NCBI RefSeq assembly: GCF_039654945.1
Contig: NW_027361869.1
Span: 1,302,001 to 1,366,000 of the forward strand
DNA: 64,000 nucleotides
DNA from: Dendrobates tinctorius
Lineage: Eukaryota
Reading direction: 5' to 3'
Shown here in pieces: positions 1-64,000 of this stretch. Numbering within the stretch: the stretch's first letter is position 1; every line of letters begins with the position of its first letter. The notes beneath the pieces were generated by a model. That model saw only the letters and a list, made by a program, of their open reading frames with translations. It was not told the DNA's origin and did not search any database. The position numbers and the translations under genes are program-made.

Positions 1-156
1 GCTATAGTTAAAAAAAGGTGAGTCCTTAAGGGGTATTAGAACCTGGCTCATGAAGTGCAAGTGCAGACTATGAAGTGCAAATGTAAGGTATTAGTCCACC
101 AGACCATTAAGCTTGACTGTGGTGGTGTGAAGAATAAATCTTTTCCCCCTCTTCTA

Positions 157-1925
157 TCAAATAAAAGCATCATTGATAATATTGAGGCCATAGGGACCAA
201 TTGTCTTTAATTTATAAATCCAATAGACCTCTTTTCTATTCAGTGCTTGGGTTCTATTGGAAACGTGTTCAGGGATGTGTTCTATAGGAAAAATGATAGC
301 TTTAGAAAAATCTCTTTGGTGAAATAAATCAAAGTGACGTGACAAACCGTGTTTTTGATACCCAGTTTTAGTGTTGTGTCTATGAGAGTTCATTCTACAG
401 TGAAGGGGTTGTGTGGTTCTGCCAACATACAATTTAGGACAAGGACAAAGGATGACATAGATGACAAAGGAAGACACACAGAACAGGTGGTTAGTGATGG
501 TGAATTTTTCTGAGGTGAATGGATGTGAAAAGATAAATGTATTATGAGCAATATTACTGCATAGGCTGCACCTGGGTTTCAGGCATCTGAAAATGCCTGG
601 TGTCAAGCCAGTGCAGTTATCAGGAGTACACTGGGTCAATCTGCTAGGGGCCAGATGGTTTTTTAGTGATCTGGCCTTCCTAAAAGTGACAGTAGGTCTA
701 TCAGGCAAAACTTTATTGAGTATTGGATCTTTTTTGATAATATACCAGAGGTCACCTAACATATTTTTTATCTCTTTATGTTGGGAGTTATAAGTAGTGA
801 TGAAGTTGGCCTGATAGTTATCATGTGCATCCTTTTCTTTAGATCTCTCACTTAAAAGAGTTTGCTGATTAAAATTTTTAAAAACATTATTAAAAGTAGA
901 ATGAACCAATTGGGAGGGGTATTTTTGAGCAAGGAATCTTCCCTTGAGGACCTCAGCTTGATTATTAAAATCCTCGTCCTCTGTGCAATTCTTTCGGATT
1001 CTCTGAAATTGATTATGAGGGATGTTAAAAAGCCATTTGGAATAGTGGCTACTCTTAAAATGGACATAACTATTGGAGTCAACATTCTTAAAAAAGGTTT
1101 TGGTATGAATTTTGGAATTTTTTATAAAAAAAGTGATATCAAGAAAGTCCATCTGGGTATTACTAATGTGGGGGGTAAATTCCAAACCCCATGTGTTATT
1201 TTGTATAGAAGAAATAAAAGCATCAACTGAAACGTGACTGGTGTCCAGGATTAAGAATAAATCATCAATGAATCTTCTATATAAAACAATACCCTCTAAA
1301 AATGAATCAATAGTAATAAAAGCATTCTCAAAGACCCCCATAAAAAGATTAGCAAAAGTTGGCGCGACCCGTGATCCCATAGCGGTGCCTCTGATCTGAT
1401 GATAAAAATCCCCCAAGAAAGTAAAAAAATTATTATGTAAAATAAAATCCATCCCATTAAAAATAAATTCCTTTTGAGGGTCAGACAGTCGACTGTCAGT
1501 TAAAAGAAATTTTTTAAAACAGCTCAAACCCAGTTGGTGATCAATGTTGGAATACAAAGCAGATACGTCAAAAGAAATAAAAACATAAGAATCTTTCCAA
1601 GGTGTGTTATTAGTTAAATTGATCAGTTGTGTAGAATCCTTTAAAAAACTAGGGAGCTGTGAGACATGATGCTGCATGATTCTATCTATGTAAAATGATA
1701 GATTACTGGTGAGGGAATCAATACCCGAAATAATGGGTCTTCCTGGTGGATTGATAGTATTCTTGTGTATTTTGGGTAAATGGTACAGGAAGGGAGTGGA
1801 GGGGTTCTTTACTGTCAAAAACTTTTTTTCATGGTCATTAAGAACCCCAGAATCATGCGCCTTTTTAATAAAATCATTGTAAAAAACAGTGGCTTGGGGG
1901 ATGGGGTCCTGGGGGATGGGTGAAT
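157..1925 (-). mobile_element. Penelope-like retroelement (Neptune-type), 5'-truncated ORF encoding reverse transcriptase + GIY-YIG endonuclease; left arm of an inverted pair
   Basis: RT motifs LPKIHK..PPGRPI, FDVSALYSNI, QIRGTAMGS..APTFANLFM and RRFIDD. Cys-rich linker CLKPRCSLC. Endonuclease VIYVILCPCPKLYVGRT..RMNSH..EVYWI..GLN. The frame stays open upstream of the track start at 1818 (..SPIPQDPIPQATVFYNDF..) up to the inversion junction at ~1925; there is no true ATG. Confidence 0.93.
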
Positions 1926-3336
1926 TTTATCTGACAAAAAATTTTATTCACCCATCCCCCAGGACCCCATCCCCCAAGCCACTGTTTTTTAACTGACAGT
2001 CGACTGTCTGACCCTCAAAAGGAATTTATTTTTAATGGGATGGATTTTATTTTACATAATAATTTTTTTACTTTCTTGGGGGATTTTTATCATCAGATCA
2101 GAGGCACCGCTATGGGATCACGGGTCGCGCCAACTTATGCTAATCTTTTTATGGGGGTCTTTGAGAATGCTTTTATTACTATTGATTCATTTTTAGAGGG
2201 TATTGTTTTATTTAGAAGATTCATTGATGATTTATTCTTAATCCTGGACACCAGTCACGTTTCAGTTGATGCTTTTATTTCTTCTATACAAAATAACACA
2301 TGGGGTTTGGAATTTACCCCCCACATTAGTAATACCCAGATGGACTTTCTTGATATCACTTTTTTTTATAAAAAATTCCAAAATTCATACCAAAACCTTT
2401 TTTAAGAATGTTGACTCCAATAGTTATGTCCATTTTAAGAGTAGCCACTATTCCAAATGGCTTTTTAACATCCCTCATAATCAATTTCAGAGAATCCGAA
2501 AGAATTGCACAGAGGACGAGGATTTTAATAATCAAGCTGAGGTCCTCAAGGGAAGATTCCTTGCTCAAAAATACCCCTCCCAATTGGTTCATTCTACTTT
2601 TAATAATGTTTTTAAAAATTTTAATCAGCAAACTCTTTTAAGTGAGAGATCTAAAGAAAAGGATGCACATGATAACTATCAGGCCAACTTCATCACTACT
2701 TATAACTCCCAACATAAAGAGATAAAAAATATGTTAGGTGACCTCTGGTATATTATCAAAAAAGATCCAATACTCAATAAAGTTCTGCCTGATAGACCTA
2801 CTGTCACTTTTAGGAAGGCCAGATCACTAAAAAACCATCTGGCCCCTAGCAGATTGACCCAGTGTACTCCTGATAACTGCACTGGCTTGACACCAGGCAT
2901 TTTCAGATGCCTGAAACCCAGGTGCAGCCTATGCAGTAATATTGCTCATAATACATTTATCTTTTCACAACCATTCACCTCAGAAAAATTCACCATCACT
3001 AACCACCTGTCCTGTGTGTCTTCCTTTGTCATCTATGTCATCCTTTGTCCTTGTCCTAAATTGTATGTTGGCAGAACCACACAACCCCTTCACTGTAGAA
3101 TGAACTCTCATAGACACAACACTAAAACTGGGTATCAAAAACACGGTTTGTCACGTCACTTTGATTTATTTCACCAAAGAGATTTTTCTAAAGCTATCAT
3201 TTTTCCTATAGAACACATCCCTGAACACGTTTCCAATAGAACCCAAGCACTGAATAGAAAAGAGGTCTATTGGATTTATAAATTAAAGACAATTGGTCCC
3301 TATGGCCTCAATATTATCAATGATGCTTTTATTTGA
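1924..3336 (+). mobile_element. Second, inverted Penelope-like copy; disabled by a ~375-bp internal deletion and a +1 frameshift
   Basis: Near-identical reverse complement of 157-1925. Begins ILSDKKFYSPIPQDPIPQATVF, then jumps at ~1990 to LTDSRLSDPQ. A T8 tract at ~2360-2367 (T7 in the left copy) splits ORFs 2040..2405 and 2266..3336. Confidence 0.92.
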
Positions 3337-3353
3337 TAGAAGAGGGGGAAAAG

Positions 3354-3990
3354 ATTTATTCTTCACACCACCACAGTCAAGCTTAATGGTCTGGTGGACT
3401 AATACCTTACATTTGCACTTCATAGTCTGCACTTGCACTTCATGAGCCAGGTTCTAATACCCCTTAAGGACTCACCTTTTTTAACCATAGCCTCATGATC
3501 CTTAGCACTCTGTTTCATATTTTTTGTACTTTTACATAATTTTATTTTTTCTTTTCTATATAGACTCTTATTGTTGTGTTTTCTATGTTTGTGATTATAT
3601 TTCATTGTTTTTATTCTTTACCATTTTTGACCTTTGCTTATATTGCTTTTTTTTTTTTTTTTCTAAATAAAGTGACAAACAACCCCTCAATTTATTCTTC
3701 ACACCACCACAGTCAAGCTTAATGGTCTAGTGGACTAATACCTTTCATTTGCATTTTATGAGCCAGGTTCTAATACCCCTTGAGGACTCACCTTTTTTAA
3801 CTATAGCCATGTTTTAACCCCGTGATCCATAGCACTCTGTTTTATATTTTAATTTTTTGTACTTTTACATATTTTTATTTTTTCTTTTCTATATATACTC
3901 TTATTGTTGTGTTTTTTATGCTTGTAATAAAGTTTCATTGTTTTTTTTTTTTTTGTTTTTTTTTTTACCTTTGCTGATTCTGTTTGACCC
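3354..3990 (+). repeat. Tandem ~335-bp duplication in the Penelope 3' untranslated (pseudo-LTR-like) region
   Basis: atttattcttcacaccaccacagtcaagcttaatggtct...atgagccaggttctaatacccct...ggactcacctttttt occurs at ~3354 and again, diverged, at ~3690, each followed by a T-rich tract. Positions 1-139 are the reverse complement of the first unit. Confidence 0.85.
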
Positions 3991-4042
3991 TGTATTGGCG
4001 CCTTTTTTCTCTATAAGTATGTTTCACTGTCTTCCAATGTAA

Positions 4043-4090
4043 TCTGCCCTGATGAAGTGAGCCAGCAGGCTCAGGAAACGCGTTGGCTGA
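4043..4090 (+). ncRNA. Minimal type I hammerhead ribozyme motif associated with the Penelope element
   Basis: Stem I GCC(4046-48)/GGC(4085-87); core CTGATGA(4049-55); stem II TGAGCC-AGCA-GGCTCA; GAAA(4075-78); palindromic stem III ACGCGT; GUU cleavage triplet (4082-84). AATAAA follows at 4090-4095. Confidence 0.82.
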
Positions 4091-4854
4091 ATAAAGAACC
4101 CTTTACTCTACCAGAAGCAAGCGCAGTCCTTATTGCACTTCCACGTCATTTCTGCATTTAGTTTTTATAGCATTGTGCAATTGCATGCAGGTAGGTAAGC
4201 TATCCCTGTTGCAAATGCATAGTCTAATTAGAGTATCAATTGTCTATACTTGCAGTGAATAAGAGTAGTAGTCTGTAAGTATCCGGGCTACCACCCCGCC
4301 GCCGCTTTGCCTAAGCTTTTTCCAAGTGGCATCCCTTAGAGGACTTTAACCTGTGATCATTTGATTGCTTATACTATATGCTACAATAACACAGTATTGC
4401 AGTAAATAGTGAAAACTTTTGTCTTCTATAGAGATTCACAGGAGGATAGAGATTACCTCGACAGGGGTCTTTAGCAGATCCCCAGCTGCCAAATTAATCC
4501 ATCGGTCCTCCATGATCATGTTGCTGGGGAATGATGGGAGCCGGTGCACAATGACACCTGAGAGTGTTCCATGTAAATGCCACTATCAGAGATTGACAAC
4601 ACAACAGCGTTTACATTTTTAAAAGTAACGACCTGTGCCGTGTTCTAGACGTGGCTGTTAACCATTTAGATGCTGCTGTGACATCGGCTACTTAATATAT
4701 ACCACCTGAGCCCCCTCCATACTTGAGGACCCCTTTCCAGGAAATGAATGTAAAGTTCTTTTGAGAGAAGGGGTTAATTACTTATAGTTAAAAAATATGT
4801 TTTTTTGTCTGCTTTTTAAATACATAATAATATGACAGATAGGTCCTCTGGAAC

Positions 4855-5858
4855 TGTAAGGAGATGGACAACATATTTCTTGTGTCCCCCTTGAAGAAAC
4901 AAGTATATTGTGGTAATTTGTAATGGGAACTGTGTGAAATGTGCGTTTGTGATGTTAGTATTGTTGAGTTGCTTGACAGTAAGGATGACAAGAGTTAATG
5001 TTTTGGACTAGCCCAGAGTGGGAGGGCTAACCTGAAGGGAAAGAGAGTTTCCTACTGAGACCAGAAATTAGGCATGGAGTGCATAGAAAAGAGACCTAAG
5101 GATTGGTGTGAGCAGTGCCACAATTCTTAGGTGTCCCCAGAAGTGAGAGGAGACCGGAAGAAAGAGATAGTGTGATCTGGAGGAGGAACGAGGAAGAGTG
5201 ACTCAGAGACAGTGATTTATTGGAGACTGGTCCTGGGAGAAAACTCCTAGCAGTAAGGCCCAGAGTTTATAACTGCTAAAGGTAAAGGGCCTAGACAGGA
5301 CGGAATAGGGAGATGAAGAGAGTGCCCCGGATGGGAGTACCAGAGCGTCAGCGTCAGAGAAGATAAATACTGGACAAACTGGCGACGTAGCTCCCCTAAG
5401 GCGAAAGAAGACGCTGAGCCGCGGGTTGAGTAATGGACTCTTGCTAGCTGAACTGTAGCGTTGAGCCGGATTGTGAAGAAGTGAGGAATCGTGAAAACAG
5501 AGAACAAGTAAGAGAGGGAAGAAAAAAGGATTGAATTTGTGTGAGGAAAATGTTACACACTAGGAAGGAAACATTTGAGAAAATATCTCCCCGCTATCTA
5601 CTGAATATAACCCTCCCCAAGCTAATGTTCAGTGAAAGGTTTATTTTGAACTGGTTTATAACTGGTGGTCTCCCTGATGAAATTGTCAAACATCTGGTCC
5701 TGGCCAACCAGCATCATTGGTTACGTGCGGCCTGCATGGACATAGCGCCCCCATAGCACGAGTCTATACACCCAGCCAGGACCCCCACCTTCCTATAACG
5801 TGTCGGGGCGTAAGAAACAAGTACCTCACCCACGGCTACCGCCCCGCACCACGTTACG
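4855..5858. mobile_element. Possible decayed solo LTR
   Basis: Begins TGTAA, ends cacgTTACG. Flanks gaac/gagc are an imperfect 4-bp TSD. Purine-rich non-coding interior. Confidence 0.3.
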
Positions 5859-5988
5859 GAGCAATGAAAAAACCCTCCATTGTTATTGCATCCTTTCATA
5901 GATAACAAACATGAAACATATAATCAGATGGACGAGGCTGCGGGCGATCAGGTTTTATTTTCAGCACCTAAGTAATGCACAATGTCAC

Positions 5989-6714
5989 TTAGAAGCATTT
6001 TCTATGGACGGTACTTGGTTCTTCCTGGTATTCTCGCTTGATCATCCACATTTCCCGAAACGTGGGAAGAGATGACAGAGTGGATCGAGCAATGATGTAG
6101 GAACCATCTTTCTCAGTTCTTCGCTCAGACGACGCTCCGTTCCTGGGAAAAGAGTCCAGTCGAAATACTGAGTAAAAAGATGTCTTGAAGTCAGTATCAG
6201 ACTTCACGATTGTATTGTAGACGAGCCTGTCGATACCTGGAGCCGCCATGCGAATATTATCTAGTGCCAACAGGGTCTCTGTGCATTGGAACCGAGAAAA
6301 AAAAAGTTAATACTTCTTGGATGGAGACGTACTTGGCAGGAATCTCAAATTTTTCAAACAATACTTCAGCCATCTTTTCTCAGTTGGAGAGTGGGATGAG
6401 CCACGGTGGCTCGGTGATGATGGACGGACCTTGAGGTTGTGGCTATAGATGTGATTCCACATCAGCTCCATATCATCCGAGGATGTAATCAATCCGTGTT
6501 ACAGGGGATAATTAATGGAAACCATTCCCCAGCTCGATTGTCCTTCCTCCCTGACATAAAGGTCTATGTGTCCGGCTCCGATCAGAACAGGCTTGTAGTT
6601 TGGTCGCTCGATGATATTTTAGTAAGAGAAGAACAGTGTTAGATCTCCTGATGTTCCAATCCTGATGTTCCCTGATCCATTGTTGATCACTACAGCTGGT
6701 TTGAACAGGTCCAT
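5989..6714 (-). pseudogene. Intronless actin-like (actin-related protein) pseudogene with stops, frameshifts and large internal deletions
   Basis: Kozak GCCACCACCATGG then MDLFKPAVVINNGSGNIRIGTSGD (actin VVDNGSG motif); stop at codon 32; ..YPL*HGLITSSDDMELMWNHIY..; EKMAEVLFEKFEIPAKYV; RFQCTETLL..GIDRLVYNTIVKSDTD; ..LSSLPTFREMWMIKREYQEE.STVHRKCF*. 726 bp against ~1130 bp for a full actin CDS. Confidence 0.9.
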
Positions 6715-7749
6715 GGTGGTGGCGGCTTCTAAGGCAATGACTGAGCATCCACGGTCACAATTACAGCAGACCCAGGCGATAGGAGACTGCGATTAGACAC
6801 TGACCACATCTGCTATACTGTAGTCCTGTCAGCTGTGAACTGTGGCCATTCCCGGCATGCGCAGTTCACTGCTGTGGTGGGGAAGCCCGGCACCAAGTAA
6901 TCATAGCCCAGGGCTGTGCATCATGTGTCACTGCTACTAAGAGTGGTGGCAGAAGATATGAGCAGTGGCGGTGATAGGAGGTATACACACAGCGCAGCAG
7001 TGGTGAGAACATGTTGGGCAGCCTGACATTGTAGTACTAATACCAGTCTACCAAAGCTGGAAGACGTCACCTCAACGGTACCTTCTCCTTACAGTGGTGA
7101 GAACAGGTTGGTAGTCTGGCATTAGTAGTATAATAACAGGCTGCCCAATGAGTTCTCACCATCGCTGTCGCTTCTAGTGTTCAGAGCTTCACCGTGTAAT
7201 CATCGCACTGCAGAGCTCTGAACACAGATTCAGCTCCATCAATGTAAAGCCTCATTCAGACAAGATGCACTGCGGACTTCTGAATGAGCCTTTAATTCTG
7301 CCTGTGCAAAGCACATCAGACAAGGGATGACATTGTCACTGGCTACTGAGCTCAACACATTCATATTTGATGCACAGAGCACAGTAACTGGCGACAGCCA
7401 TCATCTCTGGTGCGCTCTGCACAGGTAACGGATGTGTCTGAATGAGGCCTTACATTGACGGAGCAGAGTCAGCGTGCAGCAGCCGTGAAGATTTCACTCC
7501 GGCACTCTACATCGTAAAAAATTAAAAGTGTAAAAAATTAAATAGAATTTTAACAACCTCCTTTTTCCTTTCATTAAAAAAAAATAAAGAAGTTAAAAAC
7601 ATAAACATATTTGATATTTCCTGGTCTATCAAAATATAAAATTAATTAACTCCTACAGTGAATGCCATGGTCATAAAAATACTCAAAATGCCAGAACTGT
7701 GGTTTCATAACCCTATATCTCTGCAGTGCAATCCCTGTACTTCTTGCAA

Positions 7750-7930
7750 AGTTATTTTCTCTGATGAAGCCCCCTTCAGACTGTCTGGGAAATCTGGAAG
7801 AATGATTGTCCGGAGAGTAAGGTGAACTCTACAATGAATCTTGTGTCTGCCAACAGTAAAGCATCTTGAGACCATTCAGGTGTGGGAGCTTTTCATCCAA
7901 GAGAGTGGGCTCACTCACCGTTGTATCTTA
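7750..7930 (+). mobile_element. Tc1-like transposase fragment (degraded)
   Basis: Translates with frameshifts as VIFSDEAPFRLSGKSGRMIVRR..GELYNESCV..PTVKHLETIQVWG..FSSKRVGSLTV. Confidence 0.75.
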
Positions 7931-7931
7931 A

Positions 7932-7968
7932 ACCCCTGATGAAGCTGGTTAGGCGAAACATGTTTGGG
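7932..7968 (+). ncRNA. Degenerate minimal hammerhead ribozyme motif
   Basis: CCC-CTGATGA(7936-42)-A-GCT-GGTT-AGGC-GAAA(7955-58), palindromic ACATGT stem III, then TT-GGG. Stem I has one extra T and stem II one missing base. Confidence 0.6.
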
Positions 7969-8749
7969 AGGCTATAAGCTATTAATTATAATAGCCAGTG
8001 CGGTTGTGTGAGGTCACTTACCTGCTTATACGTTATCACATATGAGATCTTGTTACAGACTGAGGTTACGCAGAGCGCAGAAGGTGGTATGAGTTTGTCA
8101 TCTGCGGCTGCGCTCTGCAGAGGAAGCAACCAAAGTGACAAAGCTCAGTACAATATATTGACCTTTGTCATCGTGGTCACTGCGTATGCAGAGCGCAGCA
8201 GCTGATAACATATTCCTCTAGACTTCTGCACTCTATACGGGCAGCAACCGAAATAAGAAATGCTCAGTATACGAATTGAGCTTTGTCATCTTGGTCATTT
8301 CCTATGCAGAGCGCAGCAGCCGATGAGAAGCTTATTTGGATTGCAGCACTCTTTATACGCAGCAGCAGAAATGACAAAGCTCAGTATAATGAATGGACCT
8401 TTGTCATCTTGATCACTGCCTATGCAGAGCGCAACAGTCGATAAACTCATCTTGACTGCTGAGCTCTGCATAAGCAAAGATAGAGATCACAGCAGATGAA
8501 TAGCCACTTGCCCTGCGTGATTCAATATTGTCTTCATTCACTGATAAAGACTGCTCTTAGCGTTTCTTTTTTTTACACTCAAGTTTTAATATTTTACAAT
8601 AATTAGATTTGTCCTAAATTATGGATATAGACACTCCCTATACCAGGGGCAGAGACACAATAATGATGGATACATGGTTGCAGCAAGATAATTTTTTACC
8701 CTCTCATGACCTCAAAAGTTCCCAAAGGGCATAAAAGTCAGTTAAATCA

Positions 8750-9350
8750 CAATATAGCAGCACTATGTATGCATACAGAGAGCAAAAGTATTTACGTAAT
8801 GTAATATTGTGCATATAGTGTAGCAGTGGTATTTACAGTATGTGTATGGCATAGCAGCATTATTTATGCATATATAGAGCAACAGTATTGTTTTTAGATA
8901 AAATATTGTGTATGTAGCATAGCAGTGGTATTTACAGTTGGTTTATGGCATGGCAGCATTATTTATGTATGCAGTATATGGAGCAGCTAAGCAATGTAAT
9001 AGTGTATATAACGTAACAGTATGTGCATAGCAGCCCTATTTATGCATATATGGGACAAGTTTTTTCCTAGGTAATGTAATATTGTGTATACGTACAGTAT
9101 AGCAGTGGTATTTACAGTTGGTATATGGCATAGCAGCATTATTTACTCATAGGGCAACATTATTTCTGAGGAATGTACTATTGTATATATAGCATAGCAG
9201 TAGTATTTACAGTATTTATATGGCAGAACCGCATTATTTATGCATACATGGGGTAACAGCATTTTTTAAATAATGTAATAGTGCATATATAGCGTAGCAG
9301 TGGTATTTACAATATGTGTATAGCATAGCAGCACTATTTATGTGCATAAA
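8750..9350. repeat. Degenerate tandem repeat, ~120-bp unit, about 5 copies
   Basis: Recurring atgtaatattgtg..tagcagtggtatttacag..tatggcatagcagcattattta. Confidence 0.75.
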
Positions 9351-9648
9351 ATGGCGGTACTATAGGTGCACAGAACAGGAGAGATAGGATTCTGTACAAA
9401 AATGAGGTGAGTACAGCATTTAAAAATGTTGTGTAAGGTGTATGAAAACTAGATTTGGCCACAAATTTCCCCCTCTGACCCTGTTGTTAAAGGATATGAA
9501 TCTTACTGCTGCCACACCTTTCATAAAGGGGACAGAGGCCCTATGCAACAATGGACAACTACTCTAGACCACCAGGACTATTACAGGGACACATCTTCTA
9601 TAAAAGTGTTACGTTGGAAAGGCGGTGTAATTTTGGGAGTAAATGCAT

Positions 9649-10911
9649 TTAACCCCTCTTTGCCCGTGTCTTCCTTTTTGGGATTGTTATGGAACCATTT
9701 GGGAACACGCAGAAGGCAGCGTGAAGTCTCTCGGTGAAGGTGGCAGAGAAGCTAAACAAGTGTCTGAACTGATCGTTGAGCTGATAAAAAGATATTAGTC
9801 CGGATTCATAGTTCACATACACCCCGAGCAGCTTGACGGGAGACTTCACAGTCACTTCTTGCCTCACGTTATTGTGGAGAGCAGAAAGGCTTTGGCGGCA
9901 CTCCAGACTCCACGACTTGTTGTTATACCCTATGTAGGCGTCACTGGTCAGCGCTTTCCGGCCCATGCTATGGTAAGCCACTCCGATAATCCATTCCTCG
10001 GCTTTACTGACATCCACTTTCCAATAATTCTGCGTTGAAAAGTTACAGGTGCTCAGGAGCTGGCAGACGGTAAAGCGCTCCGGCCCCTCTGGATGCCCCT
10101 GGTGGGCGCCGATATTGGAGGCGGATCTGCAGTCGGGCGATACCTGTATGTCCTTACAGGCAGTTTTAACATCCAGGATTACGTCCAAAGTCTTTGGCTC
10201 GGGCATTGTTTTAATTAATTCAGAGAACATATGAACCACGCCGGACAAGCCCCTCTTAAATGTCAAACTGATGGGCGCTTCATCCCAAAAGATTGCAACG
10301 CTATCACTTTGCAATTTCCTGTCCTCTACTTCAGGCTCCAGCTGTGACGTCACTAGAGCACCGCCCCCGAGGAGCCGCTCCTGCGTCTCATGTACCTTCC
10401 TGGACAGCTCCTGCTTCCTTAGCTCCAGCTCCTCCATGAATTTGGAGACCTGCGCCAGCGCGTGCTCCTTCTTCCTAGAGATTTCCCCCAAAACAATCTT
10501 CCGGGATCTCCTGATATCTTTTTCGATCATGGTAAAAAATGTGTTTAAGACTATTTCTAGAGCCTGGGAGCTTTCCTGAATTTTACTTTTCTGTTCGTTG
10601 AGGCTATGAAGCCTTTTCTCGGTGTCTTCTTGTTCCCTGTTAAGCTCCAAGAGAGAATGTTGCAGTTTGTCGTGAGAAGCTTTCTGTAGGTGCTGCACTA
10701 TGTTTCGCAGCTTCAGGTTTCGCTGCAGGGCAGGACGTTGGAGGAACACTGCATTGCACTCGGGACACTTAAAGGCTGTAGATCCATGGGGAGAATCCAG
10801 GGCAAGGTTAATGCACTCCTGGCAGAAGTTGTGCCCACAGCTCAGCATCATGGGGTCATCATAGAGGTCCAGACAGATGGGGCAGACCAGCTCGGCGCTG
10901 AGCGACTCCAT
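9649..10911 (-). CDS. Single-exon TRIM-like E3 ubiquitin ligase (RING - coiled coil - PRY/SPRY B30.2; TRIM25/finTRIM-like), 420 aa
   Basis: Kozak GCCACAATGG at 10911. C3HC4 RING CPICLDLY..LSCGHNFCQEC..CPEC, followed by RPALQRNLKLRNIV. Heptad-rich middle region. PRY LDVKTA..PERF..QLLST; SPRY YWKVDV..WIIGVAY..IGYNNKSW..LGVYVNYESGLISFY..HLFSFSATFTERLHAAF. Open frame throughout. Confidence 0.92.
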   Translation of the reverse strand: MESLSAELVCPICLDLYDDPMMLSCGHNFCQECINLALDSPHGSTAFKCPECNAVFLQRPALQRNLKLRNIVQHLQKASHDKLQHSLLELNREQEDTEKRLHSLNEQKSKIQESSQALEIVLNTFFTMIEKDIRRSRKIVLGEISRKKEHALAQVSKFMEELELRKQELSRKVHETQERLLGGGALVTSQLEPEVEDRKLQSDSVAIFWDEAPISLTFKRGLSGVVHMFSELIKTMPEPKTLDVILDVKTACKDIQVSPDCRSASNIGAHQGHPEGPERFTVCQLLSTCNFSTQNYWKVDVSKAEEWIIGVAYHSMGRKALTSDAYIGYNNKSWSLECRQSLSALHNNVRQEVTVKSPVKLLGVYVNYESGLISFYQLNDQFRHLFSFSATFTERLHAAFCVFPNGSITIPKRKTRAKRG

Positions 10912-11014
10912 TGTGGCAAAAATCAATCAAAAGCCCGATAACAGCATACGAGGGGCAGCTGGCAGTGCAGGATCCAGCGCAGATTTCCGTGTTGCACTCA
11001 CTCCATAGGCACCA

Positions 11015-11160
11015 ACTATTATACCCCGGACACGAGTCACAAAGAACTCATATTTCCAGTTCTACCAGATAAAAATGAAAGCAAAATATGCAGATGTGAC
11101 CACACAGCAGGAAATGCAGTCGTGTCTCATAAATATGAGGTTTACGGCTTTTACTTCCGT
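11015..11160 (-). promoter_or_regulatory. Putative proximal promoter of the TRIM-like gene, with IRF/ISRE-like and ETS motifs
   Basis: AAAATGAAAGCAAAA (11072-11086); ETS cores AGGAAAT (~11109) and ACTTCCG (~11153); TATAATAG on the minus strand (~11016-11023). Confidence 0.35.
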
Positions 11161-11409
11161 TAGTGTGCTACATTATGCAGCCAAAAATCTCTCCCGACAG
11201 GTCTGCTTCAATAAGTGATTTTAGCAGCAATGAATACAAGCAGCGTCGGACTGGAACACCTTGGGCCCACCAGAGAAAATCATTCTTGGGGCCCACTATG
11301 TAGCTGCATAGAGTTAAATACCAGACCACCAATTGTGCGGTAAAACACACTAATATCCGGGTATAATATAAGGTTGTACATGTCTTAATTATGTAGCAGG
11401 AGTTGGGGT

Positions 11410-11975
11410 AGCCCCCTCATAGACTATAAAGCAGCCCCCTCATAGACTATAATGCAGCCATCTCATAGAATATAATACTGCCCCCCTCATAGAATATAAT
11501 ACTGCCCCCCTCATAGGGTATAATACTGCCCCCCTCATAGGGTATAATGATAGTGTATAATGCACCCCCTCATAGGGTATAATGATAGGGTATAATGATA
11601 GGGTATAATGCACCCCCTCATAGGGAATAATGCAACCCCTCATAGGGTATAATGATAGGGTATAATGATAGGGTATAATGCACCCCCTCATAGGGAATAA
11701 TGCACCCCCTCATAGGGAATAATGCACCCCCTCATAGGGTATAATGATAGGGTATAATGATAGGGTATAATGATAGGGTATAATGATAGGGTATAATGCA
11801 CCCCCTCATAGGGAATAATGCACCCCCTCATAGGGTATAATACTGCCCCCCTCATAGGGTATAATACTGCCCCCCTCATAGGGAATAAGGCACCCCCTCA
11901 TAGGGTATACTGCCCCCCTCATAGGGTATACTGCCCCCCTCATAGGGTATACTGCCCCCCTCATAGGGTATAATG
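11410..11975. repeat. Minisatellite (ccccctcatagggtataat.. ~23-26-bp units with 13-bp gatagggtataat subunits)
   Basis: Directly visible tandem units. Confidence 0.95.
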
Positions 11976-14900
11976 CTATAAAGATATATAGTGTTAGATA
12001 GATATAGATAGAAAGATAGATGTAGAAATAGATAGATATAGAGATAGATAGAAAGATTCATAGAGATAGATAGATAATAGAGATAGATAATAGACAGAGA
12101 TATACAGATATAATAATAATAATATAGACATATATAGATAGATATAGAGATAAATATATATAGATGGCTATAAATAAAAATAGATATAGAGATATATAAA
12201 GATAATAGATATAGAGATAGAGACAGATAGATATAGAAAGATAGATATAGAGATAGATATAGAGATATGTATAGAGATATGTATAGAGATATGTATAGTT
12301 AGAAAGAAAGATAGATATAGAGAGATATAGAGATAGATAGAGATAGCTAGATAGATAAATGGATAGATAGAGATAATAGAGATAATAGATAGATATAGAG
12401 ATAGATGGATAGATCAATAGATAGATAAAGAGAGAGATAGATAGATAGAGAGATATAGAGAGATATAGAGATATGGTGTTAGATAGAAAGATAGATATAG
12501 AGATAGATAGATATGGATATAGAGATAACAGATAGATAGATATAGAGATAATATATAGATAGCTATAGAGAGAGATATAGAGATAAATAGGTAGGTAGAT
12601 AGAGATAATAGATAGATATAGAGATAGAGATAGATATAGAGAGAGAGATAGATACAGAGATCGATAAATAGATAGAGATAATAGATAGAGATAGATAGAT
12701 AATNNNNNNNNNNNNNNNNNNNNNNNNNNNNNNNNNNNNNNNNNNNNNNNNNNNNNNNNNNNNNNNNNNNNNNNNNNNNNNNNNNNNNNNNNNNNNNNNN
12801 NNNNNNNNNNNNNNNNNNNNNNNNNNNNNNNNNNNNNNNNNNNNNNNNNNNNNNNNNNNNTATAGAGATAAATATATAGATAGATGGCTATAAATAAAAA
12901 TAGATAGAGATATATAGAGATAATAGATATAGAGATAGATAGATATAGAGACAGATAGATATAGAAAGATAGAGATAATAGCTAGATATAGAGATATGTA
13001 TAGAGATAGATAGATATAGTTAGATAGATATAGAGAGATAGAGATAGATAGAGATAGCTAGATAGATAAATGGATAGATAGATAGAGATAATAGAGATAA
13101 TAGATAGATATAATAGATAGATGGATAGATCAATAGATAGATAAAGAGAGAGATAGAGATAGATAGATAATGAGCTATAGAGATAGATATAGAGATATGG
13201 TGTTAGATAGAAAGATAGATATAGAGATAGATAGATAGATATAGAGATAAATATATAGATAGATGGCTATAAATAAAAATAGATATAGAGATATATAGAG
13301 ATAATAGATAGATATAGAGACAGATAGATATAGAAAGATAGATATAGAGATATATATAGAGATAATAGCTAGATATAGAGATATGTATAGAGATAGATAG
13401 ATATAGTTAGATAGATATAGAGAGATATAGAGATAGATAGAGATAGCTAGATAGATAAATGGATAGATAGATAGAGATAATAGAGATAATAGATAGAGAT
13501 AATAGATAGATGGATAGATCAATAGATAGATAAAGAGAGAGATAGAGATAGATAGATAATGAGCTATAGAGATAGATATAGAGATAGATGGATAGATCAA
13601 TAGATAGATAAAGAGAGAGATAGAGATAGATAATGAGCTATAGAGATAGATATAGAGATATGGTGTTAGATAGAAAGATAGATATAGAGATAGATAGATA
13701 TAGAGATAGATATGGATATAGAGATAACAGATAGAGATAGATATAGAGATAATATATAGATAGCTATAGAGAGATATAGAGATAGATATAGAGAGAAACA
13801 GATATAGAGATAGATAGGTAGATAGATATAGAGATAATAGATAGATATAGAGATAGATAGATAGATATAGATATAAAGATAGATAGAGATAGAGAGAGCG
13901 GTAGATATAGAGAGAGATAGATACNNNNNNNNNNNNNNNNNNNNNNNNNNNNNNNNNNNNNNNNNNNNNNNNNNNNNNNNNNNNNNNNNNNNNNNNNNNN
14001 NNNNNNNNNNNNNNNNNNNNNNNNNNNNNNNNNNNNNNNNNNNNNNNNNNNNNNNNNNNNNNNNNNNNNNNNNNNNNNNNNNNNNNNNNNNNNNNNNNNN
14101 NNNNNNNNNNNNNNNNNNNNNNNNNNNNNNNNNNNNNNNNNNNNNNGAGATAAATATATAGATAGATGGCTATAAATAAAAATAGATAGAGATATATAGA
14201 GATAATAGATAGATATAGAGACAGATAGATATAGAGATATATATAGAGATAATAGCTAGATATAGAGATATGTATAGAGATAGATAGATATAGTTAGATA
14301 GATATAGAGAGATATAGAGATAGATAGAGATAGCTAGATAGATAAATGGATAGATAGATAGAGATAATAGATAGATATAATAGATCAATAGATAGATAAA
14401 GAGAGAGATAGAGATAGATAGATAGATAATGAGCTATAGAGATAGATATAGAGATATGGTGTTAGATAGAAAGATAGATATAGAGATAGATAGATATAGA
14501 GATAGATATGGATATAGAGATAACAGATAGATATAGAGATAGATATAGAGATAGATAGATATAGAGATAATATATAGATAGCTAGAGAGATATAGAGATA
14601 GATATAGAGAGAAACAGATATAGAGATAGATAGGTAGATAGATATAGAGATAATAGATAGATATAGAGATAGATAGATATAGATATAAAGATAGATAGAG
14701 ATAGAGAGCGGTAGAGATAGAGAGATAGATACAGAGATCGNNNNNNNNNNNNNNNNNNNNNNNNNNNNNNNNNNNNNNNNNNNNNNNNNNNNNNNNNNNN
14801 NNNNNNNNNNNNNNNNNNNNNNNNNNNNNNNNNNNNNNNNNNNNNNNNNNNNNNNNNNNNNNNNNNNNNNNNNNNNNNNNNNNNNNNNNNNNNNNNNNNN

Positions 14901-16622
14901 NNNNNNNNNNNNNNNNNNNNNNNNNNNNNNNNNNNNNNNNNNNNNNNNNNNNAATATATAGATAGATGGCTATAAATAAAAATAGATATAGAGATATATA
15001 GAGATAATAGATAGATATAGAGACAGATAGATATAGAAAGATAGATATAGAGATATATATATAGAGATAATAGCTAGATATAGAGATATGTATAGAGATA
15101 GATAGATATAGTTAGATAGATATAGAGAGATAGAGATAGATAGAGATAGCTAGATAGATAAATGGATAGATAGATAGAGATAATAGAGATAATAGATAGA
15201 GATAATAGATAGATGGATAGATCAATAGATAGATAAAGAGAGAGATAGAGATAGATAGATAATGAGCTATAGAGATAGATATAGAGATAGATATAGAGAT
15301 AGATGGATAGATCAATAGATAGATAAAGAGAGAGATAGAGATAGATAATGAGCTATAGAGATAGATATAGAGATATGGTGTTAGATAGAAAGATAGATAT
15401 AGAGATAGATATAGAGATAGATATGGATATAGAGATAATATATAGATAGCTATAGAGAGAGAGATATAGAGATAGATATAGAGAGAAACAGATATAGAGA
15501 TAGATAGGTAGATAGATATAGAGATAATAGATAGATATAGAGATAGATAGATATAGATATAGATATAAAGATAGATAGAGATAGAGAGCGGTAGATATAG
15601 AGAGAGATATAGAGAGAGAGATAGATACAGAGNNNNNNNNNNNNNNNNNNNNNNNNNNNNNNNNNNNNNNNNNNNNNNNNNNNNNNNNNNNNNNNNNNNN
15701 NNNNNNNNNNNNNNNNNNNNNNNNNNNNNNNNNNNNNNNNNNNNNNNNNNNNNNNNNNNNNNNNNNNNNNNNNNNNNNNNNNNNNNNNNNNNNNNNNNNT
15801 ATAATAATAATAATATAGACATATATAGATAGATATAGAGATAAATATATAGATAGATGGCTATAAATAAAAATAGATATAGAGATATAGAGATAATAGA
15901 TAGATATAGAGACAGATAGAGATAGAAAGATAGATATAGAGATATATATAGAGATAATAGCTAGATATAGAGATATGTATAGAGATAGATATAGAGAGAT
16001 AGAGATAGATAGAGATAGCTAGATAGATAAATGGATAGATAGAGATAATAGATATAATAGATAGATGGATAGATCAATAGATAGATAAAGAGAGAGATAG
16101 AGATAGATAGATAATGAGCTATAGAGATAGATATAGAGATATGGTGTTAGATAGAAAGATAGATATAGAGATAGATAGATACAGAGAAAAGATATAGAGA
16201 TAGATAGATACAGAGAAAAGATATAGAGATAGATAACGGATAGATAAATAGATAGATAGGTATAGAGATAGATAACGGATAGATAAATAGATAGGTATAG
16301 AGATAGATAGATATAGATAGAGATATATATATAGATAAAGATTGATAGATATAGATGGTAGCTAGATAGATAATAAATATAGAGATAATAGATATAGAGA
16401 TAGAGTAAGATAGATAGATATAGAGATGGATAGATAGATATAGAGATGGATAGATAGATAGAAAGATAGATATAAAGATAGAGCGATAGATAGATATAGA
16501 AATAGATAGATATAGATAATAGATAGAGATAGAAAGATAGATATAAGAGAGATAGAGAGAGATATATATATATATAGAGATAGATAGAGAGAGAGACAGC
16601 TAGAGAGAGCGAGAGAGATATA
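11976..16622. repeat. Degenerate (GATA/GA/TA)n simple-sequence array with higher-order structure, interrupted by four N gaps
   Basis: Marker motifs ggctataaataaaaa and atatggtgttag each recur six times. Gaps at ~12704-12860, 13925-14145, 14741-14952 and 15633-15799. Confidence 0.95.
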
Positions 16623-17570
16623 AAAAAACAAACCACAATACTCACCTCTCCTCGCTCCCACGCTGATCCCGGCTTCAGTGTCAGGAGCTGCCCCCTCTGC
16701 CAGACACACAGCGGGTGCGCGATGTAGTGACGTCATCGCGCACTGGCTGTGAGCCAGGAGCAGAGAGGACTGAGGGCAGCGCCTTACAGCTGTAGTCTGC
16801 AGAGCGGCTTACTGGGCTGGGGGCGGGGCCTCTGGGGGTGGAGACTGTGAAATGAGATTCACTGCTTCGCGGTGAATATTCATTTCTCTTTAGCAGCGGG
16901 GACAGGGGCTCCTGCGTCCTGACACCCGCTGCTGCTCCGCTGGCAGGGGCCCCCATAGCAGCTGCATGGTGTGCGACACACCACTGACTGGGGGCCCCTG
17001 GAGCAGCGGGGGCCCTAGGCAACTGCTGGCCCTGTATGCCTGCAGGTGCCAGGGCCCACCGGAGAATCCACCGGTTCCCCGGTGGGCCAGTCCGAAGCTG
17101 AATACAAGAAGTCTAGAGCAGTTTTTCTTTATAAGAGCATGTTCACACTTTTGCAACAAGATTTTGTGCAGATTTGCTGCAGATTAGCAACTTCCAGCAC
17201 AACCCCTTTAAGTGCATGTGACTGCTAGAGCCCCTGATTAGCGGAATGTGGCGAAACCAGCATGGAAGTCCTGCTAGGAGTGTAGAAATCCATAGAGAAG
17301 GAGTATATTATTCTATATTTTCTACTTTTTTTTTTTTTTTTTTTTTTTTATTATTAATTCTCTACATCTGCAGCAGATCTGTAACAAAAGTGAATTTTTC
17401 TGCAAATGCAAAATACTTATGTCTATAGGAAAGATGGCAAATTGAAAACGACATGCACAAAAAAAAAAAAAAAAAAAAAAAAAAAACACCCCACCAGCAA
17501 AACTGACATTGATTGAAAAATCTGCAAAAACAGATCAAATTTGAGCCTTAAAACTAAAGCAGCACATAGA

Positions 17571-17607
<37 letters not shown>

Positions 17608-18126
17608 ATCCAGTTTGCCGGTACAAAAACTTGGACAGGAGTCAGTTCTCAGGGTTCCTGTTCACCACCTGAAGCAGAAGCAATTACCCCTTAAAAGTGG
17701 ATCTGTCAACAGATTTCTCCAATACAAAGTAATGCTAATACATTACTATTAGGTAGATCTCAGACCTGATGAGGCTGGTGTACTTACTTTGCAAAATACA
17801 TGTCAGAATAGTTGTAAGAGGTATTAAAATTAACATTTGATAACTGAAACATGCGACAACCAACGAATATGTAATAGTAACCCCCCAAAAATATTTAGAA
17901 AATAACGCCGAGATAATTTAGTAGAAAATATCTTTATTTCACAAAATCAGGTGGGTAACGACACGTTCTCAGTTTTATCTGACTCTCACGTCCTGTGGTT
18001 GAGCCATAACTAATAAGATACAGATTATATAGCAAAACCATCTGGCATCCAACACCATCCCAATCCCATGTGCCGGATATTGGATAATGCAGACGTATGA
18101 GGGTCTCCTTGTCAGCCATAAGAGGG

Positions 18127-18400
18127 TCACACGTCGGGCGATGACTGGAGGCTACTCTGAAATTTCTCCATTAGCAGCAGGCCACTCATGGCAAGACGTT
18201 GACAGTCTTCACTGGCGTCTGTCTCAATTAGATCTAAAAAAAAAAAAAGTAAGTACATCCAAGTTTATTTCATAGTTTCCAAACCACTAGGTTCAAATTG
18301 CATACCATAGAGATAAATTATTAAAAAATATAAAAATATATATCTCTTTCTGCATCTGCCACTAGGGGAAGCCAACTGTATACAGATTTTATTTTGTATA

Positions 18401-18455
<55 letters not shown>

Positions 18456-19299
18456 ATTTTTTTTTTTTATTTATTTAGTATTGATAGAAAGGAAGCAACA
18501 ACACAGAAAGAGATGGGCAGTGTGATTTGCGCCCCAGTCCAGACTTTTGTGGCAGGCAATTTTCACTTCTGCGCCCGTCAATCTTTCCCCAGCATCATGG
18601 GGGTGTCTAAATCTTACAATCTTACTATGACATTATAGGGTCTATTAAGTCCAAGAAGCAGCCAGGATTACCGGCACAGACGTAAAGACCACCTGTCATG
18701 GAGGATCGGACTGAATGTCTGACCGGGGCAGCGCGAATCCAACTGTATGGGATGCATCGAGACTTGCCGATGCTCTATGAGATTTTCTCATCCATCTCAC
18801 CTTCCAACCAGCGTTTCAGTTCCAGGACCTCTTCAGACATGTCGGTCATGATTCGCTCCCAGGGAACACTTAGAAGGATGGTGGAGACACAAAAGAGGAG
18901 ACCCTGTCTCACCGAGCTGTAAAACAAGACGTAAAATGAAGCCGATCACTTACAGGTGTATGCGTTGTGTATGGGCGATATACGGACTTAGTACGCACTT
19001 ACGGGTCAGTATGAAGGCGAAGGACCAAGACAAACTCCAGCAATGACTTCCCTATCTGAGGAGCAATCTGGGGAAACACAAGAGCAGGATGACTGCACCA
19101 GCCCCTCATATACACCTATACGAGCCGGATGTCACTCCCCTCAGCCCGCCCGTATCCCCCCACATAAGTCTACACTACCGTAGCATTAAAGGTCAGATGC
19201 ATCAGGATGCCCAGTGATTGAACTAGTCGTGCAAGGATCAGATGATCATCCCCAAGGAGGTCAAATGTCACAATGGGCCTTAAAAGAAGAAGAAAGAAG

Positions 19300-19331
<32 letters not shown>

Positions 19332-22300
19332 ATAAACTATATACCGCTGCAGCCAATCACTTGTCTAATGGTCATATGTTATATGAACAGGTGACGCTCA
19401 GAAGACAAGAGGGCAAAGTTCCACATCAAAGATGGCTCAAGGAAAAAAAGCTGCCAACAATCAAACTGCAGATCTTATTTTACAAGGCCTTAAAGAAGCA
19501 ATGTGTTTGGCTGCAGCGGTAATCAACTTTTTTCCTTGCACAAGTTTCCTTACTTATCGGACTGCACTTCAGCCAATGAAACAAAGTAAAAAAATCCGTA
19601 ACTTTTGGTGGAAAAATAAACATAAAACATACAATTTGTGTGGATAACTTACCTGTCATAATTCTGTATAAGTGGAAAGAAGAAGTGACCTACAACTGCA
19701 TGAAATCTGTTTGGTGTGGACACTGGGGTGGTACTTTTTTGACCCTACAATGAAAATAAAGACAGACCAGAACAATACACTGCACAACACTGAGTTATAA
19801 GCTTTTATTCTGAAGCCACCATTAGAGGAAGCTGCATACAGTATAGAGATAAGATTCTGCCTGCAGTCACCACTAGAGGGAGCTCCCTGTATACAGAGAT
19901 ACATGATAAGATCCTGTTTGCAGTCACCACTAGGGGGAGCTACCTGTATACAGAGATACACAAGATCCTGTCTGCAGTCACCACTAGGGGGAGCTCTGTG
20001 CATACAGAGACTGTGGATAAGATTTTGTCTGCAGTCATCACTAGGGGGAGCTCCATGTATACAGAGATACATGATAAGATACTGTCTGCAGTCATCACTA
20101 GGGGGAGCTCCATGTATACAGAGATACATGATAAGATACTGTCTGCAGTCATCACTAGGGGGAGCTCTCCGCATACAGAGATACAGGGTAAGATTATACC
20201 TGTCTGCAGTCACCACTAGGGGGAGCTCCTGTATACAGAGATTGAGGACAAGATCCTGTCTGCAGTGACCACTAGGTGGAGCTCTCCGCATACAGAGATA
20301 CAGGGCAAGATTATATGTGTCTGCAGTCACCACTAGGGGGAACTCTCTGCATAGACATTCAGGATAACTATCCCACACAATATTCATGTTGTATGCACCT
20401 TGGCGAAGCGTTTTGTCTTGCTTGCAATCCTCTCTTCTACAAGTTTCTTCCAGTCCACAGGTGCCTCGTCTTTCACATTCCTTTGTGTGCTAGTTGACGG
20501 CCGGACATCCCCCGTCGCTGCCTCTGGGACCTCCGCCAGCTCCCTAGCTGCAGTCACTAAAACCTGATGCAAGAGGAGAAGCCCCTGTCTAAATCCCGCC
20601 TACATCGCCACATTACCGCTGCAACCAATGTCTTTTGCATTGTTCCTAAGCATCGAAAATATCATGGAACTTTGCAAACTAAAATCGACTTTGGTTTTGA
20701 ACCTGCAGCTCCCATGCAGATCCATGCGTCTCCACGATAAACTACGTTAGATCCACCCTGCAGTCACACTGCCCCTCATCTGTAGGGGATAAATGGAAGG
20801 GAGTCAGACTGCAGGATCTGACGACACAGGGGTTTGTTTGTAGTCTGTCACCATGGAGATGTGACGACACAGGGGTTTGTTTGTAGTCTGTCACCATGGA
20901 GACACATCAGACTGCACAGGAGCTGTTGACACAGCGACAGAACAGCATAGGACGTACGTACATCTAATATATCTATCCGCTGTCGCAGGCTGTAGTTTAA
21001 GGAGTAGAATTCTCCGGTGAGATACTGAGACACCTGAAAGAAAAAAAAAAAAAAAAAAAAAGAAGAGGAAGGTTTAGTTGTATCAAGATGGCAGCTGCGG
21101 GGTTTTTCAGCAAGTTCTTAGGTGATAGAGCAACCCATCGTACCACCACGACTGCATGCGGACCACGCGGTCATAGACTGGCAATGGCTTTTAAAGGGGT
21201 CCAGAGGTGGATGGCGGCTGTACAGCACAGCTGGCAGGTGCCATGTGCGGAGAGGGCTCCGTCCCACTCATCAGCACCCCACGTAGGATGGCAGAAAGGG
21301 CTTGAAGGGGATTTTCCGGGCTGCACCAAAGCTTCCCGACTTCAGCCCATATATTAATGGATAAGTAAGGCGTGAAGACACTTACGGGTACAGGATCCAT
21401 AACCGTGACCGACACCATGGCTGCGTATCTCAGCTGTTGGAAATGTTCCACGCCGGGGCGGTCATTGAGGTGCAGGAGGATTTTGACAAGCTCGGTGCTG
21501 ACCTACCGGAGATGGAACCATTATTCTTCACCATGTTCCATACCTTCATGGTTGCGTTTCTCATTTTTCTTTTACGTCTTCTTCCACGGTCTCCATTTTT
21601 ACCTCTTTGGTAGCAGAAGGATTTGATCGAATCAATAAGGATACTGAGGCCATGGTTACCGCTAGTTTTTCCACATCTTCGGAAAGCAGCACTAAGGAAA
21701 TAGAAAATTATATTAAAAAAAAAAAAATATATCATAGCTAAACCTAGTTAATTTATGGTGCCAATAAAAAAAGTTTTTTAAGTTTATTAGAAAGTGTTTC
21801 TATTCTTCAGCACGTGCGAGATGTGTTTGCTGTCGGTGCATGACAACAACAGTCTTCGGCGAGTCCCTGCGGCTAAATGTCTTGCGCCTGTAGAACATGT
21901 TTCTTGAGAATGCCGAAGTCACGCGGTTAGCACTAGAGCATGCTTATATAACACCTTATCCCAGCACGTTCGCTCATCACTCGTCAGCACTTTCTTAATA
22001 GCGGGGAACAGACTCCTGGGACCATCATTAACCCTTAAGAAAATGCTGCACCTTCACAATTACCCCTTACCAGCCGCTGGCTGCAAGCGTCAGTGGTCCC
22101 CGAAGTCAGACCCCGACAATGAGAAAGTGATGTCATATCATAGCGATATAACATTAATTTTGAGGATAACAAAATATTTTTTTTTCTACCTCCGTGTGAT
22201 CACTCACCTTCCATACAGTCCCGGATATATGCTGGAATTTTGCTTTTCTTCAGCTCAGTGTCGGTGCTCATGTCATATGGAGACAGGTCATCATCACTGT

Positions 22301-22401
22301 CCAAAGAAATAAGGAGACAATGGTCAGAAAATAAAAGCTACAGCACAAAAATCAATGGAAGAAAAAAAAAATGGAGACCCAGTGGCGGGCTAAGATTTTA
22401 T

Positions 22402-22458
<57 letters not shown>

Positions 22459-23204
22459 GGTAGCACTGTCATTCAGGGTTGGGGAATTCTCCCTTGGCAG
22501 CCAAATAATCATGTCCAGCACAGGTTTCCCATAAAACCATAACAGTCCCTGCGGTTTATTATGCAGCATAAACCGTGACCAATAACATGGAGCTCATATC
22601 ACCAGCATAGCGTCCGTTACGCCTGTGGTCACACAGGGTCTCAATGTCCAGTACTCAGGCTCTTCAGCCTCAAAGTTCTCTCATCCGTCAGGGTTCCCTC
22701 ATGGCCGCCGCCGCTTACTGCAGACGTTCATTCCCTCTTGAGAACTATCAGACGCTGGCAGCCATCACTCCCAGCATTCACGTGCTGTCAGGCAGGAAAC
22801 TCCATATCCCAGCGGGACCTTCGACAACGGACCAACCGGGTCCCTGCACTCAATGTGACCTACCCTGGTCACCTTATATGGCCGTAGCCACGCCAACCGG
22901 GTCACATGGCTATGACCTCATCACAGGTCCTTCACACACTCACATAGCCTTTTACTACAGGCGGTTTCAGACACACCCCTGGGTGGATTTGTAGGTAGCT
23001 AGTCCAGCCCGTCTCTCCAGCTACCTGGAGACTTCTCCCTGACACAGCACCTCTGCAGTATCACTAATATAATGCCAAGATAGGACATTAATAGAACAAA
23101 ATCAAACATGATACAAGGGTATATTACCAATATAACACTACTACAGAAAATCATTGTGCAGTGCCAAAATAATGCTGCCATATAGTCTACATATACAACT
23201 ATAT

Positions 23205-23263
<59 letters not shown>

Positions 23264-26200
23264 CCACTTGTACATTTTCAAGATAATACTGCCATATACA
23301 GTCCACATAATACCCCCATACATTGATGGGATAATACTGCCATATACAAGCCACATAATACCACCATATCATAGCTGAATAATATGCATTGTCCCAATAA
23401 TAATTTAAAGTGCTCTCAAACAGCGCAAAAATCTACAGTATATATCCCATATAATAACGCCATACTACTATCATACATAGTCAATTACTGTACAGTACAA
23501 ATGTAAGGCTATGTGCCCACTTAGCGTTGTTCTTGCAGAATATTCCTGAGCGGAAACGCACACCCTCTTCCCGGGAAAACGCATGCGTTTTATGAAGCGC
23601 TTTTGTTAAGCGTTTGAGCAATACAATTTTGCACACGTTCCCGCAAAATTAATGAACACGCTGGGTTTTTTCCCCCACTTATCGTTTCCGCAGCAGAAAA
23701 AAAAAACAACGCACCATTAGCACAACATGTGCGGATTCCATTGTGATAACATGGGATGCTTTTAAGCGTTTACGCAGCAGAAACGAGCGTCTAAAAGTGC
23801 TGCGGAAACGCTTAAACGCTACGTGGACACACAGCCTTATACTACTATAAAAATTCACAACACTGTATATTGCCAAGATTATACTGCCATATACAGCCTC
23901 AATAAGACCACCACACAACGCAATAATTCTGCCATGTAAAGCCCACATAATGGCTCCATATAGTGCCATCCTAATAGTGGCCTGTAATGCCCCTCCGGCC
24001 ATGCTCTTATAGGTTTTGTGGGGGGGCAATGCACTCCTGATCATGGACGGTTCGGAGCAGCGGCATTGTCCCACCTCTGTGCTCTCTCCCATGCCGCTGT
24101 ATGGAGGCTTCGGAGGAGCACACAGGGATTGATGATGGCCGCATCCAGCCATCAGGTCAGCACCTGCGATCTCTATAAGGAAGAGCTTACAAAAGCGCTC
24201 TCCTAGCCTATGAATCCATCCACCACTGCTAGACAGTAGAGGTGGCTGGTAACTTGGCAACGAGCAGTAAACTATAGAATCAAAAATCTTTGTTCTTGAG
24301 AAAGTAGTGGATTTTTAATATGTGCCACTTCGAATCATCGGAAAGTTACTTTGAAGTTTAAGGCTGAGTTCACATGTGGCGTTTGCTGTGCTAATGCTGC
24401 GTTTTTTACCGCGGCGGAATCGCTTCGCGGTAAAAACCGCAGCATGCTCATTAATTTTGCGGAATCATGGCGATCCCGCACCCATAGGAATGCATTGTTC
24501 TGCTTACTTTCCACATGTGGCTGTGCACACCATGCGGAAAGTAAGCAGAACATTTGCGGATGGTACCCACGGTCCGGAGGAGAGGAGACTGTCCTCCGGG
24601 CTTTGGGTACCATATCCCTGTAAAAAATAGAATTTAAAATAAAAAATATTGTTATTCTGACCTTCCGGCGTCCCACGCAGCCTTCCCGCCTCTCTCCACG
24701 CTCTCGTTCCCAGTAATCCTTAGCGAAAATGCCCGCGATGACGTCCGTTCTCGCGGGATCGCAAAGTCTCGCGGTCATTCACGCGACATTGCGATCCCGT
24801 GAGAACGGACGTCATTGCGGGCATTTTCGCTAAGGATTACTGGGAACGGCTGCGCGGGATGTCGGAAGGTAAGAATAACACCAATTTTTACATTTTATCT
24901 TTTACTACTGATGCTGCATAGGCGGCCTCAGTAATAAAAAGTTGGTCACACTCGTCAAACACTATGTTTGACGAGTGTGACCAACCTGTCAATCAGTTCT
25001 CCAAGCGATGCTACAGATCACTTGGAAAACGCTAGCATTTTGCAAGCTAAATACGCTTGCAAAATGCTATATTTTCTGCGGGAAAATCGCGGGAATTTAA
25101 AATGCGATTTTCCCGCGGAATGGAATTCTGGAATTCTCGCGGTAATTTCCGCGAGAGTGCCGGTACGTGTGAACTTAGCCTAACCTACAGTCATATGTAA
25201 AAGTTTGGGCACCCTTACTAATGTTAACTTTTTTTCTTTATAACAATTTTGGTTTTTGCAACAGCTATTTCAGTTTCATATATCTAATAACTGATGGACT
25301 CAGTTATATTTCTGGACTCAAATGAGGTTTATTGTACTAATAGAAAATGTGCAATCTGCATTTAAACAAAATTTAACCGGTGCAAAAGTATGGGCACCCT
25401 TATCATTTTCTTGATTTGAACACTCCTAACTACTTTTTACTGACTTCCTGAAGCACTAAATTGGTTTTGTAACCTCATTGAGCTTTGAACTTCATAGCCA
25501 GGTGTATCAAATCATGAGAAAAGGTATTTAAGGTGGCCACTTGCAAGTAGTTCTCCTATTAGATTCTCCTATGAAGAGTGGCATCATGGGCTCCTCAAAA
25601 CAACTCTCAAATGATCTGAAAAAAAAGATTATTCAACATAGCTTTTCAGGGGAAGGATACAAAAAGTTGTCTCAGAGATTTAACCTGTCAGTTTCCACTG
25701 TGAGGAACATAGTAAGGAAATGGAAGAACACAGGTACAGTTCTTGCTAAGCCCAGAAGTGGCAGGCCAAGAAAAATATCAGAAAGGCAGAGAAGAAGAAT
25801 GGTGAGAACAGTCAAGGACAATCCACAGACCACCTCCAAAGACCTGCAGCATCATCTTGCTGCAGATGGTGTCACTGTGCATCGGTCAACAATACAGCGC
25901 ACTTTGCACAAGGAGAAGCTGTATGGGAGAGTGATGCGAAAGAAGCCGTTTCTGCAAGCACGTCACAAACAGAGTCGCCTGAGGTATGCAAAAGCACATT
26001 TGGACAAGCCAGTTACATTTTGGAAGAAGGTCGTGTGGACTGATGAAGCAAAGATTGAGTTGTTTGGTCATACAAAAAGGCGTTATGCATGGAGGCTAAA
26101 AAACACAGCATTCCAAGAAAAACACTTGCTACCCACAGTAAAATTTGGTGGAGGTTCCATCATGCTTTGGGGCTGTGTGGCCAATGCCGGCACCCGGGAA

Positions 26201-29200
26201 TCTTGTTAAAGTTGAGGGTCGCATGGATTCAACTCAGTATCAGCAGATTCTTGACAATAATGTGCAAGAATCAGTGACAAAGTTGAAGTTATGCAGGAGA
26301 TAGATATTTCAGCAAGACAATGATCCAAAACACCGCTCCAAATCTACTCAGGCATTCATGCAGAGGAACAATTACAATGTTCTGGAATGGCCGTCCCAGT
26401 CCCCAGACCTGAATATCATTGAACATCTGTGGGATGATTTGAAGCGGGCTGTCCATGCTCGGCGACCATCAAACTTAACTGAACTGGAATTGTTTTGTAA
26501 ACAGGAATGGTCACAAATACCTTCATCCAGGAACTCATTAATAGCTACAGGAAGCGACTAGAGGCTGTTATTTTTGCAAAAGGAGGATCTACGAAATATT
26601 AATGTCACTTTTATGTTGAGGTGCCCATACTTTTGCACCGGTCAAATTTTGTTAAAATGCAGATTGCACATTTTCTGTTAGAACAATAAACCTCATTTGA
26701 ATCCAGAAATATAACTGAGTCCATCAGTTATTAGATATATGAAACTGAAATAGCTGTTGCAAAAACCAAAATTGTTATAAAGAAAAAAGGATAACATTAA
26801 TAGGGGTGCCCAAACTTTTACATATGACTGTATATATCACGAGGAGACGACCCCTTTAACCCCTTCAGCCCCAAGGGTGGTTTGCATGTTCATGACCGGG
26901 ACAATTTTTACAATTCTGACCACTGTCCCTTTATGAGGTCATAACTCTGGAACGCTTCCATGGATCCCGGTGATTCTAACATTGTTTTCTCGTGACATAT
27001 TGTACTTCATGTTAGTGGTAAAATTTCATTCAAATAACTTGCGTTTATTTGTGAAAAAAACAGAAATTTGGCGAAAATTTTCGCAATTTTCCAACTTTGT
27101 ATTTTTATGCCCTTAAATCACAGAGATACGGCACACAAAAAACTTGATAAGTAACATTTCCCACATGTTTACTTTACATCAGCACAATTTTGGAACCCAA
27201 ATTTTTTTTTTTGTTAGGAAGCTATAAGGGTTAAAAATTGACCAGCGATTTCTCATTTTTGCAACACCATTTTATTTTTACGGACCACATCACATTTGAA
27301 GCCACTTTGAGGGGTCTATATGATAGAAAATACCCAAAAGTGACACCATTCTAAAAACTGCACCCCTTAAACTTCTTGAATGTGGTTTTGAGCACCTTAT
27401 TAACACTTTAGGTGCATCACAGGAATTTTTTGAATATTAAAAAAAGAAAAAAAAAAATGAATATTTAACTTTTTTTCACAAAAAAAACACTTCCGGTTCA
27501 ATTTTTTTATTTTACCAAGGGTAACAAGAGAAACTGGACTGCAAAAGTTATTGTGCAATTTGTCCTGAGTACGCCGATACCTCACATGTGGGGATAAACC
27601 ACTATTTGGGCGCATGGCAGAGCTCAGAAGGGAAACAGCGCCATTTGACGTTTTTTGGCTGGAATTGAGATCGGACGCCATGTTACGATTGGAAAACCCC
27701 TGATGTACCAAAACAGTGGAAACCCCCCACAAATGACACCATTTTGGAAACTAGACCCCCCAAGGAACTTATCTAGATGTGTGGTGAGCACTTTGAACCC
27801 CCAAGTGCTTCACAGAAGTTTTTAACGCCCGGGCGCGAAAATAAAAAATCATTTTTTTCCACAAAAATGATATTTTTGCCCCCATTTTTTTTATTTTCCT
27901 AAGGGTAACAGGAGAAATTGGACCCCAAAAATTGTTTTGCAATTTGTCCTGAGTAGGCTGATACCCCATATGTGGGGGTAAAACACTGTTTGGGCACACG
28001 TCGGGGCTCGGAAGGGAAGGAGCACCATTTGACTTTTTCAACTCAGAATTGGCTGGAATTGAGATCAGACGCAATGTTGCATTTGGAGAGCCCCTGATGT
28101 TCCCAAACAGTGGAAACCCCCAATTCTAACTCCAACCCTAACCCCAACACACCCCTAACCCTAACCCTAGCCCTAACCCTAATGGGAAAATGGAAATAAA
28201 TAATTTTTTGTTTATTTTATTATTTTTCCCTAACTAAGGGGGTGATAACGGGGGGTTTGATTTACTATTTATGGCGGTTTTTATGTTTGGCAGCTGTCGC
28301 ACGCTAAAAGACGCTTTTTATTGTAAAAATAGTTTTTGCATCACCACATATTGAGAGCTATAATTTTTCCGTATTTTGACCCACCGAGTCATGTGAGGTC
28401 TTATTTTTTGCGGGACGAGTTGACGTTTTTATTGGTACCATTTTCGGGCACGTGACATTTTTTGATTGCTTTTTATTCCGAATTTTGGGACGCAGAATGA
28501 ACAAAAACCAGCGTTTCATGAATTTCTTTTTGGGGGGTGCGTTTACACCGTTCTGCGTGCGGTAAAATTGGTAAAGCGGTTTTATTCTTCGGGTCAGTAC
28601 GGTTACAGCGATACCTCATTTATGTGGTTTATGTTTTGGCGCTTTTATGCAATGAAAACTATTTTATATAAAAAAATAATTATTTTTGCATTGCTTTATT
28701 CTGCGAGCTATAACTTTTATTTTTTCGCTGATGACGATGTATGGTGGCTCGTTTTTTTGCGGGACAAGATGACGTTTTCAGCGGTACCATGGATATTTAC
28801 ATGCGTCTTTTTGATCGCGCGTTATTGCACTTTGTTCGGCGGTATGATAATAAAAATCGAAGCAAAAAATAATTTTTATTTTTTAAGGGGTTCGCTAAAG
28901 GGGTTAACTAATGGGACAGTTTTATAGGGCGGGTCGTTATGGATGCGGCGATACCAAATGTGTACTTTTATTGTTTGTTTTTTTTATTTCCAAAAAATGA
29001 ATTTATTGGGGGAATATTTTTTTTTTTTCTAATTTGGCGTTTTTAAAATTTAACACTTTTTTTTTTTTTAACTTTATTACATTGTCCCAGGTGTGACATC
29101 ACTGTCCTGTGACAGATCGCTGATCTGTCACATCACAGATCACTGTGACAGATCAGCGATCTGTCACAGGCAGTGCAGCAGGCTTCCTCGTGCCTGCGCT

Positions 29201-32200
29201 TAGATGCTGAGCGCTATGACGTACTATCCCGTCCCTGGGAAACAAGTCCCAGGGCACATGGACGGGATAGTACGTCATATGGGATTAAAGGGTTAAACAA
29301 TAGGGTCTGCCAGATCCATTTTGCTGCTGTTTTAGCATTATGGAAGCAAAAAAACAAAACAAGACACTGCGGCTGCAGATGTAAATGCATTAACTTTTCT
29401 TAGTCCCCTTAGGGGACGTAAACCTGTGTTTGTACAAATTGCTTGATCTGCATAATGCAAAACTGTGTGACAGTATATAGAGAAAATGACAATTCTCCTA
29501 TTAAGTCCGGCTCATTTGCTTCTCGCAATGATAACCAGTACACTGTGCACACTGGAAACCAGTACACTTAAATGCCACCATCAGTGATCGCTGCTGTTAG
29601 AGGCAGACACCCGTTATGGAGCGTGATTAGTCCTTGAGTTGAAGGTGAAATTTAACAGAGATCTAGCAACGTCTGATCTTCACATTTGGGGAAGTGTATC
29701 ACCACCCGAAGAAAAGAGGACCATTTTTACCCTCCCCCAGGAGTGATCAGCCAAAGATCACTCCAAGAGCAAAGCATAAAGTAGTCTGTGAGATCACAAA
29801 AGAAACCAAGGTCACATCTAAGCAACTAAAGGCCTCTCTCACATCAGATTAATATTCAATGAGTCCGCCATGGAGAAGAAACTAAATATTGTTGTGCATT
29901 GCAGGACTACAAGGAGAAAGTCCTAAAGTTATGTTGTGGAAGGACTTGATGAGAACCGTTCATGGGGGGAAAACCCACCAACATAACAGAGCTGAAGCAG
30001 TTTTGTACGGAGGAATGGGCTAATATTCCTTCAAGCTGATTTGCAGGACTAAGCAGCAATTACCAGAAAGGTTTAGATCTAATTATTGCTACATATAAAA
30101 CTACGATTAAATTCCTAAATAATACCGCTATACAATGCTACATGATGTTGGGTGGTTTTAATTTGCATTTCAGGTTCCCCGTCTTGGAGAACATATCATT
30201 ACTACCGCCTCCTCATGTTATATACACAGAACTACAACGCTGGTGTACCACTGATCACGCACCTATCTAGTTCAGACTCCGCTCCGGTGTCCGCTTTGGG
30301 CCCTCCATCCGGTTTTTCATTATTCTTAGAAGTCTCGGGTGCGGACCGGGAGCTGTGAAGCCGTAAAATACAGACATGACCACGGGATGAGGAGGTCTGA
30401 GGAACCCACAAGGTGGACGCCACGTCATCCATTTACCTCTCAGATGTAACCATCACAGCTGCCGCAGAACCCTCTGCACAGACCGATGGAGGAGTCAGCA
30501 GAGACTTCAGATCTTTGATTTCCTCATTTTCTTGATACTATAAGATGAATATTTTATGTTTGTAGGTTTAGACTGATGCAGGTATCCAAAAGCAGAATAG
30601 TGAGTGCAGCTCTGGAGTATAATACAGGATGTAACTCAGGATCAGTAATGTAATGTATGTACACAGTGACTGCACCAGCAGAATAGTGAGTGCAGCTCTG
30701 GAGGATAATACAGGATGTAACTCAGGATCAGTAATGTATGTACACAGTGACTGCGCCAGCAGAATAGTGAGCGCAGCTGTGGAGTATAATACAGGATGTT
30801 AGTCAGGATCAGTGATGTAATGTGTGTACACAGTGACTGCATCAGCAGAATAGTGAGTGCAGCTCTGGAGTATAATACAGGAGGTAACTCAGGATCAGTA
30901 ATGTAATGTATGTACACAGTGACTGCACCAGGAGAATAGTGAGTGCAGCCCTGGAGTATAATACAGGATGTAACTCAGGATCAGTGATGTAATGTGTGTA
31001 CACAGTGACTGCACCAGCAGAATAGTGAGTGCAGCTCTGGAGTATAATACAAGATGTAACTCAGGATCAGTAATGTATGTACACAGTGACTGCGCCAGCA
31101 GAATAGTGAGCGCAGCTGTGGAGTATAATACAGGATGTAACTCAGGATCAGTGATGTAATGTGCGTACACAGTGACTGCACCAGCAGAATAGTGAGTGCA
31201 GCTCTGGGGTATAATACAGGATGTTACTCAGGATCAGTAATGTAATGTAATGTATGTACACAGTGACTGCATCAGCAGAATAGTGAGTGCAGCTCTGGAG
31301 TATAATACAGGAGGTAACTCAGGATCAGTAATGTAATGTATGTACACAGTGACTGCACAAGCAGAATAGTGAGTGCAGCCCTGGAGTATAATACAGGATG
31401 TAACTCAGGATCAGTAATGTACTGTATGTACACAGTGACTGCACAAGCAGAATAGTGAGTGCAGCCCTGGAGTATAATACAGGATGTAACTCAGGATCAG
31501 TAATGTACTGTATGTACACAGTGATTGCACCAGCAGAATAGTGAGTGCAGCTCTGGGGTATAATACAGGAGGTAACTCAGGATCAGTAATGTAATGTATG
31601 TACACAGTGACTGCACAAGCAGAATAGTGAGTGCATCCCTGGAGTATAATACAGGATGTAACTCAGGATCAGGAATGTAATGTATGTACACAGTGACTGC
31701 ACCAGCAGAATAGTGAGTGCAGCTCTGGAGTATAATACAAGATGTAACTCAGGATCAGTAATGTGTGCACACAGCAATTCACTGTCTTATAGCTATATAT
31801 TGCCGAGCTGTATATTTCTGGCTAACACAACAGTCTAATTGAGGGACAGAACAAATAGCAGGACGCCCGGTGTTGCAGACAATAGTGCCCTCCCTCTAAT
31901 GCTGGGAAGAATACTTGTCTCTTTGCTTTGGATGACAGTGACCTTGGTAATAAAGCCACAAAAAGTCTTACTTGGAAAGAAAGCGTGGGACCCTCAGGCT
32001 CCAAATACCGGCTCAGAGACTCAGCGACCACCATGCCCAAGCATCTGACAGGAGGAACAGAGCTGTCCAGATACAGGCGAGTCCCGGCGGTCAGGGCTAG
32101 GAGCAACTCTGGAGGAGAAGGGAAAGTCAGCGCCAAAGAGAACAGTATGGACACAGTGCGGCCGCAGGTCACAAGCTCGCACCTTGTTTGCAGCCGGCAA

Positions 32201-35200
32201 TTTCTTCTTTGTTCAAAAGAAACAAGCAGATAAACATGGAGCGGCTGATGTGGAGGAGCTGGGGGTAAGGCGACTGTTTGACCACGCTGCCCGACGACCA
32301 CACTTCCAGGAGCTGCTTCAGAATCTGGGAATATACAATATATAAAGTTATATTCGGAGTATAATGGAAAGCTTGACCATTCTCTAATATACTTTCTATA
32401 TCAAACTTTTAAGCTCTCCACTCTCCGTCGTACAGTGGGATACATCACAGCTTACTCGCGGTGGATAGAAAGCTGTCCCGGCTATGTGATGGACACAATG
32501 GTGCCTGGCTCGAGCAGCGTCTTCGTCAGCGACGATCGGATGCATGTTGTAGAAAGGAGTTTACAGCCATTGCTTATTGCCCCTGTTCAGACTTACCTTG
32601 GTCAGTAACGGCCGGCGACTGCTCTCCATGGACAAGTAACCCAGGACGCTCTGCAGCATTTCTTTCTAACAAGGACATTAAAAAAAAAAAAACCCTTTAA
32701 AACCCAAATGATGCGACTTCCTTAGAGCAATGATGCGGGCGCAGTGCGATCATCACCTTGAGGCTGTACTGCAGGAACAGCATCTTCTGCGTCAGTAAGA
32801 ACTGCGTCTTCTTATTCTTCAGCACCAGGTCTCCCAGTAAATGCGAGAGAGACGCGGACCTGAGAACGACAAAGGAGGCTGCAGGATCAGACTACGCAGG
32901 AGCTGTTTGTAGTCTGTTACCACGGCGACACATTGGTCTGCATTAGAGCTGCATACACAACATAGTTGGGAGATTTTTTTTAAAACGATATTCAAAAGAT
33001 GCTTTCCCTCCAATTAGGGCTCCTACAGACATCTGTGAAATACGAGTCTCCTGATCCGATCTCACCAGCCTCCTAGGCGTATAAGAGGCTTCCGAGTTCA
33101 GGTCAGGAGACCCGTTGCCAGACAGTCCGCTCGTCCTTGGACCGCATTTCATTGTCGTCTGCGTGAGTCCTTAAGATGTGTAAAAGCAATGCAAAAATGG
33201 CTGCAAAGTTGGTCACACCCTTTAACATGAATGCCCATAGAGGACATGTGATAAGACAAGATGTGATAAGACAGTCCTAAGGAACCTAAATATTTTTTAT
33301 TAAAGATGGTGATCATCAGGTTAGGTCTAACTAAACATGCGGCACTTACCCATCTGCCGTCTGAACCAGCCCAGTTACCACCGGCTCCATCCACCTGTCA
33401 GGGACAGCCTCGATCAGCCTCCAACACATCCTCTGCCAGATGCAGTTTGACTGGACAAGTGTGGTCAGCCGAGGGACCAGTACGGAAAACAGCTCCACTG
33501 CAAGCAGATACAAGTGCTTACACGGGACGATGTAAAGAACGTCAGAATTCTTTCATAAACGTTACATAAAGGGGTATTTCTATCTCCTTCACTAATGGTA
33601 TACCAGAAATATATGACAGATGACGGGTAGGTGCCATCACGGCCCACTGTCAGCGGAGACGTGGCCGCACATGCGCCGCTCTACATTCATCTGTATGGGA
33701 GCTCCGACCACTTTCCATCGGCAGTCGTTCTAGTGACTGATGCGGGTCCCATTGGTGACATATCCCATGTGTATAAAATAAATGACCAAAATAGGACGAC
33801 CCAGTTAACTCTTTAAATATGAGTTGCTGCAATTATCAGACCCGCACCAAACAGCTGACCATTCCCAGGAATAGGTCCCTCAGAGCACGAGCCATAAGTC
33901 CCTGTCCCACCCCAATAATGATCACCTAATAGGGCATATGGAAAAATGGTTGTTTTACCCTTCTTTTTTTTTGGCCTACAGGGGTTAGGAAATCATCTCC
34001 AGGATACTCACACTGATGACCCTGCATGCAGACTTTACCCAGGACCTGAGACACGAAAGAGATGGAGCAACCTTTCCCATCTAAGAAAAAAAACAAAAAA
34101 AAAAAAACCAGTGCGAGCTTCAGCATTTTACAGAGCAATTCCTCATTTTCACAGCAGAGCAGATCATCCCGTTATGATCCATCAGTCAGAGAAGTCCTAT
34201 AATGCCCAGACAATGGGGGATGGGGTGAGATTTGCCAAAACTAGTGCAGCCTATCAGGGAAAATGATGGCAGTGATCTGCTGCACCTTCCCTTTGCACCA
34301 GTTGTGGTAACTCTCACACCTATAGATCTTCTTTACTACTACCCTCACCTCTTAGGGATACAGAAACCATCTGTAGTACACGCAGAATGGCGTTCCCCAC
34401 GTGGGGGTAATAGTTCTTAGGGTAAAAAGGGGCTTTATTGTGTTTCTGGAGACAATTGGCCAGGTGATCAGGTAAGCTGCAGATCCTCATCAGGATGGCT
34501 TCATGCAAAATCGGAGTTGGTGTCGCCTCCAGCTGCTGCTGACAAACCTCCCAGATGACGTCAGCGAGTGCTCCGCGCTGCAGGAATTTCTCCAGCACGT
34601 GAATACAGCGATCGAGGCGGATGCAGGGCCTGGAGTGAGAAGAGAGCCGAATATGGAATGGACAAAATGGAGATCAGTCTGAAAAGGGAATAAATGGAAG
34701 TAAAAATGAGCAATACAAGTAGTCTGGCTTTTATGTCCTATGGACAAAGGGCAGTGGGGAGAGGCTTCTGCTGCAGCCAATTGTCTCCCAACCAGGTACA
34801 GGTTTCTGAGGAACAAAATGGTTCATCTGCTCAAAACAGTCAAAATAGGAGCAAAGCAGAAGGGAGATTAATGCTGGGAATTCTCTTGCTTTTATGCATT
34901 GTATGTTCCTCTGAAGGTGACCTATATATGTGCCCATGTTGAGTATTTGCAGCAGATTTTTCTGCGCCAAAAAAAGATTTTTAGGAGGAAAAACCATTGT
35001 AAAATACGGACATTTTGATGCGTTTTTTTCCCCTTTTCAATTTATTTGAATAAGTGAAAAATGCTGCAGAAAAACGGCAAAAGAATTCACTCGCTTAAAG
35101 TTTGATGGTTGAAATACGCCAGAAAAAATAAGCAGCACGTTCATGAGATTTTTTAAAAAATTTCACTTTTCTGGTAGGAAAAAGTGAAGAGATTTTTTTT

Positions 35201-35785
35201 TTTTTGCCCTTGAAAACTGACAGCAAAAACGTAACATGTGGACAAGCCCTAAGGCAGGTGTCACATGTCTGATATTCTCGGCTGTGTATGGATTGAATGT
35301 CAGGACAGGAGGCAGGTGTCCCAATCTTATCAGCCTCACTGGCATATATAAGGCTGTTTGGTTCCAGTCCGGAGACGGCCAGGACAAAGTTGGCTGTACT
35401 TGGGCGGTGAACGTCGTACATGTGAATCTAACCTAGAGAGCATTTTATATACTCACCCTGTTCTCACCAAGCTGTCCATCAGCACTAGGAAAGCCTGGTC
35501 CGCTGGACCAGCTAAGAAAAAAACATCCCATAGATCCAAACGGTCAGACGTCAAAAGGTCAGACCACTGGGGTCCCATATGAGCCACCAAAACCCTAAGG
35601 AAAGGAGTGTAATGTGTTCTGTTGAATTCGGAGATTTCCTGAGCAGAGGCCGGGTTCTCTCCTTCCCCAAGGTAGCGCTTTGCACCAGACAGCACCTCCA
35701 CCAGTCGGTCTCCATCACTGATCTTGGGTAATTCGGCCATGATGTCTTGGAGAGCAGACCGCACGGACAGAACGGCCGGATCCAT
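18127..35785 (-). CDS. TELO2: Telomere length regulation protein TEL2 homolog (TTT complex), 20 coding exons, ~826 aa
   Basis: Exons (minus): 35785-35457, 34629-34349, 34080-34012, 33497-33350, 32859-32757, 32665-32597, 32324-32183, 32108-31972, 30537-30437, 30352-30263, 22296-22208, 21691-21603, 21502-21386, 21033-20962, 20563-20399, 19744-19653, 19278-19179, 19067-19003, 18916-18801, 18233-18127. All GT-AG and phase-compatible; total 2481 nt. Recognisable motifs: [68 protein letters not shown] on minus at 17933-17938. Confidence 0.96.
19815..20350. repeat. Minisatellite, ~56-59-bp unit, ~10 copies, within a TELO2 intron
   Basis: Unit ctgcagtcaccactagggggagct..atacagagatac..ataagat. Confidence 0.92.
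23507..23836. mobile_element. PIF/Harbinger-type MITE
   Basis: Termini ggctatgtgcccacttagcg / cgctacgtggacacacagcc, flanked by TAA/TTA. Confidence 0.7.
24362..25180. mobile_element. PIF/Harbinger-type MITE with an internal palindrome
   Basis: TIR ggctgagttcacatgt / acgtgtgaacttagcc; TAA TSD on both sides; hairpin at ~24707-24848. Confidence 0.8.
25188..26830 (+). mobile_element. Full-length Tc1 (DD34E) transposon with ~210-bp IR/DR TIRs; transposase (25586-26602) frameshifted
   Basis: TA TSD; CAGTCATATGTAAAAGTTTGGGCACCC at both ends; inner DR gcaaaagtatgggcac. Protein [53 protein letters not shown]. Frameshifts at ~26195 and ~26530. Confidence 0.96.
26860..29292. mobile_element. Non-autonomous piggyBac-type (TTAA) element, ~2.4 kb, with an internal duplication and a (CCCTAA)n tract
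   Basis: TTAA-CCCCTT... start and ...AAAGGG-TTAA end. Segments ~27500-27730 and ~27890-28120 are diverged duplicates. No transposase ORF. Confidence 0.7.
29640..30095 (+). mobile_element. Highly degraded Tc1 transposase remnant
   Basis: Fragments [36 protein letters not shown] and [31 protein letters not shown]. Confidence 0.7.
30590..31775 (+). repeat. 81-86-bp satellite array, ~14 copies, in a TELO2 intron
   Basis: Unit cagcagaatagtgagtgcagctctggagtataatacaggatgtaactcaggatcagtaatgtaatgtatgtacacagtgactgcac. Confidence 0.97.
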
Positions 35786-36479
35786 CTTTTGAGAACCTTT
35801 AACCCTACAAAACTGGAAGCATCACAAGGATTAGAGTGATGGTCTTATACAACAATCTCTAATTGGTGTAAAGCTGCAGGGCATGCTGGGAGCTGTAGTT
35901 CTGGAGGCCACTGCCCCACCTGGTCTGATCCCGCAGTCCGCCCTGACGGACGCATGTCATAGATAAGTGGAGGTCAGATGCACTGTAAGTATGGAAACAC
36001 ACAGGAATGCATGAGAGCTGTGTACATGAAGCAGCAGCAGATTTTTAAATTAAAACTAGCTGAAAAATTGCTTTTTTTCCCAATTTGGAGAAATTAGGTT
36101 TCAAATGAAGGAATATGTAAGAAGTAGCGAAAAACATAGGATATATTCCACACAGTCCGATTCCACAGCAACAAGCGTTAGCAGGGACGACGCCTTTAAA
36201 AGAGGAACTACAAGTCCCAGCACTGATTTCCAGTATAAACAACTCACCTGCACTCAGGGACCCTCGAAAATGAACGACCCCAAACTGTTGTCCTGTTATA
36301 CCCCCCCAGTCTCATACATTAGAAGACAAGCAGACCTGACATTCACCATAGAAATAAGTATGACAGTTCACATTCTGAATTCAGTATATATTACCTGCCC
36401 TAAAAATAATCAGACACCTCTCTGGAGACGTTTGTAAGCGAAAATGTCACGAATCCACCACTCTGCAAGGCTAATAAAC

Positions 36480-36645
36480 CATGAGCGCGGCCATCTTGGT
36501 CTTCTCACAGGAAGCTATAAGTAGCCATCTTGGTACACCCAAAGGGCCACCCAGTGCAGCCGGATATAGGTTCCAGTCAGTCACGTGACCCGCTCTAGAC
36601 TCCCGTGTTGGGCAGCGCTACTCTGTCGCCCTCATGTGGTCGCTG
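36480..36645 (-). promoter_or_regulatory. Putative TELO2 promoter / TSS region
   Basis: Two YY1-type motifs (GCGGCCATCTTG 36487-36498; AGCCATCTTG ~36523); palindromic E-box GTCACGTGAC 36580-36589; CTCF-like motif ~36625-36640; candidate donor for a non-coding first exon at ~36394; acceptor just upstream of the ATG at ~35805. Confidence 0.55.
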
Positions 36646-37010
36646 TGTATTATTACTGATCTGTGATATCTGTAGGGATTCTCTATGAGGCGTGTGAACC
36701 GATCCAGCCACCGGCTGTGAGGCATCAGCATTGTACCACCAGACCCTTATATTCCAAAAATTAAGGCACAGATACCCCTATATAGGGAAAATAAGTACCA
36801 CCTGTTTGGCAAAAACACTAGCACTGTATTGTTGGGCCTCATGGTGTGCAAGGGGCCTGAACGGTGGCACATGGGGTCTCTACAGGTCTGATTTAGAGGA
36901 CTAGTGTCACTTTGTGCCATAATATAAGGCTCCAGTACAGCAGTGGGGTGCGAGCGCCTGATACAAGGCAGGTATTGCGCCCACGAGTTTTGCCCCTTTA
37001 GAAAGTAATG

Positions 37011-37330
37011 TCAGCACCCCCCCAAAAATAAGTCTTGTTTTCCCCTGTAAGGGTGGGCTGGAATATCGCTGAGGTCTTGGTTTGCTGCTGTCGCAGGATA
37101 CCACGCTCTCAGTAAAGAATGGCGCTGGCCCAGGGTATGAGCACAGCCCCCATTATCGCTGCCATTGACGCCACTTCTGCTTTTTTTGCTCTTTTTAAAT
37201 ATTGGGCATCTAAGAATTTTGCGAATTGTGCAGCCGCCCCTGACCCAGCGCGGCACAGGAACGGACCGGACGTAACTACAAAGTGTTCGGCTCCATATTA
37301 CTATTTTGAATGGGCTCCCTCCTTGGGGGT
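37011..37330 (-). mobile_element. Possible degraded DIRS-type gag fragment
   Basis: Broken frames ..QFAKFLDAQY..EVASMAAIMGAV..RHSLLRAWYPATAANQDLSDIP..YRGKQDLF resemble the C-terminal motif of vertebrate DIRS gag. Recognised from memory only. Confidence 0.3.
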
Positions 37331-37899
37331 CACACTCTGAGACTCCCTGCAGCCTCCACTCAGGCCTAGAGCCGACGCCATATCTGACAACTCTGCCGGA
37401 AAAAAAGGGACATCTCCCGGACCCGAGAGGAGTCCGCACCTCTCCCAGGTACTGCCGACGTCACCTGGATGTGGCATCAATATTACATTCAGGGGACAGG
37501 GAAGAGACATGATAAATGCTTTTGGGGGCATGGGCTGTAAAAGGAGACAAAGCGAAGAGAGAAACATTTGCGTTAAGTAGTAGGGGAAGATGTGATCAGA
37601 AGAGAGGATTGAGACCTGGAGATTTTTTTTTGCCTCCAGGATTTTAGCGTGCTCCGAGCGCGCCAAAATGCAACATGCTGTGTTCGGCGCACCTTCAAAA
37701 GTGCGCAGCGCACGCTAAAATCCTACTAGTGCACGATCTGCGCACCCTATGCTAAAGATAGGGTGCTCAGATCGCATGCGTCCATGTGCGATAGTAGGCG
37801 GCGATGACCGGATGGGGCAGGCAGGGAGCCGGCAGGGGGCGGGGCTTAGCGGCGCTGTGCGCTGCATGGAATAAACGCTAGTGTGAAACTAGCCTTAGC

Positions 37900-40607
37900 G
37901 TGGAGAGCTTCATGATTAATCTTGATTTGTCATTGAAATTGGCTGTTGCCTTTGCTGTGCCTTGTGAAGAAGAAAGAAGAAGAGAAAGCCGGAGAAGACA
38001 TCGTCGTCACTATTGGCAACACCCCATCTTAGAAGTCCCCGAGAGAGCTGTGGAGTAGGGTGACCGCAAAAATCGATGTCGGAATTTTGTCCGTCTGGAC
38101 CCCACAAAACGATTCCCCTTTCCAGATATTGAGATAGCCAAAATTTGAGCTCGATCAAACGACGTTAACCCGTGCCGCTCGTCGCTCAAAGTTTGAAAAA
38201 ATCCAAATTGAGGTATTTTAAGATTTAGGTATTTTGCATAGTCTGTTAGACTATAAAGAATGTGACAACAACATTGCAGAAATAGCCCTGACCAAATTTT
38301 CGAACCATTTGTGGTATTTGAATGCAGAGTTGGTGGGATTATCGTTTTTTGATCCCACCATTACAGACAATGAAAAGTTGTTAATGGCTAATAAATTGCT
38401 CAGTAGCACAGATGAACCATCAGAGCACGCTAGGGTTGTAAATCCAAAAGTTAGGAAAGAAAAATTAAAAGAGGTAGGAAGTAAAGACTTTAACGACCTT
38501 CTGACAAAAGATGAAGAACAAAAGCAATATGTCCTGCAAGTTGTAAGCAAATGCCGAGCATTATATTCTGACGTTTCAAAAACTACTTTAACAAAAGCTC
38601 TAGAATAGATTAGATAACTATGTAAAATTTTCAACTCATGTAGGTTAGCATGCTCTGATGGTTCATCTGTGCTACTGAGCAATTTATTAGCCATTAACAA
38701 CTTTTCATTGTCTGTAATGGTGGGATCAAAAAACGATAATCCCACCAACTCTGCATTCAAATACCACAAATGGTTCGAAAATTTGGTCAGGGCTATTTCT
38801 GCAATGTTGTTGTCACATTCTTTATAGTCTAACAGACTATGCAAAATACCTAAATCTTAAAATACCTCAATTTGGATTTTTTCAAACTTTGAGCGACGAG
38901 CGGCACGGGTTAACGTCGTTTGATCGAGCTCATATTTTGGCTCTCTCAATATCTGGAAAGGGGAATCGTTTTGTGGGGTCCAGACGAACAAGATTCTGAC
39001 ATTTTTTCCCCCCCATATGAGATCCGGTCACCCTACTGTGGAGCCTACCACTCGTTGTACACAGAGCTGCGTGAAAACCCAGAGAAGTTTTTCGAGTACA
39101 CGAGGATGTCGGAACAGAGCTTCCATGACTTGCTGCTACGTGTCCGAGGATCCATCACCAGGCGGGACGCACAGCTACGTCGAGTAATTCCTGCGGAGGA
39201 ATGTCTGTTGGTGACCCTGAGGTACGAAATGTTGAAAAAGAAACACCTGTCATTAATATGATTGTTCTAAAAGTCATGTACTGATTTTTTTTTTTCCCGC
39301 ATTTTCTGTTCAGCAGATTCCTGGCTACCGGAGAGACCTTATCAACTCTACAGTTTCAATTCTGGATTGGAGTGTCCACGCTTTCTGGGATTATTGGAGA
39401 CACCTGCCGTGCTTTATGTGACGTTCTGCATGAAGAATTCCTCCCCCAACCCGCAACTGAACTCTGGCTGGAAAATGCTGCAAAATTCAAGGACAAACAC
39501 ATTCGGATTATGAAACCAACTGGAAGTGGATCTGAGTATTTTAATTACAAAAATTACTTTTCGATTGTTCTCATGGCAACTGCAGATGCTGACTGTCGAT
39601 TTGTCGCCGTGGATGTTGGCTCATTTGGACAAGGAAATGACTCCAAGACTTTCAAACACTCTGACATGGGCCAACATTTGTATTAAGGATTACAACCTCT
39701 TCCAAACACTGAAGGACCACCAATGCCGTTTGTTGTGGTTGGGGATGAGGTGTTTCAGATGTGTGCCAACCTCATAAAACCATACTCAAGTCGGGACTTG
39801 AATCACACCAAAAGGATTTACAACTACCGACTGACAAGGGCATGAAGAACTGTGGGGTGTGCCTTTGGATTGCTGGTATCTAAATGGCACATTTTGGGAA
39901 CAGCCATAAATCTAAAAATTGAGACAACTGATGAGGATGTGAAAGCGCGAGTTGTTCTGCACAATTACCTCCTGGTGAAAGAGCGACACCACTTAGAACT
40001 TGAGGAACCTGTTACTGCCACATTGCAGGATTACCAAGATCACCCTCTGAGGACAACAGTGGAAGTTGCCCAAATGAGGGATAAATTTGCTGCCTACTTT
40101 GTTTCGGATATTGGAAGTGTGGCATGGCAAAGACCAAATGGTTTAAGCCGCTAATAAGTAAAATTTACCTGTAATGTTGGCGGACTTTAACACTAACACC
40201 TGTTAATACTTCACTCAACAATACACACGTTTAAATAAAGAGATGAAGAAAACATAGGGAGACAGGGATTGAGAAAAAAAAAGAATTTTTATTAACAAAA
40301 ATAAAAACAATGTTTAAATGAACACTTCCTGGACCTGCTCATTCTGAAGTACGCATGTCCTTGCGTACCAATGCGTTCCCATAGACAGTAATGCGTTGTT
40401 TTGACGCACTTCATCTGCATGCGCATGACTGCGCATAATTGATGCATCAAAAAATGTAACATGTTGAGTTCGCCGGACACCACGAAACGACGCATCCGCA
40501 TGCGAACTGATGCAACGCATGTCGCTGTGTACACAATATTAAACATGTGTACATGTGACGCATGCGGCTCATACACTGCGCACAGATATGCTAATGTGAA
40601 ACCAGCC
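37900..40607 (+). mobile_element. Dead PIF/Harbinger element (HARBI1-like DDE transposase pseudogene), interrupted by a nested insertion
   Basis: ..RRHYWQHPIL.. | GAYHSLYTELRENPEKFFEYTRMS..LLVTLR [GT-AG intron 39222-39316] FLATGET..KHIRIMKPTGSGSEYFNYKNYFSIVLMA..VDVGSFG..VVGDEVF..YNYRLTRA*RTVGCAFG..LHNYL..RDKFAAYF. Right TIR ...tgtgaaaccagcc-TAA at 40607. Left end not identified. Confidence 0.88.
38056..39035. mobile_element. Fold-back non-autonomous hAT (hATm-like) element containing inverted transposase fragments
   Basis: TIR TAGGGTGACCG / CGGTCACCCTA; exact 8-bp TSD CTGTGGAG (38048-55, 39036-43); ~355-bp inverted arms; peptide FSNHLWYLNAELVGLSFFD...LTKDEEQKQYVLQVV. Confidence 0.85.
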
Positions 40608-40981
40608 TAAGAGCAGGTCTCCGACCCGGCTAATGTAGGAGGATTTTCTAGCCATTATATCTGTCTGCTCTAATAGCGCCACCGCATGTCAATGCAAAGA
40701 CCGACTCGATTGTAAAAATCTAATTGCCTAATCCTTCTACCTGTACCTGCCATCAGGAAAAGTCAAGGCAAGAAAAACACATTAGATAGTCACCTGGTCC
40801 TGCTGAGATCAGTGGGTTTGGTGGACATTAATCTAAGCTATTCCATTCTGCATAAGTCCTTACCCCCACAGCAATGACCGGAATGGGGGACTTAAGTCTC
40901 CAGTTCCCCCCAGTCACAGACCACGGCCGGGAGATGAATGGTGGGGATGGTCATGCGTGCACCTTACTCGTCCGCTCTTAA

Positions 40982-41384
40982 GGCCCTTTTACATTTAGCA
41001 ATGCACCAGCGATCCGACCAGCGATCCCACCCGGTCAGGATCGCTGGTGCATCGCTAAATGATCGCTAGTGAGCTTTCATACAGAAAGACCTCACAGCGA
41101 TTCAGCAGCGACGCAGCGCACGATACTTACCATTCACACGCAGCGATCCTGCGTCCTCCCGCCCGCCTCCAGCGTCGCTCGTCGTCACAGCAGGAAGTCT
41201 CAGCAGGAAGCGCCTGACGAGAAATGGAGCCGGACATTCTCGCGCGATCAGCGATGGACAGCGGGGGAGCCGGTCGCTGGTAAGTATCACACATAGCGAT
41301 ATCGCTAGCAATATCGCTATAACGTCACAAAACCAGTGACGTTTTAGCGATATTGCTAGCGATATCGCTTAGTGTAAAACCCCC
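40982..41384. mobile_element. PIF/Harbinger-type MITE (cagcgat/atcgctg-rich family)
   Basis: Imperfect TIR ggcccttttacatttagc / gcttagtgtaaaaccccc; many agcgat/atcgct motifs; related to 59153-59812. Confidence 0.7.
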
Positions 41385-41837
41385 TTTAGTCTTGAGCGGT
41401 GAAGATACAAAGGCAATGGAGTGAATCCGCTCTGCGCTACCATGTTTGTTTGTGCCACAGCCTTAGAATAGAGACGCAGGGGGCATGTGTCCAGTCTTGT
41501 GGGTGTGGGACCCTCATTGATCGAACAATTATCACCCAATTAGTGGGTAGGTGATCATTTATATAGATCAGATCACCCCTTTAAGGTTTAGCTTTTAATA
41601 AAATGTGAAACACCCCTTCCCCCCAAAAAAAAAAAATCTGTAATTTTTTTTAAAAGACTTATATTTTCATTTGTACAAAACATTACAGCCAAGTGCATAT
41701 TAACAGTGAAATAAAAGAGCCACATATGTACAAACTGCTCCGGTCTCTGGTGTCGTGACGACTCGGAGGCCGCGGATCAGTAATAATTCAATATATTATT
41801 TTACTGGATGGAGAATTCGAGAGTCGAGTATCCACAT

Positions 41838-44800
41838 TCAGCTGGACAAAGCTTTCTGCAAACGTATAATTGACTCCTCCGGTCCTAACGACAGCAACAT
41901 CTCAGCCACACTGGGTCCGGTCTACAGAAAAAGGAAGGAAGTGTCTATTATTGGGGATCCAAAAATGGAAATTACCAATAATCTACAACACGACATTTCT
42001 TCATCTTCATTCTGCATTAGGGGTGCCGCTTGGTTCAATCGTACAATAAGACCCCCATCCTGCACCCTCATTAGCTGTGGTGTTGAAACGGTCTAGTAGA
42101 AAGTAGCATGGCCTTTTTGCTCATAGCAGCCGGAATTCATTTTATGCAACGGTTTAGAAAGTAAAGCTGAATGCTAGGGTTTGTATAATGTCACATTCAC
42201 ACGTCCGAGGTCTCCTGACATGAACTTCATAGTAGATCAGTAGACCAGCGGCCAGTCCGGGCATCATAGTCGGTGCTCGGACAGTGACACATTAACATAT
42301 TAATGTGACATTGGACAGATTTCATGCACTTGGCCCAATGAGTTTGGGCAGGAGCAGACAAAGACAGAAGAGGGCCCTGTGTAGGAACAGTATATGTCAG
42401 CAATGATTTTTTTACAGCACCTCGAGCCCGCTGAGCACCAGTCGGAGAAGTTTCATGGACGTGCTGTACTTTGTGGTTTTCAGCCGCTGCAGTTGGCTCT
42501 TCAGCTCTTTACTTAGCAGTTCCAGGCTGGTGTCCTGGTGATTGTTCTGCAGAATCCTAAAAAAACAAAACAACATAATGACACGAGGACAAGTGAGTGA
42601 AACTTACAACACATCCTACTACTGCAGAGGAAACCAGCAAGTCACATGCAATTATAAGACTATTCCCTCTGGGCTTCGAAAGGTCAATTCAACCAGTGGC
42701 GTCATCCCGAGCCCGATATCAGGTCGGACAAGACATTTTGCCTTCACAACCCCAAACTGAACACTGCAAGTGATACACACCGCACCACAACACTCCCGAT
42801 CTCGCCGGCTTCACTTGACAGACGTTGCAGTTCTTCCTGCGGCACCGATGGCCGGATCCACAGATACGAGTAATCTGGAGACAGTAGATCCGTCAGCAAG
42901 TTTAAATGTCCCTAGGAGATAAAATGGGAGAAAAGCTTCATTAAACCAATATAATATAAGGATTGAAGACATTGAGGATGACTAATGAATGGCGCATAGG
43001 AAAAGTAGTGTCGTTATCCACAGAAATCAATCAGGTTTCTGAAGTCTAACAAAGCCGATAGGAGCCGAAGGGACAAGGAGCCCAGAAGAGCCATGCCGAG
43101 ATCAATGTGGCTACGTAAAACCGGCCAGGAATGAACTCGCTGCATGTGAATGGTGTCCAATAATTCCACATTATATTAGAGGTCCAGTGTTGTATTATCA
43201 AATTCCGGATTAAAGGAGTACTCTGCTCTAAAGGATTTTACCTCTACGCAATGCTATGAAAACGAGAGTCCAACTGATGTGAATGTTAGAAAAGTTGGAC
43301 CCACACCTGTACGGAGTGCTTTCGATGGCATTCCCCTTCATGATATGATGAGAGGAGCGCTCCCTTACCTTCCTCAGCATTAGTAACCTCTCCATATACT
43401 CTTTATCGAGCGTCACATCCTTGTACTTCTCTTGCAGTAGTGTCTGCAGCCGTGCCACCAACTGCGCGCGGGTGTCAGCACCCTCAATCCATCGGGAGAG
43501 GTGAACCCTACAAGAGAGTGAGTGGGGGGGGGGTGTGTATGTGATTATGTCCACTGGCACAGGGGGTCGGGAATATTAGATAGTGGACACTCGCCTTGTA
43601 TAACATTTACCTGCTGAATTCAGGAAGTTTCTCCAGATCAAGGAGAGCAGAGTGTGTGCTGGTGCTCCGCAGGTTGTACTGCCGGATGAGATCAGGCAGA
43701 GTCCGGCCGACCTGATTGCCTAGATGATAAGACCAGATACAACACGTCAATAACATTAGAAAAACATGGCTCCTTTTTTCCCCAGAACAGCGCCACTCTT
43801 CTCCATGAGCTGCATCTAGAACTGCTGCGGCTCATCGCTAATCACTCAAAAAAAAAAAAAAAAGTGTTGATGGGTGGAAAGCCAGGTCCAAGACTTTAGA
43901 CTTCGCACAATCTGAGCGTTTCTGTCCACCGGATGTAGTAGTATGTCCTAAGGAGAAAGTGGGAAGTGGGTTTATGCAGAGAGGTCAGGAGTTATACTGC
44001 CAGCATCTCTCTCTATGACAGCAGCAATCGGAGCTAGCTCAGATCGCCGCTGCTTAACTACTTAAATATAAGTGGCGCGTTCCCAGTGGGGCATATATTA
44101 CAGCGCTCATCGCTTCCCCCCAAACTATGAAGGGATTCCAGGGAAGTGATGCGTTGCCATGCCAGCTGGAAATCTGCCAAAGGACCCCATCATCTTGGTG
44201 TTCCTGTGAAGCCCATCTACAGCTACGAGATAGATATGTATATATGTACGGATGGGGGGAGAGAGAAGAGCGGAGGCGGGGAGAGAAGAGCGGAGGCGGG
44301 GAGAGAAGAGCGGAGGCGGGGAGAGAAGAGCGGAGGGGGGGAGAGAAGAGCGGAGGGGGGGAGAGAAGAGCGGAGGGGGGGAGAGAAGAGCGGAGGGGGG
44401 GAGAGAAGGGCGGAGGGGGGGAGAGAAGGGCGGAGGGGGGGAGAGAAGGGCGGAGGGGGGGAGAGAAGGGCGGAGGGAGAGATGGAAGGGGGGAGAGAAG
44501 AATGGAAGGGGGGAGAGAAGAATGGAAGGGGGGAGAGAAGAATGGAAGGGGGGAGAGAAGAATGGAAGGGGGGAGAGAAGAATGGAAGGGGGGAGAGAAG
44601 AATGGAAGGGGGGAGAGAAGAATGGAAGGGGGGAGAGAAGAATGGAAGGGGGGAGAGAAGAATGGAAGGGGGGAGAGAAGAATGGAAGGGGGGAGAGAAG
44701 AATGGAAGGGGGGAGAGAAGAATGGAAGGGGGGAGAGAAGAATGGAAGGGGGGAGAGAAGAATGGAAGGGGGGAGAGAAGAATGGAAGGGGGGAGAGAAG

Positions 44801-47800
44801 AATGGAAGGGGGGAGAGAAGAATGGAAGGGGGGAGAGAAGAATGGAAGGGGGGAGAGAAGAATGGAAGGGGGGAGAGAAGAATGGAAGGGGGGAGAGAAG
44901 AATGGAAGGGGGGAGAGAAGAATGGAAGGGGGGAGAGAAGAATGGAAGGGGGGAGAGAAGAATGGAAGGGGGGAGAGAAGAATGGAAGGGGGGAGAGAAG
45001 AATGGAAGGGGGGAGAGAAGAATGGAAGGGGGGAGAGAAGAATGGAAGGGGGGAGAGAAGAATGGAAGGGGGGAGAGAAGAATGGAAGGGGGGAGAGAAG
45101 AATGGAAGGGGGGAGAGAAGAATGGAAGGGGGGAGAGAAGAATGGAAGGGGGGAGAGAAGAATGGAAGGGGGGAGAGAAGAATGGAAGGGGGGAGAGAAG
45201 AATGGAAGGGGGGAGAGAAGAATGGAAGGGGGGAGAGAAGAATGGAAGGGGGGAGAGAAGAATGGAAGGGGGGAGAGAAGAATGGAAGGGGGGAGAGAAG
45301 AATGGAAGGGGGGAGAGAAGAATGGAAGGGGGGAGAGAAGAATGGAAGGGGGGAGAGAAGAATGGAAGGGGGGAGAGAAGAATGGAAGGGGGGAGAGAAG
45401 AATGGAAGGGGGGAGAGAAGAATGGAAGGGGAGAGAGAAGAATGGAAGGGGAGAGAGAAGAATGGAAGGGGAGAGAGAAGAATGGAAGGGGGGAGAGAAG
45501 AATGGAAGGGGGGAGAGAAGAATGGAAGGGGGAGAGAAGAATGGAAGGGGGGAGAGAAGAATGGAAGGGGGGAGAGAAGAATGGAAGGGGGGAGAGAAGA
45601 ATGGAAGGAGGGAGAGAGGGATACATAGGTGGATAAATAGATAGATGGATGCATATATTGCAGAACATTATATAACCTTTAAGGGGAGGAGGGCAAGAAA
45701 ATTAAGTTAAAGCAGTTGAAAAAGCTTTTTTTAAAAAATATTAAAATGACAGTAAAAAAACTAAAATAAAAAATGCAAAGACTCAGAAAATCAAAAGTTT
45801 ACTGGAGTAAAAAGTGAGCCCAAAATTGCTGCTGGTAAAATGCTATGCATTGTGGTCACCCAGCTTTCCTGGACTCTGATTCACCCCGCATGGATCTAGC
45901 CCTTGCTCGAGCTCCATTCCTACCAGCGAATCCTGATCCACAGTTGGTAATGATGTCTAGTATAGCGTCCGGCAGGAATGCTCTCTGGGCGAAGTGCTGG
46001 ATATATATATCCCCCTGGCGTTTGGACAGTTTGCTGCCATCTTTGTTGAGCAGTAGGGGCAGGTGAGCGTACGTTGGAGGTTGCCAGCCCAAGGCACGGT
46101 ACAGGAGTAGATGTTTGGTGGTGGAGATGAGCCATTCTTCTCCCCTCAGGACGTGGCTCACTGCCATCTTATAGTCATCCACCACATTAGCCAAGTGGTA
46201 AGTGGGAAAGCCGTCCCCCTTCAGGATCACTGGGTCTCCTTCCACGCTGGCCACATCGTGATGTGTCCAGCCGTAAACCAGATCCTGGAAGGAATGAGCG
46301 CCGCTCGGTAACTGGAACCGGACCACAAAAGGCAAATTCTTGGACATTTTTTCCTGCACTTGATGCGAGGTGAGATGTCTGCAGCGATTGTCGTAGCTTT
46401 AGAAAAGAAAAATAAGAGATGGAGGCATTTATATATCAGGGTTCGTGTAACTGCTGCACCTAGAGGGGGCGGGGGTGCTACACTCAGGACTCCCCTTTGT
46501 TAGCTGGAGTGAACCGTAAAGGTCGGCATTATCCCAGGATCGGGGGGACCTAACAGCAGACGGCACCCTTCACTCCCAGCAAGTCCTCCCCCAATATACA
46601 CATGCACACTCATCTAGGCAAATTGTGCATGTGTAGGTAGAAGCAAATATATCGCTGCCAGACATCTTTCCATAGGAACAAAAGATTGGGAATGTTGAAA
46701 TGCAACCTGCCCAGTTCTGCTCTCCCCCAACATCTGCTGTTGGGTAAAATCGGGACATCACCATAAAGATTAAATGGTCCAACCGCTTCTGCAAACCTAC
46801 ATTTAATATGTACGGGCTCTAATCCATCTAAATGGTGGCGCTGCAAACTGCCTCCTGCCTGGTGGATTCCCTGGCTGCTCTCTTGATTAGTTGGCGTGGA
46901 GGGACGTAGAGTGTGCGCCACCATGCGATGAGGATGTTGCGCCAGGTAGTATAATCGGGCGATTCTGCAAGGCAGGAGGCGGTTTGCAGGGCTATTAACA
47001 TGGCGGCTGGACCGGGCTCCTGTGAATTAATTTGCTTATCTCTAATGGGCACTGCAAGTTTATGACCTCTACATGCACTATTTGAGAGTGAAAGTTATCA
47101 CTTAAGGGGTTTTCCAAGATCTGAGCAAAGTTTGGAAAATCCCTTTAAATAAGAATGAAAAATCCCTAAGTTTTGAAAAATGTCGCGTCACACGTTCATG
47201 TGATATGACGGCTTAATGGAAGGCTTGCCACAACACGGAGCACGTCCAGCAAGGGAGGCAGCGAGCTGCGGTGCCACAATCAGCCTTATTCTAGACTGTG
47301 AGTATACTTACAAGATTAAGGTTTTTCTGATTTCTACCTGGATTTTGGAAATACCCCTTTCCTCATTGCATAATACCTCAACAGGTGCAATGTAACAGGC
47401 CATGATGGAAGCAGCGGATGCCATACTGCAGGTATGATATTCCTGATTACTTGCAGCTGCTTGCAAAGCTCTGAAGATATCAATTAAAAGGGGTTTTCCA
47501 AGATCTGTGCAGGTCTTTAGCACAATGGATGTGTTTTCTTTCTTAACCCACTATACACTTCAATTAAGAGATCTGCACACAAGCATGATCACCTCTCCAC
47601 TGAAGTGTATGGAGAAGGAAAAAGCAACTGATCATTGCCCCCCATTCTCTGAGTAAGAGTCACACCATTGCCCCCCATTCTCTGAGTAGGTAAGGGTCAC
47701 ACCTGTTGGTATCGGGCATCTATGGAGCATTCTCTGCATATGAGAATACCCCTTTAAAATGGTTTTCAATATCAATTGTCTTTCCTTAGCAGAATGGTGC

Positions 47801-49862
47801 AGGCCGACTTAAGGCCAAGTGTGGTGGTCTCTTCATTGTTCCGTGCATTTAGGAGCATTTGTTCCTGGTAACTGTAGGTCGCTCCTATATAAGTGAATAG
47901 GGCTGAGCTGTAATACCAGGCAGAGCCACTACCAAACGTATGGCGCTGTGCCTTTCATCAGCTGAATGGTGGGATTGCTAGAAATCGCACATTGACCAAT
48001 CTGACATGGGGGACCCATCCTTAACGGTCTCAGATATCGAGAGCACAGAAAAAGCAAATCACAAGCTTAGAAGGTTTCTTAGTCGTATCTGTTCTACAGG
48101 AAAAGCTGGGTTCTGGCCAATATGGCTGCCCTAGGGGTTGACAATCGAGATATCTTTAGCTCCTGAATGACAACCCTGCTGAGTTACATAACAATGCAGA
48201 GGTGTCATTCAGGAGTGTGGTACAGCTGGGTTACACACAGGAGCTGTAATGACACCCAGCTTTCTAGTGGGGGCGTTCTCTTACCGGGGGGTCTGTTTGC
48301 TCCTCAGCGCTTCTTTCTTCATCAGCTCCAGCCTCTGCGGGGTACAAAAGCAGCGGTAAGCCGCTCCGCTTTCCAGCAATGTTTGCACCGCCTCGTGATA
48401 TAAATTCAGACGCTGCGACTGTTCGTAGGGTCCGTAAAGGCCTCCTCGTCGAGGACTCTCGTCTGGTGGGATCCCTGGAGAGAAGAATGTAGCTACGTTT
48501 TCAAGATTACCTTTCATCATATAAAAAAAAAATACCGTCTATCAAAAGTGACGGCCTAACCTGCCCACTCCAACATGTCCTCTATCCCCTCCGCCGAACC
48601 TGGGACCAGGCGGCTTCTATCGGTGTCTTCAAGACGAAGAATAAAAACTCCTCCGTGTTTCTTAGCGAACAGGTAATTGTACAGGGCTGTGCGCAGGCCG
48701 CCCAGATGAAGAAATCCTACAGAGACAAGGGAATGGTAATGACCAGAGGGGGCGCTGTACTCACATCTACAAAACTGCAATGAAGGAATGGTGAAGTTTA
48801 GTATCCGTGTGTGGGTTAAATAATGGTTATTCCCATATTCATTGTGGAATATTTTATTGGATAGAGTTGGTAAATGCAAGCACTTTTGCAATTTCCTGCT
48901 TATTAACATTTGCAGCCGTTCTCGAGATGTTAACACTTTTCAGGTTGTTGTCTCGGAGACCGACCACCGCTGCTGTTCAGCTTGTAAGCACTGCGGGAAT
49001 AAGGGTTATCACTGCTCTCCAGCGATCCTGGTCAAGCTTCAGTACAGCGCTTACAAGCTCAATAGAATGGAGCATATTCTAGCAGCGGTGGTCGGTCTCC
49101 GAGGCAACGAGCGTTAAACAAAAGAAAAGTTTAATATCTCAAGAATGGATGACAATTTTACTGAGCGGTAAATTGCAAAATTGCTTGTATTAATAAGCAA
49201 TCTCAGAGTACAATGCACGGACTGACCGCCCGTCTCGCCTTATAGAAATATATGTAGCGGTCACGATCTGGCTTGGAGACGCAAGAAGATCGAACCAATG
49301 ATCACGGCCGTCTGAAAGAGCCCTAAGACTTGATGCTTCCCTGCTGGTCACCACTGCAGCCAGTCGCTGGCTGAGCGATCATTCCCAGCGTGTCCATACA
49401 GGACCCGGAATTAGAGACCAGCGGGAAACAGCCGGTACAGGAGCGGCAGGGGGTCAGTGCAGCCATAAACTCAGCGGCTCCAATGCAAGCTGTATAATAA
49501 TACTGAGACCTCCTGGGGGCCCCATCTAAACTCCAGGGCCCTGGCCACTACACTTACCCTCCCCCTCTCTTTAAATGTCACATTGTAGACAGGGGGTTAA
49601 AAGCATGAATGTTTTCGTGTATACAGCTCCTGGGCTGGCCTATGTGTTTCCATGGTTACACAGACTACAACACAACTGTGTGTAGTTTAGTCCTGCACTC
49701 ACAGGGGAGAAGATGCTGATACTAACGTGATGTCCTGTCAGTAGATTTACCTGTGGGGCTGGGAGCAAATCGCACCCGAACCTCTTTATGTGGCCCTCTT
49801 GCACACCCCCTGGTTCCCTGGCGCACTGCTGGAAGCAGAACTCTACCTAACAGCAGCCTCAT
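41838..49862 (-). CDS. EARS2: Mitochondrial glutamyl-tRNA synthetase, 9 exons, ~509 aa
   Basis: Exons (minus): 49862-49751, 48716-48561, 48474-48285, 46396-45924, 43719-43611, 43507-43369, 42911-42781, 42556-42421, 41921-41838; total 1530 nt. Arg-rich presequence [10 protein letters not shown]..; [22 protein letters not shown] (HIGH motif); LRLEDTD; [14 protein letters not shown]; HVLRGEEW; KLSKR (KMSKS motif). Confidence 0.97.
44255..45620. repeat. 20-bp purine-rich minisatellite in EARS2 intron 4
   Basis: About 11 units of GGGAGAGAAG(A/G)GCGGAGG(C/G)G followed by about 56 near-perfect units of GGGAGAGAAGAATGGAAGGG. Confidence 0.98.
47484..47757. mobile_element. TTAA-flanked T2/Kolobok-like MITE
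   Basis: TTAA-aaggggttttcca ... gagaatacccct-TTAA. Confidence 0.6.
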
Positions 49863-50278
49863 CTCCCTCAAATGATGTCCTTCTCATAAACCTGCGCTTC
49901 AGCAACATTACCGGCCTGGTTTAAAAAAAAAATGTCCGCATTACAGGAGCCATTTTATTGCAGATTTACATGATTTGTCAATGACTTTAGTCTTCAACAA
50001 AATGGCGTCTACAGCAACTACAGTCGGTGGACACTTATAACATCCTGTCCACACTCTCTAAAGTATGTTCAGCGCTCTGGAAGAAATCGGAAGCTGATAC
50101 CACGTGACTAATTACGTCATACCTACTTGTGGCCCGTACATTCTAGCATCTGCCTTGTCTCTATGGTATTAGCTATTCTTCCGCTTCTGGTTAGGCCTAC
50201 GGTTGCCGAAGAGGACCAAAAACTTGTGATTGTGAGTTTCCCGGCAGCACTAGCGCTGGCGACTTGTACACAATCATC
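49863..50278. promoter_or_regulatory. Bidirectional promoter between EARS2 and UBFD1
   Basis: The divergent ATGs are only ~416 bp apart. YY1 motif CAAAATGGCG (~49998), ETS CGGAAG (~50088) and CTTCCG (~50178), E-box CACGTGAC (50101), CRE-like TACGTCA (~50113). Confidence 0.75.
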
Positions 50279-53200
50279 ATGGCGTCCCAGGACGGTTAGT
50301 ACCGGCTCCCTCGAGGGCAGAGCAGTGTGTTCTCCTACTCCGTGCAGTCCGGAGATTTGCGGCTGTTTGGTCCCCTGTCCCTTAGCCTGTTGTGCCAGCT
50401 GCCATAGCCATTCCCTGCTGTGGTGCCCCTGCTGCCTGCCCGGCATGCCCTCCTTCATAGGAGCATGTCCTAACTCTGTGCCCAGCTCATGTGCCATCTG
50501 TCAGCCCTGTGTGCCTGCTGTGCCTCCCCTGGCCCTCCTAGTGCCATATGCCAGCCATAGCCACCCATTGTGTGCCATGTGGTGGCACAGCTGCCATGTG
50601 TGCCCTCTGCACCGTGCAGTACTGGGCAGCGCCATGCCCTGTGCCTGAGGTCACCGTCACCCCCAGGGTGCCTGCTGCTCACAACTTGCACTTTGCCACA
50701 ACTTTTCTTGTAATTTTGAGTAAAACCAGTTGCATAAATGTTTCTCCACCTGATGGCGGAGGTGGCACGTCCCCTAGGGGGCCGCTGTATTATGCCCCAC
50801 ACCCATTATAGACATCACTCGTGTCGCCCTCCTGCGAGCAATCGTAGTATGACAGAGCTCACCTCAGTGCCAAACGATCCTCGTCGTGCCACGTGCGTCC
50901 CTGCCACGCGTGGGTATAGTTCAGATCCTCTTTATAGGGGAACTTGTCCGATCTTCCCGGTGTGGAGAGATTAGACTGTATGTTTAGCACTCGGGCCAGT
51001 GAGGCAGCTGTTTGCCTCCCCAGTGGGTATTGTTCATGAAACCTATTATTAATGCACCCTGTGATTGATACCCACCGGGCTTCGATCAGTTGGCGTCTCT
51101 AGGAGAGTATGCCTTGTAGAGCTGAGCAACTCCACTTGCGCTACCCTGGACCAGGGTCCAGTCTGCATCTTCATGGCAATCTGAGGCGCCCAGATTACAA
51201 GGCATAAAAGTGAAGACCTTATGTCATAGAGGAGCGGACCAGGGCAGCAAAAATGGGATTAATGCCTGGACAACCTCTGACGTAATAGAAAACTTCTGAA
51301 AATGCTTCAGAGCAGTAGTTTCAAAGTTGTGACTCTCCAGCTGTTGCAAAAATTACAACACCCAGCATGTAGCTATCATGGCATGCTGGGGGTTGTTGTT
51401 TTGCAATGATAGGAATGACTGGTTTGAGCATACTGGGGGTTGTAGTTTTGCAATAGGGGGCTGTATGGACATGCTGGGGCTTGAAGTTTTGCAATGGCAG
51501 GTTATCGGGGCATGCTGGGGCTTGTAAATTTGCAATGCTAGGTTGTCGGGGCATGCTGGGGGTTGTAGTTTTTCAACAACTAAAACACCAATGGCTGGTC
51601 ACCAATGCCATGGAAACTCAGCAGAAGTTCCTTTCACCAATTATTAGAACGAAGGAGTACTAATACTATTGTCAGCCCAGCTTCCCTTCGCCTGCCCTTG
51701 GCCTCTGTTATTACAGTCTGACCCATGCTCATCTCTCTAGCATGAAGCCAGCAGAAGAGTTGCCCTTGGTATCACATTAAAGTCCTTTTTAACAAAAGTT
51801 AGGCGGTGCCTCCACAAATAGGATCTTCAAATGTAGGAAAACTGGTTGTTTTTTTTTGCTTTTTTTTTAACGTTATGTCGCAAGTTCTCTAAAATAGATG
51901 CTCCCAATAATAGGATCCCGTTAATACAGGCGTGTCGAGAAGAGGCTGTGATTCTCCTGCTACGATCACCGCACATGTTACAGCTCGCCTGATAATTCTT
52001 TGGTCCTTTTATACTTTATATCTCGTGGCATGAGACCTAATGTGTTGTTCAACAGACAATTTCTAGAACCGCATCTATTGGGAAATCCTCTGACATTAAT
52101 ACCGCCATATCATTCACCTTTGAAAGTGTACATATAAGACGTCTACCGTGATAATACTTTGTAGCAGGCAGTGAGCTCGTTTGCCCCTAGCGTAAGCTCA
52201 GCAATGTCTACCGGGACCCGTTACATTTTATTCTGCTGACGCGATCATCCGACTCGTGTGGAATGATCTGTTTTGTGTGTGGCTGAACTAACCCGCTCTC
52301 GTCCCTGTCCCCTATAGAAGTGGAAGAGTTAGGAATGGAGGCGGATGGACAGAAGGCACAGCTTAGCTGTGAAGAAGGTGCAGATGGTGATCCTCAGGGC
52401 TCTCGGGACTGCAGCTCCGCACAACTGGAAGAGGATGGCGCCTTCAGTAATGGAGGGGACTCTGAGTCCGATAAAGAGCTTGTAGAGTTTAAGATTATTT
52501 GGAATAAGAACAAGTACGACGTAAAGCTTCCATTGGACAGTACAGGAGCAAGCCTTAAACAGAAGATTCATACACTCACAGGTAATTCCTCCAACAATTA
52601 ACTATTTAAAGGGCAACTGTGGTTGACCCTTTAAAGGTGAACTCTGGGTGGGGGGACAGATTTAGTAAGCATTGGCCCAAGAGCGTTATGTCTGCCTTAT
52701 AAATCCAAAGCTCTGGCATACACATTCTGATCAATTTCTTGTGGATCCGCATATGACACGCTTGCTTACTGTGTGTATGAATATCGTCAGCAGTTCAAGG
52801 GTTTGTCCATTTTGAGAAAAAATTTTCTTGCAGGCAAATAATGCTTTAAAATTTCAAAATGAACCTTACTTGCCTGTCATACCCCTTCCTGCTCCAGAGC
52901 TGCCTTACCGCCACTACTCACTGGTCTGTTTCATGTGACATCCTGTTCCCTGGCTTTGTCGGTCATGTCGTGGCAGATTGAGGACCATGATTGAGACAGT
53001 CCTATAAACCAGTGGGGAGGGACAGATATGTGGCCCTGCAGCGGCGAGGGATCCACATGTAAGTAACTCTGTTTCTGTTATTTGTAAGCATCACATACCT
53101 AGCCATCATTTTTTTTTCTTTTTCTAAAAATGGACAAACCCTTTATGGTCAGGAAAGACTGAATTAGGACTTTTGAGGTGAAGCCATTAAATCAGAGACT

Positions 53201-56200
53201 GGTGTGTAACCAGGGAAGAATTTATCCAGGATGGGTAAGGCGACGCAGAGCATTGTAAGGCTGTTTTGTAAAAAAAAAATATGCAATGAGGTTGGATAAC
53301 CCCTTTTTAAGACCTCCCTGACCAAATGTTTGCACCATAGAACACAACACAAAATATTAAAAACCTGTATGTCCGTGTTCCCTTCAGGTCTTCCACCAGC
53401 TATGCAGAAAGTTATGTTTAAAGGGCTGCTTCCCGAGGACAAAACACTACGGGAAATCAAAGTTACCAATGGAGCAAAAGTCATGGTAGTAGGTTCCACC
53501 ATCAATGACGTACTGGCTGTTACGACCCCCAAAGAGACCATCCAGCAAGAGGTGAAGGAGGAGGAAAACAAGAAGGAGCCATTGTGCCGGCAGAAGGTAA
53601 TGATACAAGTCTGGTGGTTCATAGCCAACTCTCACCAGACAGAGGCCAAACTAGTGTTCTCTTGGCTTCCATCTGACCGATGTGTTACTCTACTATTCTC
53701 GTATACAGTGGGCCATAGCAAAAAAAAAAAAACTATGCCGTCCAGTGTAGAATTCTTAATTCATTTTCTTTTTTTTTTCTTTTTTTATTGCAATGTTTAC
53801 TTATTTGTGTTTTGCATTTCTTCTTTTCTTACTACTTTTTGTTTTATATTTTTAAGCAACACAGAAAGGTACTGGACAAGGGCAAACCGGAAGATATCAT
53901 GCCATCAGTGAAAGGCGTGCAGGTATGAATCCTCTTATTCTGGTGAGCTGTGAAACCCGGCATAGGCTGGCATGATCCAGCAGGGGTGTTGTCTACCTAG
54001 GACCCCACCTTTGAGACAGAGCCGAGGGGACGCTCTGCTGAGCTATAGTCTTTCTTGTGTTACATAGTTATCTAAATGGCCACCATGTAACACCATAAGC
54101 TTTATGCAGTGGCTACAGCCTAGAAGGTGTTTAGCTGGCTCTATCGTTTCCTGGTAAGCCTGGAAGCCTATCCGAGGTGGTTACTTGATTGTCCTGATGG
54201 TGCCTTCTAGAACACTTTGGCTTTGATGTTGCTATTGAGACGTGAGCGGTGCAGGTGAGATATTTAAGATAGGATACCGGTGTCTCAATAGGTGTGGGGG
54301 GGGTTATAATGTCATCGGCCTCATTCATCTCCGATGAGGAAGCGAACGGCACTGGCTAATCCGTTTAATAAGCCGAGACGTCACAGGCAGGTGTGCCATG
54401 ACCACTTCTGCTGCTACTGTATGAGCCCTCTCCACAACACTCACTCCATTGCTGACATACAAGGGGTTAAAATGTATAACTGGGGATTTTGGTGAATTAG
54501 TGGTCAAGGCTAGTAAACATCGACCTGAAATAAATGGGTGATGCCAGCTGAACCATCAAAATTAGGCTCTTCATAATGGTCTTGGTGGAAGAACAGGTGT
54601 ATCATCCCAAAGACCACAAATTCTTCAAAATTTAGCACTAGCTTTCCTCTTTAAATAAGCTCCATTTACTAATCTGATGTTGCTCTTGCTATTACTATAG
54701 AAGTGGGTGCCGACTGTTGCTTTCCTGGCTTCATGTACTACTCTGCCTATGCCTGTAGCCCTGTCACTTTCTGCCACATGATCTCCCGAAGAGACACCAG
54801 TAGAGAGACAAATCATCTCAAGCCATAAAACACAAATATAAGGTCATGCACCCTATTCCAGAAGGAGCCCAAGTATGAGCCCTCCGAAAAGAAGACCAGC
54901 TTCTTCCAACTGGCATCCAGGGCAGATAGTTGGACCTAAGGCCCCTTACACATTAAATGGCTGTTGGCTGAACGAAGCATTCGTCTGATGGTCATTTCAG
55001 CCAATTACCATACACTGGAACGCTGTCTCGGCCACTCCTTTGTTCGCTGAGAGAGAGCCGCTGACTTACTCTTCGTCTGACTACTCCTCTCCTTGAGAAT
55101 AATATGATCGGGAGTCCAAAATCGGATCTGCGCCATCAACGTCTCTCCTGACCATCGGTCACCCGGCGTCCCCACACACAGTAAAGTTCAATTATTTTTA
55201 TTAAATTGCAGCATAAATGACACCTGCTAGAAATACAAGCAATACATCCACCGACAAGTCCATCAGGATGACTAAGGATGTACCAGGATTTTTATAAAGC
55301 AAGTGTTGATAAATAAGAGATAAAGGTTAGAAAGTAGAGATGTTGGCCCTTCCTTACCGTCTTGCATTGGTTTGGTTATCTAGCCAAGATAGGAATTTTT
55401 CATATTACTTAAGCAGAAACCAAAGAGTTCCATGTTCTGAAGATCGGCTCAGTCTTGTGGTGGTCCCAGACAAGGAGCTCCTCCATCCTAAACATGTCCA
55501 GGAAGGTATCTAGCCACTCCATGAGTGGGAATCTGTGAGGTCTTCCAATGGCATGGGATAACTAAACGCATGAGGCCTCTGAGAGGGAAAGAGAACCGTG
55601 GGGATAGTTTTGAGAGTTGATAGTGTAGGAACCAAGCTCTCTTGGCTTTTCTCCTTGATAAACCTTCAAGGGGCATCACCCTACCTTCCTACATAAAGTG
55701 CCTGAATATTGGAGCCTCTAATTCTGATAAACCCAGAATGTGCGACCATCCCATTCTATAAGAGAAAGTCGGGTTATTTAAAAACCGGATTATGAGTGCT
55801 AGGGTTAGAAGATAAACCTAAAAGGGCTGAATGCCTGTTCCAGAACCTCAGCACTGTGGAGGCAATTGGGAGAGAAGATGGTATTGATGGTATTGGAGGC
55901 CGCTGTAAAGGGGTCAACCAAAGTAGACCCCTGTAAGGTTTCCATTTCAAGGGTCACCCATTGTTTGTTTGTTTTTTTTTTGTGTGTGTGAAGAAACCAA
56001 TTAAGAACGTTTGTCAGTAGGGTCACCCTGTAGTAGTTCCCCGTAAACATCAGACTGCCGGCCAAGACCATCGATATCGGCAGATGTGTTTTACCCCAAG
56101 AGACGACCTGTTACCTGGTGTGGAAGAACACCGAGTAGGAGATATTTAGGCATCACTTTAGGTCTTGATGTCGCAGTCTCTCTTTCTGACCTTCAGTGAA

Positions 56201-59200
56201 ATAAATCAGGAAGCGAGACCCTTTATTTCCATCATGGCGAAGTCTGTCATGTCTTAGTAACGTCTCCGTCTTGCTGATGACGTTTTATAGTGAGGAGATG
56301 TCTGAGAGAGGTCCTCTGGGGGTGGTAGGTGACATGGGTGCCCTATTAGCAAGTAGAGACTCAAAGAAATTACCAGCTTCACCTTATTGCTGGTCCTAAC
56401 GGGTCGTAAATGACAGCAATGAGGGTAGGCACACGTCATAGTAATGATCAGCAGCAGGTTGTCGGATAATTTCAGGACTTATTGCAGAAGATTATGCGTG
56501 TAGTTGAATCATTTTTTTTTTTAGCCTCCCCCTTTTCTGAATCCAGACATTAATTTTTCTCAAGTTGAGGGTACTCTATTAGATTTAAAGCCTTAAAGGG
56601 GTTTGTCCAATGAAAGCAAGTTATCACCTACCCATTGGCTAGCTGATGATTGGAGGGGTCCGAGCACTGGGACCCACACCAGTTACAGAATGGAGTGGCA
56701 GTGTGCCCCATAGAGGATGATCAGAGCGGCGGTCAGGTATACGCACGGCTGAGCCATCCTGTAACTGGGATAAAAATTCCCTGTCACAGAATGGAGATGC
56801 AGGTCACTGCTCCAATCATTCTCTATGGGGCTGTTAGGGGAAAAAAATGAGTGCACTGCCACTCCATTCTGTAACCAAAATAAAAGTGCTTCATCCTGAC
56901 AATCTCTGAGACTTTCAGGAGTCAGACCCCCACCAATCAACAAGTTAGGCCCCTTTTAAGATCTTAAATTTGGAGCAAGGCCCCTTTTTAAATATTGTTT
57001 CAATGCAACTAATGGAAATATTTCATCCTATATATACAGCCGATATGGAAGCCCAGAAAAATTTGGACTTTTTTTTTTGTCTTTTTTTTTTTTTCTTTCT
57101 CTTTCCTTCTTCATAAACAGTGCCTGCCACTCTGGTCTGTGACTGGTATTACAGATCATTCAGTGAAACCTTAAGTGGCGGGAATTTATTTACTACCGTT
57201 TGTCTTCTATTACAGGAGAGACTTCCAACTACTCCTATATCTGGTATGTACAATAAATCAGGAGGGAAAGTCAGACTGACATTTAAACTGGAGCAAGACC
57301 AGCTATGGATCGGTACAAAAGGCAAGTAATGCGTGTACACAGTGACTGCGCCAGCAGAATAGTGAGTGCAGCTCTGGAGTATAATACAGGATGTAACTCA
57401 GGATCAGGAATGTGATGTATGTACACAGTGACTTCACCAGCAAAATAGTGAGTGCAGCTCTGGGGTATAATACAGGATGTAACTCAGGATCAGGAATGTA
57501 ATGTATGTACACAGTGACTGCACCAGCAGAATAGTGAGTGCAGCTCTGGAGTATAATACAGGATGTAACTCAGGATCAGGAATGTGATGTATGTACACAG
57601 TGACTTCACCAGCAGAATAGTGAGTGCAGCTCTGGGGTATAATACAGGATGTAACTCAGGATCAGGAATGTAATGTATGTACACAGTGACTGCGCCAGCA
57701 GAATAGTGAGTGCAGCTCTGAAGTATAATACAGGATGTAACTCAGGATCAGTAATGTAAGTATGTACACAGTGACTGCACCAGCAGAATAGTGAGTGCAG
57801 CTCTGGGGTATAATACAGGATGTAACTCAGGATCAGGAATGTAATGTATGTACACAGTGACTGCGCCAGCAGAATAGTGAGTGCAGCTCTGAAGTATAAT
57901 ACAGGATGTAACTCAGGATCAGTAATGTAAGTATGTACACAGTGACTGCACCAGCAGAATAGTGAGTGCAGCTCTGGGGTATAATACAGGATGTAACTCA
58001 GGATCAGGAATGTAATGTATGTACACAGTGACTGCACCAGCAGAATAGTAAGTGCAGCTCTGGAGTATAATACAGGAGGTAACTCGGGATCAGGAATGTA
58101 ATGTATGTACACAGTGACTGCACCAGCAGAATAGTGAGTGCAGCTCTGGGGTATAATACAGGATGTAACTCAGGATCAGTAATGTATGTACATAATGACT
58201 GCACCAGCAGAATAGTGAGTGCAGCTCTGGGGTATAATACAGGATGTAACCCAGGATCAGTAATGTAATGTATGTACACAGTGACTGCACCAGCAGAATA
58301 GTGAGGGCAGCTCTGGGGGATAATACAGGATGTAACTCAGGATCAGTAATGTAATGTATGTACACAATGACTGCACCAGCAGAATAGTGAGGGCAGCTCT
58401 CGAGTATAATACAGGATGTAACTCAGGATCAGTAATGTATGTACACAGTTACTGCACCAGCAGAATAGTGAGCGCAGCTCTGGAGTATAATACAGGATGT
58501 AACTCAGGATCAGTAATGTGTGTATACAGTGACTGCACCAGCAGAATAGTGAGTGCAGCTCTGGGGTATAATACAAGATGTAACCCAGGATCAGTAATGT
58601 GATGTATGTACACAGTGACTGCACCAGCAGAATAGTGAGTGCAGCTCTGGAGTATAATACAGAAGGTAACTCAGGATCAGTAATGTAATGTATGTACACA
58701 GTGACTGCACCAGCAGAATAGTGAGTGCAGCTCTGGAGTATAATACAGAAGGTAACTCAGGATCAGTAATGTATGCACACAGTGACTGCACCAGCAGAAT
58801 AGTGAGTGCAGCTCTGGAGTATAATACAGGATGTAACTCAGGATCAATAATGTAATGTATGTACACAGTGACTGCACCAGCAGAATAGTGAGTGCAGCTC
58901 TGGGGTATAAAACAGGATGTAACTCAGGATACTTAAAGTATGCACAAAGTAACTCCATTCTTTATCCATGTAAAAAAATTATGATGATTTATTTTTTTTT
59001 ATTCAGAAAGAACAGAAAAAATCCCCATGGGTTCTATTAAAAATGTAATCTCCGAGCCAATTGAAGACCATGATGACTATCGTATGATGGTAAGGGGCCT
59101 TTCTTTCCGCTTTAGGTAACATTCACGTTATAGAGCTAATTGCATCTCTAAAGGCCCCGTCACACTAAGCGACTCACCAGCGATCCCGACACCGATATGA

Positions 59201-61208
59201 AGGTGTCAGGATCGCTAGTAAGTCGCTATGTGATCGCTGGTGAGCTGTCACACAGACAGCTTCACCAGCGATCAGCACAGCGATGCCGAGCGCCCGGCAT
59301 CGCTGGCTATCGCTGTAGAAAATAGTATCAAAATAAAAAATATAGTTATTCTCACCTTCCGACGTCCCGTTCAGCCATCCTGCCTCTCTCCACGCTCCGG
59401 TCCCAGTGATCCTTTGCATGAATGACCGCGAGATGTCACGGTCTCGCGGGATAACAAAGTCTCGTGGTCATTCATGCAAAGGATCACTGGGACCGGAGCG
59501 TGGAGAGAGGCAGGATGGCTGAACGGGACATCGGAAGGTGAGAATAACTATATTTTTTATTTTTTTTATTATTTTTTTACTCCTGATCGCTGGTCTCCCG
59601 CTGTCACACACAGCGATGCGTGCTGGCCAGCGGGAGACCAGCGACCAAAGAAATGTCCAGAGGTTTCTTGCAGCGATCAGCGATACCGGCAGGGGGGCCG
59701 CTCGCTGATCGCTGTCACACACAGCGATCTCGCTGGTGAGATCGCTGTTACGTCACTAAAGTTGTGACTCAGCAGCGATCTCGCTACCGAGATTGCTTAG
59801 TGAGACGGGGCCTTTAAAGGGACATTCCAGTATAAATAAATAATCGTCTAACCGCTGGATAAGTATGGATTGATATAGGTGTCCATTTGGCTGGATTACT
59901 TAAAGGGAATCTGTCACCCTTTTTTGGCTTTGCAGCTGCTGGCATAGACATCGGGGGCTTATCTACAGCATTCTGTAATGCATTCTGTAATGCTGTAGAT
60001 AAGCCTCCGATGTAACCTGAAAGAGAAGAAAAATACGTTATATTATACTCACCGAGGTGGGCGGTCCGGTCCGATGGGTGTTGCGGTCCGGTCTGACGCC
60101 TCCCTTCTTCATGCGATGACGTCCTCCTCTTCCCATCCTGTAAAGGCTCCGGCGCAAGCGCACTGCTCTGCCCTGTTGAGGGCAGAGCAGAGTCCTGCAG
60201 TGCGCAGGCGCCGGGAGAGGTCTGGCGCCTGCGCACTGCAGAATTCTGTTCTGCCCTCAACAGGGCAGAGCAATGCGCCGGAGCCATTTCAGTACAGGAG
60301 AAGAGGATGTCATCGCATGAAGAAGGGAGGTGGAGGTACCGGACCGCAACGCCCATCGGACCGGACCACCCACCTCGGTGAGTATAATATAACGTGTTTT
60401 TCTTATCTTTCAGGTTACATCGGAGGCTTATCTACAGCATTACAGAATGCATTACAGAACGCTGTAGATAAGCCCCCGATGTCTATGCCAGCAGCTAATA
60501 GGGGATAAAAAGGGTGACAGATTCGCTTTAAAGGCGTATTCCCATCTCCATAATCCTATCCCAATATGTAATAGGTGTAATAATTATATTAGGAAATGCC
60601 TCTAATTAGAAATGTAGTATAGTTCTTTTGATTCACTTTGTCGCCTACCCCATGTGCAGGCATCGCAGTAGCTTAGGTATCCATGATTAAAGGGAATCTG
60701 TCACCCCTTTTTTTGAGATATCATTTAATGATATCATTCAATTGGGTGTCACATAAGGATTCTCTTAGTACTTTTGCTTCCCCCTGACCCCGCACCTTTC
60801 ATGCATAGATACCTTTTTTTTATATCGGTTCAGATGTATGTAAACTGCTGCTGTCCGGTCCGCTGGGCGGAGCTTATTCACCTTATGTGACACAATTGAA
60901 TGATATCATTATATGATATCTCAAAAAAGGGGTGACAGATTCCCTTTAAGGGCCACTAATAACTGTCACTATATGATTGGTTGTAACCATGGATGCATAA
61001 GATACGGCAATGCCCTGCTCAAGGGATAAGCTGCATAGCTAATCAGAAGAACTATACTACATTTCTATCCCACTAAATACTATTTTCTTGTTGACAGGCA
61101 TTTCAGCTGGGTCCTACTGAAGCATCTTACTACTGGGTATACTGGGTGCCAGTACAGTACGTGGATGCCATCAAGGACACGGTGTTGGGGAAATGGCAGT
61201 ATTTTTGA
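50279..61208 (+). CDS. UBFD1: Ubiquitin domain-containing protein UBFD1, 7 exons, ~284 aa
   Basis: Exons: 50279-50294 (inferred, MASQD), 52318-52581, 53388-53596, 53857-53922, 57216-57321, 59007-59089, 61098-61208; total 855 nt. KIIWNKNKYDVK..LKQKIHTLTGLPPAMQKVMFKGL; HRKVLDKGKPED; GKVRLTFKLEQDQLWIGTKERTEK; FQLGPTEASYYWVYWVP..VLGKWQYF*. AATAAA at 61513. Confidence 0.95.
51340..51580. repeat. Short degenerate tandem repeat (catgctgggggttgtagttttgcaa)
   Basis: About five copies at ~40-50-bp spacing plus one inverted copy, in UBFD1 intron 1. Confidence 0.7.
54100..56500 (-). mobile_element. Old, fragmented L1/Tx1-like LINE remnants in UBFD1 intron 4
   Basis: Minus-strand peptide GLMRLVIPCHWKTSQIPT resembles the L1 ORF2 C-terminus; an A-rich tail-like end lies at ~55190-55205. 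A MITE-like piece interrupts at ~54938-55185. Confidence 0.35.
56594..56960. mobile_element. Palindromic TTAA-flanked MITE
   Basis: TTAA-aggggtt.. / ..ccctt-TTAA; internal inverted repeat gttacagaatggagtggcagtg / cactgccactccattctgtaac. Confidence 0.65.
57326..58930 (+). repeat. 81-86-bp satellite array, ~19 copies, filling UBFD1 intron 5
   Basis: Same unit as 30590-31775. Confidence 0.97.
59153..59812. mobile_element. PIF/Harbinger-type MITE with a ~100-bp-arm internal hairpin
   Basis: TIR ggccccgtcacactaagc / gcttagtgagacggggcc; near-perfect inverted arms at ~59330-59432 and ~59460-59563. Confidence 0.85.
59904..60527. mobile_element. Fully palindromic T2/Kolobok-like MITE
   Basis: TTAA TSD; agggaatctgtcaccc / gggtgacagattcgct; the two halves are near reverse complements. 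Confidence 0.85.
60691..60945. mobile_element. T2/Kolobok-like MITE nested in the centre of another palindromic MITE (~60532-61067)
   Basis: TTAA TSD; perfect TIR agggaatctgtcacccctttttt. Host arms tagaaatgtagtatagttctt / aagaactatactacatttcta. Confidence 0.85.
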
Positions 61209-62314
61209 AGTTACGCTCACCTCTGGCACAGGACACGATACGATGGGAGGAGCCGACCCACCGCCACAACCTTTTTCTCACACCCCGCATCCCCGACAAC
61301 ACCAGTACCCCAACCCTGCAATCCAATCCTTTTCTCCACTGCTCCACAGAAACTTACAGGAGTGGAACTTTTGCCAATGCAAAACATCCTGTGGGACAGC
61401 GAAGGCTTATTTTATAGGAGCCAGAGGTGACCGATCCAACAATAGTTTACATTTTTAACTCTTGGACGTTGCGGGATCACTCCTGCAGCTGCATCAGCCA
61501 TATATCCAACTCAATAAAGCAATCCCCTCATTATTTTTTTTTTGATACCCCCCTGGTAGTGCTAGGGAGACCTATAGGGAACCCCAACATATAGGCCTTC
61601 TTGAGCAGCCTCCAGGGCGTATTGGATAATCTGATGCCGACATCCTGGCAAAGCTTGGGACACTGCCACCTGCAGATGCCGCATCATCGTTGCATGCAGG
61701 TTCCCCTTAGAGGAAACCCAACTGATCGCTAGGAAGACCCTCATAAAGTGCGGCAAACATTTCTATTCATTCTCTTTATATTTAGTACCTGCCACCACTG
61801 CAATGGGGGGGATATCAACCGGCTTAATTGTTTTGTTTTTGTTTTTTTTTTTCTCTTTCTGGGTTTCTTAATATAGAAAATAATAATTAAACGGATGCAG
61901 GATAGGCTGCACTGTAAAAGAAAAAAAAAAAGTGTTTGTCAATGTGTAACTGTGCAGTATATTGTGTGCGTCGGGTATGGAGGATCTTCTACAGACCCCT
62001 CTAAAAGCTTAAAGGGAATGTGTCATCAGAAAATGACTATTTCATTCAGGCTTCACGTTAGGGGGCTTGACCACTTTTGGAAAATCCCAGTCCCTAGCTG
62101 CAGTTTGTTACTTTATAAAAAAAAATAAATAAATAATCTCAATAATAATAATGCACCTTGCTCACACTTCCTGGGCTTTGCACTGATTTTTTTTTTTTTC
62201 CCCACCACTGCTCAAGGTATTTGACATTGGCTGCAGTGCTTAAGTCAGATTACAGTTCTGCAGGCAATCCCTGAGCGAGGCGTACCGGCTACAATGGCAC
62301 AGCCACTGCAATCA

Positions 62315-63220
62315 ATGATAAAGTATTTGGTCCCCTGGAACTCTTCAACCTTTTTCCACATATCATGCTTCAAACATAAAGATACCAAATGTTAATTTTT
62401 GGTGAAGAATCAACAACAAGTGGGACACAATTGTGAAGTTGAACGAAATTTATTGGTTATTTTAAATTTTTGTGGAAATTCAAAAACTGAAAAGTGTGGT
62501 GTGCTATATTATTCGGCCCCTTTACTTTCAGTGCAGCAAACTCTCTCCAGAAGTTCATTGTGGATCTCTGAATGATCCAGTGTTGTCCTAAATGACTAAT
62601 GATGGTAAGTATAATCCACCTGCTCTGTGATAGTCTCAGGGTTCTGCTTGAAGCACAAAGACCAAGGAACACAACAGGCAGGTCCGTGATACTGTTGTGG
62701 AGAAGTTTAAAGCCGGATTTGGATACAAAATGATTTCCAAAACTTTGAACATCCCAAGGAGCACTGTGCAAGCGATCATATTGAAATGGAAGGAGTATCA
62801 TACCACTGCAAATCTACCAAGACCCGACCGTCGCTCTAAACTTTCATCTCAAACAAGGAGAAGACTGATCAGAGATGCAGCCAAGAGGCCCATGATCACT
62901 CTGGATGAACTGCAGAGATCTACAGCTGAGGTGGGACAGTCTGTCCATAGGACAAGAATCAGTCGTACACTGCACAAATCTGGCCTTTATGGAAGAGTGG
63001 CAAGAGGAAAGCCATTTCTCAAAGATATCCATAAAAAGTGTTGTTTAAAGTTTGCAACAAGCCACCTGGGAGACACAACAAACGTGGAAGAAGGTGCTCT
63101 GGTCAGATGAAACCAAAATTGAACTTTTTGGCAACAATGCCAAACGATATGTTTGGTGTAAAGGCAACACAGTTCATCACCCTGAACACACCATCCCCAC
63201 TGTCAAACATGGTGGTGGAA
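62315..63220 (+). mobile_element. Tc1 element, 5' portion, frameshifted and truncated
   Basis: [80 protein letters not shown], cut at ~63222 by a CAGGGCTGTGGAGTCGG terminus. Confidence 0.9.
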
Positions 63221-63412
63221 GACAGGGCTGTGGAGTCGGAGCTCATTTTGGTGGAGTCGGTATAAAATGGTCCGACTCAGACTCCTAAAATATATAATAA
63301 ATTGGGTACCGTAGTTCAATGCAGAATGAATGTGCTGAATATTTTTTCATAGGAACTTGGGAAAGTTATGAAATGTCCTATAAATGGCTGCTCTATTCCT
63401 GATCTAAGGCTA

Positions 63413-64000
63413 CAGTTGTGGCCAAAAGTATTGACACCCCTGCAATTCTGTCAGATAATACTCCAGTTTCTTCCTGAAAATGATTGCAAACACATTCTTT
63501 GGTATTATCTTCATTTAATTTGTCTTAAATGAAAAAAACACAAAAGAGAATGAAGCAAAAAAATTGATCATTTCACACAAAACTCCAAAAATGGACCAGA
63601 CAAAAGTATTGGCACCCTCAGCCTAATACTTGGTTGCACAACCTTTCGCCAAAATAACTGCGACCAACCGCTTCCGGTAACCATCAATGAGTTTCTTACA
63701 ATGCTCTGCTGGAATTTTAGACCATTCTTCTTTGGCAAACTGCTCCAGGTCCCTGATATTAGAAGGGTGCCTTCTCCAAACTGCCATTTTTAGATCTCTC
63801 CACAGGTGTTCTATGGGATTCAGGTCTGGACTCATTGCTGGCCACCTTAGAAGTCTCCAGTGCTTTCTCTCAAACCATTTTCTAGTGCTTTTTGAAGTGT
63901 GTTTTGGGTCATTGTCCTGCTGAAAGACCCATGACCTCTGAGGGAGACCCTGCTTTCTCACACTGGGCCCTACATTATGCTGCAAAATTTGTTGGTAGTC
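63413..64000 (-). mobile_element. Tc1 (DD34E) element, 3' end with TIR; continues beyond the window
   Basis: TA-CAGTTGTGGCCAAAAGTATTGACACCC terminus; inner DR caaaagtattggcaccc; open frame [29 protein letters not shown] (stop at 63623). Confidence 0.93.

What the first reader, a model, noticed from the sequence alone, without database searches (positions are those of the whole stretch)
4043..4095. Hammerhead ribozyme in the 3' tail of the Penelope element, probably active only as a dimer
Seen: every conserved box of a type I hammerhead in order (GCC-CUGAUGA-a-stem II-GAAA-CGC-GUU-GGC), ~710 bp downstream of the Penelope stop codon and immediately followed by AATAAA. Stem III is only the palindrome ACGCGT, too short to close intramolecularly. 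Known: Penelope-like elements carry minimal hammerheads in their pseudo-LTRs, and amphibian-type motifs with a palindromic stem III cleave as dimers. Inference: this motif processes the element's RNA and needs a partner copy. Two deviations could weaken this copy: the core-proximal stem II pair is G4057-G4074 instead of G-C, and the cleavage triplet is GUU.
Basis: partly seen in the sequence, partly recalled or inferred. Interest (0 to 1): 0.8.

Follow-up and report, generated by a model that had tools for sequence, protein, structure and literature searches.

The report
Penelope retrotransposon's minimal hammerhead ribozyme motif
This is a genuine copy of the small self-cutting RNA motif that Penelope-like jumping genes of frogs are already known to carry near their ends, here in a family-wide variant lacking one usually conserved base pair, so it is an ordinary member of a published class.

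Summary
Observation confirmed. Window 4046-4087 (+) holds every box of a type I hammerhead in order. It lies 710 nt after the stop codon (3334-3336) of a 5'-truncated Penelope-like element (reverse transcriptase plus GIY-YIG-like C-terminus).

Rfam finds nothing. A covariance model built only from the same motif in related frog elements hits 4045-4088 at 34.9 bits, E about 1e-6. That is 20 bits above anything else in the 64 kb.

Eight distinct family versions from seven frog sources share these features:
- the core CUGANGA
- a bulged A after A9, and G10.1
- GAAA
- a self-complementary helix III (ACGCGU, once ACCGGU)
- fully covarying helices I and II (90% paired against 64% shuffled; 10 of 13 pairs changed on both sides)

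The "dimer only" reading fits the palindrome and a co-fold, but it is untested and there is no partner on this strand here.

GUU also occurs in two relatives. The G-G at 10.1/11.1 is unique among the eight. No G-to-C variant was listed in public contigs, so it appears to be the state of this abundant, young family.

This class was published in 2014 (about 9,000 in Xenopus tropicalis). The scan already holds 109 notes naming hammerhead and Penelope, at least eight on other DNA of this genome. Low interest.

The parts
4046..4048 (+). Helix I, 5' strand (GCC)
   Evidence: Pairs with 4085-4087. Helix I covaries across relatives: GGC/GCC, GAU/AUC, GAC/GUC, GCCC/GGGC, AACC/GGUU.
4049..4055 (+). Catalytic core box C3-A9 (CUGAUGA)
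   Evidence: The CUGA-GA positions are invariant in alignment A2.
4056..4056 (+). Unpaired A between A9 and G10.1
   Evidence: Invariant in all 8 family versions. It is a published hallmark of Penelope minimal hammerheads (PMC4209133).
4057..4074 (+). Helix II. G4057/G4074 is a mismatch at 10.1/11.1; six pairs 4058-4063 with 4068-4073; loop AGCA 4064-4067.
   Evidence: Five of six helix II pairs change on both sides among relatives. Position 11.1 is C in 5, U in 2, and G only here. The variants listed inside the motif in sibling contigs lie between 4062 and 4067, at the top of helix II and in loop II.
4075..4077 (+). Core G12 A13 A14
   Evidence: Invariant in A2.
4078..4083 (+). Helix III as a 6-nt palindrome ACGCGU (A15.1 to U16.1). 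It cannot close on itself and can pair with a second copy.
   Evidence: Palindromic in all 8 versions; ACCGGU in the Pristimantis locus. The co-fold dimer has -36.9 kcal/mol against 2 x -15.2, with a swapped double-hammerhead topology.
4084..4084 (+). H17 (U). The predicted cleavage is 3' of this base, between 4084 and 4085.
   Evidence: This follows from hammerhead numbering. H17 is A in 4, C in 1 and U in 3 of the 8 versions. Cleavage was not tested.
4085..4087 (+). Helix I, 3' strand (GGC)
4090..4095 (+). AATAAA hexamer two bases after the motif
   Evidence: The hexamer is common in this window (117 sites). Loose ends of other families in the same genome also read (ACC)AATAAA right after 4087. 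Function not shown.
4036..4156 (+). Highly repeated terminal module that carries the motif. The 3' end of the insertion lies at about 4153-4159.
   Evidence: Summed k-mer depth is 13,142-21,332 against 6.3 in the flank 4193-4286. Exact-match contigs cover 4036-4153, 4036-4156 and 4042-4156 in three runs. Unrelated loose ends follow 4153-4159.
3337..4035 (+). 3' untranslated region, with a 336-bp tandem duplication (3354-3689 and 3690-4025) that ends before the motif
   Evidence: One contig joins 3353 directly to 3690 and runs on to 4071.
1987..3336 (+). 5'-truncated Penelope-like ORF (reverse transcriptase, linker, GIY-YIG-like end) whose tail holds the motif
   Evidence: ORFs 2040-2405 and 2266-3336. 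It is the inverted twin of the minus-strand ORF, with a weak RVT_1 hit.
157..1818 (-). Inverted sister copy of the same ORF (553 aa open). Its own tail runs off the window start.
   Evidence: RVT_1 at 31.3 bits, above the cut-off. GIY-YIG at 20.6 bits, E 5e-4, just under the cut-off. Frog homologues at 42-49% identity carry RVT_1, DUF8422 and HTH_animal, and some carry GIY-YIG.

Best explanation
The motif is a true minimal type I hammerhead of the kind Penelope-like elements carry in their terminal repeats. It is inherited by descent, because related frog elements have the same motif in the same place. It sits in the last ~120 nt of the insertion, about 70 nt before the insertion's 3' end.

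On its own RNA it cannot form helix III, so a lone copy should not cut. If it cuts, it does so between 4084 and 4085. That would need either two copies pairing their ACGCGU palindromes into a swapped double hammerhead, or folding help from the element's own protein. Partner copies could come from tandem read-through transcripts of full elements or from other transcripts of this abundant family.

The family-wide G at 11.1 removes the usually conserved G10.1-C11.1 pair and probably lowers activity.

Shown here: sequence, homology, covariation, palindrome conservation, repetitiveness.
Inferred: dimer requirement, RNA processing role, reduced activity.
For: - All boxes are present in order.
- A model built from relatives alone hits 4045-4088 at 34.9 bits, E about 1e-6.
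- A stem-blind pattern finds the same architecture in Rhinoderma, Hyla (two copies flanking the element, inside 742-nt identical terminal repeats), Pristimantis, Xenopus laevis, Ranitomeya and two Logan assemblies.
- Covariation: 90.4% of cells are paired against 64.5% shuffled (0 of 500 shuffles reach it). 10 of 13 pairs change on both sides. Slid controls give 33-51%.
- The helix III palindrome is kept through a CGCG to CCGG change.
- The minimum-energy dimer is the domain-swapped double hammerhead, 6.5 kcal/mol below two monomers.
- Sibling contigs run continuously from the 3' UTR into the motif (records 12, 13, 25).
- The published hallmarks are met: extra nucleotide after A9, long helix II, short helix I, palindromic 15.2-16.2 (PMC4209133).
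Against: - No Rfam hammerhead hit, even at E up to 10.
- G4057/G4074 breaks the pair that the 2014 paper calls highly conserved.
- There is no partner copy on this strand in the window. The only other hammerhead-like site (7932-7969) has a non-complementary palindrome.
- Published minimal Penelope hammerheads cut poorly in vitro even as dimers (PMC4209133).
- In the Anolis element, cleavage needed the protein and was not required for insertion. RNA-seq there showed no ends at the cut site (PMC11167929).
- All public runs available here were contigs, so no RNA ends could be read.
Confidence: 0.75

Rival explanations
1. The motif is a homologous hammerhead that is catalytically inert in this family. 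The change at 11.1 killed or crippled cleavage, and the motif is simply carried along because cleavage is not needed for Penelope retrotransposition. It might also serve as a protein-binding or structural RNA element.
For: - G at 11.1 occurs only here among 8 versions.
- The family is nevertheless abundant and young. Exact-match contigs have very high k-mer depth and the palindrome arms are 100% identical over 1122 nt.
- In vitro, Anolis hammerhead mutants insert normally (PMC11167929).
- Naiad elements thrive without hammerheads, and the authors consider that hammerheads may merely parasitise Penelope elements (PMC8557442).
Against: - The rest of the core, the bulged A, both helices and the palindrome are intact in exact-match copies at high depth.
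- Position 11.1 already tolerates U in two relatives.
- An A4056-G4074 pair with G4057 bulged could substitute. This is my own inference and is untested.
Confidence: 0.3
2. The 4036-4156 module is a separate short non-autonomous hammerhead element (retrozyme-like monomer or solo terminal repeat) that merely abuts the Penelope tail, not part of that element.
For: - Several contigs, exact and diverged, begin at 4036 and end at 4145-4156.
- The module's k-mer depth is 3-5 times that of the upstream 3' UTR.
- Non-LTR retrozymes of Xenopus are related to Penelope terminal repeats (bioRxiv 10.64898/2026.07.22.740005).
Against: - Contigs of several sibling copies bridge 4036 from the 3' UTR into the motif (records 12, 13, 25).
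- Relatives have the motif downstream of the same ORF.
- 5' truncation alone makes 3' ends the most abundant part.
- There is no tandem array here.
Confidence: 0.1
3. The motif is a chance match to the hammerhead boxes.
For: The relaxed descriptor hits 9% of shuffled windows. There is no Rfam hit.
Against: - The independent model gives E about 1e-6.
- The motif has the correct strand and place in a Penelope tail.
- Homologous motifs with covariation occur in seven other family versions.
- Other families in the same genome match only 4045-4087 (record 29).
Confidence: 0.01

Closest known systems
Minimal hammerhead ribozymes of metazoan Penelope-like elements (Cervera and de la Pena 2014, PMC4209133)
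   Same: - Type I topology and location in the element's terminal non-coding repeat
- Extra nucleotide between A9 and 10.1
- Long helix II and short helix I
- Tiny palindromic helix III implying dimers
- Thousands of dispersed copies in a frog genome
   Different: The G10.1-C11.1 pair, described there as highly conserved, is G-G in this family. Helix III has the 2-nt palindromic extension (ACGCGU) rather than the barest ACGU form.
Poseidon element of Anolis carolinensis (PAc) hammerhead (Frangieh et al. 2024, PMC11167929)
   Same: - The hammerhead lies in the terminal repeat of an RT plus GIY-YIG element.
- Genomic insertions end a short distance downstream of the cut site: about 85-92 nt there and about 70-75 nt here.
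- The protein is a distant homologue (30% identity).
   Different: There the motif overlaps the ORF start. Cleavage there was shown to need the protein and to be dispensable for insertion in vitro. Nothing of that kind has been tested here.
Newt satellite 2 and other amphibian type I hammerheads and non-LTR retrozymes (PMC7229834; bioRxiv 10.64898/2026.07.22.740005)
   Same: Type I motif with a weak palindromic helix III that works in tandem dimers. Evolutionarily linked to Penelope terminal repeats.
   Different: Those are tandem arrays of ORF-less monomers with tertiary loop contacts. Here a single motif sits at the end of an ORF-bearing element, and the local tandem duplication does not include it.
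Rfam Hammerhead_1 (RF00163)
   Same: Same catalytic core and type I topology.
   Different: The Rfam models do not score this motif at all at E up to 10. I infer that the missing helix III, the bulged A and the mismatch are the reasons.

Membership tests
Hammerhead ribozyme, type I | Core boxes CUGANGA ... GAAA ... UH in that order, with the open ends in helix I | tested here: met
Hammerhead ribozyme, type I | Helices I and II supported by compensatory changes | tested here: met
   All 4 helix I pairs and 5 of 6 helix II pairs change on both sides. 90.4% of cells are paired against 64.5% shuffled.
Hammerhead ribozyme, type I | A closed helix III | tested here: inconclusive
   It cannot close within one strand: ACGCGU would leave a 2-nt loop. 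It is formable only between two copies. The palindrome is conserved in 8 of 8 versions.
Hammerhead ribozyme, type I | G10.1-C11.1 pair next to the core | tested here: not met
   G4057 faces G4074. Relatives have C in 5 and U in 2.
Hammerhead ribozyme, type I | Match to a curated Rfam hammerhead model | tested here: not met
   No hit at gathering score or at E up to 10.
Hammerhead ribozyme, type I | Site-specific self-cleavage 3' of H17 | not testable with these tools
   Only contigs were available, so no RNA ends could be read.
Penelope-element minimal hammerhead (PMC4209133) | Lies in the terminal non-coding repeat of a Penelope-like element | tested here: met
   It lies downstream of the RT/GIY-YIG ORF in the terminal 120-nt module. 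In the Hyla relative the motif is inside both 742-nt terminal repeats.
Penelope-element minimal hammerhead (PMC4209133) | Unpaired nucleotide between A9 and 10.1; long helix II; short helix I; palindromic 15.2-16.2 | tested here: met
   A4056; 6 pairs plus a mismatch; 3 pairs; CGCG.
Penelope-like element, endonuclease-bearing | Reverse transcriptase domain | tested here: met
   RVT_1 at 31.3 bits against a cut-off of 29.6 on the 553-aa minus-strand ORF.
Penelope-like element, endonuclease-bearing | C-terminal GIY-YIG endonuclease | tested here: inconclusive
   PF01541 at 20.6 bits, E 5e-4, below the 22.6 cut-off. Many homologues carry PF01541.
Penelope-like element, endonuclease-bearing | Partial-tandem or inverted 5'-truncated insertion structure | tested here: met
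   Head-to-head arms 11-1132 and 2361-3482 are 100% complementary. This structure is described for these elements in PMC8557442.
Non-LTR retrozyme | Tandem array of ORF-less monomers, each with a hammerhead | tested here: not met
   There is one motif only. The 336-bp duplicated unit ends before it.

The most novel reading that the evidence does not exclude
A recently amplified frog Penelope family carries, in essentially all its copies, a hammerhead that has lost the G10.1-C11.1 pair. One possibility is that the hammerhead tolerates a shifted geometry, with an A4056-G4074 pair and G4057 bulged. The other is that this family is a natural knock-down showing that ribozyme cleavage is dispensable for Penelope proliferation in vivo.
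Probability: 0.3. Interest if true: 0.45.

Novelty: new member of a known kind. Interest (0 to 1): 0.2.

Why it matters
It matters little for discovery. Hammerheads in Penelope terminal repeats, their dimer-type helix III and their abundance in frog genomes have been published since 2014, and this scan has already noted many in the same genome.

The useful residue has three parts:
- A clean comparative set of eight covarying versions, with a working covariance model that finds motifs Rfam misses.
- Evidence that the helix III palindrome itself is under constraint.
- A young, abundant family fixed for a mismatch at 10.1/11.1. This could serve as a natural test of whether cleavage is needed for Penelope spread, a question the literature leaves open.

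Tried and rejected
- Rfam at gathering score and at E up to 10, on the whole window and on 261 nt around the motif: no hammerhead hit. The only local match was a meaningless SNORD126 alignment.
- My strict descriptor (no insertion, 10.1-11.1 paired) does not find the motif. Only the relaxed one does.
- Single-strand folds are unremarkable: z -0.93 for 4038-4098 and z -1.17 for the 4036-4160 module. The monomer minimum-energy fold pairs part of the core with CGUU, which is an inactive fold.
- No other copy of 4036-4156 exists in the window.
- Searching earlier findings by sequence gave a blank, which means nothing.
- A PDB sequence search with the ORF found nothing.
- The supplement of the 2014 paper with the Xenopus families is not held, so I could not check whether a G-G family is already drawn there.
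- Papers found for G10.1/C11.1 gave no data on a G-G mismatch.
- Loci L001, L004 (short flank), L011 and L012 show no convincing motif.
- AATAAA as a polyadenylation signal: the hexamer is too common here to carry weight, and relatives from other species lack it at that place.
- Expression and cleavage in vivo: all 24 runs offered were contigs, and none is on record as RNA.

Full report
**1. What is in the sequence**

On the + strand, 4046-4087 reads as follows.
- GCC, then CUGAUGA, then A.
- Helix II spans 4057-4074. It has six pairs (4058-4063 with 4068-4073), loop AGCA, and G4057 facing G4074.
- GAAA, then CGCG, then UU, then GGC.

In hammerhead numbering, U4084 is H17. A4078 to U4083 (ACGCGU) is a perfect palindrome. 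As a hairpin it would leave a 2-nt loop, so helix III cannot close within one molecule. AATAAA lies at 4090-4095, two bases after the motif.

**2. The element it belongs to**

The ORF 2266-3336 ends with a stop at 3334-3336. It is the inverted twin of a 553-aa open frame on the minus strand (157-1818).
- The arms 11-1132 and 2361-3482 are 100% complementary.
- The minus-strand ORF passes Pfam's RVT_1 cut-off (31.3 bits).
- Its last 207 residues give a GIY-YIG hit just under the cut-off (20.6 bits, E 5e-4).
- The word search finds frog proteins at 42-49% identity with RVT_1, DUF8422 and HTH_animal domains and, in many, GIY-YIG. An Anolis carolinensis protein matches at 30%.

Reverse transcriptase followed by GIY-YIG, in head-to-head 5'-truncated copies, is the published signature of Penelope-like elements (PMC8557442).

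The 710 nt between stop and motif include a 336-bp tandem duplication of the 3' UTR (3354-3689 and 3690-4025). The duplicated unit ends near 4022, before the motif, so only one hammerhead lies on this strand. One public contig joins 3353 directly to 3690 and runs on to 4071 (record 25). If that contig is not an assembler shortcut through the 39 shared bases, the usual distance is about 375 nt.

**3. Is it more than chance?**

Rfam gives no hammerhead hit at gathering score or at E up to 10. My relaxed descriptor allows the extra base and a mismatched first pair. It finds this site alone in the window, but it also hits 9% of shuffled windows. The decisive evidence is comparative.

I fetched the DNA around eleven homologous proteins. 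I then searched with a pattern that demands only the core boxes, the extra A and a C[CG][CG]G-U-H tail, and no stems. It found the same architecture in these sources:
- Rhinoderma
- Hyla
- Pristimantis
- Xenopus laevis
- Ranitomeya
- two Logan assemblies

In Hyla the motif occurs twice, 5632 bp apart, inside terminal repeats that are identical over 742 nt and flank a two-ORF element.

On the alignment of eight distinct versions (A2):
- 90.4% of cells pair, against 64.5% after shuffling (0 of 500 shuffles reach it).
- 10 of 13 pairs change on both sides.
- Sliding the partners by 1-3 columns drops pairing to 33-51%.

A covariance model built from the seven relatives without the window (R1) hits window 4045-4088 over its full length at 34.9 bits, E about 1e-6. 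The next hit scores 15.3 bits. The motif is real, and it is homologous to the hammerheads of related Penelope elements.

**4.

- The extra A after A9 is invariant in all eight versions. It is a stated hallmark of the class (PMC4209133).
- GUU is shared with the Xenopus laevis and Ranitomeya versions. H17 is A in four, C in one and U in three.
- The G-G at 10.1/11.1 is the one true oddity. Position 11.1 is C in five relatives, U in two, and G only here. The 2014 paper lists the G10.1-C11.1 pair as highly conserved.

**5. Is G4074 private to this copy?**

I laid contigs of four public runs on 3300-4700 at 80% likeness.
- Summed k-mer depth over 4052-4145 is 13,142-21,332, against 6.3 in the single-copy flank 4193-4286.
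- Contigs identical to the window over 4036-4153, 4036-4156 and 4042-4156 occur in three runs from three studies.
- The variants listed inside the motif lie between 4062 and 4067, at the top of helix II and in its loop.
- No G-to-C change at 4074 is listed.

The table is truncated (35 rows not shown), and contig depth is not a copy number. I therefore state only that G is the state of the great majority of this abundant family.

Other families in the same genome match the window only over 4045-4087. Unrelated sequence lies before 4042/4045 and after 4087 (record 29 and the loose ends). The hammerhead itself is therefore the unit conserved between families. Unrelated loose ends after 4153-4159 place the 3' end of the insertion about 70-75 nt past the cut site. 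This is comparable with the Anolis element, where reverse transcription starts 85-92 nt past it (PMC11167929).

**6. How it most likely works**

A lone transcript cannot form helix III. Its minimum-energy fold pairs part of the core with CGUU. Two copies co-fold 6.5 kcal/mol below two monomers. They form the domain-swapped double hammerhead, in which each core uses the other copy's helix I 3' strand and the palindromes make helix III.

Conservation of self-complementarity through the CGCG to CCGG change in Pristimantis is what a dimer helix predicts.

The following count against certainty:
- No partner lies on this strand here.
- Published minimal Penelope hammerheads cut poorly even as dimers (PMC4209133).
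- The Anolis motif needed the element's protein, was dispensable for insertion in vitro, and left no RNA ends in RNA-seq (PMC11167929).
- Hammerhead-less Naiads proliferate well (PMC8557442).

This family is young and abundant yet lacks the 10.1-11.1 pair. It is therefore either weakly active, active through a shifted geometry, or inert and carried along. I put about 0.75 on a true Penelope hammerhead whose activity, if any, is dimer-dependent or protein-dependent and reduced. Within that, about 0.3 falls on effectively inert.

**7. Comparison and novelty**

This is the class described by Cervera and de la Pena in 2014, who counted about 9,000 such motifs in Xenopus tropicalis. The link to retrozymes is treated in PMC7229834 and in a 2026 preprint. 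Earlier notes of this scan record many hammerhead-bearing Penelope fragments in the same frog genome (109 notes). They include a follow-up that called a palindromic Penelope fragment with hammerheads a known by-product of integration. The present motif is a new member of a known kind. Only the fixed G-G is mildly unusual.

**8. Limits**

- No raw reads were available, so expression, RNA ends and cleavage are untested.
- The supplement with the published Xenopus families is not held.
- The covariance model covers only the 42-nt motif.

Noticed in passing
window 7932-7969 (+): A second minimal hammerhead-like motif: ACCC, CUGAUGA, extra A, a 3-bp helix II, GAAA, CAUG, UU, one extra U, then GGG. 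Model R1 gives 15.3 bits, E 0.12. Its helix III (ACAUGU) is also a palindrome but is not complementary to ACGCGU, so it is not a partner for the 4046 motif.
   Followed up: partly
window 3764-3992 (contigs of runs X5, X6, X8): One contig in X5 differs from the window by 21 changes, almost all T to C. X6 and X8 show an A to G excess. This one-directional pattern looks like A-to-I hyperediting of double-stranded RNA. It suggests that these runs of unknown kind are RNA and that the inverted Penelope copies are transcribed.
   Followed up: no
window 3354-3689 and 3690-4025: The two tandem units of the 3' UTR are only 78-94% alike, while the two inverted ORF arms are 100% alike. The duplication is therefore older than the palindrome or was copied from a different template. 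A 17-nt filler (3673-3689) sits at the junction.
   Followed up: partly
window 1880-1991: The centre of the head-to-head palindrome (46-nt perfect arms, 20-nt loop) produces a dozen spurious sub-threshold microRNA-precursor matches in Rfam.
   Followed up: no
L003 804-2282, L004 90-1655, L005 44-1603, L008 672-2375, L011 3-1454: The related frog elements carry a first ORF of about 480-570 aa, with no Pfam family on record, directly upstream of the RT ORF. Both window copies are truncated before that region.
   Followed up: no
L013 5440-5482 versus L013 564-606: In the Ranitomeya locus the downstream copy of the hammerhead has the core box CUGACUA (G8 replaced by U), while the upstream copy keeps CUGACGA. 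This is an example of a decayed copy.
   Followed up: partly
window 4334-4429: An unrelated repeat family lies next to the insertion. About 65 contigs of the DNA run lie on it, with shared differences at 4380, 4383 and 4389.
   Followed up: no
window 12001-16000: GC content is 0.21 and GC skew 0.86 over 4 kb, with AATAAA recurring at intervals of roughly 380 to 900 bp. It looks like a satellite array and is apparently covered by another note of the scan.
   Followed up: no
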